64,000 nt of DNA, from the sequence record MG752970.1; one strand, 5' to 3'. Positions 1 to 64,000 of this stretch are shown here, one piece after another. The notes under the pieces are model-generated. The model worked only from the letters and a program-made list of their open reading frames with translations. It had not been told where the DNA came from and did not search any database. How positions within the stretch are numbered: the stretch's first letter is position 1; each line of letters opens with the position of its first letter. The position numbers and the translations under genes were made by a program.

Positions 1-333
1 TACGTCAAGATCAAGTACAGCAAAATTGGAAAACAATGGAACCCTGGTTCCAAAGCAACCGTCAGATGCGTTCTAGATAAGGCTTTATCATTCAGTGATA
101 AGCAGCTCATTCGAGAGCAGATGATTGAAAAGTTTTCTCTTAGAGGTTTTTCTTTTGAAGAACAAACTACCGACAAGGAAGACGATGATAAGGATCTAGA
201 AGGAATCAAGATTCAATCAATCGATACTATCGTTGCCGAACTTCTAAATCAAATTGAAGACACGCCATCAATAGATAAATCAACATTGATTGAAATTTTC
301 CAAGGATTAAAAACCGATGAATCTAAAGCTTGA
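1..333 (+). CDS. gp47: C-terminal part of gp47-like (Mre11/SbcD) recombination nuclease, starts upstream of window
   Basis: Frame 1 is open from base 1 (YVKIKYSKIGKQW...) into the 121..333 ORF; overlaps start of gp46 as in T4 47-46. Catalytic N-terminus not visible. Confidence 0.6.
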   Translation, partial: YVKIKYSKIGKQWNPGSKATVRCVLDKALSFSDKQLIREQMIEKFSLRGFSFEEQTTDKEDDDKDLEGIKIQSIDTIVAELLNQIEDTPSIDKSTLIEIFQGLKTDESKA

Positions 334-2059
334 TAAAATACGGCTTCGAAACTTTATGAGTTTCGGAAACAACACCATGGAGATAGATCTTGATCAACCA
401 GGATCTATCCATGTTGTTGGCGTAAATCTCGACAATGCAAATCAGGCAAATGGCATTGGTAAAACAACCATGCTGAATGCTATTTCGTATGCATTCTATG
501 ACAAGCCAATCAGCAAAATCTCTAAGGACAAACTAATCAACATTCGGAATGGTAAGTCGTCAGAAATGATGGTGCAACTTACTTTCGAAAAGGGTGGTAA
601 GTCATATGAGATTACTAGATACCGTGGATCAAAGGTTGACGTTAAGTTCATGTGCGATGGTCAAGACCTTGCACCAAACTCTACCGATAATGTGAATCAA
701 AAAATTCTAGATGTGATTGGGATAAGCTACGAATTATTTTCAAAGATTGTCGTCTTCTCAAAAGAGTCAGTTGACTTTTTGGATATGCCAGTAGGATCAC
801 AGCGCGATCTCATCGAAGAACTTTTCAACATCACCATTCTGTCATCTAAAGCCGAAATACTGAAGAAACAGATCGTATCTACTCAGAAGCAAATTGACAT
901 CCTGAACGTTGAAGTAAAAGCAATCAATGATGCCAACGCATTGCGCGAGAAACAAATAGCCGATGCGGAGAAACGAGTGCTTCAATGGGAAGACAACAAA
1001 GTATCTAAAATTTCTCAGCTAGAGAAAGATAAAAGTGCTTTCAATGGAATTGATTTTGAAGGTCAGATAGAAGCAGTAACATTGCTGACCACACTTCAAC
1101 AATTACTGAGAGATCAAACATCTGCATTGGCATCAGGACAAAGAGATTTCGAAAGACTGCAAAAGAAAGCGAACGATCTAGAATCGGAAAATCGTCATCT
1201 TATTTCCAATACATGCCCGTACTGTAATCAAACTTTCAGTTCTGCAGACAAGGATAAAAAGATCGTTGACAATCAAGCACTCATTGATCAAATTTGTCTT
1301 GAAGCTACCGATATTGCAATGAAAAATGCATCCATCAGTGGTGACATCGCAGGGATTGAAGAGCAGCTAAATGAGGTCAAAACTTTCTGTCAGTATTCAA
1401 GCGTCAAGGAAATCACGACTCTTAAGTCGCATTTTGATTCGATCGATAGTCAAATAACACAACTGAATTCTACCGACAATCCACATCTTGAGGCTTATGC
1501 GGCACTTCTCGATAGTCCAATTCAAGAAAATAAGACGGAAGATCTTGATAAGGCAGTTAAACAGTTAGAGCACATGAAGTTTCTTCTGAAGCTGCTCACA
1601 GACAAGAAGTCATTCATACGTAAAGCTATTATCAGTCGCACTCTTCCGTTCATGAACAAGCGACTTCAAGATCACGTTAAGGCACTTGAGCTACCGCATG
1701 ACGTGGCTTTCGATTCTGACATGACGTGTATCGTACATAAGAATGGTATTTCTTTGGATTATGGAAACATGTCTGCTGGAGAAAAGCAAAGAGCAAACCT
1801 AGCTCTAGCATTTACTTTCAGAGATGTACTTCAGAACCTGCATACTCCTATTAATGCCATGTTTATGGATGAGGTTGATGGTGGTTCACTCGACACCAAT
1901 GGTATGGACTGTGTTCTTAGATTGATCAAGCAGAAATCAAGAGATGATGGACTTACCATTTGGGTTATCTCTCATCGACAGGAAGTGGTTAATAGATTGG
2001 ATAAGATTATGACTATTTTCAAAGAAAATGATTTCGTATCGAATATAGAGTGGACATAA
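317..2059 (+). CDS. gp46: gp46-like Rad50/SbcC ATPase
   Basis: LRNFMSFGN start, Walker A (NGIGKTT), coiled coil with CPYC zinc hook, signature MSAGEKQR, Walker B MFMDE, ISH motif. Confidence 0.93.
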   Translation: MNLKLDKIRLRNFMSFGNNTMEIDLDQPGSIHVVGVNLDNANQANGIGKTTMLNAISYAFYDKPISKISKDKLINIRNGKSSEMMVQLTFEKGGKSYEITRYRGSKVDVKFMCDGQDLAPNSTDNVNQKILDVIGISYELFSKIVVFSKESVDFLDMPVGSQRDLIEELFNITILSSKAEILKKQIVSTQKQIDILNVEVKAINDANALREKQIADAEKRVLQWEDNKVSKISQLEKDKSAFNGIDFEGQIEAVTLLTTLQQLLRDQTSALASGQRDFERLQKKANDLESENRHLISNTCPYCNQTFSSADKDKKIVDNQALIDQICLEATDIAMKNASISGDIAGIEEQLNEVKTFCQYSSVKEITTLKSHFDSIDSQITQLNSTDNPHLEAYAALLDSPIQENKTEDLDKAVKQLEHMKFLLKLLTDKKSFIRKAIISRTLPFMNKRLQDHVKALELPHDVAFDSDMTCIVHKNGISLDYGNMSAGEKQRANLALAFTFRDVLQNLHTPINAMFMDEVDGGSLDTNGMDCVLRLIKQKSRDDGLTIWVISHRQEVVNRLDKIMTIFKENDFVSNIEWT

Positions 2060-2080
2060 AATCATTCTTATTCCTAAACC

Positions 2081-2108
2081 AGGGACCCATATGGGTCCCT
2101 TTTTATTT
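2081..2108 (+). terminator. Intrinsic terminator after gp46
   Basis: Perfect palindrome AGGGACCCATATGGGTCCCT followed by T tract. Confidence 0.85.
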
Positions 2109-2116
2109 TGGTCCTA

Positions 2117-2123
2117 ATAAATA
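2117..2123 (+). promoter_or_regulatory. Late promoter box ATAAATA
   Basis: Core of T4 gp55 late promoter TATAAATA; recurs upstream of many genes here. Confidence 0.65.
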
Positions 2124-2169
2124 TTTCCATGCTGGTTTCAATCAGTAACAATTCGAAAATATTTTCCAT

Positions 2170-2727
2170 ATGGCCACAAATAAGAATAAACCGACGGCAG
2201 AAAAGAAGACGAAGCGTGTCGACAGTCGTGCCAAGGGTGCTGGGTTTGAACGCACCCTATCAAAATTTCTATCTGAAAAATTGAACCCGCTTAAATTTAC
2301 CCGTTCTCAAATGTCTGGGGCGATTGTTGGTGGTGTGAATTACGAAAAGGTAGGAGCAAACTACAAGCGTGAAGCATTACGACTCTTTGTAGGTGATGTA
2401 GTTCCAACCAACGAAGGTGAAAATGGAATCAGTTTCAACTTCAGCGTTGAAGCGAAGTTCTATAAAACAGTTCCAACCATGAAGCAGTTGTTTGATGATA
2501 CGTGCCTCGTGTATGGTTGGATGGAAGAAGCCATAATTGATGCTGCGAAGCTCGATGTACATCCTATCGTAATATTCAAGTTCAACAACACTCCCATCTT
2601 TACTGCAACTCCCAGTCACATCGCCATTCCAGATGGAGTCAATCACACCAAGTTAAAAAATGGCATCAATGTTTGCATGCTAGATGATCTCATACAGCAT
2701 TTGGATTTTTGGGTTACCAAAGCATGA
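2170..2727 (+). CDS. Hjc-like PD-(D/E)XK Holliday junction resolvase
   Basis: KGAGFER motif, GDVV, VEAK catalytic motif; next to gp46/47. Confidence 0.75.
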   Translation: MATNKNKPTAEKKTKRVDSRAKGAGFERTLSKFLSEKLNPLKFTRSQMSGAIVGGVNYEKVGANYKREALRLFVGDVVPTNEGENGISFNFSVEAKFYKTVPTMKQLFDDTCLVYGWMEEAIIDAAKLDVHPIVIFKFNNTPIFTATPSHIAIPDGVNHTKLKNGINVCMLDDLIQHLDFWVTKA

Positions 2728-3365
2728 AAGAATCTAATGTGTATCGCACAAATGTGTATAGGGCTGCGGGCGTTGGGATGCTCGATTTAGTAGATAGATT
2801 AACTGGTAGTCTTCTAACATACAAATCTTTGGTTGACTATACCAGCCCACTAATCTCAAAGAATACCAACAATTCATTCTTCTACATATCGGATGATGAA
2901 CTGAAAGACAATGTGAAGAGACATCACTTAATGAACCCCATTATGTTCACCAAGATGATCTCTTCAACCGTCAAACATTTCAAAAATACGAAATATAGAG
3001 TAAAATTGGCAGAGCCACATCCACTTACTCATCGATCTTTTCAAATAGCATCCGATTTATTCACGCTAGATAAGATAGATACTAATGAATACCTAGATGG
3101 AGTAGGATCACGAAAGAGAAACTATACCGTCAAGAGTGTTCATCGGGTGTCAAGCTCACTAGTAGCCGATTTCTACATTGAAAACCTAAGAGATGGTTCT
3201 TATTCTCACCTGATTTTAAGACCAAAGTTTGGACATGGATCCGCCAAACTGACAGAATGGGAAGTCGTTATTCATAAAACAGTCCAAGATTCATACTTGA
3301 TCACCCACATTGACACCGATCTAGAGATCAAGGATCTTAAGCATTTCGCAAACAGAGGAATTTAA
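2724..3365 (+). CDS. Hypothetical protein, possibly TnpB N-terminal (REC/WED)-like, no RuvC domain
   Basis: ATGA overlap with resolvase stop supports start at 2724; TnpB resemblance is architectural only. Confidence 0.6.
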   Translation: MKESNVYRTNVYRAAGVGMLDLVDRLTGSLLTYKSLVDYTSPLISKNTNNSFFYISDDELKDNVKRHHLMNPIMFTKMISSTVKHFKNTKYRVKLAEPHPLTHRSFQIASDLFTLDKIDTNEYLDGVGSRKRNYTVKSVHRVSSSLVADFYIENLRDGSYSHLILRPKFGHGSAKLTEWEVVIHKTVQDSYLITHIDTDLEIKDLKHFANRGI

Positions 3366-3623
3366 ATGAACGCAAAGAAAGCAAAGCAACTACGCCGTAT
3401 GGCCCGTGAAGTAGCGCAAGCAGCTCAATTACCTGAAGGCGCCGTATACGATGAAAAGGAATATTTAGTTCCTAACATGCAGAAGTTTATGACCATGACT
3501 GAGCGGGAAGCAGAAGATCGTGCTAGAGTTACGGCACGCGATATTTCAGATGTACACGTCACCCGTACTCTGAATGCAGATTGCGAACGCGCTCTATATC
3601 AGCGCCTGAAAGCCGCTGTTTGA
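3366..3623 (+). CDS. Small basic hypothetical protein
   Basis: 85 aa ORF abutting upstream stop, followed by terminator. Confidence 0.75.
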   Translation: MNAKKAKQLRRMAREVAQAAQLPEGAVYDEKEYLVPNMQKFMTMTEREAEDRARVTARDISDVHVTRTLNADCERALYQRLKAAV

Positions 3624-3636
3624 TTTTTCTAAGAAT

Positions 3637-3664
3637 ATGGCACCATCCTGTGGTGCCATTCTTT
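3637..3664 (+). terminator. Intrinsic terminator
   Basis: ATGGCACCA-tcctg-TGGTGCCAT then TCTTT. Confidence 0.7.
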
Positions 3665-3679
3665 AAATTAAATCAAACA

Positions 3680-4170
3680 TCCGTTTCGCTGCCTTTGTCA
3701 GGATGCTAGTCACGAAACGATTCAAGTGAGTTCTTGAATGTAAAGATGGTTCATCGAACATATCGATGACGCTGAATAACCCAGTTACAAAATATAACAA
3801 AGAATTCAGGGAGCCGATCCAGTCAAACGGAGCCCCCTTGGTAGAGTAGCAGCCCTATGGTTATTGTAGAAGTTGCAGATGCTATCAAAAACAATCGAGC
3901 AAGCTAGAGACGGTTCTTGATATGGCGCAATGCTTAAAATGATGGTTGAATGTCCGTTACCATCAATGCTCGTATACTAAAACTCAAGTATATAAAATAT
4001 TCCAGATCAGCAAATACAGATTTTGCTGGATAACTAAATCGTTAATGGTTGCGATTTAGTGAAGATCGGCGTCAACGACACCACGCAAGAAGCACAACCG
4101 GTAAAGCGTTACCTGGACGGGTTGAAGAGAAATCTTCTGAAGTGCGAACCATTATTTGAAGCATCCCGAA
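3680..4170 (+). ncRNA. Candidate large structured non-coding RNA (strand not established)
   Basis: No credible ORF; many hairpins (3720-3739, 3751-3769, 3940-3965, 4008-4028, 4033-4060, 4095-4124, 4124-4137 with GAAA loop) and nested long-range complements 3701-3707/4160-4166 and 3746-3752/4146-4152. Confidence 0.4.
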
Positions 4171-4763
4171 TTTTTTGCGCCGAGGCAGGCGCTCTGGTGT
4201 TCCCCAATCGTCTTACGATTAAGATCGTAATCATTAAGAAGAAACAAAAATTCCCCATGACGATCATTGCAAGAACGAACGCCAGTGAGTGATGCAATGA
4301 GACGTCGAGCAAGCGACAGCTGCTCTGATCTAGTCGACTAGATCAATATTGTAGGAAGAAGTCACAAACCAAAGAATGAAATATACATGAGTTTGGACCT
4401 GCATTAAATAGAAATACATCCTGGCAGTACTTTAATGGAAACTGACTTAACTCACCAGTTTCCATTATTTTTGCGCCGGATCCGGCCAAATAGGCAAAAG
4501 GAGCGGCAAGAAGACACCGCTCAGCTATCGATCATGGCCGCTCACTGGCGTTCGCTTCCATTCCGAAGCTTGTGGGTTCTATCTGTCTATATTGGCAGCT
4601 GATACCCATCTGATCTATCTGGTGCATCTCCGTTCATTCCTGTCTCGAATTGACACATACCACATCATCCGTCTGACCCAATTCATCTGGACACCTCTGG
4701 AGAGGCCATGCCCAGTTGTTCAGAACTAGAAACTCGTTCCGGATCCTAAGATTTAGATAAGAG
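4170..4763. other. Palindrome/hairpin-rich non-coding element, origin-like or RNA switch
   Basis: 20-bp perfect palindrome 4326-4345, 12-bp stem 4433-4467, 14-nt complement 4276-4289/4541-4554, direct repeat TTTTTGCGCCG at 4172 and 4468. Confidence 0.5.
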
Positions 4764-4787
4764 AAAAGGAGCCTTTCGGCTCCTTTT
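4764..4787 (-). terminator. Intrinsic terminator for the gp26-like unit
   Basis: Minus strand AAAAGGAGCC-GAAA-GGCTCCTTTT, overlapping stop of the -1 frame extension. Confidence 0.85.
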
Positions 4788-5034
4788 ACAGTGATGCAAC
4801 CAGCTTTTCCATCCATGTCTTTCCTTTTATGATACCTTCTCGTTTCTTAGTTAGAAACTCAACGGCTAGTTCTCTTTCTGCAGCTGACATCATTAAGACG
4901 TCTTCGTATTTTAAGGAACCTTTTGAATAAAAGGAAATTTCTAGAGCACTCTTGATTAGATTTTCCGTATCCTTTGCAAAATAGCTGATTGTTCTCGTGA
5001 TTAGATGATAATCACGAGACCGTATTACTCGGAA
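4786..5034 (-). CDS. -1 frame extension of gp26-like chaperone (82 aa, missed by ORF track)
   Basis: Open -1 frame after T9 run: FRVIRSRDY...ISFYSKGSLKYEDVLMMSAAERE...LVASL*, no Met in its first 47 codons; ends in a terminator. Confidence 0.7.
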   Translation of the reverse strand, partial: FRVIRSRDYHLITRTISYFAKDTENLIKSALEISFYSKGSLKYEDVLMMSAAERELAVEFLTKKREGIIKGKTWMEKLVASL

Positions 5035-5825
5035 AAAAAAACTATCGGGTTGGTTGGGAGATCAACTTGGAATGGCTGTCCACAATCCTTGCAAGTCAAT
5101 GTGACTTGCTGCTGAGTTCCCCACGCTGAGGCGTTTTCAATGGCTGAACCAATCAAATTCACATCCTTGGTGCTCAGATATCTAGCCCATTCACCAATCA
5201 TTGCCTTATCTGTGACGTTGTCCACAGAGTATATGATTGAGCATAGATTTTTTAGAATGTTGTCTTGAATATCTTCAACACTGGTTTCAGAATCTAATCC
5301 ACCTTGAGCTGAACGCTGCATTAGCTCTACTAGATTCTTATAACGTAGTGGCTCAAGCTTTACACTCTGACCGGTACTAATTGTCACGGTTGACTGCTCG
5401 TTGATTGTGGTTGGATCTAATTCGCGAATGTTCTTTACGAACTCATCAAGATCTACTTCGTAAGAATGTGATTCGGCTTTCTCACAATTATGCTCTGCGT
5501 CGACAGAAAATTTTGAACCGTACGTTGCAACTCTTAGGAAGACCATCAGTGCATCAACATCTTTACCAAATAGTTCATTAGGTTTCTTGATGTCTGGAAT
5601 GCACTCTGCGAAGACTTCATCGATTGCTCTACCAGAGAACAACATGTCGATGTTCTTGAGTTTAATTTCCGCTATAGCCGAAAGTGGATGAACGTGGACT
5701 TCGCCATTTGCTACGTTAGGTCCTAGTTCACCGTTTTGATACAAGTGGCCACCAGATGGAAGCTTGAACACTCGTCCAGGTAGTTTAATTTTTGCTAGGA
5801 GGGGGTTTGTAATTGCTGAATCCAT
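5025..5825 (-). CDS. gp26: gp26-like baseplate hub / tail assembly chaperone
   Basis: LPSGGHLY N-terminus, VFLRVATYG, internal HNC and C-terminal CKDC zinc-like motif; adjacent to tape measure. Confidence 0.75.
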   Translation of the reverse strand: MDSAITNPLLAKIKLPGRVFKLPSGGHLYQNGELGPNVANGEVHVHPLSAIAEIKLKNIDMLFSGRAIDEVFAECIPDIKKPNELFGKDVDALMVFLRVATYGSKFSVDAEHNCEKAESHSYEVDLDEFVKNIRELDPTTINEQSTVTISTGQSVKLEPLRYKNLVELMQRSAQGGLDSETSVEDIQDNILKNLCSIIYSVDNVTDKAMIGEWARYLSTKDVNLIGSAIENASAWGTQQQVTLTCKDCGQPFQVDLPTNPIVFFSE

Positions 5826-5855
5826 GGATTCTCCGATTTCTTATAAGATATGAGC

Positions 5856-5885
5856 TATTTATCAGGAACTAAAAGCTCATAAATA
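5856..5885. promoter_or_regulatory. Divergent late promoter pair
   Basis: ATAAATA on minus (5856-5862) and plus (5879-5885), within inverted repeat ATGAGCT/AGCTCAT. Confidence 0.7.
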
Positions 5886-5912
5886 TTAGGTAATCCATCT
5901 TGAAGAGACGCT

Positions 5913-8468
5913 ATGGCTACAGATCCACAAATAACCGGTCTGATAATCGCGGTTAACAATCTTGTCAATATCCTACAGAAGCAATCGTCCACCGCCGGCA
6001 TTGGTCGTCATGGACAGACCTACGCTACGACGGGTGTGAATGTAAACAGACAACAGAACTCGGGTACTGGGACTGCTAAGAAATCTAAGGAACAAATTCA
6101 GCTTGAAGCTACCATTAAGACTGCTGGTAAAAGTCTGAAGGATCTAACCATGTCGACTGACATGGTGATGGAAGCTTTAAAGAGCATGAAGTTTGGTCTA
6201 GGAACGTCAGCAAAGCAATTCAAGGAACTGCAGGCTAATGCGAATGCGTTAACTAAATCGCTGCTGAATACCCGCGGAACGACCGAGAAGATGCAGGAAC
6301 GTCTTCTGAAGAACATTAAAGATCAGGTTGATGCAAGTTCGAAGTATACAAACGTGGTTGATGAACAAGTTAGTTCATTCAAGAAGATTGAGACTGTTCT
6401 AGATAAGGTTGGTAAAGAGCTTGCCGATTATCAACAGACTCTTGAAAATCTAGGATCTGAAAATTTAGAACAAACTAAGGATACCAGCCAGTTGCGTAAG
6501 GCTATGCGTCGATACGCTAGACGCAATAAGGACGCTGAAGCTATCCTTAAGAAGCACAATATTTCAACTGAGGAAGGAGCGCGTGCTGCCGCTAAGGAAA
6601 TGGATGGTGTTATCCTTGCGCGCAGAAAGTTGAAAGAATCGATTGACAACGAAATTAAGAGATACGGTAAAGAAGCAAGCTGGAAAATTCCTTTAAATGA
6701 GACCAAAAATCGGCTTCTTAAGCGTCATGGTCTAGACAGACTTGCTACTGGTTCTGGATCGTTGTCAATGATGGCAGAAGGGGTTGAAAAGCTATACAAG
6801 GATTACAGAACATATGCGTCCAAGGGATTTGGTGGTGAATCCATAGGAAGCGTTCAGCTCAATTCCTCATTGAATGGAATGACACCTGATCAGTATTCGG
6901 ATCTGATGAAGAACAACATGAATGCTGTTGTTCAAACAGGTGGTGCTAATGGATTCAGCAATGTGTTGTCGTCCGGTCGTATGCCATTCCTTAAGGCGGG
7001 TCTTGGACTGGCCGATGCTGCAAAAGCTTCTGCGAATGCCGTTGATACTGGTTCTGCTAATCTAGGTATCAAGGCATCTGATACTCGTGCAATGGCCAAA
7101 TTTATTCAGTCGTACGCTGAACAATTTAAGGATTTAAGAGCTACTACTGGATTCTCTGCAGATGAATTCGACAAATTTAATGATGCGATGTTGTCGAATG
7201 CAACCATTCAAGGAAAGTTGAGTACGCTTGGTGAAAAGGAACGCATTCAACTTCAAAGTCAGCTCATAGAAGAAGCCAAGAAATTGAAGCTTACCGGCCT
7301 GACTAATGATGCAATGGCTAAAACTATTACCACGCTGAATGATCTACAGGGTCAGTCGGTTGAAGATCGTTTCAGTCAAGGCGCAAACATTAGAGCTGCG
7401 GGTTCAATGTTGGGACTGAATGATCAAGCTTCTCGTATTCAGGCAACGATGCTTAAGGGCAAGGCGGCAACTCCTGAGGAACTCACACAGATGGCTTCCG
7501 ATATGGCTGCCATACAGAAAGAAATTGACCGTTTAGAGAACTCTGGTAATCTGAATGATCAAGTGAAAGCAGATGCTCTCAAGAAAATGGTTGGTAAACA
7601 GTTTGAAGAAACTGGTAGAAACATTAACGTTGCGCAACCTGGTAGACAACTAACATCTGAACAAGCATTAGCCCAGCGTGATCGTGGAGACGTATCAGCA
7701 CCAATGGCAATAATTAATGGTGGAATAGATATGACCAAATCGGTGGTGTCTAATCCATGGGTTGATACATTGCTTGGTGCAGGTGGCGTAATAGCTGCAG
7801 GTGGTGCCAAAAAATATATCGCTAACAAGTTTTTCTCTGGCGGTGCAGGAATGTCAGGAGGTGGGGGACTTGGAACTTCTATTCTTGGCGCTAGTAAAAC
7901 TGGTATGGGTTCTATAACGGCAGATGTTGCTGGTGATGCCGGAAAAGCAGCTTTAGCGGGTGGTGCAAAGGGTCTTGGTAAAGGTGTTCTAGGAAAAGCT
8001 ATTCCAATGCTAGGAACGTTACTGGGCGTTGCAGATATTGGAATGGGATTGTACAACCATGATGGTGGTCAAGTAGGTTCCGGCGTCGGTGGACTTATTG
8101 GCGCAGGCCTTGGCACCCTACTAGGTGGTCCTATTGGTATGGCCCTTGGTGGTATCGCAGGCAGTGCACTTGGTGGAGTAATCGGAAATATGGTTAGTCC
8201 GTCTCAGAAGGACGTAAAAACCATAACAAATGACACGGATGATTCTTCTAAACCGCAGGCAACCGATCAAGCTGCAGCCCAAGCGCTGGCGGCACAAACT
8301 GATCAGCTGATGGGAATGAACGCTAAGTTGAGTGCGTTGATTGATCTTGCAAGCAAGAATCTTGCAATTGAGCAAGAAAAGGTAGATGCTCTTAAGGCTG
8401 CACGCCTCGATGATCCTAGTAGATGGGCTCCAACTCAAGCAAACATGGTAGCTAGCTGGAACTACTGA
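5913..8468 (+). CDS. Tape-measure-like protein
   Basis: 851 aa, helical Ala/Lys/Gln-rich, C-terminal glycine zipper (GGLIGAGLGTLLGGPIG), beside hub chaperone. Confidence 0.7.
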   Translation: MATDPQITGLIIAVNNLVNILQKQSSTAGIGRHGQTYATTGVNVNRQQNSGTGTAKKSKEQIQLEATIKTAGKSLKDLTMSTDMVMEALKSMKFGLGTSAKQFKELQANANALTKSLLNTRGTTEKMQERLLKNIKDQVDASSKYTNVVDEQVSSFKKIETVLDKVGKELADYQQTLENLGSENLEQTKDTSQLRKAMRRYARRNKDAEAILKKHNISTEEGARAAAKEMDGVILARRKLKESIDNEIKRYGKEASWKIPLNETKNRLLKRHGLDRLATGSGSLSMMAEGVEKLYKDYRTYASKGFGGESIGSVQLNSSLNGMTPDQYSDLMKNNMNAVVQTGGANGFSNVLSSGRMPFLKAGLGLADAAKASANAVDTGSANLGIKASDTRAMAKFIQSYAEQFKDLRATTGFSADEFDKFNDAMLSNATIQGKLSTLGEKERIQLQSQLIEEAKKLKLTGLTNDAMAKTITTLNDLQGQSVEDRFSQGANIRAAGSMLGLNDQASRIQATMLKGKAATPEELTQMASDMAAIQKEIDRLENSGNLNDQVKADALKKMVGKQFEETGRNINVAQPGRQLTSEQALAQRDRGDVSAPMAIINGGIDMTKSVVSNPWVDTLLGAGGVIAAGGAKKYIANKFFSGGAGMSGGGGLGTSILGASKTGMGSITADVAGDAGKAALAGGAKGLGKGVLGKAIPMLGTLLGVADIGMGLYNHDGGQVGSGVGGLIGAGLGTLLGGPIGMALGGIAGSALGGVIGNMVSPSQKDVKTITNDTDDSSKPQATDQAAAQALAAQTDQLMGMNAKLSALIDLASKNLAIEQEKVDALKAARLDDPSRWAPTQANMVASWNY

Positions 8469-8470
8469 AA

Positions 8471-8965
8471 TCAGTGTGCGGCATTCTTGATGATCGTGGC
8501 AGCTTGAACTACAAGATCGGTAAAGATCGGTACTCCACTGATAAGTTGCATCGCAGCGCACTCAAGGACTACACAGCCAGCAAACAAGAGAATGCCGGTA
8601 CCATCATTTTCTTCAGGATCAAGATCAAATAGAGTATCAACGATGGTGGATTGACACACGGTGACCGTGAACAAAGCGAGTACTACAACGATCACCATTT
8701 GAAACAGGAACAATCCACCTTCATGTACACTCTGAATTGCCGAAAAAAGTGCCACGATGCTGATGCCGCCGCCGAGGATTGCGATAGCAGCCTTGATGCT
8801 GAAAACTGCAGCATATAGACCGGCGCCATTTTGAATCCGGCGGCTTTTTGCGTAGGCATAGCTGGGAATCCAGAAGAGGATGACAGCAAAGAAGCAAAAG
8901 AACAGAACTGCTTTCACCAACTCCCAGATTCTCTGAATCAGTGTTTCCGGTACATTGTAGTACAT
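8471..8965 (-). CDS. Multi-pass membrane protein
   Basis: About 4 hydrophobic segments; GAGGT RBS before ATG at 8965. Confidence 0.7.
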   Translation of the reverse strand: MYYNVPETLIQRIWELVKAVLFFCFFAVILFWIPSYAYAKSRRIQNGAGLYAAVFSIKAAIAILGGGISIVALFSAIQSVHEGGLFLFQMVIVVVLALFTVTVCQSTIVDTLFDLDPEENDGTGILLFAGCVVLECAAMQLISGVPIFTDLVVQAATIIKNAAH

Positions 8966-8998
8966 GATCGAATACCTCATAAAACTGTTTATGGTTTC

Positions 8999-9027
8999 AT
9001 TATAACACATTTTCTGAGACTTCTAAA
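8999..9027 (-). promoter_or_regulatory. Sigma70-type early promoter
   Basis: TTTAGA-17 nt-TATAAT with TG extended -10. Confidence 0.55.
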
Positions 9028-9058
9028 AACCGTTACAATTTTGTCCGGTTTTACACTA

Positions 9059-9065
9059 ATAAATA
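9059..9065 (+). promoter_or_regulatory. Late promoter box ATAAATA
   Basis: Upstream of portal gene. Confidence 0.7.
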
Positions 9066-9101
9066 GAAAGCTTAAGATCTTAGGATAGGAAATCGGGTTC
9101 A

Positions 9102-10826
9102 ATGGGAACACTCACGAATTACTACCGAATAGTCCAACCAGCGTCACCGAAACAAGCATACACTACAACAGATAATGAGCTTGTTTCACGCTATCAGAAC
9201 TATTCATGGTACAACGCTGTCGTAAAGTCAGCATCTACAAGACTCGCACGTTACAAACAATATGAGATGATGGATCGTGACGTGGATATTTCACGTGCAC
9301 TTGATACCATTTCTGAAGAAATGTCTACGGTGGATGAAAAGACGCATCTACCATTTCTCATCTCATATCAGAATGACGATAACGTAGAGGTTAACGAACG
9401 CTTGGTCATGACGATCAAGGCTGCCCTCCGTCATTGGTGTGATCTTCAGGATTTATACAATAGAATTTTCAGAACATGTCGCACCACCGCGAAGATGGGA
9501 GATTGCTTCTTTAGAAAAACAAGCGACCATCGTAAGTGGGAATATATCGATCCATCACTCATTTATGGTGTTGAGATGGATGAAAAAGGTGTGATCATTG
9601 CATATCATGTCAGAATGCTTGGTGCTTCTGGTACCGGTAATTCAACAGAACAAATGCAAATCATTCCGGCTGAAGGAATGATTCACTTTACGTTATCTGA
9701 TGACATGTCATCCATTGCTCCATTTGGTGATTCATTGCTTGAACCGGTTGTGAAGGTATTCAAGCAGATGACTCTACTTGAGGATGCAGTAGTTATCTAT
9801 CGTATCGTAAGAGCACCAGAACGTCGTGTATTTTACCTCGATGTAGGTGGAATGCCTCCTCACAAGGTTAAGGCGTATCTAGAATCGGTCAAGACTGAAA
9901 TGTATCAGAAACGTTTCGCCAATGAAATGGGTGGTGAAGCACAGGTTGACTCCGCATACAATCCTCAATCAATGACTCAAGACTTCTTCATGGCCACAAC
10001 GTCTGAAGGTCGTGGTACAAAGATTGAAACTCTACCAGCTGGTGAGCAGCTTGGTGAAATTACAGATCTTACATACTTCCAAAACCGCGTTGCACGCGGT
10101 CTCCGTGTTCCTACATCATACTTGAACTCTCAAGGCCAAGGGTCAGGTCAATACACTGATGGTAAGGTTGGTATCGCATACATTGAAGAACTTCGATTTG
10201 CAAACTTCGTTAAGCGTCTGCAAAACAAGGTTGAGAAGGTTTATGATCGCCAGTTCAAGGCGTATCTAGATGCATCTGGTATCAAGATTGATCATAATCT
10301 GTTTAAGCTGCAGTTACCAGAACCACAAAACTTTGCATTGTACCGTCAAGCAGCTATTGATGCTGAGCTCATCAATACGTTCAATACCGCTGAAAACATT
10401 CAGTATCTATCCAAGAGATACATTCTCAAGAGATTCCTTGGATTCACTGAAGATGATATTCAAACAAATGAAGCGATGCTACGTCAAGAGCGCAACATTC
10501 CAGACACGACTAACTTGGATGATCCTCCAATTACTGACATTCAACTCATGTACGATCCAGCAATTTACAGCGATCGTAAGGTGGATGTTCCGTCATTCGG
10601 TGGAGGAGGTGGCGGAGCTAGTGGATTCGGTGGAGGAGGAATGGATTTAGGTTCATCTCCATCTGACCTTGGTTTAGAAGAACCGGGTGGTGAGGGTGGT
10701 GCGGGTAAACCAGAGGGAGAAGCTCCTGAAGGTGGAGAATCACCAGAAGCTCCAACAGATACTGGTCCTGAGCTAGAAGCACCTGCAGCGCCAGAACCTG
10801 CTCCAGAAGCTCCACCACCAGTGTAA
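9102..10826 (+). CDS. gp20: Portal protein
   Basis: EDAVVIYRIVRAPERRVFYLDVGGMP, QDFFM, GTKIETLPAG, VPTSYL, EELRFANFV motifs of T4 gp20; acidic Gly/Pro tail. Confidence 0.96.
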   Translation: MGTLTNYYRIVQPASPKQAYTTTDNELVSRYQNYSWYNAVVKSASTRLARYKQYEMMDRDVDISRALDTISEEMSTVDEKTHLPFLISYQNDDNVEVNERLVMTIKAALRHWCDLQDLYNRIFRTCRTTAKMGDCFFRKTSDHRKWEYIDPSLIYGVEMDEKGVIIAYHVRMLGASGTGNSTEQMQIIPAEGMIHFTLSDDMSSIAPFGDSLLEPVVKVFKQMTLLEDAVVIYRIVRAPERRVFYLDVGGMPPHKVKAYLESVKTEMYQKRFANEMGGEAQVDSAYNPQSMTQDFFMATTSEGRGTKIETLPAGEQLGEITDLTYFQNRVARGLRVPTSYLNSQGQGSGQYTDGKVGIAYIEELRFANFVKRLQNKVEKVYDRQFKAYLDASGIKIDHNLFKLQLPEPQNFALYRQAAIDAELINTFNTAENIQYLSKRYILKRFLGFTEDDIQTNEAMLRQERNIPDTTNLDDPPITDIQLMYDPAIYSDRKVDVPSFGGGGGGASGFGGGGMDLGSSPSDLGLEEPGGEGGAGKPEGEAPEGGESPEAPTDTGPELEAPAAPEPAPEAPPPV

Positions 10827-10860
10827 GTTTCAAATTTGAAGTAATAACCCCAATCTTAGA

Positions 10861-10867
10861 ATAAATA
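10861..10867 (+). promoter_or_regulatory. Late promoter box ATAAATA
   Basis: Directly upstream of GGAG RBS of 10881 ORF. Confidence 0.65.
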
Positions 10868-10880
10868 GGAGATTAGATAA

Positions 10881-11033
10881 ATGGATAAGCAAAAACTGAA
10901 TGACTTCGTCAAGCACATGATCAATGATAACGAGGAAGGCATGCAAGCCGCTTTCCACGATTATCTGAAAGGCAAGATGCGACAGGTCCTCGATAAAGTA
11001 GAACCAAAGCAAGACAGCCCAATGGAACAATAA
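10881..11033 (+). CDS. gp67-like prohead core protein (50 aa, below ORF-track cutoff)
   Basis: MDKQKLNDFVKHMINDNEEGMQAAFHDYLKGKMRQVL...; GGAG RBS; position between portal and protease as T4 67/68. Confidence 0.7.
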   Translation: MDKQKLNDFVKHMINDNEEGMQAAFHDYLKGKMRQVLDKVEPKQDSPMEQ

Positions 11034-11072
11034 GCTGGTGGTTATGCCACCAGTTACGATAAGGAGAATTAA

Positions 11073-11705
11073 GTGATTAAGCAACAAATTCTGATTGAGG
11101 AATTGACGCCAGTTCAATCCAATATCATCACCGAATCTGTATCTGGTGGTAAGGATCTGTATCTGCAAGGTATTTTCATGCAGGCAGAGTGTGTTAATGG
11201 CAATGGACGTAACTATCCAGTTGAAGAAATTGCCGCAGCAGTAAAGTACGTTAATGAAAAGATTGCTGAAGGTGTTTCAATCTGCGGTGAACTTAATCAC
11301 CCATCAGATTTGGCGATCAACCTAGAGCGTGTATCACACGTTATCACTGAAATGCACATGGAAGGTAATGATGCTATTGGTAAGGCAAAGCTTTTGAACA
11401 CCCCAATGGGTAACATTGCTAAAGCTCTTATCGATGGTGGAGTTCGTATCGGTGTTTCTTCACGTGGTACTGGTGAAGTTAATGAGGGTGTTGTATCTGG
11501 TTTCCAATTTGTTACAGTGGATATCGTTTCAACTCCGTCTGCTCCAAATGCTTTCCCATCAGTTATTTCAGAAAGCATGCAGCGCATTCAGGACGACCGT
11601 CGTATCGTCACTCTTGCTGAACACGTTTGTAATGACAAGGATGCTCAAAAGTACCTAGCAAAGGCGCTTAAGGGTTTCATTGAACAGCTTCGCAACGGTT
11701 ACTAA
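11073..11705 (+). CDS. gp21: Prohead protease
   Basis: LQGIFMQA, NGNGRNYP, GELNHP, VSH, GVSSRGTG, DIVSTPSAPNA; GTG start with AAGGAG RBS. Confidence 0.96.
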   Translation: MIKQQILIEELTPVQSNIITESVSGGKDLYLQGIFMQAECVNGNGRNYPVEEIAAAVKYVNEKIAEGVSICGELNHPSDLAINLERVSHVITEMHMEGNDAIGKAKLLNTPMGNIAKALIDGGVRIGVSSRGTGEVNEGVVSGFQFVTVDIVSTPSAPNAFPSVISESMQRIQDDRRIVTLAEHVCNDKDAQKYLAKALKGFIEQLRNGY

Positions 11706-12019
11706 TGGATATCACGAGACTTAAGCATCTCGCAGGGGTTCCTCTTTTAGAAATAGAAGAGGAACCTTCGTCATCTCCGCTAGATACAACTTTTGCGGTA
11801 GGCCGTGGAAAGATCTGTATCATTCGAGAAAACACCAACAAGGATGTTGAACAGATGGCAAAGATGCTAAACGTGCCACCTGGTTGGGTTCTTACGAAGG
11901 TATCAGACACGTTGTGGGCAGCGTATGAAGAAGGAAGTGTTCTAGTCCTTTATGAAAGTAAAGATGATTATGACAAGGACTTCTCTGAATTTACGAAGCC
12001 AGATCAAGAGGAAGAATAA
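11705..12019 (+). CDS. Hypothetical head-associated protein
   Basis: In head operon; RLKHLAG motif resembles gp22 C-terminal RLKELGG; LLE processing-like site. Confidence 0.65.
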   Translation: MDITRLKHLAGVPLLEIEEEPSSSPLDTTFAVGRGKICIIRENTNKDVEQMAKMLNVPPGWVLTKVSDTLWAAYEEGSVLVLYESKDDYDKDFSEFTKPDQEEE

Positions 12020-12246
12020 TGCCAGCACCACTAGTCATTTCATTGGCAAAGAAAGCTCGCACTTCAGTAGATACTGTTGAAGCGTATTGGCAAGAAGCAA
12101 AAGAGCAAGCGTATCAGAAGTTTAAGGTGCGCGATGGTAAACATTATTGGGCGTACGTTAATGCAATAGTGCAACGTCGCCTAGGGTTAAGAGAGTCAGA
12201 GCAAATTACGTTTAAAGATTTCATTATCGCTGAAGGCGAAACTTGA
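12019..12246 (+). CDS. Small basic ChaB-like protein
   Basis: MPAP...LAKK...VEAYWQEAK...YWAYVNAIV; C-terminal TFKDFIIAE. Confidence 0.55.
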   Translation: MPAPLVISLAKKARTSVDTVEAYWQEAKEQAYQKFKVRDGKHYWAYVNAIVQRRLGLRESEQITFKDFIIAEGET

Positions 12247-12274
12247 AATTTTTGCGAAATTTCTCCGCACTTTG

Positions 12275-12281
12275 ATAAATA
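12275..12281 (+). promoter_or_regulatory. Late promoter box ATAAATA
   Basis: Upstream of gp22-gp23. Confidence 0.7.
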
Positions 12282-12368
12282 AAATTCATATAGCATTACA
12301 CACCGTGTATGCACAGGATAAAAGACTTTGAGAGATTCTCTTAGTCATAAGCTTAAGGAGATTTTGGA

Positions 12369-13238
12369 ATGGATGAAATTCTACAAAAGCTTTTGAGTTC
12401 TGAACTATTGAGCGAAGAAACTAGAACTGAACTAACTGAACAGTTCAATCTTGCAGTAGCAGCTCTAAAGGAAGATCTCGAAGTTACGGTTAAGGCGGAA
12501 CTTACTGAACAGTTCATCAAGGAAAAGGATGCTCTAGTAGAGTCAACTGATTCCAAGGTCGAAACTCTGATCGCTAAGGAAATCGCAGAGCTTAAGGAAG
12601 ACATCGCAGCTTTCCGCGATCTAGAAGTTGAATTCGCAGAAAAGCTTCTAGAGGAAAAGCACAAGATGGCTGATACTCTAGCTGAAGAAATTGATCAACT
12701 TGTTGACAAGCTAGATCAATTCCTAGAAATGCGTCTTTCAGAAGAAATGAGCGAACTACGTGAAGACATCGACCTAGTTAAGAAGAATGAATTTGGTCGT
12801 AAGATTTTCGAAGCATTCGCAGCAGAATTTAACGTTAGCTACGCTGATGAAAAGTCATTGACTTTCAAGCTGAAGGAAGCTCAAAAGCAAGCAGCTGACG
12901 CAGAAGCTAAGATTGCAAAGCTAGAAGAATCAGTAAAGCAGACCACTCGTAAGCAAAAGCTAGATGAGTGCCTATCTACTCTAACTGGTTTCAAGCGTGA
13001 ACAAATGGAACTCCTACTTGTAAACGTTGCAACTGAGAAGCTAGATGAAGCGTATAACCGCTATATCGGCCGTATCCTTGCAGAAGACAAGAAGGACGAC
13101 AAGAAGGTTCTTTCAGAAGGCAAGAAGGTAGTTACGGGTAAAACCACTGTTGCTACTGGCGATGTACTGAATGAAGATAAAAAAGAAGATAAGACTGGTC
13201 TTCTAGCAAGACTTAAGGAACTGGGTGGCGTCAACTAA
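12369..13238 (+). CDS. gp22: Prohead scaffolding/core protein
   Basis: Acidic coiled coil with many L/I-x-E sites, GRKIFEAF motif, between gp21 and gp23. Confidence 0.9.
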   Translation: MDEILQKLLSSELLSEETRTELTEQFNLAVAALKEDLEVTVKAELTEQFIKEKDALVESTDSKVETLIAKEIAELKEDIAAFRDLEVEFAEKLLEEKHKMADTLAEEIDQLVDKLDQFLEMRLSEEMSELREDIDLVKKNEFGRKIFEAFAAEFNVSYADEKSLTFKLKEAQKQAADAEAKIAKLEESVKQTTRKQKLDECLSTLTGFKREQMELLLVNVATEKLDEAYNRYIGRILAEDKKDDKKVLSEGKKVVTGKTTVATGDVLNEDKKEDKTGLLARLKELGGVN

Positions 13239-13285
13239 TCACGGTTGATCACACGATTTTTTACATTAATGACAAAGGAGTCACA

Positions 13286-14521
13286 ATGAATCTATTTGAA
13301 AATTGGGGTGACGCTAAGGGCGCTCTATTGGAAGGTCTAGCACCATCCAAGAAGAAGCTAGTTGACACTCTACTAGAAAACACGAAGTCACGCATGATTG
13401 CTGAAACGGCTGCTTCTGATGTTACATCACAAGGATCAGTTTCACAATTCAACCGTATTCTTCTTCCAATGATCCGCCGTGTTATCCCTGGCACTATTGC
13501 TACGGAACTCGTCGGTGTACAGCCAATGCATGGCCCAGTTGACCTAGTCTTCTCCATGCGCTATACCTACGGTCAAGATCTTCTAACCGGTGCGTCACTA
13601 ACTGACATCACCCATGGTAACGAAATCTTCGCTCCAGGTACTTCAACTTCTTCAAAGACCAAGCGCTTCTACACTGGTGGTATGACTGCCGGTACTGACG
13701 GTGTATTCTTCACTGCAGACGACGTTGCAACTGGTTTCGCTGCTGATACTGGTCTATTCGAATCATTCGGTGGACGTACAGCTAAGCTAGAAGTCTTGAA
13801 GCAAACTGTTACCGCTGGTACACGTAAGCTACAAGCTAAGATGACCCTAGAAGCTATGCAGGATCTATCATCCCAGCATGGTCTAGATCTAGAGTCCGAG
13901 CTAACTCGTATTCTTTCAACCACGATCGTTACCGAAATCGATAACGAAATTATCACTGACCTTCAGGTTCTAGCTGGTACTTCCGAATCATTCGATATGA
14001 ACGGTACTTTCACTGGTACTCCACACTACGTTGGTGATCGCCACGCTGTTCTAGGTGTTCTAATCAACAAGGTTGCTAACGAAATCGGTCGTAAGATCCG
14101 TCGTGGTAACGGTAACTTCGTTGTGGTTTCACCACTAGTTGCATCAGTTCTACAATCAGCAAGCAAGTCAGTATTCGCTCCAGCTGTTTCAGGAACTTTC
14201 GAAGGTCCAAACAACACCAAGATGATTGGTACCCTAAACGGCACCATCAAGGTTTACTCATACATCTACTTCGACCAAGGCACTGAGCCAGTCATCGTAG
14301 GTTATAAGGGTGGCGATGGTGAAACTGATACTGGTTACTTCTACTGCCCATACATTCCATTGGAATCAAGCGGTATCGTAACTGATCCAGTTACCTTCAA
14401 CAAGCACGTTTCACTGATGACTCGTTATGGTAAGGCTACATTCACCAACACGAGCACGTCGCTTGGTAACTCAGCTGACTATTATGGTAAGGTGACGGTT
14501 GCTAACCTAGCATTCGTTTAA
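13286..14521 (+). CDS. gp23: Major capsid protein
   Basis: LLENT, LPMIRRV, VGVQPMHGP, RKLQAKMTLEAMQDL...HGLD, EIDNEI, FYCPYIPL, MTRYG. Confidence 0.97.
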   Translation: MNLFENWGDAKGALLEGLAPSKKKLVDTLLENTKSRMIAETAASDVTSQGSVSQFNRILLPMIRRVIPGTIATELVGVQPMHGPVDLVFSMRYTYGQDLLTGASLTDITHGNEIFAPGTSTSSKTKRFYTGGMTAGTDGVFFTADDVATGFAADTGLFESFGGRTAKLEVLKQTVTAGTRKLQAKMTLEAMQDLSSQHGLDLESELTRILSTTIVTEIDNEIITDLQVLAGTSESFDMNGTFTGTPHYVGDRHAVLGVLINKVANEIGRKIRRGNGNFVVVSPLVASVLQSASKSVFAPAVSGTFEGPNNTKMIGTLNGTIKVYSYIYFDQGTEPVIVGYKGGDGETDTGYFYCPYIPLESSGIVTDPVTFNKHVSLMTRYGKATFTNTSTSLGNSADYYGKVTVANLAFV

Positions 14522-14545
14522 TCGAAAACCTAGTAGTAAACAAAT

Positions 14546-14579
14546 AGAAAAGAGAGACTACGGTCTCTCTTTTCTTTTA
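14546..14579 (+). terminator. Terminator after major capsid gene
   Basis: AGAAAAGAGAGAC-tacg-GTCTCTCTTTTCT plus T tract. Confidence 0.88.
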
Positions 14580-14580
14580 C

Positions 14581-14616
14581 CTTGGGAAAGATAAATAATC
14601 AAAAGAATTTCTCAAG
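14581..14616 (+). promoter_or_regulatory. Late promoter (14591-14597) inside a stem-loop abutting the HNH start
   Basis: CTTGGGAAA 14581-14589 pairs with TTTCTCAAG 14608-14616; ATAAATA in loop. Confidence 0.6.
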
Positions 14617-15249
14617 ATGATTATGAAGGCAAAAGAAAGAATCTGTAGTGATTGTGGTAAAGTAGAAATGACCGCTAGTAAATCAACCGTTTGTATTGAA
14701 TGCTACGCCACCCGTTGTAAAATTCAAAACATTATTGATGAGCAGGAATTCATATCAAATTATGGATACGAAATCTTGGAAAGATTGCCTGATACTGAAA
14801 TTGGGAATAAAAGAGCATACACTCTATTGACACCATGCGGTCATGTATGGAATTCTCGTGTTGACAATTTCAAAAAGCAAATTAAAAATTCCATGTCTAA
14901 GAATATAGCACTTCCGTGCGGAACATGCGGACCAAAACACCGTATTGCTGCATGTATGGAAGGTTACATGGAGAAACGTGGTAGAGATTATGACATAGAA
15001 GTCTGGAAGGATTATATGCTGAAGGTTCGTAAACTTTCAGATGCTACGTATCGCGAATTTAAGGAAGAGATAAATCCGAACAATCATCCGAGAGGTTTGA
15101 AGGAATGGCATCTCGATCACAAGATACCAATCATTCAATGCTTCAAGCAGGGCTGGACGCCAGAACAGGCATCAGTGAAGGAGAACTTGCAGATGTTGCA
15201 TTACATCGAAAACATTAAAAAATCAGGAAAGATTATTTCATCCGTATGA
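14617..15249 (+). CDS. HNH-family (homing-type) endonuclease with zinc fingers
   Basis: CxxC pairs; WHLDHKIPI...NLQMLHYIENIKK. Confidence 0.8.
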   Translation: MIMKAKERICSDCGKVEMTASKSTVCIECYATRCKIQNIIDEQEFISNYGYEILERLPDTEIGNKRAYTLLTPCGHVWNSRVDNFKKQIKNSMSKNIALPCGTCGPKHRIAACMEGYMEKRGRDYDIEVWKDYMLKVRKLSDATYREFKEEINPNNHPRGLKEWHLDHKIPIIQCFKQGWTPEQASVKENLQMLHYIENIKKSGKIISSV

Positions 15250-15730
15250 AAGGATTTCTGACGTAAATTTTAGATCTTTCAGCGTAGACACCTCTCATCA
15301 AATTTTCAATCATCTCGCTAGTGATCTCTCTACGACGCATCCCACTTGCTGGGAACACGTGCACTAGAATCTCCACATCATCTCCATACAGCTCCATGAT
15401 TGCGTAGACTCTGTTTCTACCTTCATGTCCTACGACTACTGGAACATCTAGTGGTCCGTCTCTATCATCGAGCATAACATCTAAGAATGGTGTTCCAATA
15501 GTTCCACCATCGATGAGGTGCTGCTTAATAGCTTCAACTGAGGTAGCATCCTCTCGTGAGAGGTGGGCGACGACCTCTAGGAACTTCTTCGCCTTCATCA
15601 CGAACTCTAGTCCAAAGTAGTTGACGTCCGCGTTGTATGGGACTGCTCCCCATCCTTTTCGGTTGTCGTAGCGCACTTGATTTAGAACGGTGACGGAGTC
15701 TTCACTTAGGAATTGTTTGAATGTTTGCAT
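15233..15730 (-). CDS. ParB/sulfiredoxin-like protein with capsid-targeting-like N-terminus
   Basis: MQTFKQFLSE; PFL...VVGHEGRNRV resembles ParB/Srx DGxHR. Confidence 0.65.
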   Translation of the reverse strand: MQTFKQFLSEDSVTVLNQVRYDNRKGWGAVPYNADVNYFGLEFVMKAKKFLEVVAHLSREDATSVEAIKQHLIDGGTIGTPFLDVMLDDRDGPLDVPVVVGHEGRNRVYAIMELYGDDVEILVHVFPASGMRRREITSEMIENLMRGVYAERSKIYVRNPFIRMK

Positions 15731-15748
15731 GTGTCTAATCCTTTGAAA

Positions 15749-15755
15749 TATTTAT
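15749..15755 (-). promoter_or_regulatory. Late promoter box ATAAATA
   Basis: Upstream of ParB-like gene. Confidence 0.65.
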
Positions 15756-15828
15756 CATCCTAAGTAAAACTTCTTCTTAGGACCTAATACACCTACAATA
15801 TCCATATCAAAACACACTTGAGAACGTC

Positions 15829-16308
15829 ATGGCTGACAATGTTGCAAATCAAGCAGTAGGTGTCGTTGATAAAGCGGTCACGAAGGCGCTTGATCCGTTG
15901 AGCGAAGCTTTGACACACATCATTGATGCTACAGTGAAGGCTGGAACTGCGGGCATCAATTTCTTGTCTGAGCAGATTCCAGATGTTATTCACCAACTTC
16001 TGGTGTGGAAGGCGATTCAATCTTTCCTTCCATTCATGCTCGGCATCGTGGCGATGATCGCCGGTTCCTACGCCATGTACTACATCATCAAGATGTATCG
16101 CAAGAACGTAGCAGCATACGAGCAGCGTCGACCGCACGGTCTTGGGTATGACGCCTTCGTTGAATGGATCTTGGGACTTTGCGCCGCAGGTGTGGTTGTC
16201 ATGGGATTCTTTGGTGCGGCTACACATATGACGTGGCTGCAGATCATCGTAGCACCGAAGATTTACCTGATTGAATACGCAGCACATCTTTACACCTCAA
16301 TGAAATAA
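15829..16308 (+). CDS. Membrane protein, FLSEQIPDV family paralogue 1
   Basis: Two hydrophobic segments; shared FLSEQIPDV and APKIYL motifs. Confidence 0.8.
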   Translation: MADNVANQAVGVVDKAVTKALDPLSEALTHIIDATVKAGTAGINFLSEQIPDVIHQLLVWKAIQSFLPFMLGIVAMIAGSYAMYYIIKMYRKNVAAYEQRRPHGLGYDAFVEWILGLCAAGVVVMGFFGAATHMTWLQIIVAPKIYLIEYAAHLYTSMK

Positions 16309-16320
16309 CTGGGTGATTGA

Positions 16321-16602
16321 ATGAATGAATTTGAAGAAGACGCAAATAAGTACACCGGCATCCTGAAAGCTCTGTCGGAGGCACCTGGCTCGCAGATTGA
16401 CTCGGCTATTACCATGAAGTTGGCGACTCTGGCCAATACTGTTGATGTGAAGGCGAGTCAGATGCATGATATTCTGGATGAGTGCGCGCATGCAAGTCTG
16501 GCATCTGACTTTGCAATGATGGCGATGGACACCATCTGGAATCAGATGTTGGCCGATGAAGGTGACACGAAGGAAGAAGCTATTCGGAGGAAGCATGGCT
16601 GA
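16321..16602 (+). CDS. Hypothetical protein
   Basis: 93 aa ORF in operon, GGGTG RBS. Confidence 0.7.
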   Translation: MNEFEEDANKYTGILKALSEAPGSQIDSAITMKLATLANTVDVKASQMHDILDECAHASLASDFAMMAMDTIWNQMLADEGDTKEEAIRRKHG

Positions 16603-17020
16603 TGCAGGCAATGTAACACAGGATGTGATGAACAAGGTTGCTACAACCTTGCCTGAAGCTCTGGCGAAGATCATCGATAAGTCGATCAACGCTATCGATG
16701 CCGGTGTCAACTTTCTGTCTGAGCAGATTCCGGACGTTATTCATCAGTTGTTGCTCTATAACCTGGTGTGGAGCTTGATGTGGTGGATCGTTGGACTAAT
16801 TGGGATGATCATTAGTATCGTCACGGTCTTTTATGTTTGCAAAAGCGAAAAATGGACCGGGGATGAAACTGGCGCTGCATGTATGGCAATGTTCTTCCTT
16901 TTTATGGTAAGCATGGTTACTTTTGCGTCTCATTGGGAGTGGTTGCAGATTTGGTTGGCTCCGAAGATTTACCTAATCGAGTACGCAACGCATCTTTACA
17001 AGTCGATGTCTTCAAAGTAA
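16595..17020 (+). CDS. Membrane protein, FLSEQIPDV family paralogue 2
   Basis: GGAGG RBS supports start 16595; same motifs. Confidence 0.8.
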   Translation: MADAGNVTQDVMNKVATTLPEALAKIIDKSINAIDAGVNFLSEQIPDVIHQLLLYNLVWSLMWWIVGLIGMIISIVTVFYVCKSEKWTGDETGAACMAMFFLFMVSMVTFASHWEWLQIWLAPKIYLIEYATHLYKSMSSK

Positions 17021-17032
17021 TAAGGGGAATAT

Positions 17033-17563
17033 ATGTCTGCGGCAACGTGGAATAACGCCAGTGACGCAAGTGCAGTGGCGACGAATGTTGTTGATAAGAT
17101 CGCGGATCCTGCGTCCAGGCTTCTGCTGACTCTCATCGAGAAAACGGGAAGTGCGATTGAGACAGGTGTCAACTTCCTGTCTGAGCAGATTCCAGATGTT
17201 CTTCGCCAGCTGCTCATGTATAACCTAATTGTTAGCGTCGCCTGGTTCACAGTGGGTGTGGCTATAGTTTGCTTTGGTCTGTGGATTATTAAATCTTCGT
17301 TCAAAGCTACGGATAAAATGCATGCTGAATATGCGAAAGCTCTGTCCGAATGGGAGGAGAAATCTAGGGATAAATTTGCTGGTAGGATGCCGGAACGTGA
17401 AGAGGAATTTCTTCTACCTATGTGCGTCTTCGCTGCTATTATTATCGTAGTTGGCATGTCCGTTATGGCTTTCCACATGGATTGGTTGAAAATCTGGATA
17501 GCACCCAAGATTTATTTGCTGGAATACGCAGCCGATTTGTATAAGAATTTTAGGGGACGATGA
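17033..17563 (+). CDS. Membrane protein, FLSEQIPDV family paralogue 3
   Basis: AAGGGG RBS; same motifs. Confidence 0.8.
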   Translation: MSAATWNNASDASAVATNVVDKIADPASRLLLTLIEKTGSAIETGVNFLSEQIPDVLRQLLMYNLIVSVAWFTVGVAIVCFGLWIIKSSFKATDKMHAEYAKALSEWEEKSRDKFAGRMPEREEEFLLPMCVFAAIIIVVGMSVMAFHMDWLKIWIAPKIYLLEYAADLYKNFRGR

Positions 17564-17770
17564 ATGCACGTGTTTATCGGCGTTCTCGCATATTTGTGCG
17601 TAACTAGTTTTGTTGGAAGCATTGCTACCATGATTTTAAAGGGTATCAATGCTATGCCTACCTGGGATTGGCCAATTCTTGCAATCTGGATGTTGTCCTC
17701 TCTGTTGGTGTTTTTAGCATGTGTGATTGCATGGATATCATCCCAGTTTTCAGGTTTCTTTGATAGGTAA
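17564..17770 (+). CDS. Small membrane protein
   Basis: Two hydrophobic helices, coupled to neighbours. Confidence 0.65.
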   Translation: MHVFIGVLAYLCVTSFVGSIATMILKGINAMPTWDWPILAIWMLSSLLVFLACVIAWISSQFSGFFDR

Positions 17771-18228
17771 TGTCTGATAATATACTAAAGCGAATTGCTT
17801 TTCGAGCTCGCTTGAATGATAAGTACCCTATTGGTACTGGCAATTTTAAGGAAGGAAACATCCTTATCATTGCTGAGGAACACAACCATCCCGATATCTA
17901 CACAATGAATCGTCCTTTCAACTCGACGAAGCATTGTTCAGGATGGCTGAACAAAAGGTTGGATGAAGAGAACATCGATGAGCATCACCTGTTTTGGGTA
18001 AACTCTAGAATGGGTGGTGGTAACGAAATTGATCTTCGGGATTTAGTTGATAAGTTGAAGCCAAGTTTGATTGTAACTCTTGGGGGAATCGCATCAAACC
18101 ATTGCAAGAAGCTTGGTTTGCAGCATACGAAGGTTTATCATCCTCAGTATTGGAAGAGATTCCGTAGTAAAGAGCGTTACCCATTGTTCGACATTTTGAA
18201 GGAACATATCAATGTTCGGTTTCAATAG
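17770..18228 (+). CDS. Uracil-DNA glycosylase-like protein
   Basis: LIIAEE, LFWVNS, KPSLIVTLGGIA, VYHPQY match UDG-superfamily layout. Confidence 0.65.
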   Translation: MSDNILKRIAFRARLNDKYPIGTGNFKEGNILIIAEEHNHPDIYTMNRPFNSTKHCSGWLNKRLDEENIDEHHLFWVNSRMGGGNEIDLRDLVDKLKPSLIVTLGGIASNHCKKLGLQHTKVYHPQYWKRFRSKERYPLFDILKEHINVRFQ

Positions 18229-18472
18229 AAAAGAAAAACAGTACGCGTTGTTGAATGCTGCTACTCATCGAACGTATGCCATCATTCCACTTGGTTTGCT
18301 AGCTGAAGCATTTGCTAAGGATATGCTGGAATGGCAGGACAGGGAAGTTCAGATGAAAGGTGAGGATAAGCCGCGCATCGTTCCAGTCGCAGTGGTTACA
18401 AATAATGGTGATATCACCCTTGGCCCACTTACGATTTGTTTCCAGGTTGGTGACTTTTTCGTTGAAAATTGA
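18212..18472 (+). CDS. Hypothetical protein
   Basis: AAGGA RBS, overlaps neighbours. Confidence 0.65.
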   Translation: MFGFNRKEKQYALLNAATHRTYAIIPLGLLAEAFAKDMLEWQDREVQMKGEDKPRIVPVAVVTNNGDITLGPLTICFQVGDFFVEN

Positions 18473-18483
18473 AAGGAAAAATC

Positions 18484-18705
18484 ATGAGTTGCAAATGCAC
18501 ATCGTGTTCCTGCACTACAACGTGTGGTGATGGTCGCGTAAAAGATCAGGCTGCCTCCGAACTGAAGTCATGGTTGAGCGAGAATGCCGTGATGCGATCA
18601 TGGGGTGAATACGAAGGTATCGCCGATCTGAACATGGCCGAGTTGGGTGCTCTTCGTGCTCTAGTTGAAGCGGCCATCCAAGAAAAGATTAAGAATAGAG
18701 AATAA
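18484..18705 (+). CDS. Hypothetical protein with Cys-rich N-terminus
   Basis: AAGGA RBS before ATG 18484. Confidence 0.6.
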   Translation: MSCKCTSCSCTTTCGDGRVKDQAASELKSWLSENAVMRSWGEYEGIADLNMAELGALRALVEAAIQEKIKNRE

Positions 18706-18706
18706 G

Positions 18707-19747
18707 ATGAAAGAGCTAATTAAATTTCCGAGCATTGAACAATTCCGAAACGTTATTAAGGACGTTCAGTTCCGTGCTCAAACTGTCGGTTACGACCAAG
18801 ATGGTAAGCGTGTCATTGACTATGATCCTAAGTATCCAAAGCTCAAGTTCCTGGGTACGGTGAAGATTCATGGTACCAATGCATGTGTTGCTTCACATGA
18901 AGATGATGTGTGGTACCAATCACGTGAACGTATCATTACTCCGGAAAGCGATAATGCTGGATTCGCTACTGCTATGACGGTGATTCCAGATCAAATTACG
19001 GATCTGTTTGCTCAAATTCGTAAGCATAATATCGATAAGGGTGAACATCCAGTTCTCATCTTCGGTGAGTGGTGTGGTGGCAACATTCAAGCTAACGTGG
19101 GTGTTACCGGTCTACCAAAGATGTTTGTGGTTTTCAGCATCAAGGTGAACGATGAATGGCTAACTCGTGAGGATTTCGCCAAAATCACGTTCCCAAACGA
19201 GCAGAAGATTTTTAGCATCTATGATTTTCCAACCTGGGAAATTGAGATCGACTTTGCTCTTCCAACTCTGGTGCAGAACCAGCTGGGTGAACTGACTCTT
19301 GCTGTTGAAGCAGAATGCCCGGTTGCTAAGCATTTTGGCAACTCTGGTGTTGGTGAAGGGATCGTGTGGAAGTGCATCGCGCCTTTCTACAATGAATCTC
19401 GTTACTGGTTCAAGGTGAAGGGTGAGAAGCATTCTGTCAGTAAGGTGAAAACCCTGGCGCCGATTGACGTAGAGAAGGTTCAAAGCATGAATGAACTTAT
19501 CGAAACTGTTCTGACTGAAAATCGTCTAAAGCAAGGTATCGATAAGCTTCAAGAAATGGGTAAGGAAATCAGCGAGAAGTCTACTGGTGATTATCTACGC
19601 TGGATCCATGGCGATATTGTGAAGGAAGAACTTGATCGTATCGTTGCAAGTGGTTTTGAACCTAAGGATCTTGGTAAGCCGGTTAGTACGAAGGCTCGTC
19701 AATGGTTCTTCAACTACATCAACTCTAACCCACCGGTGATTCAATAA
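18707..19747 (+). CDS. Rnl2-family RNA ligase
   Basis: Motif I TVKIHGTN, FGEWCG, GEGIVW, FKVKGEKH; C-terminal Rnl2-type domain. Confidence 0.85.
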   Translation: MKELIKFPSIEQFRNVIKDVQFRAQTVGYDQDGKRVIDYDPKYPKLKFLGTVKIHGTNACVASHEDDVWYQSRERIITPESDNAGFATAMTVIPDQITDLFAQIRKHNIDKGEHPVLIFGEWCGGNIQANVGVTGLPKMFVVFSIKVNDEWLTREDFAKITFPNEQKIFSIYDFPTWEIEIDFALPTLVQNQLGELTLAVEAECPVAKHFGNSGVGEGIVWKCIAPFYNESRYWFKVKGEKHSVSKVKTLAPIDVEKVQSMNELIETVLTENRLKQGIDKLQEMGKEISEKSTGDYLRWIHGDIVKEELDRIVASGFEPKDLGKPVSTKARQWFFNYINSNPPVIQ

Positions 19748-19971
19748 TGGCTTGTGCTGGTTGTTATAACAGATGCGAGGAACACGATGAAGACGGTTGG
19801 GTTGTCAACAAGTGTTCTGATGCAGAATATAGACGAGCTACTGGTGCAAATATGTGTTCAGGTGCTCGCGAAATGGGTAAGAATATCCTAAATACCAACT
19901 GTGAACTGAAATCACCAAGTGCAAAGGTCGATAGATGTGATCTTTGCGGGTATGTTTACATTTATTCTTGA
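19747..19971 (+). CDS. Cys-rich small protein
   Basis: TAATG coupling; CxxC motifs. Confidence 0.65.
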   Translation: MACAGCYNRCEEHDEDGWVVNKCSDAEYRRATGANMCSGAREMGKNILNTNCELKSPSAKVDRCDLCGYVYIYS

Positions 19972-19981
19972 GGAGAAGTAA

Positions 19982-20245
19982 ATGGCAAAAACGTTGTACG
20001 TGATTATTTCTGATGGTGGTGACGGTAGCTATTACCCACAATACACTATGAATACGGACTTGATCAATAAGATGCAGGAAGCTTATGATCTTGGTCTAAT
20101 GCATTACGATAATGGTATTGGATGCGATGGTGATGGTTTTCATTTTGACACTATTACGATTCCAGATGAGTGTACTCCAGATTCATTAGGAATTTCCGTG
20201 TTAGATGATGATTACGCGGATGAATTCTTTGAGAATGCTGAATAA
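19982..20245 (+). CDS. Acidic hypothetical protein
   Basis: GAGGAG RBS. Confidence 0.7.
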   Translation: MAKTLYVIISDGGDGSYYPQYTMNTDLINKMQEAYDLGLMHYDNGIGCDGDGFHFDTITIPDECTPDSLGISVLDDDYADEFFENAE

Positions 20246-20268
20246 TTAACTTAGTTTTTCTATGTGTT

Positions 20269-20293
20269 AAGGGTAGCCTAGGCTACCCTTTTT
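20269..20293 (+). terminator. Terminator ending accessory block
   Basis: Perfect palindrome AAGGGTAGCCTAGGCTACCCTT plus TTT. Confidence 0.85.
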
Positions 20294-20346
20294 CATGTCC
20301 CGGATGTCCTTAGACGGAATAAATAGTCTATCATCCAGGAGACATG
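20294..20346 (+). promoter_or_regulatory. Late promoter (20319-20325) in the loop of an RBS-sequestering hairpin
   Basis: CATGTC/GACATG, TCCCGGATG/CATCCAGGA, TAGAC/GTCTA; right arm holds AGGAG. Confidence 0.7.
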
Positions 20347-20347
20347 A

Positions 20348-21829
20348 ATGTCCGAAATCCTTTCAACAACAATATCAGACCTTATTGAAGAATCCAGACG
20401 TATCAGTCCAACGTTTGAAAGAATCTCACCTACTTCAGCTAAGATTAGCTGGGTCTATCCGTCAACGTTTAGAACCTTAAATGGGGTTTTGGTTCTCCTA
20501 AGTGATTCTGCATTTAATCCATCTAATTATCCAACCGATACGGTTCGGTACACCCCTTCTACGGTTTTCTCATCGCCTGCAGACAAAATTGGTGCCGCAG
20601 TAGTTGTAGGTGCTTTCTACAATGATGTAACAACCCTAAGTGTTACTGTAACGGGATTAGATCCTGCTGTCATCTATTACGCATCTGTTCATGGTGTTTC
20701 AAATGTCATCCAGTACTATCAGAATGGTGTCCAGACATACCCAATCGAAGTAGATGTAGATCCATACACAGGTAACATCCCTGAGTCTGAGACACCTCCT
20801 GCGAACCCTACACTGGGTACGGTGTACTACAACAAATTCAACAATCAGGTTCTAATGTGGACTGGCTCTATGTGGGTACAGGCTTCAGCAGGAACTGTCC
20901 TAACTGGAACACAATTTCCGGTGGCAGGAACGGACGGCGAGTTCTTCTACCACACTAATAGACGAATTCTCTACATATGCAATGCTGGTCAGTGGACTGA
21001 GGCAAACACTGCTGACAGAGGTCAGCAAATGCAAAACAAGAAGGACATAGGAACTGATACTTCTTACGATGCTCGTCTGCAGCTTATCAATATCCTAAAG
21101 GCACAGCTGGGTTGGCCATCTATGTGCGTAGAGCTGAATGAAAACCAGTTTGACGTTGCTATTGATAATGCAATTCAAGAGCTGCGTCGCCGCACTGATG
21201 TTGCCTATCGCCGCCGCTACATTATCATGCGCCTGCAACCTGCGCAAGAAGTTTACTACCTGAATGACCCAACGGTTGGAACTACAAAGGTTACAGAGGT
21301 TTTAAAGATTCACCGTACAAACTATTTTGGTGTTCTTACATCTGGTGATAATGCAATTTACAGCCAGGTCATTTTCAACAACCTGTTCAACAATGGAAGT
21401 GATACAAATCTGGTATCAATTCACTTGCTGGCGGCATATGGAAATGAGTTTACTAAACTATTTGCGGGTGAACTTCAATTCAATTGGGATGAAACCACCC
21501 GTGAACTCTACGTTCACCGCAAGGTTGCTGGAAACGAACCTGTTGTTCTAGAGGTTTCAATGGAACGCACTGAGCAAGAATTGCTCATAGACAGATGGAC
21601 CACACAATGGATTCAAGCGTGGGCTCTTTCAGAATGCAAGTACATGCTGGGTATTATTCGTACAAAATATGCTAATCTTCCTGGAGCAAACGGTGGAATT
21701 AGCATGAATGGTGACATGTTGATTCAGGAAGCGAATACAGATCAACAAGAGTGCCTGCGTCAGATTGCTAACTATGAAGTCGGAAACGGTGGAAGTGAGT
21801 TCGGCAATTGGACCTTTACAATGGGTTAA
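20348..21829 (+). CDS. gp13: Neck protein gp13-like with long N-terminal extension
   Basis: LGWPSMCVELNENQFDVAIDNAI, WIQAWALSECK, GIIRTKY, LPGANGGISMNG. Confidence 0.88.
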   Translation: MSEILSTTISDLIEESRRISPTFERISPTSAKISWVYPSTFRTLNGVLVLLSDSAFNPSNYPTDTVRYTPSTVFSSPADKIGAAVVVGAFYNDVTTLSVTVTGLDPAVIYYASVHGVSNVIQYYQNGVQTYPIEVDVDPYTGNIPESETPPANPTLGTVYYNKFNNQVLMWTGSMWVQASAGTVLTGTQFPVAGTDGEFFYHTNRRILYICNAGQWTEANTADRGQQMQNKKDIGTDTSYDARLQLINILKAQLGWPSMCVELNENQFDVAIDNAIQELRRRTDVAYRRRYIIMRLQPAQEVYYLNDPTVGTTKVTEVLKIHRTNYFGVLTSGDNAIYSQVIFNNLFNNGSDTNLVSIHLLAAYGNEFTKLFAGELQFNWDETTRELYVHRKVAGNEPVVLEVSMERTEQELLIDRWTTQWIQAWALSECKYMLGIIRTKYANLPGANGGISMNGDMLIQEANTDQQECLRQIANYEVGNGGSEFGNWTFTMG

Positions 21830-21835
21830 TTTCAT

Positions 21836-23368
21836 ATGGCTATTCAACAACCAGATTGCAAATATCAAGCCCCCGAGCTGGATATTGGAACTCTTGATTT
21901 ATCTACCGATGATTGTATTGTCCAACATGACAACCAATACATCAACAATCTTACTGCCGAACATTTGCAGATCGCAGGAGCGCCAGTTAACGTCTTTAAA
22001 ATGTTGGGGGTGCATGAACAGGGATCTACCATTGATCTTGTAGGATCTGGTTATCCAATTTCGTCTGGAACTTCGGCAGGATACAACGCTCTGAACGCGT
22101 TCAACAGTTCCGGTGGAACTTGGAGAAGCATTCAGACTGGTGCCGCAGTTGTTACGACTCCCGCTTACATTGGATATTCGTTTGGTACCAAGAAAACGAA
22201 AGTAGGCAATCAGGAAAGATACGCACCGTCACAGCCCGTAAGATATCATGTTACGACAATTAAGTTACGTCAAGGTGATTTGCAACAAAATCGAGCTCTT
22301 CAAATTAAGGTTGAAAGATCGGATGACGGAATAAACTGGGTGCTTGTTGATTATGTTAACTTAGCAAATGATAATACTTTGCAGACGTTGAACATAAAAC
22401 AGTCGACGATGATGCAGCAATGGAGAATCAGTCCCACAATTTTTAATGGTGGCAGCGCCGATGCATGGGAAGTTGCTGAAATTCACTTACTAGATTATAG
22501 TGCAACGTCGCTTGATAATATTCAGGATTTCGTATTACTTGAGAATCGTGACAGAGATTATTCAACTACTTCAATTCAATTGAAGTGCTCATATGACATG
22601 AATGAGTCGATGACTGATCTAGCAAAATTTGGTATCATGCTTCCAGATCAGTACAACTTTGTAGTATCGTTTGCAATGATGGTGCAAAAACTAGGTCGAC
22701 CTATTGTTGTTGGCGATATAGTTGAGCTTCCATCGCAACTTCAATACGATGCAAATTTGAATTGCGTACGTAAGTATCTAGAAGTAACAGATACTATGTG
22801 GTCATCTGAAGGATTTACTCCAAGCTGGTATCCAACGCTGTTTAAATTTGTGGCTGTTCCTGCACTTGCAACCCAAGAAACACGAGATATTTTTGGAACT
22901 GCCAAGGATTACAAGAAGAGTGGTGGATCGATCAACGATTTCTTGAATGGAAATATTCCAATTGATCTTCTTAATGTGAAAGCATCCGATGATATTCAAC
23001 AACAATCTGCTGAGATGGTTCCAGAACGAGGATCTGACGTATCCGATGTCGTAAGTGGAATGGATATTAGAGACACTCGAGGATCATATGATGGAACTGA
23101 TTTATATGTTGAGGATGCAATTCCACCAAACAATCAACCTTATACCGAATTGATTAATCAATGGCCAGCCAATCCGCAGGACGGTGATTGGCATCGAATG
23201 CTGCAAGATCCTGCTCTCAGAATACCTGCAGTACTATACAGATATAACGGTGTAAAGAAGCGTTGGATTAAAGTTGAAGTCGACCGTAGAGATCCATACA
23301 TCTCATACAAGCCTACCATAAATAACATCGTGACTTCTAACACGCAATTTAACATTAATGAGAAGTGA
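21836..23368 (+). CDS. gp14: Neck protein gp14-like with discoidin (F5/8C)-like insertion
   Basis: EHLQIAGAPVNVFK, LAKFGI, LGRPIVVGDIV; insert with SSGGTW...IKVERSDDGINW...WRISP. Confidence 0.8.
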   Translation: MAIQQPDCKYQAPELDIGTLDLSTDDCIVQHDNQYINNLTAEHLQIAGAPVNVFKMLGVHEQGSTIDLVGSGYPISSGTSAGYNALNAFNSSGGTWRSIQTGAAVVTTPAYIGYSFGTKKTKVGNQERYAPSQPVRYHVTTIKLRQGDLQQNRALQIKVERSDDGINWVLVDYVNLANDNTLQTLNIKQSTMMQQWRISPTIFNGGSADAWEVAEIHLLDYSATSLDNIQDFVLLENRDRDYSTTSIQLKCSYDMNESMTDLAKFGIMLPDQYNFVVSFAMMVQKLGRPIVVGDIVELPSQLQYDANLNCVRKYLEVTDTMWSSEGFTPSWYPTLFKFVAVPALATQETRDIFGTAKDYKKSGGSINDFLNGNIPIDLLNVKASDDIQQQSAEMVPERGSDVSDVVSGMDIRDTRGSYDGTDLYVEDAIPPNNQPYTELINQWPANPQDGDWHRMLQDPALRIPAVLYRYNGVKKRWIKVEVDRRDPYISYKPTINNIVTSNTQFNINEK

Positions 23369-23369
23369 A

Positions 23370-24233
23370 ATGACATTTAAGGCATTTTTGCAAGAAACAA
23401 CCATGTCAGATACTAGCAGAGTTATTTCATTAAAAACTGCTGCAGAATTAGTACGTCAACATTGCATGGATGCTTACAATCAAACACGTAATGAACACGC
23501 GGTTTTATTTAGAGGAATTCGTTCGGTAAGTGGTAAGAACGCTCTAGCATTGGAAACAGATAGGCATGTAAGAACTGCGGCATTCACCTATAACATTGTC
23601 AATTTGCTGATGAGCAATCTTCCTGTATGGTCTGATTATCCAAAACGAAACTTATCGGCAGTATGCACAAATAGTGAAAGACGCGCAAACGATTATTCAA
23701 ATAATCCCGGTGAGGTGTTTGTAGTATTTCCTTTTAATGGGACCAAGATAGGACAGTGTAGTGAATACGATTTGTGGGAATCATTTCAAAGACTTGCACA
23801 CATTGGAACGGTAGACTTTTTTGCTGAAATTCTTACTGATTTTATGAGTGAGATGGTTGACAAAAATTTCTATACTTATTCTAAAAACAGTCAGTATGAC
23901 AAGGTTGTTGCATCCTTCGCAAAATTGGATGCTTATGCTAAGAAAATTGGCATAGAAAAGTTTAAGGAAAAAGCTAAAGAGAATGAGAATGGTGAAGTTT
24001 TGTTTAGCAAGTACAAATACGCATTGGCCGATTACGATGGAAATTTTCTAGAATCACTATCAAAACTTCTTGATCCAACAAAGAATGGTTTTAAGATTAC
24101 CACTGCTGGTCACATAGAAAAAAGTACGGATAGACTTGGTAAAGAAATGTGGTTTTCAGGTAAAGCTGTAGCGGTACCTGTTGATCTCATGGACAAATTT
24201 ATGGATTTGATGGATAAGTATGACAACGTTTAA
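23370..24233 (+). CDS. Putative ADP-ribosyltransferase-fold protein, paralogue 1
   Basis: MTFKAFLQE; LFRG, YPKRNLSAVCT, EMW. Confidence 0.55.
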   Translation: MTFKAFLQETTMSDTSRVISLKTAAELVRQHCMDAYNQTRNEHAVLFRGIRSVSGKNALALETDRHVRTAAFTYNIVNLLMSNLPVWSDYPKRNLSAVCTNSERRANDYSNNPGEVFVVFPFNGTKIGQCSEYDLWESFQRLAHIGTVDFFAEILTDFMSEMVDKNFYTYSKNSQYDKVVASFAKLDAYAKKIGIEKFKEKAKENENGEVLFSKYKYALADYDGNFLESLSKLLDPTKNGFKITTAGHIEKSTDRLGKEMWFSGKAVAVPVDLMDKFMDLMDKYDNV

Positions 24234-25137
24234 AGAATATTTGACAGAAATGACGAGGTCTGAACGATCGGAACTCGTCAAATCTACGTTTAAAGGTCTT
24301 ACTAAAGATCAAACTCTAGAATACGTGAAGACGCATTGTAAGAAGGCTCTTGCAGACTTCAAGGCGGGAAGAATTATGTTTCGTGGAATTAAAACGAAGG
24401 ATGAATACGGATTTATCAATCCATCATCAATAGAACGACAATCCGCAAACACATACAATCTTTACAACATTATTATTAGTGAGTCGTCGAATTGGGCCAA
24501 ATATCCCAAGCGTAACAAATCTGCAATATGCACTATTGACACATGGAAAGCTCAAAGATATTCATACAATGGAATGCCTCACATGGTTTTTCCGGTAGAT
24601 GGATTCTTGCTAGGTGTGTGCCCTGATCATGACATTTACGTTTCATTCAATCACACCCTTAAGGAACTACTTCATATAGCTACTCCAACATTACGAGTTT
24701 TTAATGGAATAGTTCTGGCAATCCTGGTTATGTCCGGTGTTGTGGGTTCAGCATCTACTGATTTTGCAGAATTGTTGGACAATGGATCTAGATCTGATGA
24801 AGTCTTTCACGATGCAGCAAAAGTAAAGCATCTATTTTCTGAATTTGATCGTAGATATGCCAAAGAAAAAAATCTCGATAAGCTTCTTGCCACGGTGAAG
24901 TTATCCGGTGATGGTAATGGTGCTGCAGTTACTTTAGCATTGCGTTTGTTGACTAACTATAAAGGTGATCTTTGGAAATTATGCTCACAAATTTTAGATC
25001 CAACTGCCAATGATTTTGTGTTGTTGAAGAACCAAATTCCAGAACCAGGCAAATCAAAAGAGGTTTGGACTGATTCTGATTGTATCGTAATTGAGGCTAC
25101 AGATGAAAATATCGAAGCTCTCATGTTACTAAAATGA
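24220..25137 (+). CDS. Putative ADP-ribosyltransferase-fold protein, paralogue 2
   Basis: MTTFKEYLTE; MFRG, YPKRNKSAICT, EVW. Confidence 0.55.
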   Translation: MTTFKEYLTEMTRSERSELVKSTFKGLTKDQTLEYVKTHCKKALADFKAGRIMFRGIKTKDEYGFINPSSIERQSANTYNLYNIIISESSNWAKYPKRNKSAICTIDTWKAQRYSYNGMPHMVFPVDGFLLGVCPDHDIYVSFNHTLKELLHIATPTLRVFNGIVLAILVMSGVVGSASTDFAELLDNGSRSDEVFHDAAKVKHLFSEFDRRYAKEKNLDKLLATVKLSGDGNGAAVTLALRLLTNYKGDLWKLCSQILDPTANDFVLLKNQIPEPGKSKEVWTDSDCIVIEATDENIEALMLLK

Positions 25138-25145
25138 GAAAACTT

Positions 25146-26009
25146 ATGAAGCTTGAAGATTTATTTGAAACCTCAGAGCAAGTAGAGAAGCTTGTCTCTA
25201 ATTATAAGAAAATTTCTGAAGAGACTGTTCTCAAATATTTGAAATCAGATTTTAAAAATTCATTTGACGTTATTTCCGAAACACCGTTATATAGGGGTCT
25301 ACCCTCGAATGAAGCATTCTTCTTCGTTGATCCTAAACAATTATCTAGAACCGAATTCCAGTCAAATCTTTATACGCTCATTATCGATAACAGTGAGGAA
25401 TGGGAAAATTTCCCAAAAAGATCTGAAAGTGTAATAGCTACAACGGACTTCCAAGATACTAAAACATATGGAACACCGTATTACGTAATTCCTATGGATG
25501 GATTTAAATTAGGGTGCTGCTCTGCGGATGAAATAGACGACTCATTCCAGAACGCAATGAAGGAGGTCGGTAAGGCCTCTCTGAGTGAATTTTGCGATTC
25601 GATGAAGGATCTATTGTGGCTCGTGACCGGGTGTAACCGGGAGGACCTATACACCTCAGAGGCAACATTACGTAAAGTATGTAGAAGATTTGATGCGGCA
25701 TACAGTGGAACGCACATCAAAGAATTTTTAGAAAGCAAATCCATAACATCTAAGAACAAAATGTTTGATGAAACTATGGATGATATCGGATTAGTAATGT
25801 TGCATTACTTTGATGTTCATTACGAGGGTGATGTATACGCATGGATTGAGCATATCATTAATCCAGAAGAAAATGCATTATTTGTTGAGGATAATTACGT
25901 CCCGGGTGGATACGTGGAAGTCTGGACAGATTCTCCGTGCATTTTTGTTCATGAAAAGAAGTTTAAAGAAATCCAGACAAAACTTGGCCGCAATACTAAT
26001 GGTGGATAA
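25146..26009 (+). CDS. Putative ADP-ribosyltransferase-fold protein, paralogue 3
   Basis: MKLEDLFE (start may be 25134); LYRG, FPKRSESVIAT, EVW. Confidence 0.55.
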   Translation: MKLEDLFETSEQVEKLVSNYKKISEETVLKYLKSDFKNSFDVISETPLYRGLPSNEAFFFVDPKQLSRTEFQSNLYTLIIDNSEEWENFPKRSESVIATTDFQDTKTYGTPYYVIPMDGFKLGCCSADEIDDSFQNAMKEVGKASLSEFCDSMKDLLWLVTGCNREDLYTSEATLRKVCRRFDAAYSGTHIKEFLESKSITSKNKMFDETMDDIGLVMLHYFDVHYEGDVYAWIEHIINPEENALFVEDNYVPGGYVEVWTDSPCIFVHEKKFKEIQTKLGRNTNGG

Positions 26010-26012
26010 ATA
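26006..26012 (+). promoter_or_regulatory. Late promoter box ATAAATA
   Basis: Overlaps upstream stop, precedes gp15. Confidence 0.5.
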
Positions 26013-26016
26013 AAAC

Positions 26017-26829
26017 ATGATTACTGGATATTTCTATCAACAGCAACTGAAGAGATACATAATTCAGTTCGCGGCAATTTTTGCAGGTCTCAAAGTTAAA
26101 ACCGGAAAAGGAAAAGACGGAGAGATTACTGACATCGACGTTCCTATAAGTTATGGGTCGAGAGATCGAGTTGTGTCTGCAATTGGAGCAGGATTTACGC
26201 AAAATAAACCAGTTGTAATCCCAACTATGACGTGTTATATGCAAGGTATAGATATTGCCTTGGATAGAATGAAGGGTACAGGTTTTCTTGATAGACGGGT
26301 TCATTTGCAAGCTGGTGGAATTTTCCCAGATGATCTAAAAGTTGTTGAGCGTTATATGCCAATTCCGTATGATTTGACATTTGAGCTCAACCTAGTAGCA
26401 TCCAATTCTGATCAAATGTATCAAATGCTAGAACAGATATTGGTCATGTTTGATCCTATTCTACAAATACAAACATCGGACGCTCCTTTTGATTGGACGA
26501 AAATTACATGTGTGACTCTTCAATCTGCTGGAAACGAGGAAAATTGGCCTCTTGGAACCGATAGAAGATTGATAACATGGACGTTAACATTTAAAGTGGA
26601 TGCGTATCTTGGTATTCCAGCAGATTTACGCAATCAAATTGTGAGAAACATTATCATTCAGTATGGTGACCTAGATGGTTTTACTATGAATGAATACTCG
26701 GAAGATGGAGAGATGGTTCCGTTTGTTGATCAATATGCAACATCAATAGTGCAGGGATCTCCTCTATATTATGACGGCGAGGCAGACTATGATGGAGTCT
26801 ATCAGTCGGGTGCAGGATCTGTCGAATAA
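26017..26829 (+). CDS. gp15: Tail sheath stabiliser / tail terminator
   Basis: GYFYQQQLKRYIIQFAAIF, VPISYGSR, PIPYDLTFEL, QMLEQIL..F.P. Confidence 0.9.
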   Translation: MITGYFYQQQLKRYIIQFAAIFAGLKVKTGKGKDGEITDIDVPISYGSRDRVVSAIGAGFTQNKPVVIPTMTCYMQGIDIALDRMKGTGFLDRRVHLQAGGIFPDDLKVVERYMPIPYDLTFELNLVASNSDQMYQMLEQILVMFDPILQIQTSDAPFDWTKITCVTLQSAGNEENWPLGTDRRLITWTLTFKVDAYLGIPADLRNQIVRNIIIQYGDLDGFTMNEYSEDGEMVPFVDQYATSIVQGSPLYYDGEADYDGVYQSGAGSVE

Positions 26830-26845
26830 CGTGGAAGATTAAAAT

Positions 26846-29170
26846 ATGGCAAATTTGGTTGAGGTTCCACAGTGGGAACCTAGTATATTTCAGATCGACA
26901 TAACAACTAGAGTTCTAGGTGGTACTGGAGGTCCAGCAAATACACAAGCCCAACAGCTCGCAAATAGATCGGCGTATCTTAAAAGTCAGGTTGATGGAAT
27001 ACTGGCAACTCTTGCGGCGGGCGTTCCTCATCATACACACGATGCTGCTGACATAATTTCGGGAGTTCTAGATCCTGCTCGTATGGGTCTAGGTGTGGCA
27101 AATAATTCAACATATCTGCGTGGCGATGGTGTCTGGGCGACAGTATCTCAGTATGCCCTTCCAACTGCTTCGTCAAGCGTTATAGGTGGAATTAAAGTAG
27201 GATCTGGACTGTCGATAGATGGTACCGGAATTTTATCTACCAATGTTACCACCGTAGCCGGAAGAACAGGAAATATTGTCTTGGCAGTCGCAGATGTATC
27301 TGATGCTGCATCTTCGTCGGCACTTGCTGCTTCATCTGGATCCTCATTAATTGGATTTATTTCTAGCGACACCGGATCATTGCTCAGAACAGTTCAAACG
27401 AGGTTAAGAGATTTCTATAATCTTAAGGATTATGGAGCAGTTGGTGATGGTGTTACGGATGATACCGCAGCGGTTCAGGCTGCAATTACGGCGGCCGTTA
27501 CCAAGAAAAAGGCATTGTATGTTCCTGCGGGTAATTACATGCTTAATAGTGGCATCACTATTAATGGCGTACTCACCATGTACGGTGACGGTATGCAGAA
27601 TTCCATCTTTACATACGTCCCTGTTAATGGTAATGCCTTCACATGGACAGCAGATGGATCGTATTCAAGCATTCGTGGAATAAAGCTAGCCCATACGGCT
27701 ACTAGAGTACTTGGTAACACCGCAACAGGATTTAAAACGTATACAGGCGCAGCTTGCGTGTTTTATCTATTTGATGAAGTATGGGTTGATGGTTTCCAGC
27801 TGTGGGGCTATGATGTAAATGATAGCTTTAATTGCAAATTCACAAATGGTAGAATTCGCAACAACGGTGTCCAGGCCACATTAGCCGGTGGAGGAACTAA
27901 CGGTCAGGGCGGAGGTATGCATCTATCACGCATAACTTTCACTGGGGCTGCAACGACAGGTAATGATTATAGCAACATGTATATCACCGGAAATAACTGG
28001 GGTATCCAAGTTGAACCATCAGGAAACAATAACAAGGCTTTTAACACTAGATTCGACGTGTGTATCTTCGAGTCGAACTATATCGGTGTAGATCTGCGCA
28101 ACCTTGGTACGGGTGGAATGGGTCGTTATCAGTTCCTGAACACATGTTATGGTGAGGCCAACATCTTCGCCCTCGCGATGCTGGATGAAGGTAGCAGTGT
28201 TGCATGCTATCAGAACAACACCACAGCAGGCACAGGTACTCCACCTTCCACATCGTTGGATGGTCCGGATGGTATTAACTTCACTGCTCGTTTCGTTGAG
28301 GATCGCCCATCACGTTTCCGTATTGGTAACCAGGGCGCGGCGCCGTATGATCGTTCAGTGGCTACGGCCTTCTCTGTCGATAAGGGAGAGACGACCAACT
28401 ATGTGAGCACTATCCGTGTGCTGAATCAAGGTACTCTGCAGCTTGTTGGAGGTGCTGGTTCGGCTGTTCCTGCTGTTACTATTAACTCTGGTTCAGGTAA
28501 CCCGGAAGCGTCGATTACGGCTAACAATGGCTCCCTGTACATGCGTTATAACGGTGTTGACCTAGGCACAACGTTGTACCTCAAGGTGAGTGGCACGGGT
28601 AATACTGGTTGGTTACCTCTAGGACCACAATATGGTCCTACCGCATCCCGTCCTACTTCTGCTGCTACAAACAAGGGTCAGTTCTACTACGATACTGATA
28701 TTTTGCGTGTAGTTACGGCAAACGGCTCTGGTGCTTGGAGAGAATATAACGGTTTATCTTCAGTAACTGGAACATATGCAAATATTCCGGCTGGCATAAC
28801 TGGTGCAAATTATTACGCTACTGATTTGTTTGCCAACTTCACATATGATGGCACTAGATGGGGTATGCAAACTCTACCAGTGTCATTTGTTTCGGTGGCT
28901 GCAGCGGGTAATGCTACTATTCCTACACGCGGTGGTCATGTTCTAGGAACTACAACTGGATCTGCAGTTGCTACATTCACTTTGAATCTTCCATCTGGCA
29001 CAAATGCGGCATCCGGTGATAGAGCTAGATTTACTACATCGTGCGCAATCACTGCCTTGACGGTATCATCTAGTGCGTCTATCGTAAATGCGCCATCTGC
29101 AATGTCAGCTGGACAGACAATTGAATTTGTTTACAATGGTTCTAGCACCACATGGTTTAGAACAGCATAA
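26846..29170 (+). CDS. Tail fibre/spike with pectate-lyase-like beta-helix
   Basis: NLKDYGAVGDGVTDDTAAVQAAI...LYVPAGNY; N-terminus shared with 29191 gene. Confidence 0.85.
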   Translation: MANLVEVPQWEPSIFQIDITTRVLGGTGGPANTQAQQLANRSAYLKSQVDGILATLAAGVPHHTHDAADIISGVLDPARMGLGVANNSTYLRGDGVWATVSQYALPTASSSVIGGIKVGSGLSIDGTGILSTNVTTVAGRTGNIVLAVADVSDAASSSALAASSGSSLIGFISSDTGSLLRTVQTRLRDFYNLKDYGAVGDGVTDDTAAVQAAITAAVTKKKALYVPAGNYMLNSGITINGVLTMYGDGMQNSIFTYVPVNGNAFTWTADGSYSSIRGIKLAHTATRVLGNTATGFKTYTGAACVFYLFDEVWVDGFQLWGYDVNDSFNCKFTNGRIRNNGVQATLAGGGTNGQGGGMHLSRITFTGAATTGNDYSNMYITGNNWGIQVEPSGNNNKAFNTRFDVCIFESNYIGVDLRNLGTGGMGRYQFLNTCYGEANIFALAMLDEGSSVACYQNNTTAGTGTPPSTSLDGPDGINFTARFVEDRPSRFRIGNQGAAPYDRSVATAFSVDKGETTNYVSTIRVLNQGTLQLVGGAGSAVPAVTINSGSGNPEASITANNGSLYMRYNGVDLGTTLYLKVSGTGNTGWLPLGPQYGPTASRPTSAATNKGQFYYDTDILRVVTANGSGAWREYNGLSSVTGTYANIPAGITGANYYATDLFANFTYDGTRWGMQTLPVSFVSVAAAGNATIPTRGGHVLGTTTGSAVATFTLNLPSGTNAASGDRARFTTSCAITALTVSSSASIVNAPSAMSAGQTIEFVYNGSSTTWFRTA

Positions 29171-29190
29171 TTATTAAACGGAGAATATGA

Positions 29191-29904
29191 ATGGCAAATT
29201 TGGTAGAGGTATCCCAGTGGGAGCCTTCCGTATTTCAGGTTGATATAACAACCAGAGTTTTGGGTGGAACGGGTGGCCCAGCAAATACGCAAGCCCAACA
29301 GCTTGCAAATAGAACGACATATTTGCGGGATCAAGTTAACACCATCTTGGCAACTTTGGCTGCAGGGGTGCCACATCATACTCACGATGCTGCTGATATT
29401 ATCACTGGTGTTATTCCGGTCTCGCATTTGGGGGTTGGAACGGCTGATACTACCAAATTCTTGCGTGGTGATGGTGCATGGGCGCTGCCTCCAACATATA
29501 CGCTTCAAACGGCGTCTAGTTCAGTTCTCGGCGGCGTGAAAGTTGGATCTGGTCTGTCAATAGATGGAAGTGGAGTGTTGTCAACGACGGAACTTTTGAA
29601 TGTTGTCACTCAGACAACATCATATTCTATTCCGAATGCATTAACAAATAATTCGCACATACGAATGAATTCATCAGCCGGAGTGACTGTTACTGTTCCA
29701 TCAGATGCTACCTATGCATTTCCGATCGGTACATCATTTTCTATTCGTCAAGTTGGATCTGGTCAAGTTACGGTTGCTGGAACATCTACATTTGATTTGC
29801 CAGCTAGTACAGTTGCTAAAACAAGAGTGCAAGGAAGTACTATTGCAATTATTAAGGTTGCGGCAGATGAATGGGAAGTAACAGGTGATTTAGCATCAGC
29901 ATAA
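29191..29904 (+). CDS. Short fibre/adaptor protein
   Basis: First ~130 aa near-duplicate of 26846 gene; different C-terminal beta domain. Confidence 0.8.
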   Translation: MANLVEVSQWEPSVFQVDITTRVLGGTGGPANTQAQQLANRTTYLRDQVNTILATLAAGVPHHTHDAADIITGVIPVSHLGVGTADTTKFLRGDGAWALPPTYTLQTASSSVLGGVKVGSGLSIDGSGVLSTTELLNVVTQTTSYSIPNALTNNSHIRMNSSAGVTVTVPSDATYAFPIGTSFSIRQVGSGQVTVAGTSTFDLPASTVAKTRVQGSTIAIIKVAADEWEVTGDLASA

Positions 29905-29916
29905 TAGAGCATTAAT

Positions 29917-30306
29917 ATGACGTCATTAGTTAGCTTTGCATCGCAATTGACATGGTCGCCCGGTCAGTCATTGAGTGTTTCTTTTCACACATGGAAAGGA
30001 ACTACTATTATTCAACCGAATGCGGTGCGAGAGCTTACGATTTTTTATCCAGCTAATAAATCTGCTACTGGTTTAATAGTGACTGATTTATATGGTCATT
30101 CTGTTACCCCCGCGTATGTGAATGAATCGTATAAAAATGATTCATCAACCCAAATGCGAATGATGCTAGTAGGTCTTTCTACGGCGATGGGTGTGCAAGT
30201 GAGTTTAACACTTATAGATAGAGTATCTAATGTGTCATATTTGCAGCTTACAGATGGATCTGCTTTAACATTGATGACGGGTTTAACTCTTGATTTGCAA
30301 ATATAA
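29917..30306 (+). CDS. Hypothetical structural protein
   Basis: In fibre operon. Confidence 0.65.
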   Translation: MTSLVSFASQLTWSPGQSLSVSFHTWKGTTIIQPNAVRELTIFYPANKSATGLIVTDLYGHSVTPAYVNESYKNDSSTQMRMMLVGLSTAMGVQVSLTLIDRVSNVSYLQLTDGSALTLMTGLTLDLQI

Positions 30307-30319
30307 TTGAACAAGCGAT

Positions 30320-31018
30320 ATGTCGAAATTAACAGAACTTAGCACAGCCTCAACATTAACTGGATCAGAGTTGGTATATGTGGTTCAGAGCGGGGCAGAT
30401 AGATCAACCACTTTACAGTCAATCTTAGCGCTTGCACCTAGTAAGGCACCAACTGACGGTAAAGCATATGTATCCAAAAATGGAGCGTGGATAGATTTAA
30501 GTACGCTGGCACCATCGCTTGCGCCTACAGATGGTAAATCTTACGTATCCAAGAATAATGCGTGGATAGATTTAAGTACGGTTGCTGCTAGTGTTGCTCC
30601 ATCCGATGGAAATGCGTATGTATCCAAGAATGGTTCTTGGGTAAATTTGAGCACACTACTTCCTGCACCAACTCTTTCATCATACTCATATACGTTTCCA
30701 TCTATAGCTGCCGGTCAAACATATTCTACCACTTTAAATTCGTTGCCGGTATTTTCGGATCAGTCGGTAATTTTCTTCGTTATAAGCATGAGTGTGACGG
30801 CAACAACGTCTTATACATTTGAATTGGTTGAAGTAGATTCCAGCAATAATGAAAGTGTTGTGTATCAGTCTGCGACTCAAACTACATCATTTAAAGATAC
30901 TCAACCATTTACATTTGACAGAATGAACATAGCAAATACCTTGGTTTTAAGAATAATAAATTCATCATCTTCGGCAATCACCGGGGCATCAGTAAGAATG
31001 GTTATGGCAGGAGTGTAA
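30320..31018 (+). CDS. Structural protein with three foldon-like repeats
   Basis: MSKLTELSTAS N-terminus; 3x APxDGxxYVSKNxxWxxLST. Confidence 0.75.
   Translation: MSKLTELSTASTLTGSELVYVVQSGADRSTTLQSILALAPSKAPTDGKAYVSKNGAWIDLSTLAPSLAPTDGKSYVSKNNAWIDLSTVAASVAPSDGNAYVSKNGSWVNLSTLLPAPTLSSYSYTFPSIAAGQTYSTTLNSLPVFSDQSVIFFVISMSVTATTSYTFELVEVDSSNNESVVYQSATQTTSFKDTQPFTFDRMNIANTLVLRIINSSSSAITGASVRMVMAGV
30446..30658 (+). repeat. Three tandem 75-nt repeats
   Basis: Visible at protein and DNA level. Confidence 0.85.
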
Positions 31019-31019
31019 T

Positions 31020-33929
31020 ATGGCGCGTCCTCCATTTCCAACTATAAATGATTTTGTTCAAATTTACCCAGGTGGTTTTAATGCTGGGATTGATCCTGTA
31101 AATTTGAGAGACACGTATTATCCGGTATCAGATTTCACTCTGTCTGATAAATTTACCATGCCTGGTAGTAGCACACAGATAAATGGAGCATGGTCTACAG
31201 ACTCTGGAGATCTAGGTCTTCCAGATAGTCAGAAGGAATCGAGATCATTCTGTTTAAAGGGAAAAGCTTCTATTCAGGTAAACGGTACCGCAATCATTTT
31301 GCGAGTGCAATTAAATTCTGGATGGGGAACTGCCAGTGTGTATGTGGATGGAGTGAAACCATCAACAATATCAGGACTTGCAGCCTATTCGGATACTATC
31401 AATTGTAATGCTGATAGCTATCCTGGAACGGTAGGAACTGTTTATCATGATATCGTAATAGCAGATGGTCTGTCTTCTGGAAACCATACGGTAGACATTT
31501 ATGCAAATACGACTGGAACGCAAACATGGGTATCGTTATCAGCAGCAAAAACTAGATCGTATTCGCAAAAACCATACGTGTTTAAGGGTTGGAAATCACC
31601 AGTAAGTACTGGATTGAATTCTAGAACGCTGTCGTTTAAAAATTTGAGTAGTGATACATTTAAAAATGTCACATTAACTGTTCCCGCAAACTTGGTGAAA
31701 CAGGATGGCACGTCATATACGTCACCAATTTCAATCGGTGATATAGCGCCCGGCGCACAGTATGATTTTGCCTATAGTATAGATGGAAGTACTCAACCGG
31801 ATAGTACGTCATATATAGCTACGTTTTCGGCTCTATATCCAGATCCTCTTGGTTCTACAAATTTATCGTCTACAAATACGTATGACGTCAATAGCTCGGC
31901 TATTGTTTTTACTGGTGCCTGGAATAAAGATCAAGGTGCACCTAATTCAACATGGAGAGCATTTACCACAGGAACCAACCAAAAAGCATCATTTGTAACA
32001 GATGCTACATCATTTGTGATAACTCTTCAGAAAGAATTTGGTTGGGGTAGTGCAAAGGTTATGGTTGGTTCAACGCAATATGCCACACTGACCAGCAATG
32101 ATGCAGTAGGTGGAGGATTCTTACAAGATGTTACTGTGAGTGGTCTTCCTTCGGGGACAAAAACAATTGACATTATTTCAACTACGGCAGCAGCAAAACC
32201 GTTTGTGTTTACAAAACTGTCGTACACGAAAACGTCAACATATTCTCAGGTTAATGAGAATGTAGTATTGAATTACGCATACTCTTATGTTCCACCATTT
32301 GCTCCTAAAAATCCTAGATTGCAGGGAGGCATGGTTACGTGGGATGCGTCCAATAGAACTGATTTAGATATTACGATTCCTAGAGATAATTCTAATCTTA
32401 CTGAGTATAGAGTTTATTCTAGATTTCCAACATATTGCGTATATTATTTCCAGGGTAAACAGGACATATTATCTCAGTACGATATTGTAATCATAGAACC
32501 ATCTGCCGTGTCGCGTCAACAGGTAAAGGCATGGCAGGATAAAGGAATCAAAGTTTTCGGTTATGTATCATTTGGTGAAGAGGATGGAGAAAGACCAGAT
32601 ATTTTTGATTTAGCTAGTTCAGCCCTCGGTCCGCATAAAGACGATCAAGGCGGTCCTGGAGGATACGCATCTTACTATAACAAAGGTGGTAATCTATTTG
32701 GTGAGGCAAGCGAATGTCAATTAGATAACCAGCGGGTTCTGGGGACTAAAACATGCGCTGTTGGAAACCCAAAATATTTTACTGGAACTGGAAGATGCAG
32801 TACATCATGCACTAATGACTGGCGAGATGGTTATATAACTCAGCAAGCAGGAGGAACATGTAAGGCAGGGTTCACTATCCATAATAATTGGATTAGAGAC
32901 GCCATGACGGCATGTTCCAATAAATCATGTCCTAGTTATACTCCTGTCAATCAGAAGTGTACCCAATACGTTCCTAGCGATGTTAAATGGGGCCAGGATT
33001 ATAGCATGGCGACTCCGAATTATCCCGACCAAAATGGAATATGGGGTTCTTCATTTATTAATCCTATAGCTCCACGCTGGAAACAAAAACTGCAAAATTT
33101 CTACATGCCAACAGTTTTTGGTACTGGTCAGAATTTTACAGAAACTTACACCTGCGCTTCTCATACTAATTCAGATGGCTCTACTAAACTGGTATTCCGT
33201 TTGAATAATTATCCGATTGACGATAATGAAACGTTTACGGTTAAGAGCGCAGATGGAACTATTGAGTATAAGAAGAACTTGGATTATAGCTATGATGCTA
33301 CTGCTGGTGTTATAGCAATAGAGCCTACTGCGGGGGTGGATGCTGGATACACTGCACCTGTTGCTGGAACACAATTCAGTGTGACTTATCAGAAGAAAGG
33401 ATTGCAGTGCGATGGAATTTTTATGGATACGGTAGATACGGTTGATGTTTACCCATCTGAGCAGTTCAATCAAGCTATGGCTGATATGATTAACTCTCTT
33501 AAAGCTAGCAATCCTACAAAATATTTCTGTAGCAATAGAGGATTTAGTGTTTTAGACAAGATCATTTCATCATGTTCGCACGTGATGTTCGAAACCTTTC
33601 TATCTGAATATAACTGGGATACCGGTCAATATTATGAAATTACGGATCCAGATTCGGTGTCATTCAATGATGGGATAAAGAAGCAATTGCGAAATCTTAG
33701 AAGACAACATAAGTTTGATGTGTTTGCTCTTAATTATTGCGATAACGGACCGTCAGGTGATGCTCTGCGTCAGAAAATAAATGATCAATGCTATGCTGAA
33801 GGTTATATGAGTTGGACATCTACTATCGATCTAAATGACCCACTTCCGGTTATTCCAATGAATGTGAATCCGGGAGGTGCTATAAGATCTAATACGTGGA
33901 TGATGCTAAGAAAATCTAAGGTTCAATAA
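31020..33929 (+). CDS. Putative virion-associated alpha-1,4-galactosaminidase-like hydrolase (GH114/GH166)
   Basis: YDIVIIEP, GYVSFGEE, DGIFMDTVD, NRGF, VMFE, VFALNYC; N-terminal beta-sandwich modules. Confidence 0.75.
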   Translation: MARPPFPTINDFVQIYPGGFNAGIDPVNLRDTYYPVSDFTLSDKFTMPGSSTQINGAWSTDSGDLGLPDSQKESRSFCLKGKASIQVNGTAIILRVQLNSGWGTASVYVDGVKPSTISGLAAYSDTINCNADSYPGTVGTVYHDIVIADGLSSGNHTVDIYANTTGTQTWVSLSAAKTRSYSQKPYVFKGWKSPVSTGLNSRTLSFKNLSSDTFKNVTLTVPANLVKQDGTSYTSPISIGDIAPGAQYDFAYSIDGSTQPDSTSYIATFSALYPDPLGSTNLSSTNTYDVNSSAIVFTGAWNKDQGAPNSTWRAFTTGTNQKASFVTDATSFVITLQKEFGWGSAKVMVGSTQYATLTSNDAVGGGFLQDVTVSGLPSGTKTIDIISTTAAAKPFVFTKLSYTKTSTYSQVNENVVLNYAYSYVPPFAPKNPRLQGGMVTWDASNRTDLDITIPRDNSNLTEYRVYSRFPTYCVYYFQGKQDILSQYDIVIIEPSAVSRQQVKAWQDKGIKVFGYVSFGEEDGERPDIFDLASSALGPHKDDQGGPGGYASYYNKGGNLFGEASECQLDNQRVLGTKTCAVGNPKYFTGTGRCSTSCTNDWRDGYITQQAGGTCKAGFTIHNNWIRDAMTACSNKSCPSYTPVNQKCTQYVPSDVKWGQDYSMATPNYPDQNGIWGSSFINPIAPRWKQKLQNFYMPTVFGTGQNFTETYTCASHTNSDGSTKLVFRLNNYPIDDNETFTVKSADGTIEYKKNLDYSYDATAGVIAIEPTAGVDAGYTAPVAGTQFSVTYQKKGLQCDGIFMDTVDTVDVYPSEQFNQAMADMINSLKASNPTKYFCSNRGFSVLDKIISSCSHVMFETFLSEYNWDTGQYYEITDPDSVSFNDGIKKQLRNLRRQHKFDVFALNYCDNGPSGDALRQKINDQCYAEGYMSWTSTIDLNDPLPVIPMNVNPGGAIRSNTWMMLRKSKVQ

Positions 33930-33939
33930 GGGTGATGAT

Positions 33940-34188
33940 ATGTCGGATATAAATCCTAATGAAGTAAATCCATTTCTTACAGATATTCCTGTTGTTTCTA
34001 TTGTCACACAGGTTAGATTGGTAAACGGCGTTGAAGTTGAGACGCCGGTTTCTGATTGTATTAGAGTTTGGGGTAGATTGAATGGGGCTGCAAAAAGAGA
34101 TGCACACAAAAATCCTATAATCCCTAATTCTCAGCCTATTAGAATTATACCTGATCCGTACGGAATGGATAAACAGAGAAATTTCTAA
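33940..34188 (+). CDS. Hypothetical protein
   Basis: AAGGG RBS. Confidence 0.6.
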   Translation: MSDINPNEVNPFLTDIPVVSIVTQVRLVNGVEVETPVSDCIRVWGRLNGAAKRDAHKNPIIPNSQPIRIIPDPYGMDKQRNF

Positions 34189-34202
34189 CGAGTATAGAAA
34201 CC

Positions 34203-34209
34203 ATAAATA
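34203..34209 (+). promoter_or_regulatory. Late promoter box ATAAATA
   Basis: Upstream of 34240 gene. Confidence 0.65.
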
Positions 34210-34239
34210 ACAGAATATAGAACACTAGAGGATTCATCC

Positions 34240-34818
34240 ATGAATGATTGTCAAAACATCCAAGCTACAAGTCGAATCGTAGCAAGTTATCTCGACACTG
34301 GTGAGGTTGTCGCTGATTTCACTAATGCGGTTCATCCGCAAAATATGGCTAGAATCATTGCAAGAGGTCTAGCTCGTGAAACTAACGGTTGGATTCATAA
34401 AATGGCTTTTGGTAATGGCGGAACTCACATTAACTCGGGTTTAACTATTACTTATCTTACGCCGAACACCGTTGGTACTGCAGCATCTTTGTATAATCAA
34501 ACATACGAAGAAATTATTGATGATTCCAACGTTTCGGTTGGTCCAGGTAATTCGTGTATTTCATCGGCTTCTCCTGATCCAGCTATAACATCGGTTGTTA
34601 CGTGTACTTGCGTTATAGCGGCAAATGAACCGTCCGGTCAGGCAAATTCAGATGGTACAACTACGGATCCAGATAGTCTGTACACATTTGATGAATTGGG
34701 GTTGTTTACGGCTGATGCGCAACCATTAATGCTTACTCATGCTATTTTTTCTCCAATTGAAAAAACAGGTAATAGAGCAATGCTTATCAACTATACGCTG
34801 ACAATCTCAGTTAACTGA
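34240..34818 (+). CDS. Baseplate/tail-collar-type structural protein
   Basis: MAFGNGGT, FDELGLF, HAIFSPIEKT pattern of myophage baseplate wedge proteins. Confidence 0.7.
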   Translation: MNDCQNIQATSRIVASYLDTGEVVADFTNAVHPQNMARIIARGLARETNGWIHKMAFGNGGTHINSGLTITYLTPNTVGTAASLYNQTYEEIIDDSNVSVGPGNSCISSASPDPAITSVVTCTCVIAANEPSGQANSDGTTTDPDSLYTFDELGLFTADAQPLMLTHAIFSPIEKTGNRAMLINYTLTISVN

Positions 34819-34837
34819 TTTTAGTTTCAACAATTTG

Positions 34838-34864
34838 AAAATGGGACCGAAAGGTCCCATTTTT
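34838..34864 (+). terminator. Intrinsic terminator
   Basis: AAAATGGGACC-GAAA-GGTCCCATTTT. Confidence 0.88.
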
Positions 34865-34893
34865 CGTTTATGGAATCAATTTCATAAAGTCTC

Positions 34894-34900
34894 ATAAATA
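34894..34900 (+). promoter_or_regulatory. Late promoter box ATAAATA
   Basis: Starts second fibre operon. Confidence 0.7.
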
Positions 34901-34928
34901 GCTAATCTAAGGATTTAAAGGACGCAAC

Positions 34929-35150
34929 ATGACTAACGTTTACAGCACTACCGACATTGTTTTGGCAGCAACACTTCGCTGCCTTGGTTATAAGCTTGCT
35001 AACATAGTTAAGAACGGAAATAAGGGCACGTTCCAATTTGAAGGCGTCGACGAGGATGTACTGAACAAGTATGATCTAGGCGAACTGCGTGTGGAACCTT
35101 CCGAATTTAACCACAACATAAAGGCCCTGACGACAGCGTCTAGGAGATAA
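34929..35150 (+). CDS. DUF5659-like small protein
   Basis: YSTTDIVLAATL...GY...GTFQF pattern. Confidence 0.55.
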   Translation: MTNVYSTTDIVLAATLRCLGYKLANIVKNGNKGTFQFEGVDEDVLNKYDLGELRVEPSEFNHNIKALTTASRR

Positions 35151-35152
35151 TT

Positions 35153-35374
35153 TTGCCAGTATGTAATAACCCGTACGTTCATACGCAAGATATTGCGGCC
35201 GTAACTTGGCCGATTGCGCATGGGCTTAATACATATCCCATTGTAGAAATTTTGATCGATGATGGAAATGGTGGCTGGATGGTAATGATTCCAGCTGAAA
35301 TCCATGTAATAGACATGGATCATGTTGAAATTCAGTTTACATCAGCCAGAACCGGCAAAGCCATTTTAATTTAA
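35153..35374 (+). CDS. Small fibre-associated protein (TTG start)
   Basis: AGGAG RBS before TTG; HxQ...WxIxHxL..YPxV pattern. Confidence 0.65.
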   Translation: MPVCNNPYVHTQDIAAVTWPIAHGLNTYPIVEILIDDGNGGWMVMIPAEIHVIDMDHVEIQFTSARTGKAILI

Positions 35375-35385
35375 GAGGATAAAGC

Positions 35386-37101
35386 ATGTTAATTGATGGA
35401 ATTATGCTAACTGACACATCAAATGTTAGCAACATGCAGACGGAAAGTGGACCTGCGTTCCCATCAAATCCAAAGCAAGGACGAATATTCTATTTGAATA
35501 CATCTACCTCGCAGTATCAGCAAGGTTTGTATTTCTATGATGGTTCTGATTGGATTATTGGAGATATTTCGTCGGTAGACGTAGGAGCAAATAGTGGTCT
35601 AACCGGCGGCGGTGGTAGAGGTGACGTATCTTTGGCAGTTGATCCTACTAAATTTACGACTACGGCAAATTTTAATGCGCACGTAAATGACACTCAACGC
35701 CACCTTAGCCCATGGGCATCAGCATTAATCGCCGGCCTCAGCATACAGCTTACGTCAACGCATTTAAACCATTTAGTAGGTGTTAGATCTAACGTTCAAA
35801 TTCAATTGGATAATAAGTTGAGTTTGACCGGTGGTACCATAACAGGTCCGGTAATTCTACCAGGAGATCCTCCATTCCCACTCAGCCCAGCCACCAAAGC
35901 ATATGTTGATAGTAAGGTGATGGGTATCGATGCTAAGAATTCCGTTAGAGTGGTTACTGCTGGGGATATTCCACTATTGGGACTTCAATCAATAGATGGA
36001 TATCAGCTTGTCGAGGGCGACAGAGTTTTGGTTCGTCTGCAAAATGACATGAAAACCAACGGTATTTACATTGCATCCAGCGGTGTATGGACCAGAGCTC
36101 CCGACGCGAATAGTAATTCTAATTTTACGTCCGGAATTTATATTTTCGTTGAAACCGGAAACACGTATGGTGCAACTGCTTGGGTGTGTACTGATACTTC
36201 TATCAATTTAGGTTACACCGATATCCATTTTGCGCAATTCTCTGGCATGAATGGAAATTCGTATACAGCCGGCCCAGGTCTAATTCTACAGGGAGGCACG
36301 TTTAGTGCGCAGTCCGTAGATTCAAGTAGAATTCTTATTAATGGAAGTGGTATCGATCTAGGTGCTGTTGGTAATCCTGGAACATTTAACCGAGTGTCGG
36401 TTGACAACTATGGCCGTGTTCTTCTGGGAACGCTTGAAAATTATTTGCTAGAAAACCAACAGATTACTCTTAGTGGTGATGCTAGCGGTACAGGAAACAC
36501 TTCAATAACGGTAACGCTGGCAAACTCGGGTGTTACTGTAGGTACTTATAAGTCCGTGACTGTAGATGCTAAGGGCCGTGTTACTGCTGGTACCAATCCA
36601 ACAACATTGGCTGGATATGGTATTACTGATGCAGCTCCACTATCTCACGTTGGATCTAGTGGTGTTGCACAGCACGCAATTGCTACAACATCCGTGGCTG
36701 GATTCTTATCTCCGTCTGATAAGACGAAACTTGACGGGATTGCGTCGGGTGCAACGGGGCTTACATATGGAACAATCACTGATGGCACCAATACGGCAAG
36801 CCCTAGCTCAGTAAATAACGTTCTTAGAATGTTAAGTGCCAATGGATTACTAAGTATTGTTGTTACGGATAATTATTCTGGTAGTGATGATGCTGTGACA
36901 TTCACGGTGAATGAGAGCAGCATTCAAATTGGAAATATTGCTGGTACATTGGCGATAGCTAAGGGTGGTACTGGGGCAACAGATGCCGCAACAGCTCGTA
37001 CCAATTTGGGACTAGGAACCATGGCCCTGCAAAATGCAGCAAGCGTCGCTATTACGGGTGGTACCATTGATGGAATTGTGATAGACGGCGGCACATATTA
37101 A
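35386..37101 (+). CDS. Tail fibre protein
   Basis: SVRVVT...IDG...GDRVLV...NGIY...WTRAPDA module; VTVDAKGRV repeat. Confidence 0.85.
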   Translation: MLIDGIMLTDTSNVSNMQTESGPAFPSNPKQGRIFYLNTSTSQYQQGLYFYDGSDWIIGDISSVDVGANSGLTGGGGRGDVSLAVDPTKFTTTANFNAHVNDTQRHLSPWASALIAGLSIQLTSTHLNHLVGVRSNVQIQLDNKLSLTGGTITGPVILPGDPPFPLSPATKAYVDSKVMGIDAKNSVRVVTAGDIPLLGLQSIDGYQLVEGDRVLVRLQNDMKTNGIYIASSGVWTRAPDANSNSNFTSGIYIFVETGNTYGATAWVCTDTSINLGYTDIHFAQFSGMNGNSYTAGPGLILQGGTFSAQSVDSSRILINGSGIDLGAVGNPGTFNRVSVDNYGRVLLGTLENYLLENQQITLSGDASGTGNTSITVTLANSGVTVGTYKSVTVDAKGRVTAGTNPTTLAGYGITDAAPLSHVGSSGVAQHAIATTSVAGFLSPSDKTKLDGIASGATGLTYGTITDGTNTASPSSVNNVLRMLSANGLLSIVVTDNYSGSDDAVTFTVNESSIQIGNIAGTLAIAKGGTGATDAATARTNLGLGTMALQNAASVAITGGTIDGIVIDGGTY

Positions 37102-37113
37102 ATCGGATAGTAA

Positions 37114-40100
37114 ATGTCAAATACACTTCTCCTTAAGCGCTCAGCGGTTCCAGGAAAGACGCCGCTATTAACGGATTTGCAGCTAGGTCAGCTTGCTATT
37201 AACACATATGATGGCAAGCTGTATACTAGAAAAGATAATGGAACGGCATCAATTATAGATCTTGGAAACATAACTTTGTCCGGTGATGTCACTGGATCTG
37301 GATCTGGTTCAATAACATTAACGTTAGCAAACTCTGGTGTTACGGCTGGAACTTATAAATCGGTAACCGTCGATGCTAAAGGACGAGTGACGGCTGGAAC
37401 TAATCCCACCACTCTTGCTGGTTATGGAATAACTGATGGCGTAAACGTTTCATCGTTGGCTGCAGCAAATGGTGTTGCTACTTTAGATTCTTTTGGAAAG
37501 CTGTTGACATCACAAATTCCTGCTTCTCTTGTTGGAGCGGTTGTTTATCAAGGGGTGTGGAATGCATCTACTAACTCTCCAACATTGACATCTGGTACTG
37601 GAACAAAGGGTAATTATTATAAAGTATCAGTAGCAGGTTCAACAAACATAGATGGCCATTCAAGTTGGAATATTGGAGATATGATTATCTTCAATGGAAC
37701 GACATGGGATAAAATTGATGGAGTAGAATCTGAGGTTCTATCAGTTTTTGGTAGAACCGGTGTGGTAACGATGCTATCATCTGACGTTACCACCGCACTT
37801 GGTTATACACCACTTAGTGGAAACCAAAATATCACATTGTCAGGTGATGCTACTGGATCTGGGGCAACTTCTATCACTGTAACTCTAGCTGATTCAGGAG
37901 TAACGGCCGGAACATACTCATCAGTTACTGTTGATGCTAAAGGTAGAGTGACATCGGGTGGACAAATAAATTCAGGCACTGTTACGTCGGCTCTTGGATA
38001 CACGCCTGTTCAGACAGTTGCGGGAAGAACAGGAAACGTAGTACTAACGACTAGCGATGTTACCGGTTACGGTACTGTGAGTGACTCGGTATTTTCGATT
38101 ACCAACAATTCCGATCCTACAAAAATTGCGAAATTTGATGCAAGCGGTATTTCAACAGGAACAACGAACACTTATACGCTTCCATCGGTTACTGGTACTC
38201 TAGCAAGTCTCGCGAATATTTCGCAAACATTTACAGGCACCACAACATTTTCGGGTACATCCGTTACTGTGGGAAGTTCGACTGCAACCGCGACGTATGG
38301 CTTTGGATCTGGTGCTACGGTAAACGGATCTACAAAGACTATTAACATTGGTACGTCTGGTGTTTCAGGTTCTACTACTGCTATAACTGTCGGTTCAACT
38401 ACGTCCACGACGACAATTGCCCTTAATGGTGCGGTAACTGCATCAACACCAACTACCGCGGATAACAGTACGCTTATAGCTACCACCGCTTTTGTTAAAA
38501 ATCAGGGATATGCGCAATCATCCGCATTAAGTGCTTCGTCTGGTTCTTCACTCGTTAATTTTATCGCATCTGGATCTGCTGCAGTATCAAGAACTGTTCA
38601 ATCCGTTTTGCGTGATACATTCAACGTTCGCAATTATGGTGCTGTTGGTAATGGGGTTACAGATGACACTGCTGCCCTTAATGCCATGTTTGCGATGATT
38701 CAGTCTAATGCAACTGTCGTAGACGTTTATTTCCCGGCCGGAAACTACATTTATTCAGGAAGTGGATTAACCGGTAATGCATATGTTGGAAGAATCCGTG
38801 GTGATGGTCCAACAGCATCTATGATTACTGCAGCATCAAGCGCGGTTACGGGTTCTGCACTTACATTCACTGCAACTGCCGATGGACTAACACTGCAGGA
38901 TATAGGTATTTTTGGTCCGGGTCAAGGTGCTGCTGGTGGTCAAGACGGCGTGGTTATATCGAACGGTGGATCACCTGTTCGTCAGCCAAGATTTGTAAAT
39001 TGCGAAATTTACAATTGGCCAGGAAAAGCATTGAATGTTACAACACCAATAGCCGGTTCTGCACATAATTGCCGCTTCCAGAATAACATTCATGGCGTAT
39101 ATTTGAGTGGTGGAACAAGCTTTACATTCTATAACTGCTATCCTAATGGTAATAAGAAGTCGGGATACTGGTTGAATGGTACCACATATAGCACCTTCAA
39201 CGGCTGCGCGGCAGATACCAATGGTATTGCATACTTACTGTCTGGATCAACTGCTATCACCCTTGTAGGATGTGGTAATGAAGCGGGTACTGCTAATAAT
39301 TTGACCATTACGAACAGTTCGCTTACGTCCAACGTTGCAACATTCACATACTCCGGTCCTGATCAATCGGCTGATTTTATAGGTAATGGTAGAACCGTGA
39401 TTATTCAGGGTTCAACAAACATCCCAGCTGCCAACGCGGGTATATCTGGTCTTGGTGATGGTCGCTGGCCTATAGCATCTGTTGGTACAAATACAATTAG
39501 TATTAACTTGACAAGTGCAAACATTTCTTCAGCTGCTGATACGGGTACGGCTAGCTTCTGGGCTGGAGATGGTGTCGTTATAAACGGATCTACGATTATT
39601 CAAATTCAGGGTTACAGAACAATAGCTCCAGCACAGACAAGCAGCTCTATGCTGGTGACTGAAGGTTCTGCTAACCAGGTTACCGTGACTGGTATGCGTA
39701 GCACACAGGGAAGTGGATCTCTGCAGCTTGTTGATATGTGGTTGGGTAACGGCACTGCGAACATTATACGGATGAATAACGCATTCACCGGCGGTACTTA
39801 TTCGGCTGCAAACAATATTTCGACGGTGTCAAACGGAACATGGACGCTTCCTACTGTTACAGGCGTAAATGCTTTAAACTCTAACGGAAACCTTTCTCTT
39901 ACGACGACTGCTTCGGCCACATCAGGTACCAATAATAACAGTCCAACTGCTTTTCTGATTGGCACATACTGGACAGGCACCGCATCATCGCAAGATGTGG
40001 TTGCTATTCAGTCAAAGCCTGCTACCGGTGCAAATCCTTTAATTTCATTGAACTTCCAGCATCAATCTGGATCTTCAGGTGGTATGCAATTGTCGGTTAA

Positions 40101-40887
40101 TGGAACTCCATTCTTGTCTGGAAACAGTCAGTTTATTGGTACTAGCATTAACACGTCGGGTAATGCTACTATTGGTGGCACATTGAGTGTGACTGGTGTT
40201 GCAACGGCCCCTACAGCAGCACCAGGAACTAACACCACACAAATTGCTACAACGGCATTTGTGCAAACCGCGACATCTTCATATCTGCCGCTTGCTGGTG
40301 GAACGGTTACTGGTGCTATTACGTTGAACGCGGCTCCGGTTGTAAATGGAACAGCGGGATGGACGACTGTAAGCTGGAATAAGGGAATGAGACTATCTCC
40401 ATCCACTGCTATTGAATTTGCGGGTCCTTCTAGCAACCACTTTGGTATAGGTAACTCTGGCGGTACGCTGTATTTCTTCACAAACACTGCCGATGATAAC
40501 TCAGCAGCTCCTAACTATTTCATGACTGCCAATAGTTCAGGAACCGTGACGTACAATGCACCGGTTAATGGTACGTTCTTTAACGTATCTGTTTCGGGTG
40601 CGGTTGCAGCAGCAGGTACTACGCAAGGAACGGCTACAGCGCTAACTTCATCGGTTAATGTGGTTACATCAGGAACAGGTGGAGTAGTTCTTCCAGCTGC
40701 AACAGGAGGAATGGAGTTGGTGGTTATCAATACTACAGGTTCTGCTATTAACGTATATCCAGCTTCAGGCGGTCAAATTGACTCGTTGGGAGCTAATGTA
40801 GCATTCTCGTTGGGAGCGGGAGCTAAATTGTGCTATGTTGCTACATCTACTACCCAATGGTATTCATTGACTGCAGTGTATGCATGA
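37114..40887 (+). CDS. Long tail fibre with second beta-helix depolymerase-like domain
   Basis: LLLKRSAVPGKTP N-terminus; NVRNYGAVGNGVTDDTAA...YFPAGNY. Confidence 0.85.
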   Translation: MSNTLLLKRSAVPGKTPLLTDLQLGQLAINTYDGKLYTRKDNGTASIIDLGNITLSGDVTGSGSGSITLTLANSGVTAGTYKSVTVDAKGRVTAGTNPTTLAGYGITDGVNVSSLAAANGVATLDSFGKLLTSQIPASLVGAVVYQGVWNASTNSPTLTSGTGTKGNYYKVSVAGSTNIDGHSSWNIGDMIIFNGTTWDKIDGVESEVLSVFGRTGVVTMLSSDVTTALGYTPLSGNQNITLSGDATGSGATSITVTLADSGVTAGTYSSVTVDAKGRVTSGGQINSGTVTSALGYTPVQTVAGRTGNVVLTTSDVTGYGTVSDSVFSITNNSDPTKIAKFDASGISTGTTNTYTLPSVTGTLASLANISQTFTGTTTFSGTSVTVGSSTATATYGFGSGATVNGSTKTINIGTSGVSGSTTAITVGSTTSTTTIALNGAVTASTPTTADNSTLIATTAFVKNQGYAQSSALSASSGSSLVNFIASGSAAVSRTVQSVLRDTFNVRNYGAVGNGVTDDTAALNAMFAMIQSNATVVDVYFPAGNYIYSGSGLTGNAYVGRIRGDGPTASMITAASSAVTGSALTFTATADGLTLQDIGIFGPGQGAAGGQDGVVISNGGSPVRQPRFVNCEIYNWPGKALNVTTPIAGSAHNCRFQNNIHGVYLSGGTSFTFYNCYPNGNKKSGYWLNGTTYSTFNGCAADTNGIAYLLSGSTAITLVGCGNEAGTANNLTITNSSLTSNVATFTYSGPDQSADFIGNGRTVIIQGSTNIPAANAGISGLGDGRWPIASVGTNTISINLTSANISSAADTGTASFWAGDGVVINGSTIIQIQGYRTIAPAQTSSSMLVTEGSANQVTVTGMRSTQGSGSLQLVDMWLGNGTANIIRMNNAFTGGTYSAANNISTVSNGTWTLPTVTGVNALNSNGNLSLTTTASATSGTNNNSPTAFLIGTYWTGTASSQDVVAIQSKPATGANPLISLNFQHQSGSSGGMQLSVNGTPFLSGNSQFIGTSINTSGNATIGGTLSVTGVATAPTAAPGTNTTQIATTAFVQTATSSYLPLAGGTVTGAITLNAAPVVNGTAGWTTVSWNKGMRLSPSTAIEFAGPSSNHFGIGNSGGTLYFFTNTADDNSAAPNYFMTANSSGTVTYNAPVNGTFFNVSVSGAVAAAGTTQGTATALTSSVNVVTSGTGGVVLPAATGGMELVVINTTGSAINVYPASGGQIDSLGANVAFSLGAGAKLCYVATSTTQWYSLTAVYA

Positions 40888-40922
40888 TAGGTAAATAAAC
40901 CATCAAATAAACTGATTCCTAT

Positions 40923-41783
40923 ATGTCATACGTAAAAGGTGGTGCTGCATCGGCAGCAGACGTCAATTCAATAATCAATGATATCAATTTGATAGTTGGG
41001 TCTCCATCCGGTTCTGGCGCGGCAGCATATGGTTGGAATCAAACGTCGCTTACTTTATCAACACTGTCTAGTGGACAACCGGTTTTGGCGTCAACATGGT
41101 CTGCAATACAATCTAGATTGCAGACCATCATGAATCATACGGGAACCACTATATCTGGTTTTCCTTCTGGATCTGCATTTACCAGTGGAAATGCCCATGC
41201 ATATATTTTGGTTTTGGATGGAATTACTACTACATTAAAAAGTAACAGATTTAATTTGGGATCTGGTACACTAGAAAGTAACGTACAATCAACAAAAACT
41301 AGAACGACTGCATGGGGTGGTGGAGCAGCTGGAATTATACATGATATTGTTTTTGTGTTTTCTACTGCAGCACATATGCAAGCATTTTTTAATGCTGGTG
41401 GTAAATTCAGTTTTACTGCATCAAGAACGGGTGGTTCTGCTACAACGCAGAATACGTCATGGACTACATTGTTGTCTACAATGGGAACTTACTCGTTTAC
41501 TAGAAACGAATTTTATAACGCTACCTCAACTTTAGCGAATACCGCACAATGGGTATCCACTAGCGCGTATTCTGCAAATACTATAACTGCTGCTTGCTCT
41601 GTTCCTGCATCAAATCAATTCAGAGTTCAAATGAGCTATTATGACGGTCACACTAATAGTTTCTCCGATTCTGTAGATGGAACTTTTACAAGCACCATCA
41701 CAACCGTCAGACCTTCTACTCTATATCTAAACAATCCAGCGATTGCATTTCCTACTCTGGGCACGGATTCAAGCACTATCTAA
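40923..41783 (+). CDS. Ser/Thr-rich structural protein
   Basis: FFNAGG motif, fibre-operon context. Confidence 0.7.
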   Translation: MSYVKGGAASAADVNSIINDINLIVGSPSGSGAAAYGWNQTSLTLSTLSSGQPVLASTWSAIQSRLQTIMNHTGTTISGFPSGSAFTSGNAHAYILVLDGITTTLKSNRFNLGSGTLESNVQSTKTRTTAWGGGAAGIIHDIVFVFSTAAHMQAFFNAGGKFSFTASRTGGSATTQNTSWTTLLSTMGTYSFTRNEFYNATSTLANTAQWVSTSAYSANTITAACSVPASNQFRVQMSYYDGHTNSFSDSVDGTFTSTITTVRPSTLYLNNPAIAFPTLGTDSSTI

Positions 41784-41801
41784 GGTTAGTCCTTAATCTT
41801 C

Positions 41802-41835
41802 ATAAATAGTCTATGTAACTCATAGACTATTTTTC
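41802..41835 (+). terminator. Terminator hairpin overlapping a late promoter box
   Basis: AAATAGTCTATG-taact-CATAGACTATTT plus T tract; ATAAATA at 41802-41808. Confidence 0.7.
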
Positions 41836-41856
41836 TTAGAGCAGCGGGAAACTTCA

Positions 41857-44800
41857 ATGTCAAACAAGTTGTTAATTAAACGATCATCTACATCTGGTAA
41901 AGTACCTACTATTGCAGATATAGTGGTTGGCGAACTAGCCATGAATACCTATGATGGTAGATTATTCATGCATATCAATAATGGATCGGATTCCATTATA
42001 GAAATAGGTGCGTTAAATTCTCCTGCTTTTACAGGAATTCCTACTGCTCCTACTGCATCTGCTAGTACAAATACCAGTCAAATAGCGACAACTGCGTATG
42101 TCACTACAGCAATATCCAATGCAGCATTTGTGTCAAATAGCAATAACATTGTTGCTGGGAGTGGTATTTCTGTTTCAAAATCGGGCACTGATATAACAAT
42201 TTCGGCAACCGGATCTGGTACAGGGAGTGTAACCAGTGTGGCATTATCCATGCCATCTATTTTTAACGTTTCAGGTTCACCGGTAACCACTACTGGTACT
42301 CTTACTGCTACATTAGCAGGTCAGAATGCTAATACATTCTTAAGTGGCCCTGGATCTGGTCCTGCAGATATACCTACATTCAGAGCAATAGCACCAGCAG
42401 ACCTACCGCTGGCCACAACGACTAATGTTGGCGCAGTATCAATAGGTGCAGGTTTGACGGTTGATGTTTCTGGTGTAGTTAAGCTTGATACGAATAACGC
42501 TGTTCAGTCATTCAACGGTCGATATGGAACAGTAACTCTAACAAGTGCAGATGTCACCGGTGTTGGTGGACTGTTGGCTAATAATGCTGCGCTGACAGGA
42601 ACTCCTACCGCCCCAACTGCAGCAGTTAACAACAATACAACCCAGATAGCTAACACCGCCTTCGTAACCACGGCAATCAATAACGCTATTTCTAGTGGAA
42701 CTGTTACTGCATTTAATGGTCGTGGTGGTAACGTAATTCTGCAGGCTACTGACGTTACTGGTGTAGGCGGAGCATTACTGAATTCACCTACATTTACAGG
42801 CACGCCTGCTGCTCCAACTGCTGCATTAGGAACTAACACTACTCAGATTGCTACAACGGCGTTCGTTGCCGGTGCGATTAGCAATATGTCATATGTGAGT
42901 TCGTTTAACGGCAGAACGGGAGCGGTAACACTAACACAATCTGACGTAACCAATGTTGGTATAGCTTTACTGAGTGGTTCCGATTTTACGGGAACTGTGA
43001 CAGCGCCAACTCCAGCTACAAGTGATAATTCTACTAAGGTAGCAACAACTGCATTCGTTAAGACGGTCGTTGCATCATCTGGAGTATCCACTTTTAATGG
43101 TCGTTCTGGTGATGTGTCACTTACATCGAGTGATATTTTGAATGCTGGAGGAGCCCTATTAACAAGTCCAGCATTTACGGGAACACCAACAGCTCCAACG
43201 CCAGCTACAAGCGATAATTCGACGCAGATTGCAACGACGGCATTCGTTAAAACCGCTTTAAGTGGATATACATTGCCGGTTGCAACAGGATCGACTCCTG
43301 GGGCGGTAATAGTTGGATCTGGTATTAATGTCGCGCCCGACGGTACAATTTCAACAACGTTCCCGGTGACATCAGTAGCCGGTAAAACGGGAGCAGTTAC
43401 ACTGTCTCTCAGCGATATTAATGGTGCTTCTAGTTTAGCACCAATTAATAGCCCATCATTTTCTGGAACTCCTCTAGCACCCACTATTGATCCTCATAAC
43501 TTAACATGGAGTTCTGGACAACCGAGTGATCAAATTGCTACCAATGGTTTCGCTGTAGCCGTAGCTACTCAGACGTCAACGAGCATTGGTGTGACAGGTG
43601 GAAACGTTTCACTTGGAAATGCAGCAAATTACCAGTATATTGTTATCACTGGAACTCTGACATCTGATGCAACAATTGTTCTTCCAGGAGATCCTGGTGG
43701 TCGTTGGGTATTCTACAACAATACATCAGGTAGCTATAACGTAATTCTCGCTGGACCTACTGCTAACAAGGCAACATTCACGCTTCAGCAGGGTGGAACT
43801 GCAGAAGTAGTTTGTGTATCGTCTATTGGTGTTCTTCCTGCAACTTCTGTAGGTATAACGCAACCTCAAACAGATAATTCGACAAACTTGGCTACAACAG
43901 CATTTGTTAAATCTATGTTTGCTGGTCAAACTGCAGTTACATCGTTTAACAGCAGAGTTGGAGCGATCACGCTGCAAACATCAGATGTTAGTGCTGTTGG
44001 TGCAGCAATGCTAACCGGGGCAAATTTCACCGGAGCAGTCACGGCACCAACTCCATCAATAGGTGATTCATCTACTAACGTTGCAACCACTCAGTACGTT
44101 GAAAAGGCACTTCTAAACACAACAACTGTATCGTTAAGTTCTACCAACGTTACGTTGACTCCGGCACAGTATGGTACTGCCATTATAGAATTCACTGGAA
44201 CCTTAACGCAATCTGTTACGATAACTGTTCCTACTAGTGGTCAATGGGTGATGTATAACGCCACCACTGGTGCGTTCAATGTTACGTTGAGTAATGGTCA
44301 AGGATCGACTTATGTTGTTCCTCAGAATCAGAGCGCCTCGGTGATGTCTCTTGGTAGCCTAGGAATAGTGAATGCTAATATTGCGGCATTCGTTCTTACT
44401 CCTGCTACGGCTACAACTCTAGGTGGTGTATATGTACCAAGTGGAAATGGACTTACTGTTGATAACACCGGTGCTATAAAAGCTTCTATAGCCGGATCTA
44501 CTTCGTCGACGACGGGTGTAGTGTATCAGGGTGATGGTATAACGATAGGATCTGATGGTAAATTAAGTGCTAACCTGCGGACAGTTGCAGGAGTTACTCC
44601 AACCGGTGGTGATATCACATTGGCTGTTGGAAATATTTCTGGAGCTGCACCACTTAACAGTCCTACATTTACAGGTACTCCTGCTGCACCAACTCCAGCA
44701 ACAAATGACAATTCAACTCGTATAGCTACGACTGCTTTCGTTGTTAATGCTCTTGGATCAATTGGTGTTACATCGTTTAATAGCAGAATGGGAGCGGTTA

Positions 44801-45966
44801 CGTTACAGGCTTCTGATGTTACTGGAGTGGGTGGAGCTCTGACGGCATCACCAACATTTACAGGTACTCCTGCTGCACCAACGCCAGCTACAAGTGATAA
44901 TTCAACCAGAATTGCTACTACTGCGTTTGTGCAATCTGTTTTTGCTCAAATAGGATCCGGTGTTCTTACATTTAACGGTAGATCCGGGTCTGTAACGCTT
45001 CAAGCTTCTGACGTTACTGGCGTTGGTGGTGCATTGACGGCTTCTCCAGGATTTACCGGAACACCAACTGCGCCAACAGCAACGGCAGGTACTAACACTA
45101 CTCAGATTGCTACAACCGCTTTCGTTCAGACAGCCATTGCTGGTGTTTCAGGAGTTTCTAGCTTTAATACCCGTACGGGTGCAGTGACATTAACTGCCGC
45201 GGATGTATCTAACGTTGGTGGTGCTATGACTGCATCTCCATCGTTTAGTGGTACCCCAACGGCACCTAATCCAACTATAGGAACCAACACAAACCAAATT
45301 GCTACTGCTCAATTTGTTGAAAGCACGCTATTTACTGCATCATCTGTGGCATTGTCAAATGCTAACGTTACCCTATCTGCATCACAGTATGGTGCGTGTA
45401 TTATCAAATTGACTGGAACCTTAACGGCGAACGTCTCTATAACATTCCCTACAAGTGGTCAATGGGATGTTTATAACGCAACTTCTGGTTCATTTACTGT
45501 CACCCTTACTAACGGTACTGGATCAAATGTTGTGGCTCCTCAGGGAACGGTTACAGTCGTTATGTCTGATAACACTGCTGGAATGATAAACACTAGTGCA
45601 TACGCCGCGGCCAACGTTGCACGTATAGCATGTAATATCCCAGGTAGTCCGAATGTTACGACAGAAACGTTCTATCTATTTGGACAAGCATGCACGTTAC
45701 CAGCCAACTTGACAGGAGCAACAGCTTATGGGGTTGCAGCGGCAAGCAGCTCTGCTCCATACACCGTTAACGTGTATAAATACGTAGGAACTTCATCGTC
45801 AGGAACGCAAGTTGGAACCATAACTGTAAATCCAGGTTCGACATCAACTTTCGCCACGACCGGCGGCACTTCGGTATCGTTTGCGGTTGGAGACAGATTA
45901 AGTTATCAATTCCCAACTGGCAACATGACACTGTTTGCAGCAACGCTTGTTGGAACATGGCAGTAA
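41857..45966 (+). CDS. Long repetitive tail fibre
   Basis: About 12 FTGTPTAPT...N(S/T)TxIATTAFV repeats alternating with VTSFNGRxGxVxL. Confidence 0.88.
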   Translation: MSNKLLIKRSSTSGKVPTIADIVVGELAMNTYDGRLFMHINNGSDSIIEIGALNSPAFTGIPTAPTASASTNTSQIATTAYVTTAISNAAFVSNSNNIVAGSGISVSKSGTDITISATGSGTGSVTSVALSMPSIFNVSGSPVTTTGTLTATLAGQNANTFLSGPGSGPADIPTFRAIAPADLPLATTTNVGAVSIGAGLTVDVSGVVKLDTNNAVQSFNGRYGTVTLTSADVTGVGGLLANNAALTGTPTAPTAAVNNNTTQIANTAFVTTAINNAISSGTVTAFNGRGGNVILQATDVTGVGGALLNSPTFTGTPAAPTAALGTNTTQIATTAFVAGAISNMSYVSSFNGRTGAVTLTQSDVTNVGIALLSGSDFTGTVTAPTPATSDNSTKVATTAFVKTVVASSGVSTFNGRSGDVSLTSSDILNAGGALLTSPAFTGTPTAPTPATSDNSTQIATTAFVKTALSGYTLPVATGSTPGAVIVGSGINVAPDGTISTTFPVTSVAGKTGAVTLSLSDINGASSLAPINSPSFSGTPLAPTIDPHNLTWSSGQPSDQIATNGFAVAVATQTSTSIGVTGGNVSLGNAANYQYIVITGTLTSDATIVLPGDPGGRWVFYNNTSGSYNVILAGPTANKATFTLQQGGTAEVVCVSSIGVLPATSVGITQPQTDNSTNLATTAFVKSMFAGQTAVTSFNSRVGAITLQTSDVSAVGAAMLTGANFTGAVTAPTPSIGDSSTNVATTQYVEKALLNTTTVSLSSTNVTLTPAQYGTAIIEFTGTLTQSVTITVPTSGQWVMYNATTGAFNVTLSNGQGSTYVVPQNQSASVMSLGSLGIVNANIAAFVLTPATATTLGGVYVPSGNGLTVDNTGAIKASIAGSTSSTTGVVYQGDGITIGSDGKLSANLRTVAGVTPTGGDITLAVGNISGAAPLNSPTFTGTPAAPTPATNDNSTRIATTAFVVNALGSIGVTSFNSRMGAVTLQASDVTGVGGALTASPTFTGTPAAPTPATSDNSTRIATTAFVQSVFAQIGSGVLTFNGRSGSVTLQASDVTGVGGALTASPGFTGTPTAPTATAGTNTTQIATTAFVQTAIAGVSGVSSFNTRTGAVTLTAADVSNVGGAMTASPSFSGTPTAPNPTIGTNTNQIATAQFVESTLFTASSVALSNANVTLSASQYGACIIKLTGTLTANVSITFPTSGQWDVYNATSGSFTVTLTNGTGSNVVAPQGTVTVVMSDNTAGMINTSAYAAANVARIACNIPGSPNVTTETFYLFGQACTLPANLTGATAYGVAAASSSAPYTVNVYKYVGTSSSGTQVGTITVNPGSTSTFATTGGTSVSFAVGDRLSYQFPTGNMTLFAATLVGTWQ

Positions 45967-45976
45967 GGAGAGTAGA

Positions 45977-48217
45977 ATGGCTTTAAAGTACGCAGAGGGA
46001 TTTGAAACATCTGTAGATGATAGTGATATTCGCGCACGCGGATGGTTGTACGCACCTACGAAGCGTTATGCAGGTTTACCTCCTTCAAAAACGGCAGCCG
46101 TTGGATCAATAGGTCTACGTAGATTTGTGAATAACGGCAGCGATGCTGCCACCACTGTTGGGGCGACCGGTGCAGCTGATTTGGGGTATTACAATACGGG
46201 TATAACGGTTAATCAGGCCTGGTCCGCCGGAGGTTTTACATTTGGATCGTCTGCCACTCATTATAGCGGCTCTATGGTTCAGATAGGTGCAGTAGGAACT
46301 GGTGGTCCATCCGGTCAAGCACTAGGATGTATAGATTTTGATGGTACAAATTATTGGGCTTGTACGTCTGCGACTAAAATTGCAAAATCTACCGATTTTA
46401 TTACGTGGACGAATACTACAGCAACCCCAACGGGCTTAACTCTATCATCGACGGTATCGTTCATGGGTTCCGGTGTAGTGATGGTTGTTCCTCAAACTGC
46501 AACACCAACCACGTTAAGTGTTGCATACACTAGTAACGGTGGAACTAGCTGGTCCACGCAAACACTGGCCACTGGAATTAGTACAACAACAGGTGCTCAA
46601 TATGGAATTGGATTTGCAACTGGAAATCCAACATATCCCCATGCAATCTTAATTGGGATTAGTGATAACTCTGCGGCAAATGGTCTCTATATAGGAACTC
46701 TGGGTGGAACGTTTACCCAAGTAATTGGTGGTACGGCTTACACGATGGGATTCTTTGTTCCTAGACCTGTGGTTATTAATGGATACATTTATGTAACTGA
46801 TGCGTCAAATAATGCGACATCCGCGAATTTTTATTCTGCACCCGTATCCGGGGCAATAAACACAGCGGGAGCCTGGACTAAATGGTCTCTTGGAAATGTG
46901 CCTAACCCTTCTCAAATATCGTATTTTCAGGCGGCAAACGTTTTCATGATATCATCTGTCACGAACGGTTTGTTCACTATTCCTAACACTGGTGGTACAG
47001 GTACTCCTACTCCCCCAACGTCGGCAACAACTGCATCGAATCCTTACTCAGCAGCAGGAGTATTCGGAATAGCATCCAGTGGATCTACTGCGGTTATTTT
47101 TCCAGATGTGTTTAATTCTATCAGTGCTAACAATACGGTTTTCACATCAACCGATGCGTCAACCTGGACTCCTCAATTCAAAATCTGGCCAGACTTGGGT
47201 GGAACGAATAGAAATGGTTGGTGTACGGTGTTTTATGACGGGACGCAATATGTTGCTGTAGGATCTGTAGGATCTACAGCCCACTCCCAAATCATATGTA
47301 CGACGGATGATGGTGTAAACAATTGGCGTATCAGATACGCATCTGATACTTCAAGCAATGGTACAACAGGTGGATTTAGTGGATTGGGTGTGTGCACTGC
47401 AACTGCTGCTCCGGTATCGGGGTCAACATGGACAGCGGGAACCACTGCTGCATGGTTAAATGCGAGCGTCCCTTCTGCAGGATCATCTACTATTAGCTTT
47501 TTCACTACGTCAAACAGTGCAACCGCGGCATCCACCGCAGCTGTTTCGACATCCACTACGCTAACTCATTATTACGAAATAAAAGCGGTTGCCACTGCTA
47601 CTGCTAATACATTTAATATCAGTTGGTATGTAGATGGGGCATTGAAAGCCACAAGTACAAGTATCCTTCTTGGATCTTCTACAACGGATACTACAAGTTT
47701 GCTGATACTCAACATTCCTAGATGTGGTGCTTGGCAGCAATTCGATGATATGTACTTAACGCTTGATAACGGCACCGGATTACAAGGACCTGCGGGCCCC
47801 ATCTACATTACAGCACGCAGACCGACAACGGATGTGCAGGATCAATGGTCTCCTAATGGCACGGCAACAAATTCAACTGCAACCAATCAGACTGCATTAA
47901 GCAGTAGAAAAGACAGATATTCTTCAACATATACTGATGGCGCAAAAGATGTTTATTCGTCCACCGATTCTACTCCATCCAGTTATAAAGTAAAAGCAGT
48001 TCAGATAGAGGGATATTTTTCGCAATTGAGTACTGTTGCTCCAACTGCTAAATTGAGCTTGATTAGTAGTGGCAATCAGGTTGATGCGTCAACTGCAACG
48101 GTAAATAGCAGTCAGGTATTCACATCGGCGATAGTTGAACAAAATCCAAATGGTAACGTTGCTTGGACTCCAGGAACGGTAAATAGTTCACAGTTTGCAA
48201 TTACTAAGGTGACTTAA
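45977..48217 (+). CDS. Putative fibre tip/adhesin, paralogue A
   Basis: AAGGAG RBS supports start 45977; beta-rich, SxDxxxW-type repeats. Confidence 0.8.
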   Translation: MALKYAEGFETSVDDSDIRARGWLYAPTKRYAGLPPSKTAAVGSIGLRRFVNNGSDAATTVGATGAADLGYYNTGITVNQAWSAGGFTFGSSATHYSGSMVQIGAVGTGGPSGQALGCIDFDGTNYWACTSATKIAKSTDFITWTNTTATPTGLTLSSTVSFMGSGVVMVVPQTATPTTLSVAYTSNGGTSWSTQTLATGISTTTGAQYGIGFATGNPTYPHAILIGISDNSAANGLYIGTLGGTFTQVIGGTAYTMGFFVPRPVVINGYIYVTDASNNATSANFYSAPVSGAINTAGAWTKWSLGNVPNPSQISYFQAANVFMISSVTNGLFTIPNTGGTGTPTPPTSATTASNPYSAAGVFGIASSGSTAVIFPDVFNSISANNTVFTSTDASTWTPQFKIWPDLGGTNRNGWCTVFYDGTQYVAVGSVGSTAHSQIICTTDDGVNNWRIRYASDTSSNGTTGGFSGLGVCTATAAPVSGSTWTAGTTAAWLNASVPSAGSSTISFFTTSNSATAASTAAVSTSTTLTHYYEIKAVATATANTFNISWYVDGALKATSTSILLGSSTTDTTSLLILNIPRCGAWQQFDDMYLTLDNGTGLQGPAGPIYITARRPTTDVQDQWSPNGTATNSTATNQTALSSRKDRYSSTYTDGAKDVYSSTDSTPSSYKVKAVQIEGYFSQLSTVAPTAKLSLISSGNQVDASTATVNSSQVFTSAIVEQNPNGNVAWTPGTVNSSQFAITKVT

Positions 48218-48218
48218 T

Positions 48219-48431
48219 ATGGCATCTAATGCAAATGAATTACTAGGCGCAAAGGCCTTAGCTGAGCAGATTATTCTTGTGGCTGGGGTTCAGGCTAAAG
48301 CTCAGACTATTGCGCAGCAAGTTCTTATGAGACCTTCATCCCAAGCGAAGGCATGGGCTATTGCAGAGCAAGTTTTGTTGCAACCTGGGTCTGGACAAAC
48401 GTATCCGGTTGCAACTTGGTGGTTTAGTTAA
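48219..48431 (+). CDS. Small protein with 3 AxAxxIAxQV repeats
   Basis: Between the paralogues. Confidence 0.65.
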   Translation: MASNANELLGAKALAEQIILVAGVQAKAQTIAQQVLMRPSSQAKAWAIAEQVLLQPGSGQTYPVATWWFS

Positions 48432-48441
48432 AGGAATAAAA

Positions 48442-50640
48442 ATGACATTGAAAGTTATGCAGGGATTTGAAACGTGCAGAGACGATTCAGATCTTAGAGC
48501 ACAAAATTGGTTGAAATCACCAACATTAGATTATGCAGGATTTCCTGGAGCAACCACGGCAGTTGGAAATACTGGAATTAAACAGTTTACGGTGGCCAGC
48601 GCTGCCGCTACCGTGGTCGGTAATGCATCGGCTGCGGATCTAGGATATTACAATACGGGTATCACCGTTAATCAGGCATGGACTGCTGGTGGTTTTACAT
48701 TTGGGGCATCCGCGACGTTTTATAGTGGTACTGCAGGTGCCGCAATTGGATCTGCCCTGAGTACCAGCCAATATATGAATCAAATAGTTTTTGATGGAAC
48801 TAGATATTGGTCAATTCAATCAAACCCAACTATACAGGTCGTAACTTCTACCGATTTAATTACCTGGACAGCAACACCATCCCAGCCTGGAGGTTTAACA
48901 GGTACAGCTGGTAATAGTGTGTCATATATGGGCGGCGGTGTAGTGATGGTGATACCTGGTGGAGGTGCGTCAAACATCGTGTATTACACCTCCAATAATG
49001 GATCATCATGGAGCTCGCAGAGTTTTGGTGCGGCAACCGGACCTATTTATGGTGCTGGATGTGCCACTGGTAATTCGACATACCCACATTGCGTAGCGAT
49101 TAACTCATCAAACACATCTTCATGGAACGGAGTGTGGATTGGTACACTTGGTGGAACTATGACGCAGGCTGTATCGCCTGGTGCGTATGCTGCAACTGGT
49201 TTGCTATCACGTCCTAAAATCATAAATGGATACATCATTTGTACGTTGGGAAATAACGGAATATATTCGGCTCTTGCGTCAAGCGCAAGCTTGAATACTA
49301 CCGGCGCGTGGACTAAATGGACCTACACTGGTCAAAACTTGACGGATGTAAACTACTTTCAACCAACAAACGTGTGGATTGTTAGTGGCTATCAGGCAGG
49401 CGTCGTAACAATTCCAAATCTCGGTGGGTCTGGAACACCAACTCCACCAACTACTGGCTCGGGAACTTCGGTGTATGCGAGTCCGATATATGGATTAATA
49501 GTTAGTTCAACGAACGTAACAATGTTACCTGCTGCTACTACAACTGGTAACGTGTCTCTTCTCACATCGACTACCGCGGCGTCCGGAAGTTGGACAAATA
49601 CGTCAAGAATTCTACCGTATCTGGGTGCGAACATCAATGGATTTAAAGAATCGTATTATGATGGAACAAAATGGATAGTTGTTGGTTGGGCAAGTGGAAC
49701 ATCGTCTAGTCAGGTTATTTGCACGACAACCGATGGATTGAACAATTGGCAAACAAAATATATGACGGATGTGGCGCCATCTACGACCGGTGGATTTAGT
49801 GGTCTTGGTGTCTGTGCTGCTACCGCAGCCCCTACTTCTGGATCAGCTTGGACGCAGGTAGGTGGAACTGCATGGCTGAATTGTTCAACTCCTGCATCAA
49901 ATTCTTCCACAATAACGGTGTACACCGCCGCTGGTACGACTGCAGCATTTACGGCCACACAAGCATCAACTACCTTGACACATACATACGAGGTTAAGGC
50001 AACAGCAGTTCCAGGAACTACTAATAGTTTTACTATTACACTTTACATAGATGGAACACTTCAGAGTGGCTCTGCTACGGTCGCAATGGGATCTGGGACA
50101 TCGGATACAACATCATTGCTGATCCTTAATTTACCTAGATCGGGTAACTGGCAGCAATTTGATGATGTGGTGTTTACTCTTGATGATGGATCTGGTATAG
50201 TAGGTCCATTGGGTGTTATGAACATAGTAGCACGAAGACCAACTACTGATACGCAGGCACAATGGACAATCAATGGATCCGCTGTTTCAGATTCTCTGTC
50301 TGTGAATCAATCTGCACTGTCTTCACAGTCTACTAATTACATTTCTACGTTCACTGATGGTGCTAAAGACATTTACACGTCTTCAGATACTCTTCCTACA
50401 AACTATAAACCGATTGCCGTTCAAGTAGAAGGATATTTCGCTAAAGGCGGAACAAATGCTCCAGTTGTAAGTCTGGGAATTCAGAGTGGATCTACTGAAG
50501 TTGATAGCTCAAACTTAACGGTAAATAACTCCACTGCTACTTACCTAAGTCAGATAGTTGAAAAGGATCCGAATGGAAATATCGCGTGGACTACAACTAG
50601 TGTTACAAATTCAAAACTGGTAGTCAACAAGATATCGTAA
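48442..50640 (+). CDS. Putative fibre tip/adhesin, paralogue B
   Basis: AAGGA RBS; colinear full-length similarity to paralogue A. Confidence 0.8.
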   Translation: MTLKVMQGFETCRDDSDLRAQNWLKSPTLDYAGFPGATTAVGNTGIKQFTVASAAATVVGNASAADLGYYNTGITVNQAWTAGGFTFGASATFYSGTAGAAIGSALSTSQYMNQIVFDGTRYWSIQSNPTIQVVTSTDLITWTATPSQPGGLTGTAGNSVSYMGGGVVMVIPGGGASNIVYYTSNNGSSWSSQSFGAATGPIYGAGCATGNSTYPHCVAINSSNTSSWNGVWIGTLGGTMTQAVSPGAYAATGLLSRPKIINGYIICTLGNNGIYSALASSASLNTTGAWTKWTYTGQNLTDVNYFQPTNVWIVSGYQAGVVTIPNLGGSGTPTPPTTGSGTSVYASPIYGLIVSSTNVTMLPAATTTGNVSLLTSTTAASGSWTNTSRILPYLGANINGFKESYYDGTKWIVVGWASGTSSSQVICTTTDGLNNWQTKYMTDVAPSTTGGFSGLGVCAATAAPTSGSAWTQVGGTAWLNCSTPASNSSTITVYTAAGTTAAFTATQASTTLTHTYEVKATAVPGTTNSFTITLYIDGTLQSGSATVAMGSGTSDTTSLLILNLPRSGNWQQFDDVVFTLDDGSGIVGPLGVMNIVARRPTTDTQAQWTINGSAVSDSLSVNQSALSSQSTNYISTFTDGAKDIYTSSDTLPTNYKPIAVQVEGYFAKGGTNAPVVSLGIQSGSTEVDSSNLTVNNSTATYLSQIVEKDPNGNIAWTTTSVTNSKLVVNKIS

Positions 50641-50661
50641 TTCTAGGTATCCTAATACCAC

Positions 50662-50668
50662 ATAAATA
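50662..50668 (+). promoter_or_regulatory. Late promoter box ATAAATA
   Basis: Upstream of lysis cluster. Confidence 0.7.
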
Positions 50669-50701
50669 GCAAGTAAATCTTTTCTATAAATGGAGTTATA
50701 A

Positions 50702-51025
50702 ATGCTTAAAGACTTACTTGCTTTTTATACGGCACATCATAAGGAACTCCAGTTCGTTTTTACAGGTGTTCTAGGAATGATATTCCACTATTACAAAGCG
50801 CTGTGGAGAAATGAAACTGCGGCAACTTTTAAACAGTGGTTCGGTCTTGCAGATCCACATTCAACGTTCATGACATTTGCTGCATTCATCGGGGCGATGT
50901 TTACGGCACTTTCTACAAATGCTCTCGATTCCATGAATTTCTATGGTGTTGCTGTTGCTGGATTTACTGCCGGATTTTCTATAGACTCTGCATTCAACTC
51001 AGTACCGGATAAGAAGATAGCTTAA
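50702..51025 (+). CDS. Putative holin
   Basis: 107 aa, 2-3 TM helices, basic C-terminus, before spanins. Confidence 0.6.
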   Translation: MLKDLLAFYTAHHKELQFVFTGVLGMIFHYYKALWRNETAATFKQWFGLADPHSTFMTFAAFIGAMFTALSTNALDSMNFYGVAVAGFTAGFSIDSAFNSVPDKKIA

Positions 51026-51042
51026 ACTATAAGGAGAAACAT

Positions 51043-51432
51043 ATGGTCTTAGCGGCAATATTAAGAAACTGGAAATTATTCACGGTTTTGGGAATCCTTG
51101 TTGTTCTGTTATCAATTATAGGTGTCTACAAGGTGAAGGCTGACTCGTATATGAAAGATGCCAACACATTGAGAGTTCAAAATGGTCAATTGCAAGAGAA
51201 AATTAATCAGGCAGTCCAGATTAATAAAGAAAATCTGGCAGTAATAGACCAAATGCAGAAGGACGCTAAAACCAAGGATCAAGTGGTTCAAACTCTGAAT
51301 CAAACACTCAGCAAAAACAGGTCGGATCTTCAGAAGCTGCGCGATAATCTATCGCACTCAAAGCCTGAAGATAATGGATCTGTAGCTCCTGTTCTCCGTG
51401 ACGTTATTAGAGGAGTTCAAAATGCGCGCTAA
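51043..51432 (+). CDS. i-spanin (Rz-like)
   Basis: N-terminal TM then coiled coil, overlapping a lipoprotein gene. Confidence 0.8.
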   Translation: MVLAAILRNWKLFTVLGILVVLLSIIGVYKVKADSYMKDANTLRVQNGQLQEKINQAVQINKENLAVIDQMQKDAKTKDQVVQTLNQTLSKNRSDLQKLRDNLSHSKPEDNGSVAPVLRDVIRGVQNAR

Positions 51433-51739
51433 ATTGATCATCTCACTGTTGTCCATTTTCATGATTTCCGGATGTGCTACCACGTCTGACGTTAAGGTGG
51501 TGGAAAAGATTAAATATGTACGTGATGATATTCCAGCTGAAATGCTGACTATCCCACCGCATCAGGCTAATTTAAATGTTGATGATCCAGCTCTAACTCA
51601 GAAGGACGTTGGTATGTGGATTATAAATGAAGCTGATTATTCGACAACTGTTACAAAGATGCTTGAGGCAATTAAGAGCTATCAAGATAAGCGTGATGCT
51701 GACATTGAGAAAATGAATAAAGATCAACAAGGAAAGTAA
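51422..51739 (+). CDS. o-spanin (Rz1-like lipoprotein)
   Basis: MRAKLIISLLSIFMISG-C lipobox; Pro-containing mature part. Confidence 0.8.
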   Translation: MRAKLIISLLSIFMISGCATTSDVKVVEKIKYVRDDIPAEMLTIPPHQANLNVDDPALTQKDVGMWIINEADYSTTVTKMLEAIKSYQDKRDADIEKMNKDQQGK

Positions 51740-53409
51740 TGGGTTGCGTAGCATCAAAGAAAGCCGCAAAGGATGTCTCTGCAAGATGGGCATCCTTTGC
51801 TGTCTCTGACGACGTATATGACAAGGATACGTTTCAGCAGCAAAATGAATGTTCGGAGGGATATTTGGCCCGCGCCGGAGTTCCAGTAGATGAAAGAAAT
51901 GGTGGTGACTTAGCATCCAACCAAATAGAAAATGTTTCTATTCCGGTAAAATGCGATCTATCTGTTGATACCCAGATGAAAATCACCAAGCTTGATTCTC
52001 CATTTACTGGACCAGTAACATGGTCGGCGTTTTTTCCTGATGGAACTACACCATACAGTGGTGATGTGAATGTGGATTCTTCGGGTCGTGTTTCGGGTAC
52101 TTACACCAGGGAATCAACGTACGAGATGCAGATTGTGGCTAAGGATTCAACTGGTCAAGTGATTGATAAAAAGCAATTCAAATTGGTAGCCCAGAAATGC
52201 AAACCTGGTTTGTCAATTAAATTTCAACACCCACTCCCAGGATCAGTATGTACGTCCAAATGTAATCCTAACCGAGTTCACCCTGTTACCGGGCAGGTAA
52301 AACCGCATAAAGGCTGTGATTTTGCGTATCCAGGTGGAGCCACAAAAGATGCTCTTGCATCCGCCGACGGAGAAGTTATTTTTGCCGGCGTGAAGAATGG
52401 CTATGGAAACGTGGTTTACATTGGTCATAAGAATGGTGCTGGAGTTGCATTGTGTGTTACTAAATACGCCCACCTAGAAAAAATATATGTCAAAGTGGGT
52501 GATAGAGTTTACGGCGGTCAGCCTGTTGGTCACGAAGGAAAAACAGGGATTGGCACGGGAAAACACTTGCACTTTGAGATTAGAGGAGGAGACGGACAAG
52601 ATGCAGTTGTGTATGATCCGTTGGAATACATTGATGGAACTCTGACTATTAAAACTGACCCAGCTGCTCAGGCAGCTAATGGTGATGCTGATACTGGAAA
52701 CGCTGATGGCAATGCAACACAGAAGCAAAACAACAACGTTCAATTGACAACGGCAAAAGCTCAATTGCCATGTTCGGGATTTCAGAATAACCAAAATGAT
52801 GGAGCAACTCCTCCAACACAACCAACAGTCAATCCAGGTCTTGGATGTGATTTTGAATCCGCATTTAGATTCACAATGCGTTATGAATGTACTCCTTCAT
52901 TCGACGTGAACGACCCTGATGTTATCGCGGGCAACATTAGCACGCCGGCCGCCGCTCGTAAGTGTGGTTACGTGAACAACCCGTCTGATAAAGGGGGAGT
53001 CACAAAATACGGCGTGGCGCAAAATAGTAACCCACACTATAACGTAGCTTCTCTTAATTTGGATTCTGCTAGAGGAATATTTAAACAGAAATATTGGGAT
53101 GTTGGTGGAGCTGCTCAGCTTCCGTACCCTCTTTGTGTGGTGCATTTCGATACGTGTGTTCTGTTCGGTCCTGCCCGAGCCGTAAAATTTGTCCAACAGG
53201 TTCTTGGTGTTCCTGATACCGGACGAATGGATGCAGCTACAGCTTCAGCTGCAGCAGCCTATGCTGACCAGAATGATTTGAAGAATAAGGTAATACAGAA
53301 GAGAAGAGATTACCATATCAACAGATGCAATGAAAATCCATCTCAGAAAAAATTCCTGAATGGTTGGTTGTCACGTTGCAACAGTCTTCAAAGCTCTTTT
53401 AACGGATAA
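51739..53409 (+). CDS. Multi-domain muralytic protein: Ig-like + M23 peptidase + GH108 muramidase/PG-binding
   Basis: HKGCDF, GYGNVV, YAHL, HLHFE (M23); DKGGVTKYGV and FLNGWLSR (GH108). Confidence 0.88.
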   Translation: MGCVASKKAAKDVSARWASFAVSDDVYDKDTFQQQNECSEGYLARAGVPVDERNGGDLASNQIENVSIPVKCDLSVDTQMKITKLDSPFTGPVTWSAFFPDGTTPYSGDVNVDSSGRVSGTYTRESTYEMQIVAKDSTGQVIDKKQFKLVAQKCKPGLSIKFQHPLPGSVCTSKCNPNRVHPVTGQVKPHKGCDFAYPGGATKDALASADGEVIFAGVKNGYGNVVYIGHKNGAGVALCVTKYAHLEKIYVKVGDRVYGGQPVGHEGKTGIGTGKHLHFEIRGGDGQDAVVYDPLEYIDGTLTIKTDPAAQAANGDADTGNADGNATQKQNNNVQLTTAKAQLPCSGFQNNQNDGATPPTQPTVNPGLGCDFESAFRFTMRYECTPSFDVNDPDVIAGNISTPAAARKCGYVNNPSDKGGVTKYGVAQNSNPHYNVASLNLDSARGIFKQKYWDVGGAAQLPYPLCVVHFDTCVLFGPARAVKFVQQVLGVPDTGRMDAATASAAAAYADQNDLKNKVIQKRRDYHINRCNENPSQKKFLNGWLSRCNSLQSSFNG

Positions 53410-53411
53410 TC

Positions 53412-53699
53412 ATGGCAAAAATAGGAAGATTGGGGGATCCATTTGATGATGGTGACTTTATCGCTCAGGGGAGTGCAAATGTGTTTGTTAACGGACTTCC
53501 CGCGTCAAAAGTCGGAGATATGACTACAGGTCATGAAGATTGGCCACCAGTTGCTATTATTGATGGGGCATCTACGGTTTTTGTAAATGGTGTCCCATTA
53601 GTAAGAGTTGGATCGCATCATGACATACACTGCAATCATGACGACGATTGTCACGATGCAACACTTATTGATGGATCAGATACGGTTAACGTAGAATAA
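53412..53699 (+). CDS. PAAR-domain spike tip protein
   Basis: GRLGD...GSANVFVNGLPASKVGD...H, repeated thrice. Confidence 0.9.
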   Translation: MAKIGRLGDPFDDGDFIAQGSANVFVNGLPASKVGDMTTGHEDWPPVAIIDGASTVFVNGVPLVRVGSHHDIHCNHDDDCHDATLIDGSDTVNVE

Positions 53700-54592
53700 T
53701 GCCAAGAAATCAACAGAAAAATTACACATACGTACCCAACTTTAGATTGAATTCTACTCAACAGATGCCATCGTTTGAGAGTTTTCGTTCTCGCCTAGAA
53801 ATTGGTGGAACTTTTTTCAGATCTAAAGCTATAGGAACAGAAGCAAACAAAATATCTGTCACGTGTACGGTTTCTGGAACCACTTTCACTCTGTTGGTCC
53901 AATCGACTATTTCGGTAAAAAACGTAACATACACCGGTACGGCTACAAAATATGGGGTTAACGTTGTAGCACCGGATACTTCGGTTCCGCAGGATGTTAC
54001 GTTATCTTTCTCTTCTGCCACATCTTTCTCTATGACTGGATCCGTAAGTGGGACAACTGGTCCATTTCAGGTTGGATCTGCAGCTAGAATTGCGGGATGC
54101 ATAGTAACTGTTATTCCTGGATCTTCTCCATTTTCTTCGGGTGACAAGATAAAATTTTCGGTTGTTAAACCTAGGGAAACTTATTCAGCAGACCAATCGG
54201 GAGCTATAGATCCCATTACAGGAGCATTTGTTGGGACTTCTGCTATTCCTGCTATCAGGGCCGCAGTAAATGCTCAAAGTTCTCTGATTGAAATGCCTGA
54301 ACGTGGATACGACTATGTCGATCTGGTAGGAACCGATTCTGGATCTGGCAGAACAGTAGGACGCTCTGGTCCTCTTCTGACCCCAGAAGGTGCTCTTTCC
54401 GTTTTTCCACAGACGCTTCTATATGGGGCTTCAGGCCCTCCATCAAACCCATCTGGTATACAAACCGGCCCCGAGCGAACATTAATCCATTTGAATAGAA
54501 CTGAGAATGACCAGGGAGCTCTGGTTTCTATCGGTAAGGTCCTGGAGTTCGTCGGGTCTTCAGTGTATAATGGCTTCTTCCAGGAGTACTGA
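53699..54592 (+). CDS. Hypothetical structural protein
   Basis: Coupled to PAAR gene. Confidence 0.7.
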   Translation: MPRNQQKNYTYVPNFRLNSTQQMPSFESFRSRLEIGGTFFRSKAIGTEANKISVTCTVSGTTFTLLVQSTISVKNVTYTGTATKYGVNVVAPDTSVPQDVTLSFSSATSFSMTGSVSGTTGPFQVGSAARIAGCIVTVIPGSSPFSSGDKIKFSVVKPRETYSADQSGAIDPITGAFVGTSAIPAIRAAVNAQSSLIEMPERGYDYVDLVGTDSGSGRTVGRSGPLLTPEGALSVFPQTLLYGASGPPSNPSGIQTGPERTLIHLNRTENDQGALVSIGKVLEFVGSSVYNGFFQEY

Positions 54593-54619
54593 AGGTCTCT
54601 GGGGACCTCTGAATCTCTA

Positions 54620-54660
54620 GGATTTTTCACGATATGAAATTTGGGATTTTTCACGATATG
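54620..54660. repeat. 17-bp direct repeat GGATTTTTCACGATATG x2
   Basis: 54620-54636 and 54644-54660, just upstream of a sigma70 promoter. Confidence 0.85.
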
Positions 54661-54672
54661 GTATAAAAACTA

Positions 54673-54701
54673 TGTACATATCGAAAAACCTGACATATAA
54701 T
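54673..54701 (+). promoter_or_regulatory. Sigma70-type early promoter
   Basis: TGTACA-17 nt-TATAAT, A-rich upstream. Confidence 0.7.
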
Positions 54702-54775
54702 ATCTCATACTTTGAATATTTCGAAACACCGAAGATTCAAGTAAAACTAATAAATCCAGAAACGGAGAAGTTAAA

Positions 54776-56161
54776 ATGGCAAAAGCAACCCTGACCTACA
54801 ACGCAGCTACCGATAAGTGGGAAGCAAAGTACAACGGTGTTGTTATCATCAAGGGTGGTTCCCGTCAATATGTTGAAAACGCTGTGAACAGCGGTTTGAA
54901 CACGAAGTGCAAGAAGCTGGGTATCGACGGTTTCCTCTCTGATGAAGTTGCTCACGAAGATATCCGCGATTCCATCTCTGAAATGTTCGGTGTTACTGAA
55001 CGTTTTGAAATGCTGAATACGCTGGCTACGATGATCGCCAACGACAAGGCAAAATCGCTGATTGTTACTGGTACTGGTGGTCTCGGCAAAACGCACATGA
55101 TTCTCGAGGCCATGCGAGCTGCAGGTCTTCAATCTGCAGACGAAGCTCCGAAGTTTGATGCAACGGTTCTCTTCCCGAAGGAATGTGAAGAACTTCGGAA
55201 AGCCGTTCATGCAGCCATCGACAAGGCAAATGCATTCTATGCAGAACGCCGTGAAGAGCTGGAAGAAGAAAACGAAGATAATCCGGATTTCGAACATAAG
55301 CTTGCTGAAATCGATCTTGAGTATCCTAACATCGAGTTTAACAATCTCGATCATGGTAAGATTCTTGGTACAGCTCACTATGCTTCGAACACGATCTCCT
55401 TCAACTTCGCGGCATACTTGCACAACCCGAGCGCCTTCATCAATGTGGTAGCTCCCCACGAAGTTTCTCACTTGGTTGTGGATGCACTTTACGCTGACGC
55501 TGACAAGCATCCCAAGGCACACGGCAAGGAATTCCGGAAGGTGATGCAGGAATGCTTCGACCTGGACGGTTCGGCTACCACGCCCGTTGGTGATATGAGC
55601 TACGTGCATACGAATGAAACCTGGAAGAATCCTGGTGACTACACCATGATCAAGGGTTATTCGACTGCTAAGGGTCTCTATAAGGCTCTGTATGCCAATC
55701 GCAACAAGATCGTGATTCTCGATGACTGCGACTCGGTTTGGAAGGATGCGGTGTCGCTGAACATCATGAAGGCAGCTCTGGATTCCTACGACAAGCGGAT
55801 CGTCTCCTGGAATGCAGACATTGATGACATGCCTACCTCGTTCGAGTTCACCGGCCGAATGATCTTCATCTCCAACCTGAGCCAGAATGATCTGTCGCAG
55901 GCAGTTAAGTCCCGTAGCCTGCGTGTTGATCTCTCTATGACGACTCTGGAAAAGATCGAGCGCATGGAACACCTGGTTGAATCCGAAGAGTTCATGGCTG
56001 AGGTTCCGAAGAACATCAAGCGTGAAGCGATGGCCTTCATGAAGGAGCATGCAGCTCAAGCAACGGACCTGAACATCCGTACTCTCATGTCGGTGATCAC
56101 TCTCCGCATGGGTGCTCCTAAGTCGTGGACCCGCCTGGCTCTGTACACGATCACCGCGTAA
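54776..56161 (+). CDS. AAA-type ATPase with inserted SprT-like Zn metalloprotease
   Basis: Walker A GTGGLGKT, HEVSH and HGKEF (SprT), Walker B ILDDCD, IFISN, SRS. Confidence 0.85.
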   Translation: MAKATLTYNAATDKWEAKYNGVVIIKGGSRQYVENAVNSGLNTKCKKLGIDGFLSDEVAHEDIRDSISEMFGVTERFEMLNTLATMIANDKAKSLIVTGTGGLGKTHMILEAMRAAGLQSADEAPKFDATVLFPKECEELRKAVHAAIDKANAFYAERREELEEENEDNPDFEHKLAEIDLEYPNIEFNNLDHGKILGTAHYASNTISFNFAAYLHNPSAFINVVAPHEVSHLVVDALYADADKHPKAHGKEFRKVMQECFDLDGSATTPVGDMSYVHTNETWKNPGDYTMIKGYSTAKGLYKALYANRNKIVILDDCDSVWKDAVSLNIMKAALDSYDKRIVSWNADIDDMPTSFEFTGRMIFISNLSQNDLSQAVKSRSLRVDLSMTTLEKIERMEHLVESEEFMAEVPKNIKREAMAFMKEHAAQATDLNIRTLMSVITLRMGAPKSWTRLALYTITA

Positions 56162-56165
56162 GTAA

Positions 56166-56192
56166 AAGGAGAGTCCTAGGACTCTCCTTGTT
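56166..56192. terminator. Bidirectional terminator
   Basis: 24-bp perfect palindrome AAGGAGAGTCCTAGGACTCTCCTT between convergent genes. Confidence 0.85.
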
Positions 56193-56212
56193 GCAGATTT
56201 CTCCGTGTGAGA

Positions 56213-56485
56213 TTAGATAATTGCCATAATCTCACTTTCACGGGCTAGATAAACGTCTAGCCCGTTTATTTTTGTCTTCTTGGCGTCGGTGTGGTGAATC
56301 AGAATCGAGTCACCAACTTTGACGTCCATCGGAAATTCCTTTCCAGGTCCTGTCTGGATTACGTGTCCAGTTAGGATTTCTTCTCCTTGTTGCTGCATGA
56401 CAACAATTCCTGCTACTTCTCGTTGAGAAGTGTCTGCAACCGTAAATGCTACATAGTCATCTAACAGGGTGATAGTTTCGGTCAT
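56213..56485 (-). CDS. GroES-like co-chaperonin
   Basis: LLDDYV, mobile loop AGIVV, GHVIQTGPG, VKVGDSIL, ESEIMAII. Confidence 0.88.
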   Translation of the reverse strand: MTETITLLDDYVAFTVADTSQREVAGIVVMQQQGEEILTGHVIQTGPGKEFPMDVKVGDSILIHHTDAKKTKINGLDVYLARESEIMAII

Positions 56486-56627
56486 CTCTGGGTCTCTCAG
56501 TTGAATTTGAATTGGGAAGACATATGGAACTACATCTTCACTGGTTGATCATCTCTGGTGACCTCTGGTGAGGTCAGAATTGTATCGATTATCATCTCGG
56601 ATCTATCAGAGAGGCTCAGAGATGACC
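56480..56627 (-). promoter_or_regulatory. Structured leader closing over the GroES start codon
   Basis: 11-bp inverted repeat 56480-56490/56617-56627 includes the ATG; internal hairpin 56559-56576. Confidence 0.55.
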
Positions 56628-56643
56628 AATCAATGCGGTTGTA

Positions 56644-57294
56644 TTACTCTATGTGATCAGAGAACCAGTCCTTCCAGGTTCCTGGAAAATTAGCTGGATC
56701 GTACAGATACATATCTTGAGCTGTGATATTTATGCGAGCTTGGAGGAGTGTTCCAACCTTGACGTTGGAAATTGAGGTAATGAAGTGAGGTCCTGCTGGA
56801 TAGATAATTAGTGATCCTCTCTGAGGAACTAAACTAAAATTGAAATACGGTGCTGGAAATTCAAGCTTGCCACCGAATACTTCGTATCTCAGATCAATAG
56901 GGGTTTCATTTTGATAATCTGACAGCCATAGAATAGCCGTCAAATCTACGTCTTTGACTTTGACCCATTTTCTTTTTAGATACACCGCATTTTCGCAACC
57001 CGGCGGCTGACAATGGGATTTCATTCCCTCATGAAATCCCTCGAATTTAACTTTCTCTATACTTTTGATCTTAAGACCATATCTGGTTTCTATATCAGGA
57101 ACCAAACCTTCCAGTTGATCCACGATGATCGATTCGGCATCATCATGGGTCTTTTCCATTTTTACTGGAAAACCAGCAGCATCTCTGTCAACATGGTTAA
57201 ATTTCACCATCGTGGAGATTTGATCGCACCATTTAGGTGACAAAAAGTCATTGATCACCATAAATGGCGACTTCGCCGGTTTTTTCCCGCTCAT
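56644..57294 (-). CDS. 2OG-Fe(II) oxygenase-fold protein, apparently degenerate
   Basis: DLTAILWLSDY, FGGKLEF, PQRGSLIIYP; canonical HxD...H not evident. Confidence 0.7.
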   Translation of the reverse strand: MSGKKPAKSPFMVINDFLSPKWCDQISTMVKFNHVDRDAAGFPVKMEKTHDDAESIIVDQLEGLVPDIETRYGLKIKSIEKVKFEGFHEGMKSHCQPPGCENAVYLKRKWVKVKDVDLTAILWLSDYQNETPIDLRYEVFGGKLEFPAPYFNFSLVPQRGSLIIYPAGPHFITSISNVKVGTLLQARINITAQDMYLYDPANFPGTWKDWFSDHIE

Positions 57295-57303
57295 TGAATC
57301 CTC

Positions 57304-57846
57304 TTACTTAAGTCTTTGTTGGCTTGTATTCAACCCGACAATCAGTCCATGTAAAGAAGCTAGCTCACGTTGAAGATCTTGAAGCTGTCTGGTTGTTTCT
57401 TTACCTTGAAGTTTAACTTCAGTTGTTACTGATGTCAGTTCATGCTTAATGATATTTATCGAATCCACATTACGACCCTGTGAGTCCTTAAGATGCTCAA
57501 TCTCAGTGATAAGTCCATTGATTTTATCAGTGAATTTGTCGTCGTGAATTTTTAAATCGTTGGCGGTAGCCGTGAGAAGATTAAGCTTGTCTTTAAGCTC
57601 ATCGAGAATGGATATTTCTTTGTCACTCATCTTGGTAACTGCGGCTCCCAGCGTAGCGACGTCCGATTTTGATGCTACTTCGTCATTCGGTCCACTTCCT
57701 CCGTTCTTTTTAAAGAACTCGAGGGCTTTAAAGAGAAAATTGACTATCACGTAAGTAATCAAAACAAAGCCAATAATTACTAGACCGACGTCTGAAATAT
57801 TGCCACTTTTGATCGCCTCTAGGATAGCAGAGATGAGGTGTTCCAT
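57304..57846 (-). CDS. Membrane-anchored coiled-coil protein
   Basis: One TM helix then heptad repeats. Confidence 0.75.
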   Translation of the reverse strand: MEHLISAILEAIKSGNISDVGLVIIGFVLITYVIVNFLFKALEFFKKNGGSGPNDEVASKSDVATLGAAVTKMSDKEISILDELKDKLNLLTATANDLKIHDDKFTDKINGLITEIEHLKDSQGRNVDSINIIKHELTSVTTEVKLQGKETTRQLQDLQRELASLHGLIVGLNTSQQRLK

Positions 57847-57870
57847 AGAGTACCAGTAATCATTACTGAA

Positions 57871-57877
57871 TATTTAT
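57871..57877 (-). promoter_or_regulatory. Late promoter box ATAAATA
   Basis: Upstream of 57846 gene. Confidence 0.65.
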
Positions 57878-57900
57878 TCGATTATCGGGTAAACCTTGAC

Positions 57901-58614
57901 TTATAGGAACGATGTAATTGTCAATCCTGCTTCTTTGAGTTGTGACAAAACTTCTTGATCTAGTGGGTGATCAGTGTAATTTTTTAATGCAAATTCAGAA
58001 GTGCCGAACTCCTTCTTGTAGGCAAGGCCTCGTTCTACAATTAGAAGTTTTCCGGTATCATTGAAAATATCCATTGTGTCCTTTGTGAGTGATAGGAATG
58101 GTTTGTCGTTTCCAATTCTCTCACTTTCATGGATAATGTGTAGAAGATTGTACAAAATACCGGTGATCGCAGATACAATTTTTGGATACGCCATGTAGAT
58201 GGTGTATTTGTCAGCTGCCGCGATTTTTGCTTTTGCGTAATCTATGTATGGTCTCTGGAATTTGATAATGTTGCTTACATTATCATTGAAAAGATGTGGC
58301 GCCGCTTGAATGACATCCCCAATTTCCTCTACAACATGCTCAACTGACGCGCTTAAATATGGCTCGTACGTCGAGATGTTGTCCTCTTGTTGATTATCAC
58401 TAACGATCAATGTGAGGAATAGTTTTTCGGTTCGAAGGATCCATTTGAACCATAGATCATAGTTAAGCAGAAGAATTTCTCTGCTTGAATGGGAAAACGA
58501 ACCCTTCGGATTTCTAATCAACTCATTGAATATGAATGCTTGTTGCTGACGAAATTTAGCAATAGAATTGCTAGAGACAATTCTGAATTCAATGTTGTTA
58601 GGGATGTAATTCAT
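57901..58614 (-). CDS. Hypothetical protein
   Basis: 237 aa ORF in operon. Confidence 0.75.
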   Translation of the reverse strand: MNYIPNNIEFRIVSSNSIAKFRQQQAFIFNELIRNPKGSFSHSSREILLLNYDLWFKWILRTEKLFLTLIVSDNQQEDNISTYEPYLSASVEHVVEEIGDVIQAAPHLFNDNVSNIIKFQRPYIDYAKAKIAAADKYTIYMAYPKIVSAITGILYNLLHIIHESERIGNDKPFLSLTKDTMDIFNDTGKLLIVERGLAYKKEFGTSEFALKNYTDHPLDQEVLSQLKEAGLTITSFL

Positions 58615-58616
58615 TT

Positions 58617-59381
58617 TTATTTTAGATTGGAGTGCACATCCTGACCAACAATGAGATGTGCTGGGCCGGTTGCTTTTTCCAACTTCACTGCGCTTGCAAG
58701 CTTTTCATTGTTTACAAACACATTCATGGCTATCATGTTACCCTTTTCGATTGGTGTCTTGAATTGCTTAGAACCAATGCTGAATGTGGCGACAGACTTT
58801 CCGACAGTCAAATTTTCAACCATCAAAATGACGTCCTTTCCTTTAGCCTTTTTAACCTTTACGGGATCTGAAAATAAACGGCAGGTTGCCATGCTTTCAT
58901 AGAAATCGTCATCCTCTTCTTCGTCTTCTTCTTCTTCTTCGGATTCCTCTTCTTCTGATCCATCAGCCTTTTTAACTTTCTTTACTGCATCCTTGACATC
59001 ATCGCCTTCTTCATCTTCGGCATTGTCGTCAGTTGTTTTATCTTCCTTGTCATCCTCGGATGCATCTTCTGGTTCTACGTCAGAAGGAGGTGGAGTTTCT
59101 TCAACAGGAGGAACATCCTTTTTATCTTCTACTGGTGCAACATCAACGCTTGTGATAGCGATAGTAGTTGGAACAACTGGATTTCCAATGTATGACTGGG
59201 AAGTCTGTTTTTCAATCTTGTCATCAAGCAAGTGAATTAGTGACTTGCAGACTTCCATTCTGTTTTGGTCAGGAAGATCATTCAGTGCATTAAATGAGCT
59301 TACAAGATCAGCCCAGACCAATAGACACTTGGCATTGGTCTCGTCGTCCATATTGAATTGTGGAATTATAAGTTTAGACAC
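58617..59381 (-). CDS. Hypothetical protein with long acidic tract
   Basis: GTG start with AAGGA RBS; poly-E/D stretch. Confidence 0.75.
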   Translation of the reverse strand: MSKLIIPQFNMDDETNAKCLLVWADLVSSFNALNDLPDQNRMEVCKSLIHLLDDKIEKQTSQSYIGNPVVPTTIAITSVDVAPVEDKKDVPPVEETPPPSDVEPEDASEDDKEDKTTDDNAEDEEGDDVKDAVKKVKKADGSEEEESEEEEEDEEEDDDFYESMATCRLFSDPVKVKKAKGKDVILMVENLTVGKSVATFSIGSKQFKTPIEKGNMIAMNVFVNNEKLASAVKLEKATGPAHLIVGQDVHSNLK

Positions 59382-59405
59382 GTGCTTTTCCTTTTATTAG
59401 CTGAT

Positions 59406-60074
59406 TTACGATGAAGTATTTATTAGGCTGGTGTAGAATTTGTCAATTCTCTCTGCAAGAATGGAAACATATGGTAACAAATCCTTCTTAAAAATGAGTG
59501 GAAGATTGTTTTCGACAGCCATGATGACAACACCATGCATAATATCTGTTCCAAACATTTCATTATGGGCTAACGCATAAAACGTTACTTGAACCCAATA
59601 ATCTTCAATTTCTTTGTCGGTTTTGTTTCTCAAAGAAGTTTTAAAATCTATGATTGATGGAATTCCATTCCATACACCAATTAAGTCGGTTCTACCTGCA
59701 ACCTGTAGGACATGAGAATATAATGCGGCTTCTTGTCCCCATACTTCGTTGATTTTCTTTACATGCAACTTGATGCTGTTGAAAAGTTTGATATGATCCG
59801 GATGTTGATTTTCAGTTGGATTCGGATGACCTTGCAGAAATTTTTCACACATCAAATGAACTGCAGTTCCTCTTTCACCGGCATCTTTCAATACCTTATC
59901 AGCCTTTTCAGCACCTATGCTTTGACGCCACGCATCTAGTCTTGATTTCTTTTCGGCAGAAACCGTTTGACCGAGAATTGTGGTAATAGATGGATAGTAC
60001 AGGTCTCCTTCGACGTGATACCAGCGTCTATTGTCCACACTAATTGTCTCTAAATCCCTGTACTCGTATTTCAT
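59406..60074 (-). CDS. PD-(D/E)XK exonuclease (Cas4-like, no Fe-S cluster seen)
   Basis: YPSITTIL, RGTAVH..CE, AGRTDLI, IIDFKTS, QVTFY. Confidence 0.85.
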   Translation of the reverse strand: MKYEYRDLETISVDNRRWYHVEGDLYYPSITTILGQTVSAEKKSRLDAWRQSIGAEKADKVLKDAGERGTAVHLMCEKFLQGHPNPTENQHPDHIKLFNSIKLHVKKINEVWGQEAALYSHVLQVAGRTDLIGVWNGIPSIIDFKTSLRNKTDKEIEDYWVQVTFYALAHNEMFGTDIMHGVVIMAVENNLPLIFKKDLLPYVSILAERIDKFYTSLINTSS

Positions 60075-60292
60075 CTTTTCTTTGTCATAAATGTATGGTT
60101 TGTTGGAACTCCAACCTTATGCTTTCTTGCAATCTTTAGTTTTCTAGACAGCTTGAAATTTTTGCGTTTAAAACACGCAGCTGCATTTTTTACTTTCTTG
60201 CCTTTTCTATTTCCAGTGCAGCAAGTGAATGATTCATTTATTCGATAAACTTTAAATTCACTTGATGATTCATTCTTTAGTGTTATTTTCAT
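60071..60292 (-). CDS. Small very basic protein
   Basis: ATGA overlaps at both ends. Confidence 0.6.
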   Translation of the reverse strand: MKITLKNESSSEFKVYRINESFTCCTGNRKGKKVKNAAACFKRKNFKLSRKLKIARKHKVGVPTNHTFMTKKR

Positions 60293-61449
60293 TGTGCATC
60301 TACCTCACCGGTTCGGCCATCTGAATCCAGTAATTGATTGACCAGTTCACCGTCAAGAGTTGCACTCCAACCAGTTGTGTTGCACTTTAGCGTAATGCCG
60401 TCACCGACTGGGGTGATAGTACACGTGGATGCTCCATCAACATTCATTTCTACAGTTTCACCGGTATCAATAGCTTGCCTGATTTGTGCTATTTCATCAT
60501 GTGTGAATTGAAGATCGACGCCATCGGCCTTTATAGAAACTGAGTCATTGGCCATTTGAACTTCACCCTGACTTTCGTGTATAGAATAATCAGAGAATGA
60601 ATCATGGCCTAGAAATTTTAGAAGATAATAGCGCTGATGTTGGTTTAATTCCTTTACATGTTCACCAATGATGTGAACTAATGATTGATAGCGTACAAGC
60701 ATGCTTGGGGTGATTCCCAATTTTGTGGCGACATCTACACCAAGCTGGCGATAACGATTTGACCCTATATACCTGTCAAGACGGGTTCTATCAGGATCCA
60801 TAGCCGATACAGATGAATCAATGTCATCGTCTAGTGCCCCAAATTTTGGTGATTCGTCGCTCGCCTTCGTGAATTGGTTGTCGTCTTCAACGTCATCTTT
60901 GCTTTCGCGAAAACGCGCCTTAAATGATTCTTCTGATTCACCAAGAAATTTCGTCTTGAGTCCCAGTTTGGTAGAATAGCTTTCTGACGTGTCGGATCTA
61001 TCTACGGCTTTATTAAGAGATTCGGATCCATCGGTCATGGTGTCCTCAGCATCTTCATCTGATGGATCATGATCTTCATCTTCATCTTCTTCGTTTTCGT
61101 CGTCATAGCCTTCTGGCCATTCTACGTCAACGATGTCATATTCTTTGTCTAGCTCGGCAAGAACTTCGTCTATGTCGTCATTTTCTGCTAGTTCGTTGGC
61201 CAGTGCAGCTTCGAAATCGTCGGCTTGATCTGCTCTAACGTACACTTTAACGACCGCACCGGTATCAGTTTCCATTCCGAAAACTACGGTGTCAACATCA
61301 TCTATTTCGGCTGCCCTATCCAGTTTAGCATGAACATCGTTATCTGACATTGCTGCCAGCTTTTCAAGATTCTGTTGAGCTCGCTCGCCAGCTTCATCGC
61401 CAGTTGTAACCGGCATTTTTTCTAGAAGCGATTGAAGAAATTTTGTCAT
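60289..61449 (-). CDS. Acidic protein, possibly head-packaged
   Basis: MTKFLQSLLE N-terminus; D/E-rich; preceded by late promoter. Confidence 0.75.
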   Translation of the reverse strand: MTKFLQSLLEKMPVTTGDEAGERAQQNLEKLAAMSDNDVHAKLDRAAEIDDVDTVVFGMETDTGAVVKVYVRADQADDFEAALANELAENDDIDEVLAELDKEYDIVDVEWPEGYDDENEEDEDEDHDPSDEDAEDTMTDGSESLNKAVDRSDTSESYSTKLGLKTKFLGESEESFKARFRESKDDVEDDNQFTKASDESPKFGALDDDIDSSVSAMDPDRTRLDRYIGSNRYRQLGVDVATKLGITPSMLVRYQSLVHIIGEHVKELNQHQRYYLLKFLGHDSFSDYSIHESQGEVQMANDSVSIKADGVDLQFTHDEIAQIRQAIDTGETVEMNVDGASTCTITPVGDGITLKCNTTGWSATLDGELVNQLLDSDGRTGEVDAQ

Positions 61450-61472
61450 TCGTATTTCCTGTTATTTTAAGG

Positions 61473-61479
61473 TATTTAT
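61473..61479 (-). promoter_or_regulatory. Late promoter box ATAAATA
   Basis: Upstream of 61449 gene. Confidence 0.65.
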
Positions 61480-63140
61480 CAAGAGCGTTTCTTCTTTTTG
61501 CGTTTAGCTATCATAGCTTTAGCTTTTGATGAGCGAGTTCTCTTGATCATTGTTCCTCTTGAGAAGAGGGGTTGTGGAAACGTAGCTATATCTGCTGATG
61601 TGACAGCACCGGAATCTACAGCACCACCGTCATCTTCCAACAGTGATTCTGCCATAACTGGTTCGGTAAACAATCTGTCAATTTGCTTAGGAAACATTGC
61701 TAAGTAAATATCGCTGATTCTATTAGCATCCAAAATTTTATTCTCTAAGCTATTCAATTCCTTTCTAGCTTCGGCAAATGCAAGCAGTGTTCTATATTTG
61801 ATTTCATCGTCATACTTTGCTTTCTTATCTCCCTTGAGGTCGACAGAATATGACTTGCTGTGGAGCTTAAACTCACTTAGTGCTTTGTCTAGAGCTTCAA
61901 TCGAATATTGAATGATTGCTTTTGCTTTTCTTTTGACAGAATCTAATTCGATATTTCTGAACTTATCATTGATTGCTGAAACCAAACCATCACGTGTAAT
62001 AGCTCCAAATTTCTTCAGAGTCGATTTTAACGATGATGCATTTGACACATCTGGAATTCCTATGATCTTATATAGGCGCAATTTGGTATTTCCTACGATA
62101 CCGCCTCTAGATGTGAGAGGCGCAGCCGGATCATTGGTAAGAATTTGACCAGATATTGTTCTACGGACTTCGTGATTGAATTTGTTAAGCTTTGTAAAAT
62201 CACCTTTGTCAACGATCTTAGTTTGATCATCTGAATCGGGATCTAGTAAAACTATTCCTTCAACATTTCCATTGCTGGAATTCATCTTTGATTGAATTTT
62301 TCCAGCATATGCATCAAGAAGTTTCTTCTTGATAGGAAGCTTGAAATCGTTGAACAGCGCCGCTGCAACCTTTTCTCTTTCGACTTTGATTGCCGGTCTG
62401 TCTTTTACAGGAACATCATTCAGTGAAACCGTTACCACCTGTCTATTCGTCATTTTGATTCCGACTGCTGACAGCGGTTTATTTGTTTCTTCAAGGTATC
62501 TTTTCAGCTTAAACATTTCTTGCTGAACATTCACCTTTGTTAGAATACTGTTGTTGATGACTTGTGTGGATGTAAATTTCCACTGCGTCAGCTTTTCCTC
62601 TTCCTCTACATTGACACCATCATCGGTGTAAACTTGCATAGTCTTGACGGCGACACTTTTTCCTTTGAGTGCTTCGTCGAGCTTTCCAACAATTTCTTGA
62701 TCTGGTGTTTTATCTGCATCTTGACCCTGAACAGATCTTAGGAATGCAATGTAATTAAATCCGTCTAGATCATATTCAATGGCATTTGGCTGATTTCCGA
62801 AAAGAATTTCACATTCGACTTCTCTCCCGGCACCCACAACATCTCTTAGGATATTAACTACTTTTAGTAAAGCTGCGTGAGCTGATTTAAAACCATTTGC
62901 AGCCCCATTGATCCCGTATTCAGAGGGCTTACGGATGAGGACTGGGGATGATTTACGTCTAGTGTAAAATTTGCCATTGTTGTCGAAGCCGAATGACAAC
63001 TGGGCACCATCTAGCTTCTCTGAGATGATAAATTTCGACAAATTGTCAATTGTACTTATGAATTTGTCGATTGAAAGATCTTCCAGATGCGAAATACCTT
63101 CCGTTAGAATAGGTTGTGCGTATTGCTTAAAGGTTAGCAT
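61479..63140 (-). CDS. Ligase-like covalent nucleotidyltransferase with capsid-targeting-like N-terminus
   Basis: MLTFKQY...ILTE, HLED, SEKLDG (motif I), CEILFG, VEGIVL, TKIVDK. Confidence 0.7.
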   Translation of the reverse strand: MLTFKQYAQPILTEGISHLEDLSIDKFISTIDNLSKFIISEKLDGAQLSFGFDNNGKFYTRRKSSPVLIRKPSEYGINGAANGFKSAHAALLKVVNILRDVVGAGREVECEILFGNQPNAIEYDLDGFNYIAFLRSVQGQDADKTPDQEIVGKLDEALKGKSVAVKTMQVYTDDGVNVEEEEKLTQWKFTSTQVINNSILTKVNVQQEMFKLKRYLEETNKPLSAVGIKMTNRQVVTVSLNDVPVKDRPAIKVEREKVAAALFNDFKLPIKKKLLDAYAGKIQSKMNSSNGNVEGIVLLDPDSDDQTKIVDKGDFTKLNKFNHEVRRTISGQILTNDPAAPLTSRGGIVGNTKLRLYKIIGIPDVSNASSLKSTLKKFGAITRDGLVSAINDKFRNIELDSVKRKAKAIIQYSIEALDKALSEFKLHSKSYSVDLKGDKKAKYDDEIKYRTLLAFAEARKELNSLENKILDANRISDIYLAMFPKQIDRLFTEPVMAESLLEDDGGAVDSGAVTSADIATFPQPLFSRGTMIKRTRSSKAKAMIAKRKKKKRS

Positions 63141-63167
63141 TAGCGTCTCTCTGTGTAACATTTAAGC

Positions 63168-63174
63168 TATTTAT
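63168..63174 (-). promoter_or_regulatory. Late promoter box ATAAATA
   Basis: Upstream of ligase-like gene. Confidence 0.65.
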
Positions 63175-63194
63175 TACCTATAGCTAGAAAATGA

Positions 63195-63218
63195 AAAAGG
63201 GCTAAATTTAGCCCTTTT
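63195..63218. terminator. Terminator
   Basis: 24-bp perfect palindrome AAAAGGGCTAAATTTAGCCCTTTT. Confidence 0.8.
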
Positions 63219-63219
63219 G

Positions 63220-63597
63220 TTAGTCTACGACTATTGGTTCGTTCCATGGATAGTTTGGTGGATAATTTGGAGGATATGCCCAAGGTGTTCCAGTTCTATC
63301 TGATGGATAAATCCATGGTCTATATGGAGGAACAGGATTTGTTCCTGTTTGATTATCTCGTTCGTACTTTTTGATAGCTTCTTCCATTTCTTCGGCTGCT
63401 TTCTTAACTATGTCTTCCTTCACTGATGGTTTTGGCGCCGGTGTAGGAAGTTGAGTTAGTGTTGCTTGTCCGACCTTTTCAACAATCTTTGCCCATTCCT
63501 CGGTGGTAGGAAGTCTACCACCGGTGATTTCAATAAATCCGGCTAACCATTTTGCTAGATCAGACGGAATTGGTTGAACGATGTTAGACGTTGTCAT
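63220..63597 (-). CDS. Hypothetical protein with Pro/Trp/Tyr-rich tail
   Basis: WLAGFIE...PTTEEW pattern. Confidence 0.7.
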   Translation of the reverse strand: MTTSNIVQPIPSDLAKWLAGFIEITGGRLPTTEEWAKIVEKVGQATLTQLPTPAPKPSVKEDIVKKAAEEMEEAIKKYERDNQTGTNPVPPYRPWIYPSDRTGTPWAYPPNYPPNYPWNEPIVVD

Positions 63598-63599
63598 GA

Positions 63600-63926
63600 T
63601 TATCCTAGAAGCTTAACGCGCTTGATATTGAACTTGCGGTGCTTTAAGGCATCACTGGGTTCCCAATTGGACGCGGTAGCATCAAGCCATTGCTCAAACG
63701 TTGGTGCTTTGACATTTTCTAGAAACGCCAGATACATATCGTAAAATTCTTCAAAGCATTTACGATCGTATTCGCCCATTTCTGTCAAATCGATTGCATT
63801 GAGGTTTTCTGTTGGGAGGCGATGAAACAGTGCCTCCCTAGTGGTGACATTACCCTTAGAATCGGTATATTCAAACTTACGGATATTATCTTTTGCTGTC
63901 ATTTTAATCTCAGTAGTCACCGCCAT
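63600..63926 (-). CDS. Hypothetical protein
   Basis: 108 aa ORF in operon. Confidence 0.7.
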   Translation of the reverse strand: MAVTTEIKMTAKDNIRKFEYTDSKGNVTTREALFHRLPTENLNAIDLTEMGEYDRKCFEEFYDMYLAFLENVKAPTFEQWLDATASNWEPSDALKHRKFNIKRVKLLG

Positions 63927-63999
63927 CAGTCTCAGCTGATTCCTGAGGGGCGGCTGTCTCAGTTTCAGGTTGAGCAGGATGCTCGTAATTGTACATGAG
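63910..63999 (-). CDS. C-terminal end of a gene running off the window
   Basis: ...LMYNYEHPAQPETETAAPQESAETDGGDY*, overlapping the 63926 start. Confidence 0.5.
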   Translation of the reverse strand, partial: LMYNYEHPAQPETETAAPQESAETDGGDY

Positions 64000-64000
64000 C

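Follow-up and report, generated by a model that had tools for sequence, protein, structure and literature searches.

A SprT-type metalloprotease domain nested within the core of an NrdC.10-family AAA+ ATPase in the jumbo Ralstonia phage RsoM2USA

Results

Gene 429 and its genomic context

RsoM2USA is a jumbo phage of the plant pathogen Ralstonia, originating from soil. Within the 64,000-nucleotide stretch of sequence record MG752970.1 that we analysed (hereafter, the window), gene RsoM2USA_429, annotated as ‘hypothetical’ and given no functional assignment in the RsoM2USA paper, encodes a protein (gp429) that combines an AAA+ ATPase with a SprT-type domain (Table 1). A sequence-only reading of the same DNA had located this domain inside an AAA ATPase, after Walker A and ahead of Walker B, a layout that is borne out both by the profile matches described below and by the motif positions, with Walker A, HEVSH and Walker B all lying where they had been proposed. 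The annotated antisense CDS RsoM2USA_428 was rejected as a genuine overlapping gene.

Table 1. Features of gene 429 and its flanks (positions in the window; aa, residues of gp429).
Feature	Position (nt)	Strand	Remarks
Upstream regulatory spacer, 183 nt	54593..54775	+	Repeats, promoter-like site, ribosome-binding site
17-nt direct repeats GGATTTTTCACGATATG	54620-54636, 54644-54660	+	In the upstream spacer
-35/-10-like pair TGTACA-17-TATAAT	54673-54701	+	10/12 consensus matches
Whole gene RsoM2USA_429	54776..56161	+	AAA+ ATPase with nested SprT domain, 461 aa
N-terminal small α/β domain (aa 1-55)	54776..54940	+	Common to insert-less relatives
AAA+ core, part 1 (aa 70-117)	54983..55126	+	N-terminal helix, strand β1, Walker A (GTGGLGKT, aa 99-106, nt 55070-55093), helix α1
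Inserted SprT-type zincin domain (aa about 121-283)	55136..55624	+	Split phrog_1250 match, spacer statistics, model
Predicted catalytic zinc site	55457..55525	+	H228-E229-x-x-H232 (HEVSH, aa 228-232, nt 55457-55471); H249-G250 (nt 55520-55525; HGKEF, aa 249-253)
AAA+ core, resumed	55640..55732	+	β2 (YTMIK), loop KGYSTAKG, helix α2, β3 with Walker B (IVILDDCD; IVILDD at aa 311-317; D316/D317, nt 55721-55726)
Rest of AAA+ large subdomain	55733..55942	+	β-hairpin (aa 342-357) before β4; putative sensor 1 (N367, nt 55874-55876); SRS motif before β5 with putative arginine finger (R380, nt 55913-55915)
AAA+ lid, small helical subdomain (aa 390-461)	55943..56158	+	Four helices, pLDDT 93-98; putative sensor 2 (R435, nt 56078-56080)
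3' hairpin cluster	56162..56275	+	Two hairpins (the first at 56162-56194), then a canonical intrinsic terminator (56240-56275; stem 56240-56265 plus T-run)

Unlike the genes of its NrdC.10-family relatives (see below), which reside in nucleotide-metabolism clusters next to ribonucleotide reductase, dUTPase or dCMP deaminase genes, gene 429 has been relocated: it is flanked by a baseplate module on one side and a convergent module (Cpn10) on the other, and shares no synteny with the closest relatives that lack the insert. The 183-nt spacer upstream, in which a GGAG ribosome-binding site is located about 8 nt before the ATG, is identical at 178 of 183 positions to that of the environmental allele L013, despite a dS of 0.59 in the gene, and the 13-nt core of the GGATTTTTCACGATATG repeats has no other exact occurrence in the 344-kb genome. 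The ‘sigma70 promoter’ announced by the sequence-only reading is a consensus match of a kind that chance yields equally well (3 observed vs 2.7 expected). By contrast, the proposal that the gene has its own terminator and forms a stand-alone unit is supported by the canonical stem and T-run, which overlap the 3' end of the convergent Cpn10 gene, and by the conserved upstream region. The first of the 3' hairpins is a perfect palindrome conserved in L013, and the fold energy of the 3' hairpin cluster (-55.3 kcal/mol) is far better than that of shuffled sequences (z = -6.8). Codon usage of gene 429 is atypical, with the highest GC3 among the long open reading frames of the window (0.58, most neighbours being at 0.27–0.40), in line with the earlier remark on C/G-ending codons; that description is nevertheless inexact, because the bias is against A-ending codons and many codons end in T (GGT, GTT, GCT).

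An AAA+ scaffold of the NrdC.10 family

The scaffold of gp429 belongs to the NrdC.10 family of phage T4 (phrog_1250, E 3.7e-48), a group of AAA+-type ATPases that occurs in T4-like and jumbo phages. We found more than 2,700 relatives, the metagenomic ones being 49–60% identical to gp429. T4 NrdC.10 itself matches gp429 in BLASTP at 5e-17; T4 nrdC.3, nrdC.4 and nrdC.5 were tried as the T4 homologue and rejected. Searching the PDB by sequence with gp429 yielded nothing meaningful. As in the rest of the family, a homologous N-terminal domain is followed by the AAA+ core and the lid. The N-terminal domain is modelled at pLDDT 92–96, with strands at residues 2–9, 14–19, 22–27 and 50–54 and helices at 30–39 and 43–48, and the first part of the core at 94–98. 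All 33 invariant columns of the family alignment (119 sequences) are kept in gp429, including Walker A residues G99, G101, G102, G104 and K105; K293, G294, G300, D316, D317 and D319 where the core resumes; W345, S366, N367, R380 and D385 in the rest of the large subdomain, in which the strands were assigned by DSSP on the model; and R435 in the lid. The invariant loop KGYSTAKG after β2 occupies the position of pore loop 1 and departs from the canonical aromatic-hydrophobic-Gly motif.

Walker A and B, sensor 1, arginine finger, sensor 2 and the helical lid, the hallmarks of the AAA+ superfamily, can thus all be recognized, the roles of the sensors and the arginine finger being putative assignments by position in the model. 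The best structural matches of the ATPase are the AAA+ modules of NorQ/MoxR, dynein AAA1, RFC, RuvB and Hda (Z 12–13 over about 200 residues, with the alignment reaching residue 461); Lon is also among the fold matches. The scaffold is thus not of the p97/Cdc48 type: the protein belongs to the NrdC.10 family, has other best fold matches and carries DD rather than DE in Walker B, and this family could not be placed in any unfoldase clade. A Walker B of the DD type also occurs in switch-type AAA+ proteins, such as DnaA.

The ATPase is interrupted by a genuine insertion

The phrog_1250 profile (327 positions) is contiguous across the insertion point and matches gp429 in two pieces, its positions 10–128 extending up to about residue 116 and positions 131–325 corresponding to residues 284–459. 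The spacer between G117 and K293 measures 175 residues in gp429 vs a median of 28 (range 21–53) in the 118 closest homologues; thus, unlike its relatives, which have an acidic loop at this place, gp429 carries a SprT domain in it. None of these 118 aligned relatives, which are about 295–352 residues long, contains the insert, and in this check for insert-less alleles the insert-less form proved to be the rule. The insertion falls in the variable acidic α1–β2 loop, not in the conserved catalytic site. The sole Pfam match in the insert is SprT-like, and no intein or homing-endonuclease domain was found there. The ATPase fold does not appear to be disrupted: the core is modelled at pLDDT >90 on either side of the insert, and purifying selection acts on both halves as well as on the insert itself.

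The insert retains the SprT core and lacks the zinc ribbon

The insert has a long N-terminal helix (about residues 136–165), which an acidic linker connects to a sheet of three strands; the helices carrying HExxH and HG follow. The Pfam SprT-like family PF10263 matches residues 185–261 (E 1.1e-9, 38.5 bits vs a cut-off of 25.6), a match recovered again by a six-frame search of the phage record, and the NCBIfam SprT model PRK04860 matches at E 1.9e-14 over profile positions 32–114 only. Its score of 53.6 bits falls far below the full-length cut-off of 175 bits, as expected for an insert without the zinc ribbon, for which we found neither a PF17283 match in Pfam nor a cluster of cysteines. The insert therefore does not belong to bacterial SprT proper, the PRK04860 equivalog, which calls for a full-length match including the ribbon. 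The domain had been described as complete; it is nearly so, all family-invariant residues being kept and the zinc ribbon missing. In an alignment with 112 SprT homologues (113 sequences), G198, H228, E229, H232, H249 and G250 are invariant columns, and the latter five residues are unchanged in the environmental allele P0237. The best stand-alone SprT homologues are about 40% identical to the insert across the aligned core.

The full-length protein and the insert were modelled separately, because in a joint MAFFT alignment, whether full-length or trimmed, the HExxH of SprT ended up beneath the Walker A region or the fragments were dispersed. Modelled alone, the insert reached pLDDT 84.6 and pTM 0.79, and in Foldseek its residues 7–154 matched AlphaFold models of bacterial SprT from Vibrio and Escherichia coli (E 7e-8, TM 0.61), a comparison in which both sides are predictions. 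Among PDB structures, it matches minimal zincins less strongly than the SprT models; its nearest folds there are minigluzincin zymogens and selecase, and the matches to SPRTN (6mdx, E 0.8) and Wss1 (5xbn, E 5.8) are weak. In the full-length model the insert has pLDDT of 35–56, so that its placement relative to the ATPase is unreliable. Both parts are predicted to fold intact.

Alleles, selection and distribution

Two further alleles, with 88% and 95% DNA identity, were recovered from soil metagenomes and are syntenic where the context could be read (P0237, 94% amino acid identity to gp429; X1 contig allele, 95% nucleotide identity). They surfaced only through a sequencing-run index and membership in 90% clusters. 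The uninterrupted 461-codon gene recurs in independent metagenome assemblies from different studies, one 18.9-kb contig spanning it in a single piece, and no coding indels separate the three alleles. In comparison with the 88%-identical environmental allele, 133 of the 163 differences are at third codon positions and dN/dS is 0.061 overall (dS 0.59). Purifying selection is evident in the N-terminal part (0.026), the SprT core (residues 176–262; 0.055) and the C-terminal part (0.035) alike, with the helix, linker and tail of the insert evolving faster than its core (0.14 and 0.41).

The insert-bearing architecture was found only in the RsoM2USA phage lineage. A word-indexed search of 5.8 billion proteins returned nothing but gp429 itself; an exhaustive HMMER search of 1.84 billion cluster representatives recovered SprT matches in stand-alone form only and no other insert-bearing ATPase; and scanning the IMG/VR and JGI metagenome contigs for the pattern gave no further protein of this kind. 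Among the candidates considered, the longer HMMER matches P0186, P0209, P0210 and P0183 were rejected as having no P-loop, and P0138, P0178 and P0223 as low-complexity matches.

Discussion

Both building blocks of gp429 belong to known families, and it is their nested arrangement that is unusual: in our searches of proteins, cluster representatives and metagenomes, we came across no earlier case of a protease domain lodged in an AAA+ nucleotide-binding core. Like FtsH and Lon, gp429 combines an AAA+ module and a protease in one polypeptide, and FtsH is a HExxH zincin too. However, known single-chain AAA+ proteases carry the protease behind the ATPase, and in FtsH and Lon it assembles into a separate ring, whereas in gp429 the protease itself is inserted within the AAA+ core, is of the SprT family rather than M41 (FtsH) or S16 (Lon), and is accompanied by a non-canonical pore loop 1, so that gp429 does not qualify as an AAA+ protease of the FtsH/Lon type, in which the protease is C-terminal. 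LonB and LonC are precedents for the tolerance of such insertions, since both have extra domains in the interval from Walker A to Walker B (PMC7800598).

Bacterial SprT (PRK04860 or PF10263 plus PF17283, about 165–170 residues) and the insert have the invariant residues in common, as well as the N-terminal helix, the sheet of three strands and the helices with HExxH and HG, but the insert differs in lacking the C-terminal ribbon, in having an extra acidic linker past the first helix and in being nested rather than free-standing. The association of a SprT-type HExxH...H protease with an AAA+ ATPase recalls SPRTN and Wss1, which work with p97/Cdc48; in DNA–protein crosslinks, p97 unfolds the crosslinked proteins for SPRTN (PMC9127365). 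In eukaryotes, however, the protease and the ATPase are separate proteins that SHP/VIM motifs and signals of ubiquitin or SUMO bring together, and p97 is a double-ring unfoldase of the classic clade, whereas gp429 is a single chain, with no ubiquitin system, and its only AAA+ module comes from another family. ArdC of plasmid R388 similarly couples a targeting domain of a mobile element to a minimal zincin with a fold related to SPRTN and IrrE (PMC7213743), but has no ATPase, uses Glu as the third metal ligand and joins its ssDNA-binding and metalloprotease domains in tandem.

The architecture, the two intact motif sets, the purifying selection and the conserved separate expression unit are matters of observation, and, judging from the sequence and the models, both the ATPase and the protease look functional. 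We consider it somewhat probable (about 0.55) that gp429 is a functional ATP-coupled metalloprotease chimera, in which the ATPase replaces the DNA-binding ribbon of SprT as the targeting or gating module. In the scenario that we favour, a catalytically intact SprT domain would have been inserted into the α1–β2 loop of an NrdC.10-family ATPase in an ancestor of RsoM2USA-like phages, losing during the insertion its C-terminal zinc ribbon, the usual nucleic-acid-binding module, and the ATPase would have taken over the role of the ribbon, serving both for target recruitment and as an on/off switch. ATP binding would drive assembly of an oligomer, with the arginine finger R380 acting in trans; a target would be engaged through the N-terminal domain and the invariant β2–α2 loop, and the SprT active sites, brought beside the engaged protein, would cleave it. 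The protease and ATPase activities, their coupling and the oligomerization are all steps that we infer.

What gp429 would act upon can be suggested only tentatively. To our knowledge, bacterial SprT has no firmly established substrate. By analogy with SprT and SPRTN, and because the nearest folds of the ATPase include the DNA-handling RFC, RuvB and Hda, our preferred candidate, held with low confidence, is a protein attached to nucleic acid, whether by binding or by a crosslink. A more elaborate version of this idea is speculative and, in our judgement, rather doubtful: gp429 would be the viral equivalent, in one chain, of p97–SPRTN, an ATP-gated, nucleoprotein-clearing protease complete in itself. 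It would assemble on DNA and free replicating phage DNA or the host nucleoid of proteins attached to them covalently or tightly. The substrate, the time of action and any link to DNA–protein crosslinks are likewise our inference.

Alternatively, gp429 might be a host-takeover or anti-defence protease with no role at DNA lesions: its ATPase would single out one particular protein of the host, for instance, a transcription factor, a nucleoid protein or a complex involved in restriction or other immunity, and SprT would cleave and thereby inactivate it. We deem this unlikely on the whole. The moron-like appearance of the gene, a separate unit with unusual codon usage and a conserved promoter region of its own, located between the baseplate and convergent modules, out of synteny with the nearest insert-less relatives and narrowly distributed in one lineage, is consistent with such a function, and so is the proposal that the SprT-like peptidases sporadically found in jumbo phages target host proteins (PMC7824862). 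ArdC, the Spartan-like metalloprotease domain of which is needed against a type I restriction system, provides a further precedent (PMC7213743), but an imperfect one: ArdC is a gluzincin, has another residue as its third metal ligand and lies outside the SprT family. Moreover, gp429 has no significant match to any defence or anti-defence family, PADLOC returning weak P-loop hits only.

It appears improbable that the insert is instead a non-proteolytic regulator of the ATPase, that is, a DNA- or protein-binding or autoinhibitory domain, or one that cuts only gp429 itself. The loss of the zinc ribbon, the usual partner domain of SprT, might be read in this way; the nearest PDB folds, minigluzincin zymogens and selecase, self-regulate by oligomerization, and SPRTN is known for autocleavage (PMC7826251). 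However, two diverged alleles keep every metal ligand together with the catalytic Glu and conserved Gly, and dN/dS of the SprT core is as low as that of the ATPase. Pseudo-enzymes usually lose metal ligands and catalytic residues. Finally, an assembly chimera, a SprT domain inactivating an ATPase gene or an intein-like selfish insert, any of which would fit the occurrence of the insert-bearing form in one phage lineage amid insert-less ATPase relatives, is already contradicted, and hence scarcely credible, given the same uninterrupted gene in independent assemblies, including that contained in one 18.9-kb contig, the dN/dS of 0.06 with every invariant residue kept on both sides, the lack of an intein or homing-endonuclease domain in the Pfam search and the location of the insertion site in a variable acidic loop.

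The questions that gp429 raises are directly testable, because clear catalytic-site and Walker-motif mutants can be made in a protein that is compact, conserved and easy to express. There is also practical value in knowing the host-directed enzymes of RsoM2USA, since this phage is a biocontrol candidate against bacterial wilt. The fusion further suggests that the zinc ribbon of SprT is functionally replaceable by an ATPase, which bears on how SprT and SPRTN proteases are restrained. Most broadly, gp429 serves as a ‘Rosetta stone’ that ties to regulated proteolysis the NrdC.10 family, which has a member in T4 and occurs in some 1,300 phage genome records; were the nucleoprotein-clearing reading true, these widespread, uncharacterized ATPases would act on DNA-bound proteins.

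A SprT domain nested in an NrdC.10-family ATPase

Gene 429 of the Ralstonia jumbo phage RsoM2USA (MG752970.1; a 343.8-kb genome that contains the window) is annotated as encoding a hypothetical protein. The sequence-only reading had proposed that its product, gp429, is an AAA ATPase with a SprT metalloprotease between Walker A and Walker B, and all motifs underlying that proposal, namely Walker A, HEVSH, HGKEF and Walker B, were located where it had placed them. The architecture itself is borne out by profile matches: the Pfam SprT-like model (PF10263) aligns with residues 185-261 at a score past the curated cut-off (E = 1.1e-9), and the phage family phrog_1250 (327 positions, 'unknown function') hits gp429 twice, with positions 10-128 reaching to about residue 116 and positions 131-325 covering residues 284-459. 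Judged by this two-piece match, the family profile is contiguous over the interruption, where gp429 has ~165 extra residues. Of the NCBIfam model for bacterial SprT, only the stretch covering the catalytic part matches gp429 (E = 1.9e-14, positions 32-114 of 170). In profile searches of the phage genome, gp429 was both the sole SprT-like domain and the sole phrog_1250 member.

Gene 429 and neighbouring features in the window
Feature	Position	Strand	Basis or remark
gp425, Peptidase_M23 + Glyco_hydro_108, tail-associated lysin	51739-53409	+	match on near-identical homologue
gp426, PAAR spike tip	53412-53699	+	faint Pfam hit on near-identical homologue; also in the phage paper
Intergenic spacer, 183 nt	54593-54775		two exact 17-nt direct repeats, 24 nt apart
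RsoM2USA_428, annotated 437-aa CDS	54737-56050	-	exact reverse-complement frame of gene 429
Gene 429, 461 aa	54776-56161	+	AAA+ ATPase with nested SprT domain
Walker A, GTGGLGKT	55070-55093	+	motif reading
HEVSH	55457-55471	+	motif reading
HGKEF	17 residues past HEVSH	+	motif reading
Walker B, IVILDDCD	55721 (D316)	+	motif reading
gp430, Cpn10/GroES (PF00166)	56213-56485	-	domain match on near-identical homologue; labelled 'hypothetical', as are gp425 and gp426
Terminator	56240-56265	+	within last codons of the Cpn10 gene

By sequence, the scaffold belongs to the family of phage T4 NrdC.10, which aligns with gp429 in two segments, one on each side of the insert (BLASTP, 5e-17); T4 nrdC.3, nrdC.4 and nrdC.5, also considered as counterparts, are unrelated. 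A search of 5.8 billion proteins yielded 2,740 relatives, the best 119 of which (query aside) are 295-352 aa long and 49-60% identical over the best local alignment, which spans the part after the insert. None of these 119 contains a SprT domain, and they thus represent the insert-less alleles that the earlier reading had suggested looking for. In their alignment, the Walker A helix is joined to strand beta2 by a short, variable, acidic loop, and the G117-K293 spacer measures 175 residues in gp429 versus a median of 28 (range 21-53) in the relatives. The insert-less form occurs in ~1,300 phage genome records, chiefly those of T4-like phages infecting enterobacteria, Vibrio, Acinetobacter and Aeromonas; RsoM2USA is the only record to cover the insert. 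A word-indexed protein search, HMMER on representatives, and IMG/VR and JGI pattern scans found no insert-bearing proteins outside the RsoM2USA lineage, and the architecture appears to be restricted to RsoM2USA-like soil phages. In LonB and LonC, the interval between Walker A and Walker B likewise holds additional domains (PMC7800598).

The nearest insert-less relatives adjoin ribonucleotide reductase, dUTPase and dCMP deaminase genes, and T4 nrdC.10 (L004:2344-3321) lies inside the nrdC region. More generally, insert-less NrdC.10 genes recur in nucleotide-metabolism clusters with nrdA, nrdD, nrdB, dUTPase and dCMP deaminase (L012:838-8399, the contig of P0002, and T4), a setting that may be a clue to the role of the family or simply reflect a common early/middle expression class. 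In numerous records of T4-like phages, homologues carry the label 'thioredoxin' (for instance, JD18_080 of a Klebsiella phage, L002:2668-3645), a designation that seems to derive from the gene name nrdC.10 and is wrong, these proteins being AAA+-type ATPases. Feature-based look-alikes of gp429 in the ESM Atlas include viral AAA clusters of ~538 aa, which might be further NrdC.10-like ATPases that carry other insertions or extensions.

Integrity of the ATPase and of the insert

In the 119-sequence family alignment, gp429 retains all 33 invariant columns, including Walker A K105; Walker B D316/D317; S366-N367, placed as sensor 1; R380, which falls in an SRS motif immediately ahead of beta5, where an arginine finger would be expected; and R435, in the place of sensor 2, where a lid helix begins. 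An AlphaFold2 model built on the family alignment reached pLDDT >90 for residues 1-120 and 285-461; the insert, which had no alignment depth in that job, scored 35-56. After low-confidence regions had been removed, ~200 positions within residues 71-461 align (Z 12-13) with the AAA+ modules of NorQ/MoxR, dynein AAA1, RFC subunits, RuvB and Hda, all recovered again by Foldseek, along with Lon. In our reading of the model, the beta-hairpin at residues 342-357, before beta4, would occupy the pre-sensor-1 position, and the invariant KGYSTAKG loop after beta2 that of pore loop 1, which follows beta2 in translocating AAA+ proteins. The scaffold is thus a genuine AAA+ module, complete with its lid and preceded by a small alpha/beta domain at the N terminus (residues 1-55). 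The models show no sign that the insert disrupts the ATPase fold, an outcome that would have counted against the sequence-only reading; judging from fold topology, the insertion point, in the alpha1-beta2 connection, would lie at the sheet edge, away from the ATP site.

The insert, too, appears intact. An exhaustive HMMER search with the insert alone (1.84 billion cluster representatives) returned 116 hits, the best with E = 2.7e-10 and an aligned core ~40% identical; nearly all of the hits are stand-alone SprT proteins of ~110-250 aa, many with a C-terminal zinc ribbon. Across the insert and 112 SprT homologues, only G198, H228, E229, H232, H249 and G250 (gp429 numbering) are invariant; among them are the three histidines that bind zinc in the SprT family and its catalytic glutamate. 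Modelled on the SprT homologue alignment, the insert (residues 122-290; pLDDT 84.6, pTM 0.79) starts with a long helix, followed by a sheet of three strands and the two helices that carry the HExxH and HG motifs. This model matched AlphaFold models of Vibrio, Pectobacterium and E. coli SprT (E = 7e-8, TM 0.61, insert residues 7-154) and, in the PDB, minigluzincins (probability 0.97-0.99) and, more weakly, SPRTN (6mdx), IrrE and Wss1 (5xbn). An independent structural search of the ESM Atlas assigned gp429 residues 118-339 to a SprT cluster.

Environmental alleles and selection

gp429 shares its 90%-identity cluster with P0237, found in two ENA metagenome assemblies; P0237 is 94% identical at the protein level without gaps and has the same neighbourhood (M23/GH108, PAAR, a 297-aa protein, gp429 and convergent Cpn10). 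Parts of gene 429 are also present in public soil and wastewater metagenome runs of several studies: in one run, an 18.9-kb contig spans 54503-56400 unbroken at 95% identity, its sole gap being 1 nt in the intergenic spacer, and contigs of another study span the 5' junction and insert. Between gene 429 and the ENA allele (88% nucleotide identity), 133 of the 163 differences fall at third codon positions. The Nei-Gojobori dN/dS for this pair is 0.061 for the whole gene, 0.026 for the N part, 0.035 for the C part and 0.116 for the insert, within which it is 0.055 for the SprT core (residues 176-262), 0.137 for the helix and linker and 0.41 for the 21-residue tail; neighbouring genes range from 0.004 to 0.10. 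By this measure, constraint on the insert's catalytic core is about equal to that on the ATPase. Independent metagenome alleles and low dN/dS exclude, for practical purposes, an assembly chimera, gene decay or intein-like junk.

Close relatives of RsoM2USA (the 50-kb ENA contig L013, L014 and a Logan contig of run X1; 88-95% nucleotide identity, synteny over at least 17 kb) come from soil metagenomes of several independent studies and one wastewater run, so that the lineage is widespread beyond the Florida isolate.

Expression unit, codon usage and annotation

Gene 429 lies 3' of the plus-strand baseplate/PAAR module, behind an AT-rich spacer, and converges on a minus-strand module beginning with Cpn10. 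The 13-nt core of the spacer repeats is exact only there across the 344-kb genome (one one-mismatch copy exists elsewhere), and an imperfect inverted repeat copy, ACATATCGAAAA, overlaps a -35-like hexamer. Downstream of the gene are three hairpins (fold z = -6.8), one of them a canonical terminator. Thus, of the stand-alone unit with sigma70 promoter and terminator envisaged earlier, the terminator stands, whereas the sigma-70-like match in the spacer (10/12) is by itself no better than chance. Nevertheless, the spacer is identical at 178 of 183 positions between two alleles whose gene has a dS of 0.59, which suggests that it functions as a promoter, operator or leader; it looks like an operator or promoter for a regulator.

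The C/G-ending codons noted previously are evident in GC3 (0.58, the highest among the long ORFs of the window, most neighbours having 0.27-0.40; ENC 42.5 versus a median of 49), but GGT and GTT are favoured alongside CTG and ATC, and the bias is rather one against A-endings, almost nil save GCA. Such usage might reflect a recent acquisition or, alternatively, selection for efficient translation with the tRNAs of the host, and would not by itself point to early expression. In three further ORFs just downstream of the capsid genes (15829-17563, plus strand), GC3 is also unusually high (0.49-0.57) against a genome of 41-43% GC, and the major capsid gene (13286-14521) combines the strongest bias (ENC 32.5) with GC3 of just 0.40; two different codon-bias regimes seem to exist side by side in RsoM2USA.

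The RsoM2USA_428 frame is open solely because gene 429, with its scarcity of A-endings, has no TTA, CTA or TCA codons. Its product is only 71.5% identical between alleles versus 94% for the sense frame, and it is very likely a shadow ORF to be removed from the annotation.

Possible function

The most economical reading is that a lineage-specific domain insertion created an ATPase-coupled SprT protease. The C-terminal zinc ribbon of bacterial SprT is absent from gp429, and the ATPase might act as a targeting and gating module in place of the lost ribbon. SPRTN is assisted by p97 (PMC9127365), and SprT/SPRTN proteases act on DNA-bound proteins. Considering this activity, the nucleotide-gene neighbours of the relatives and the DNA-handling AAA+ proteins among the closest folds of the ATPase, a nucleoprotein target is plausible. 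The chief competing explanation is that gp429 is a host-directed or anti-defence protease, a role proposed for the sporadic SprT-like peptidases of jumbo phages (PMC7824862) and, in the case of anti-defence, demonstrated for the Spartan-like domain of plasmid ArdC (PMC7213743). As for the sequence-only interpretation, the architecture and, in models and sequence, the integrity of both parts hold, but the analogy with p97 is only a loose one: the gp429 scaffold, which has DD in Walker B, is no Cdc48-type unfoldase. Taken together, gp429 is a new architectural combination of two known kinds of protein, an AAA+ ATPase and a SprT zincin, and gives a lead, open to testing, on what the widespread NrdC.10 family does.
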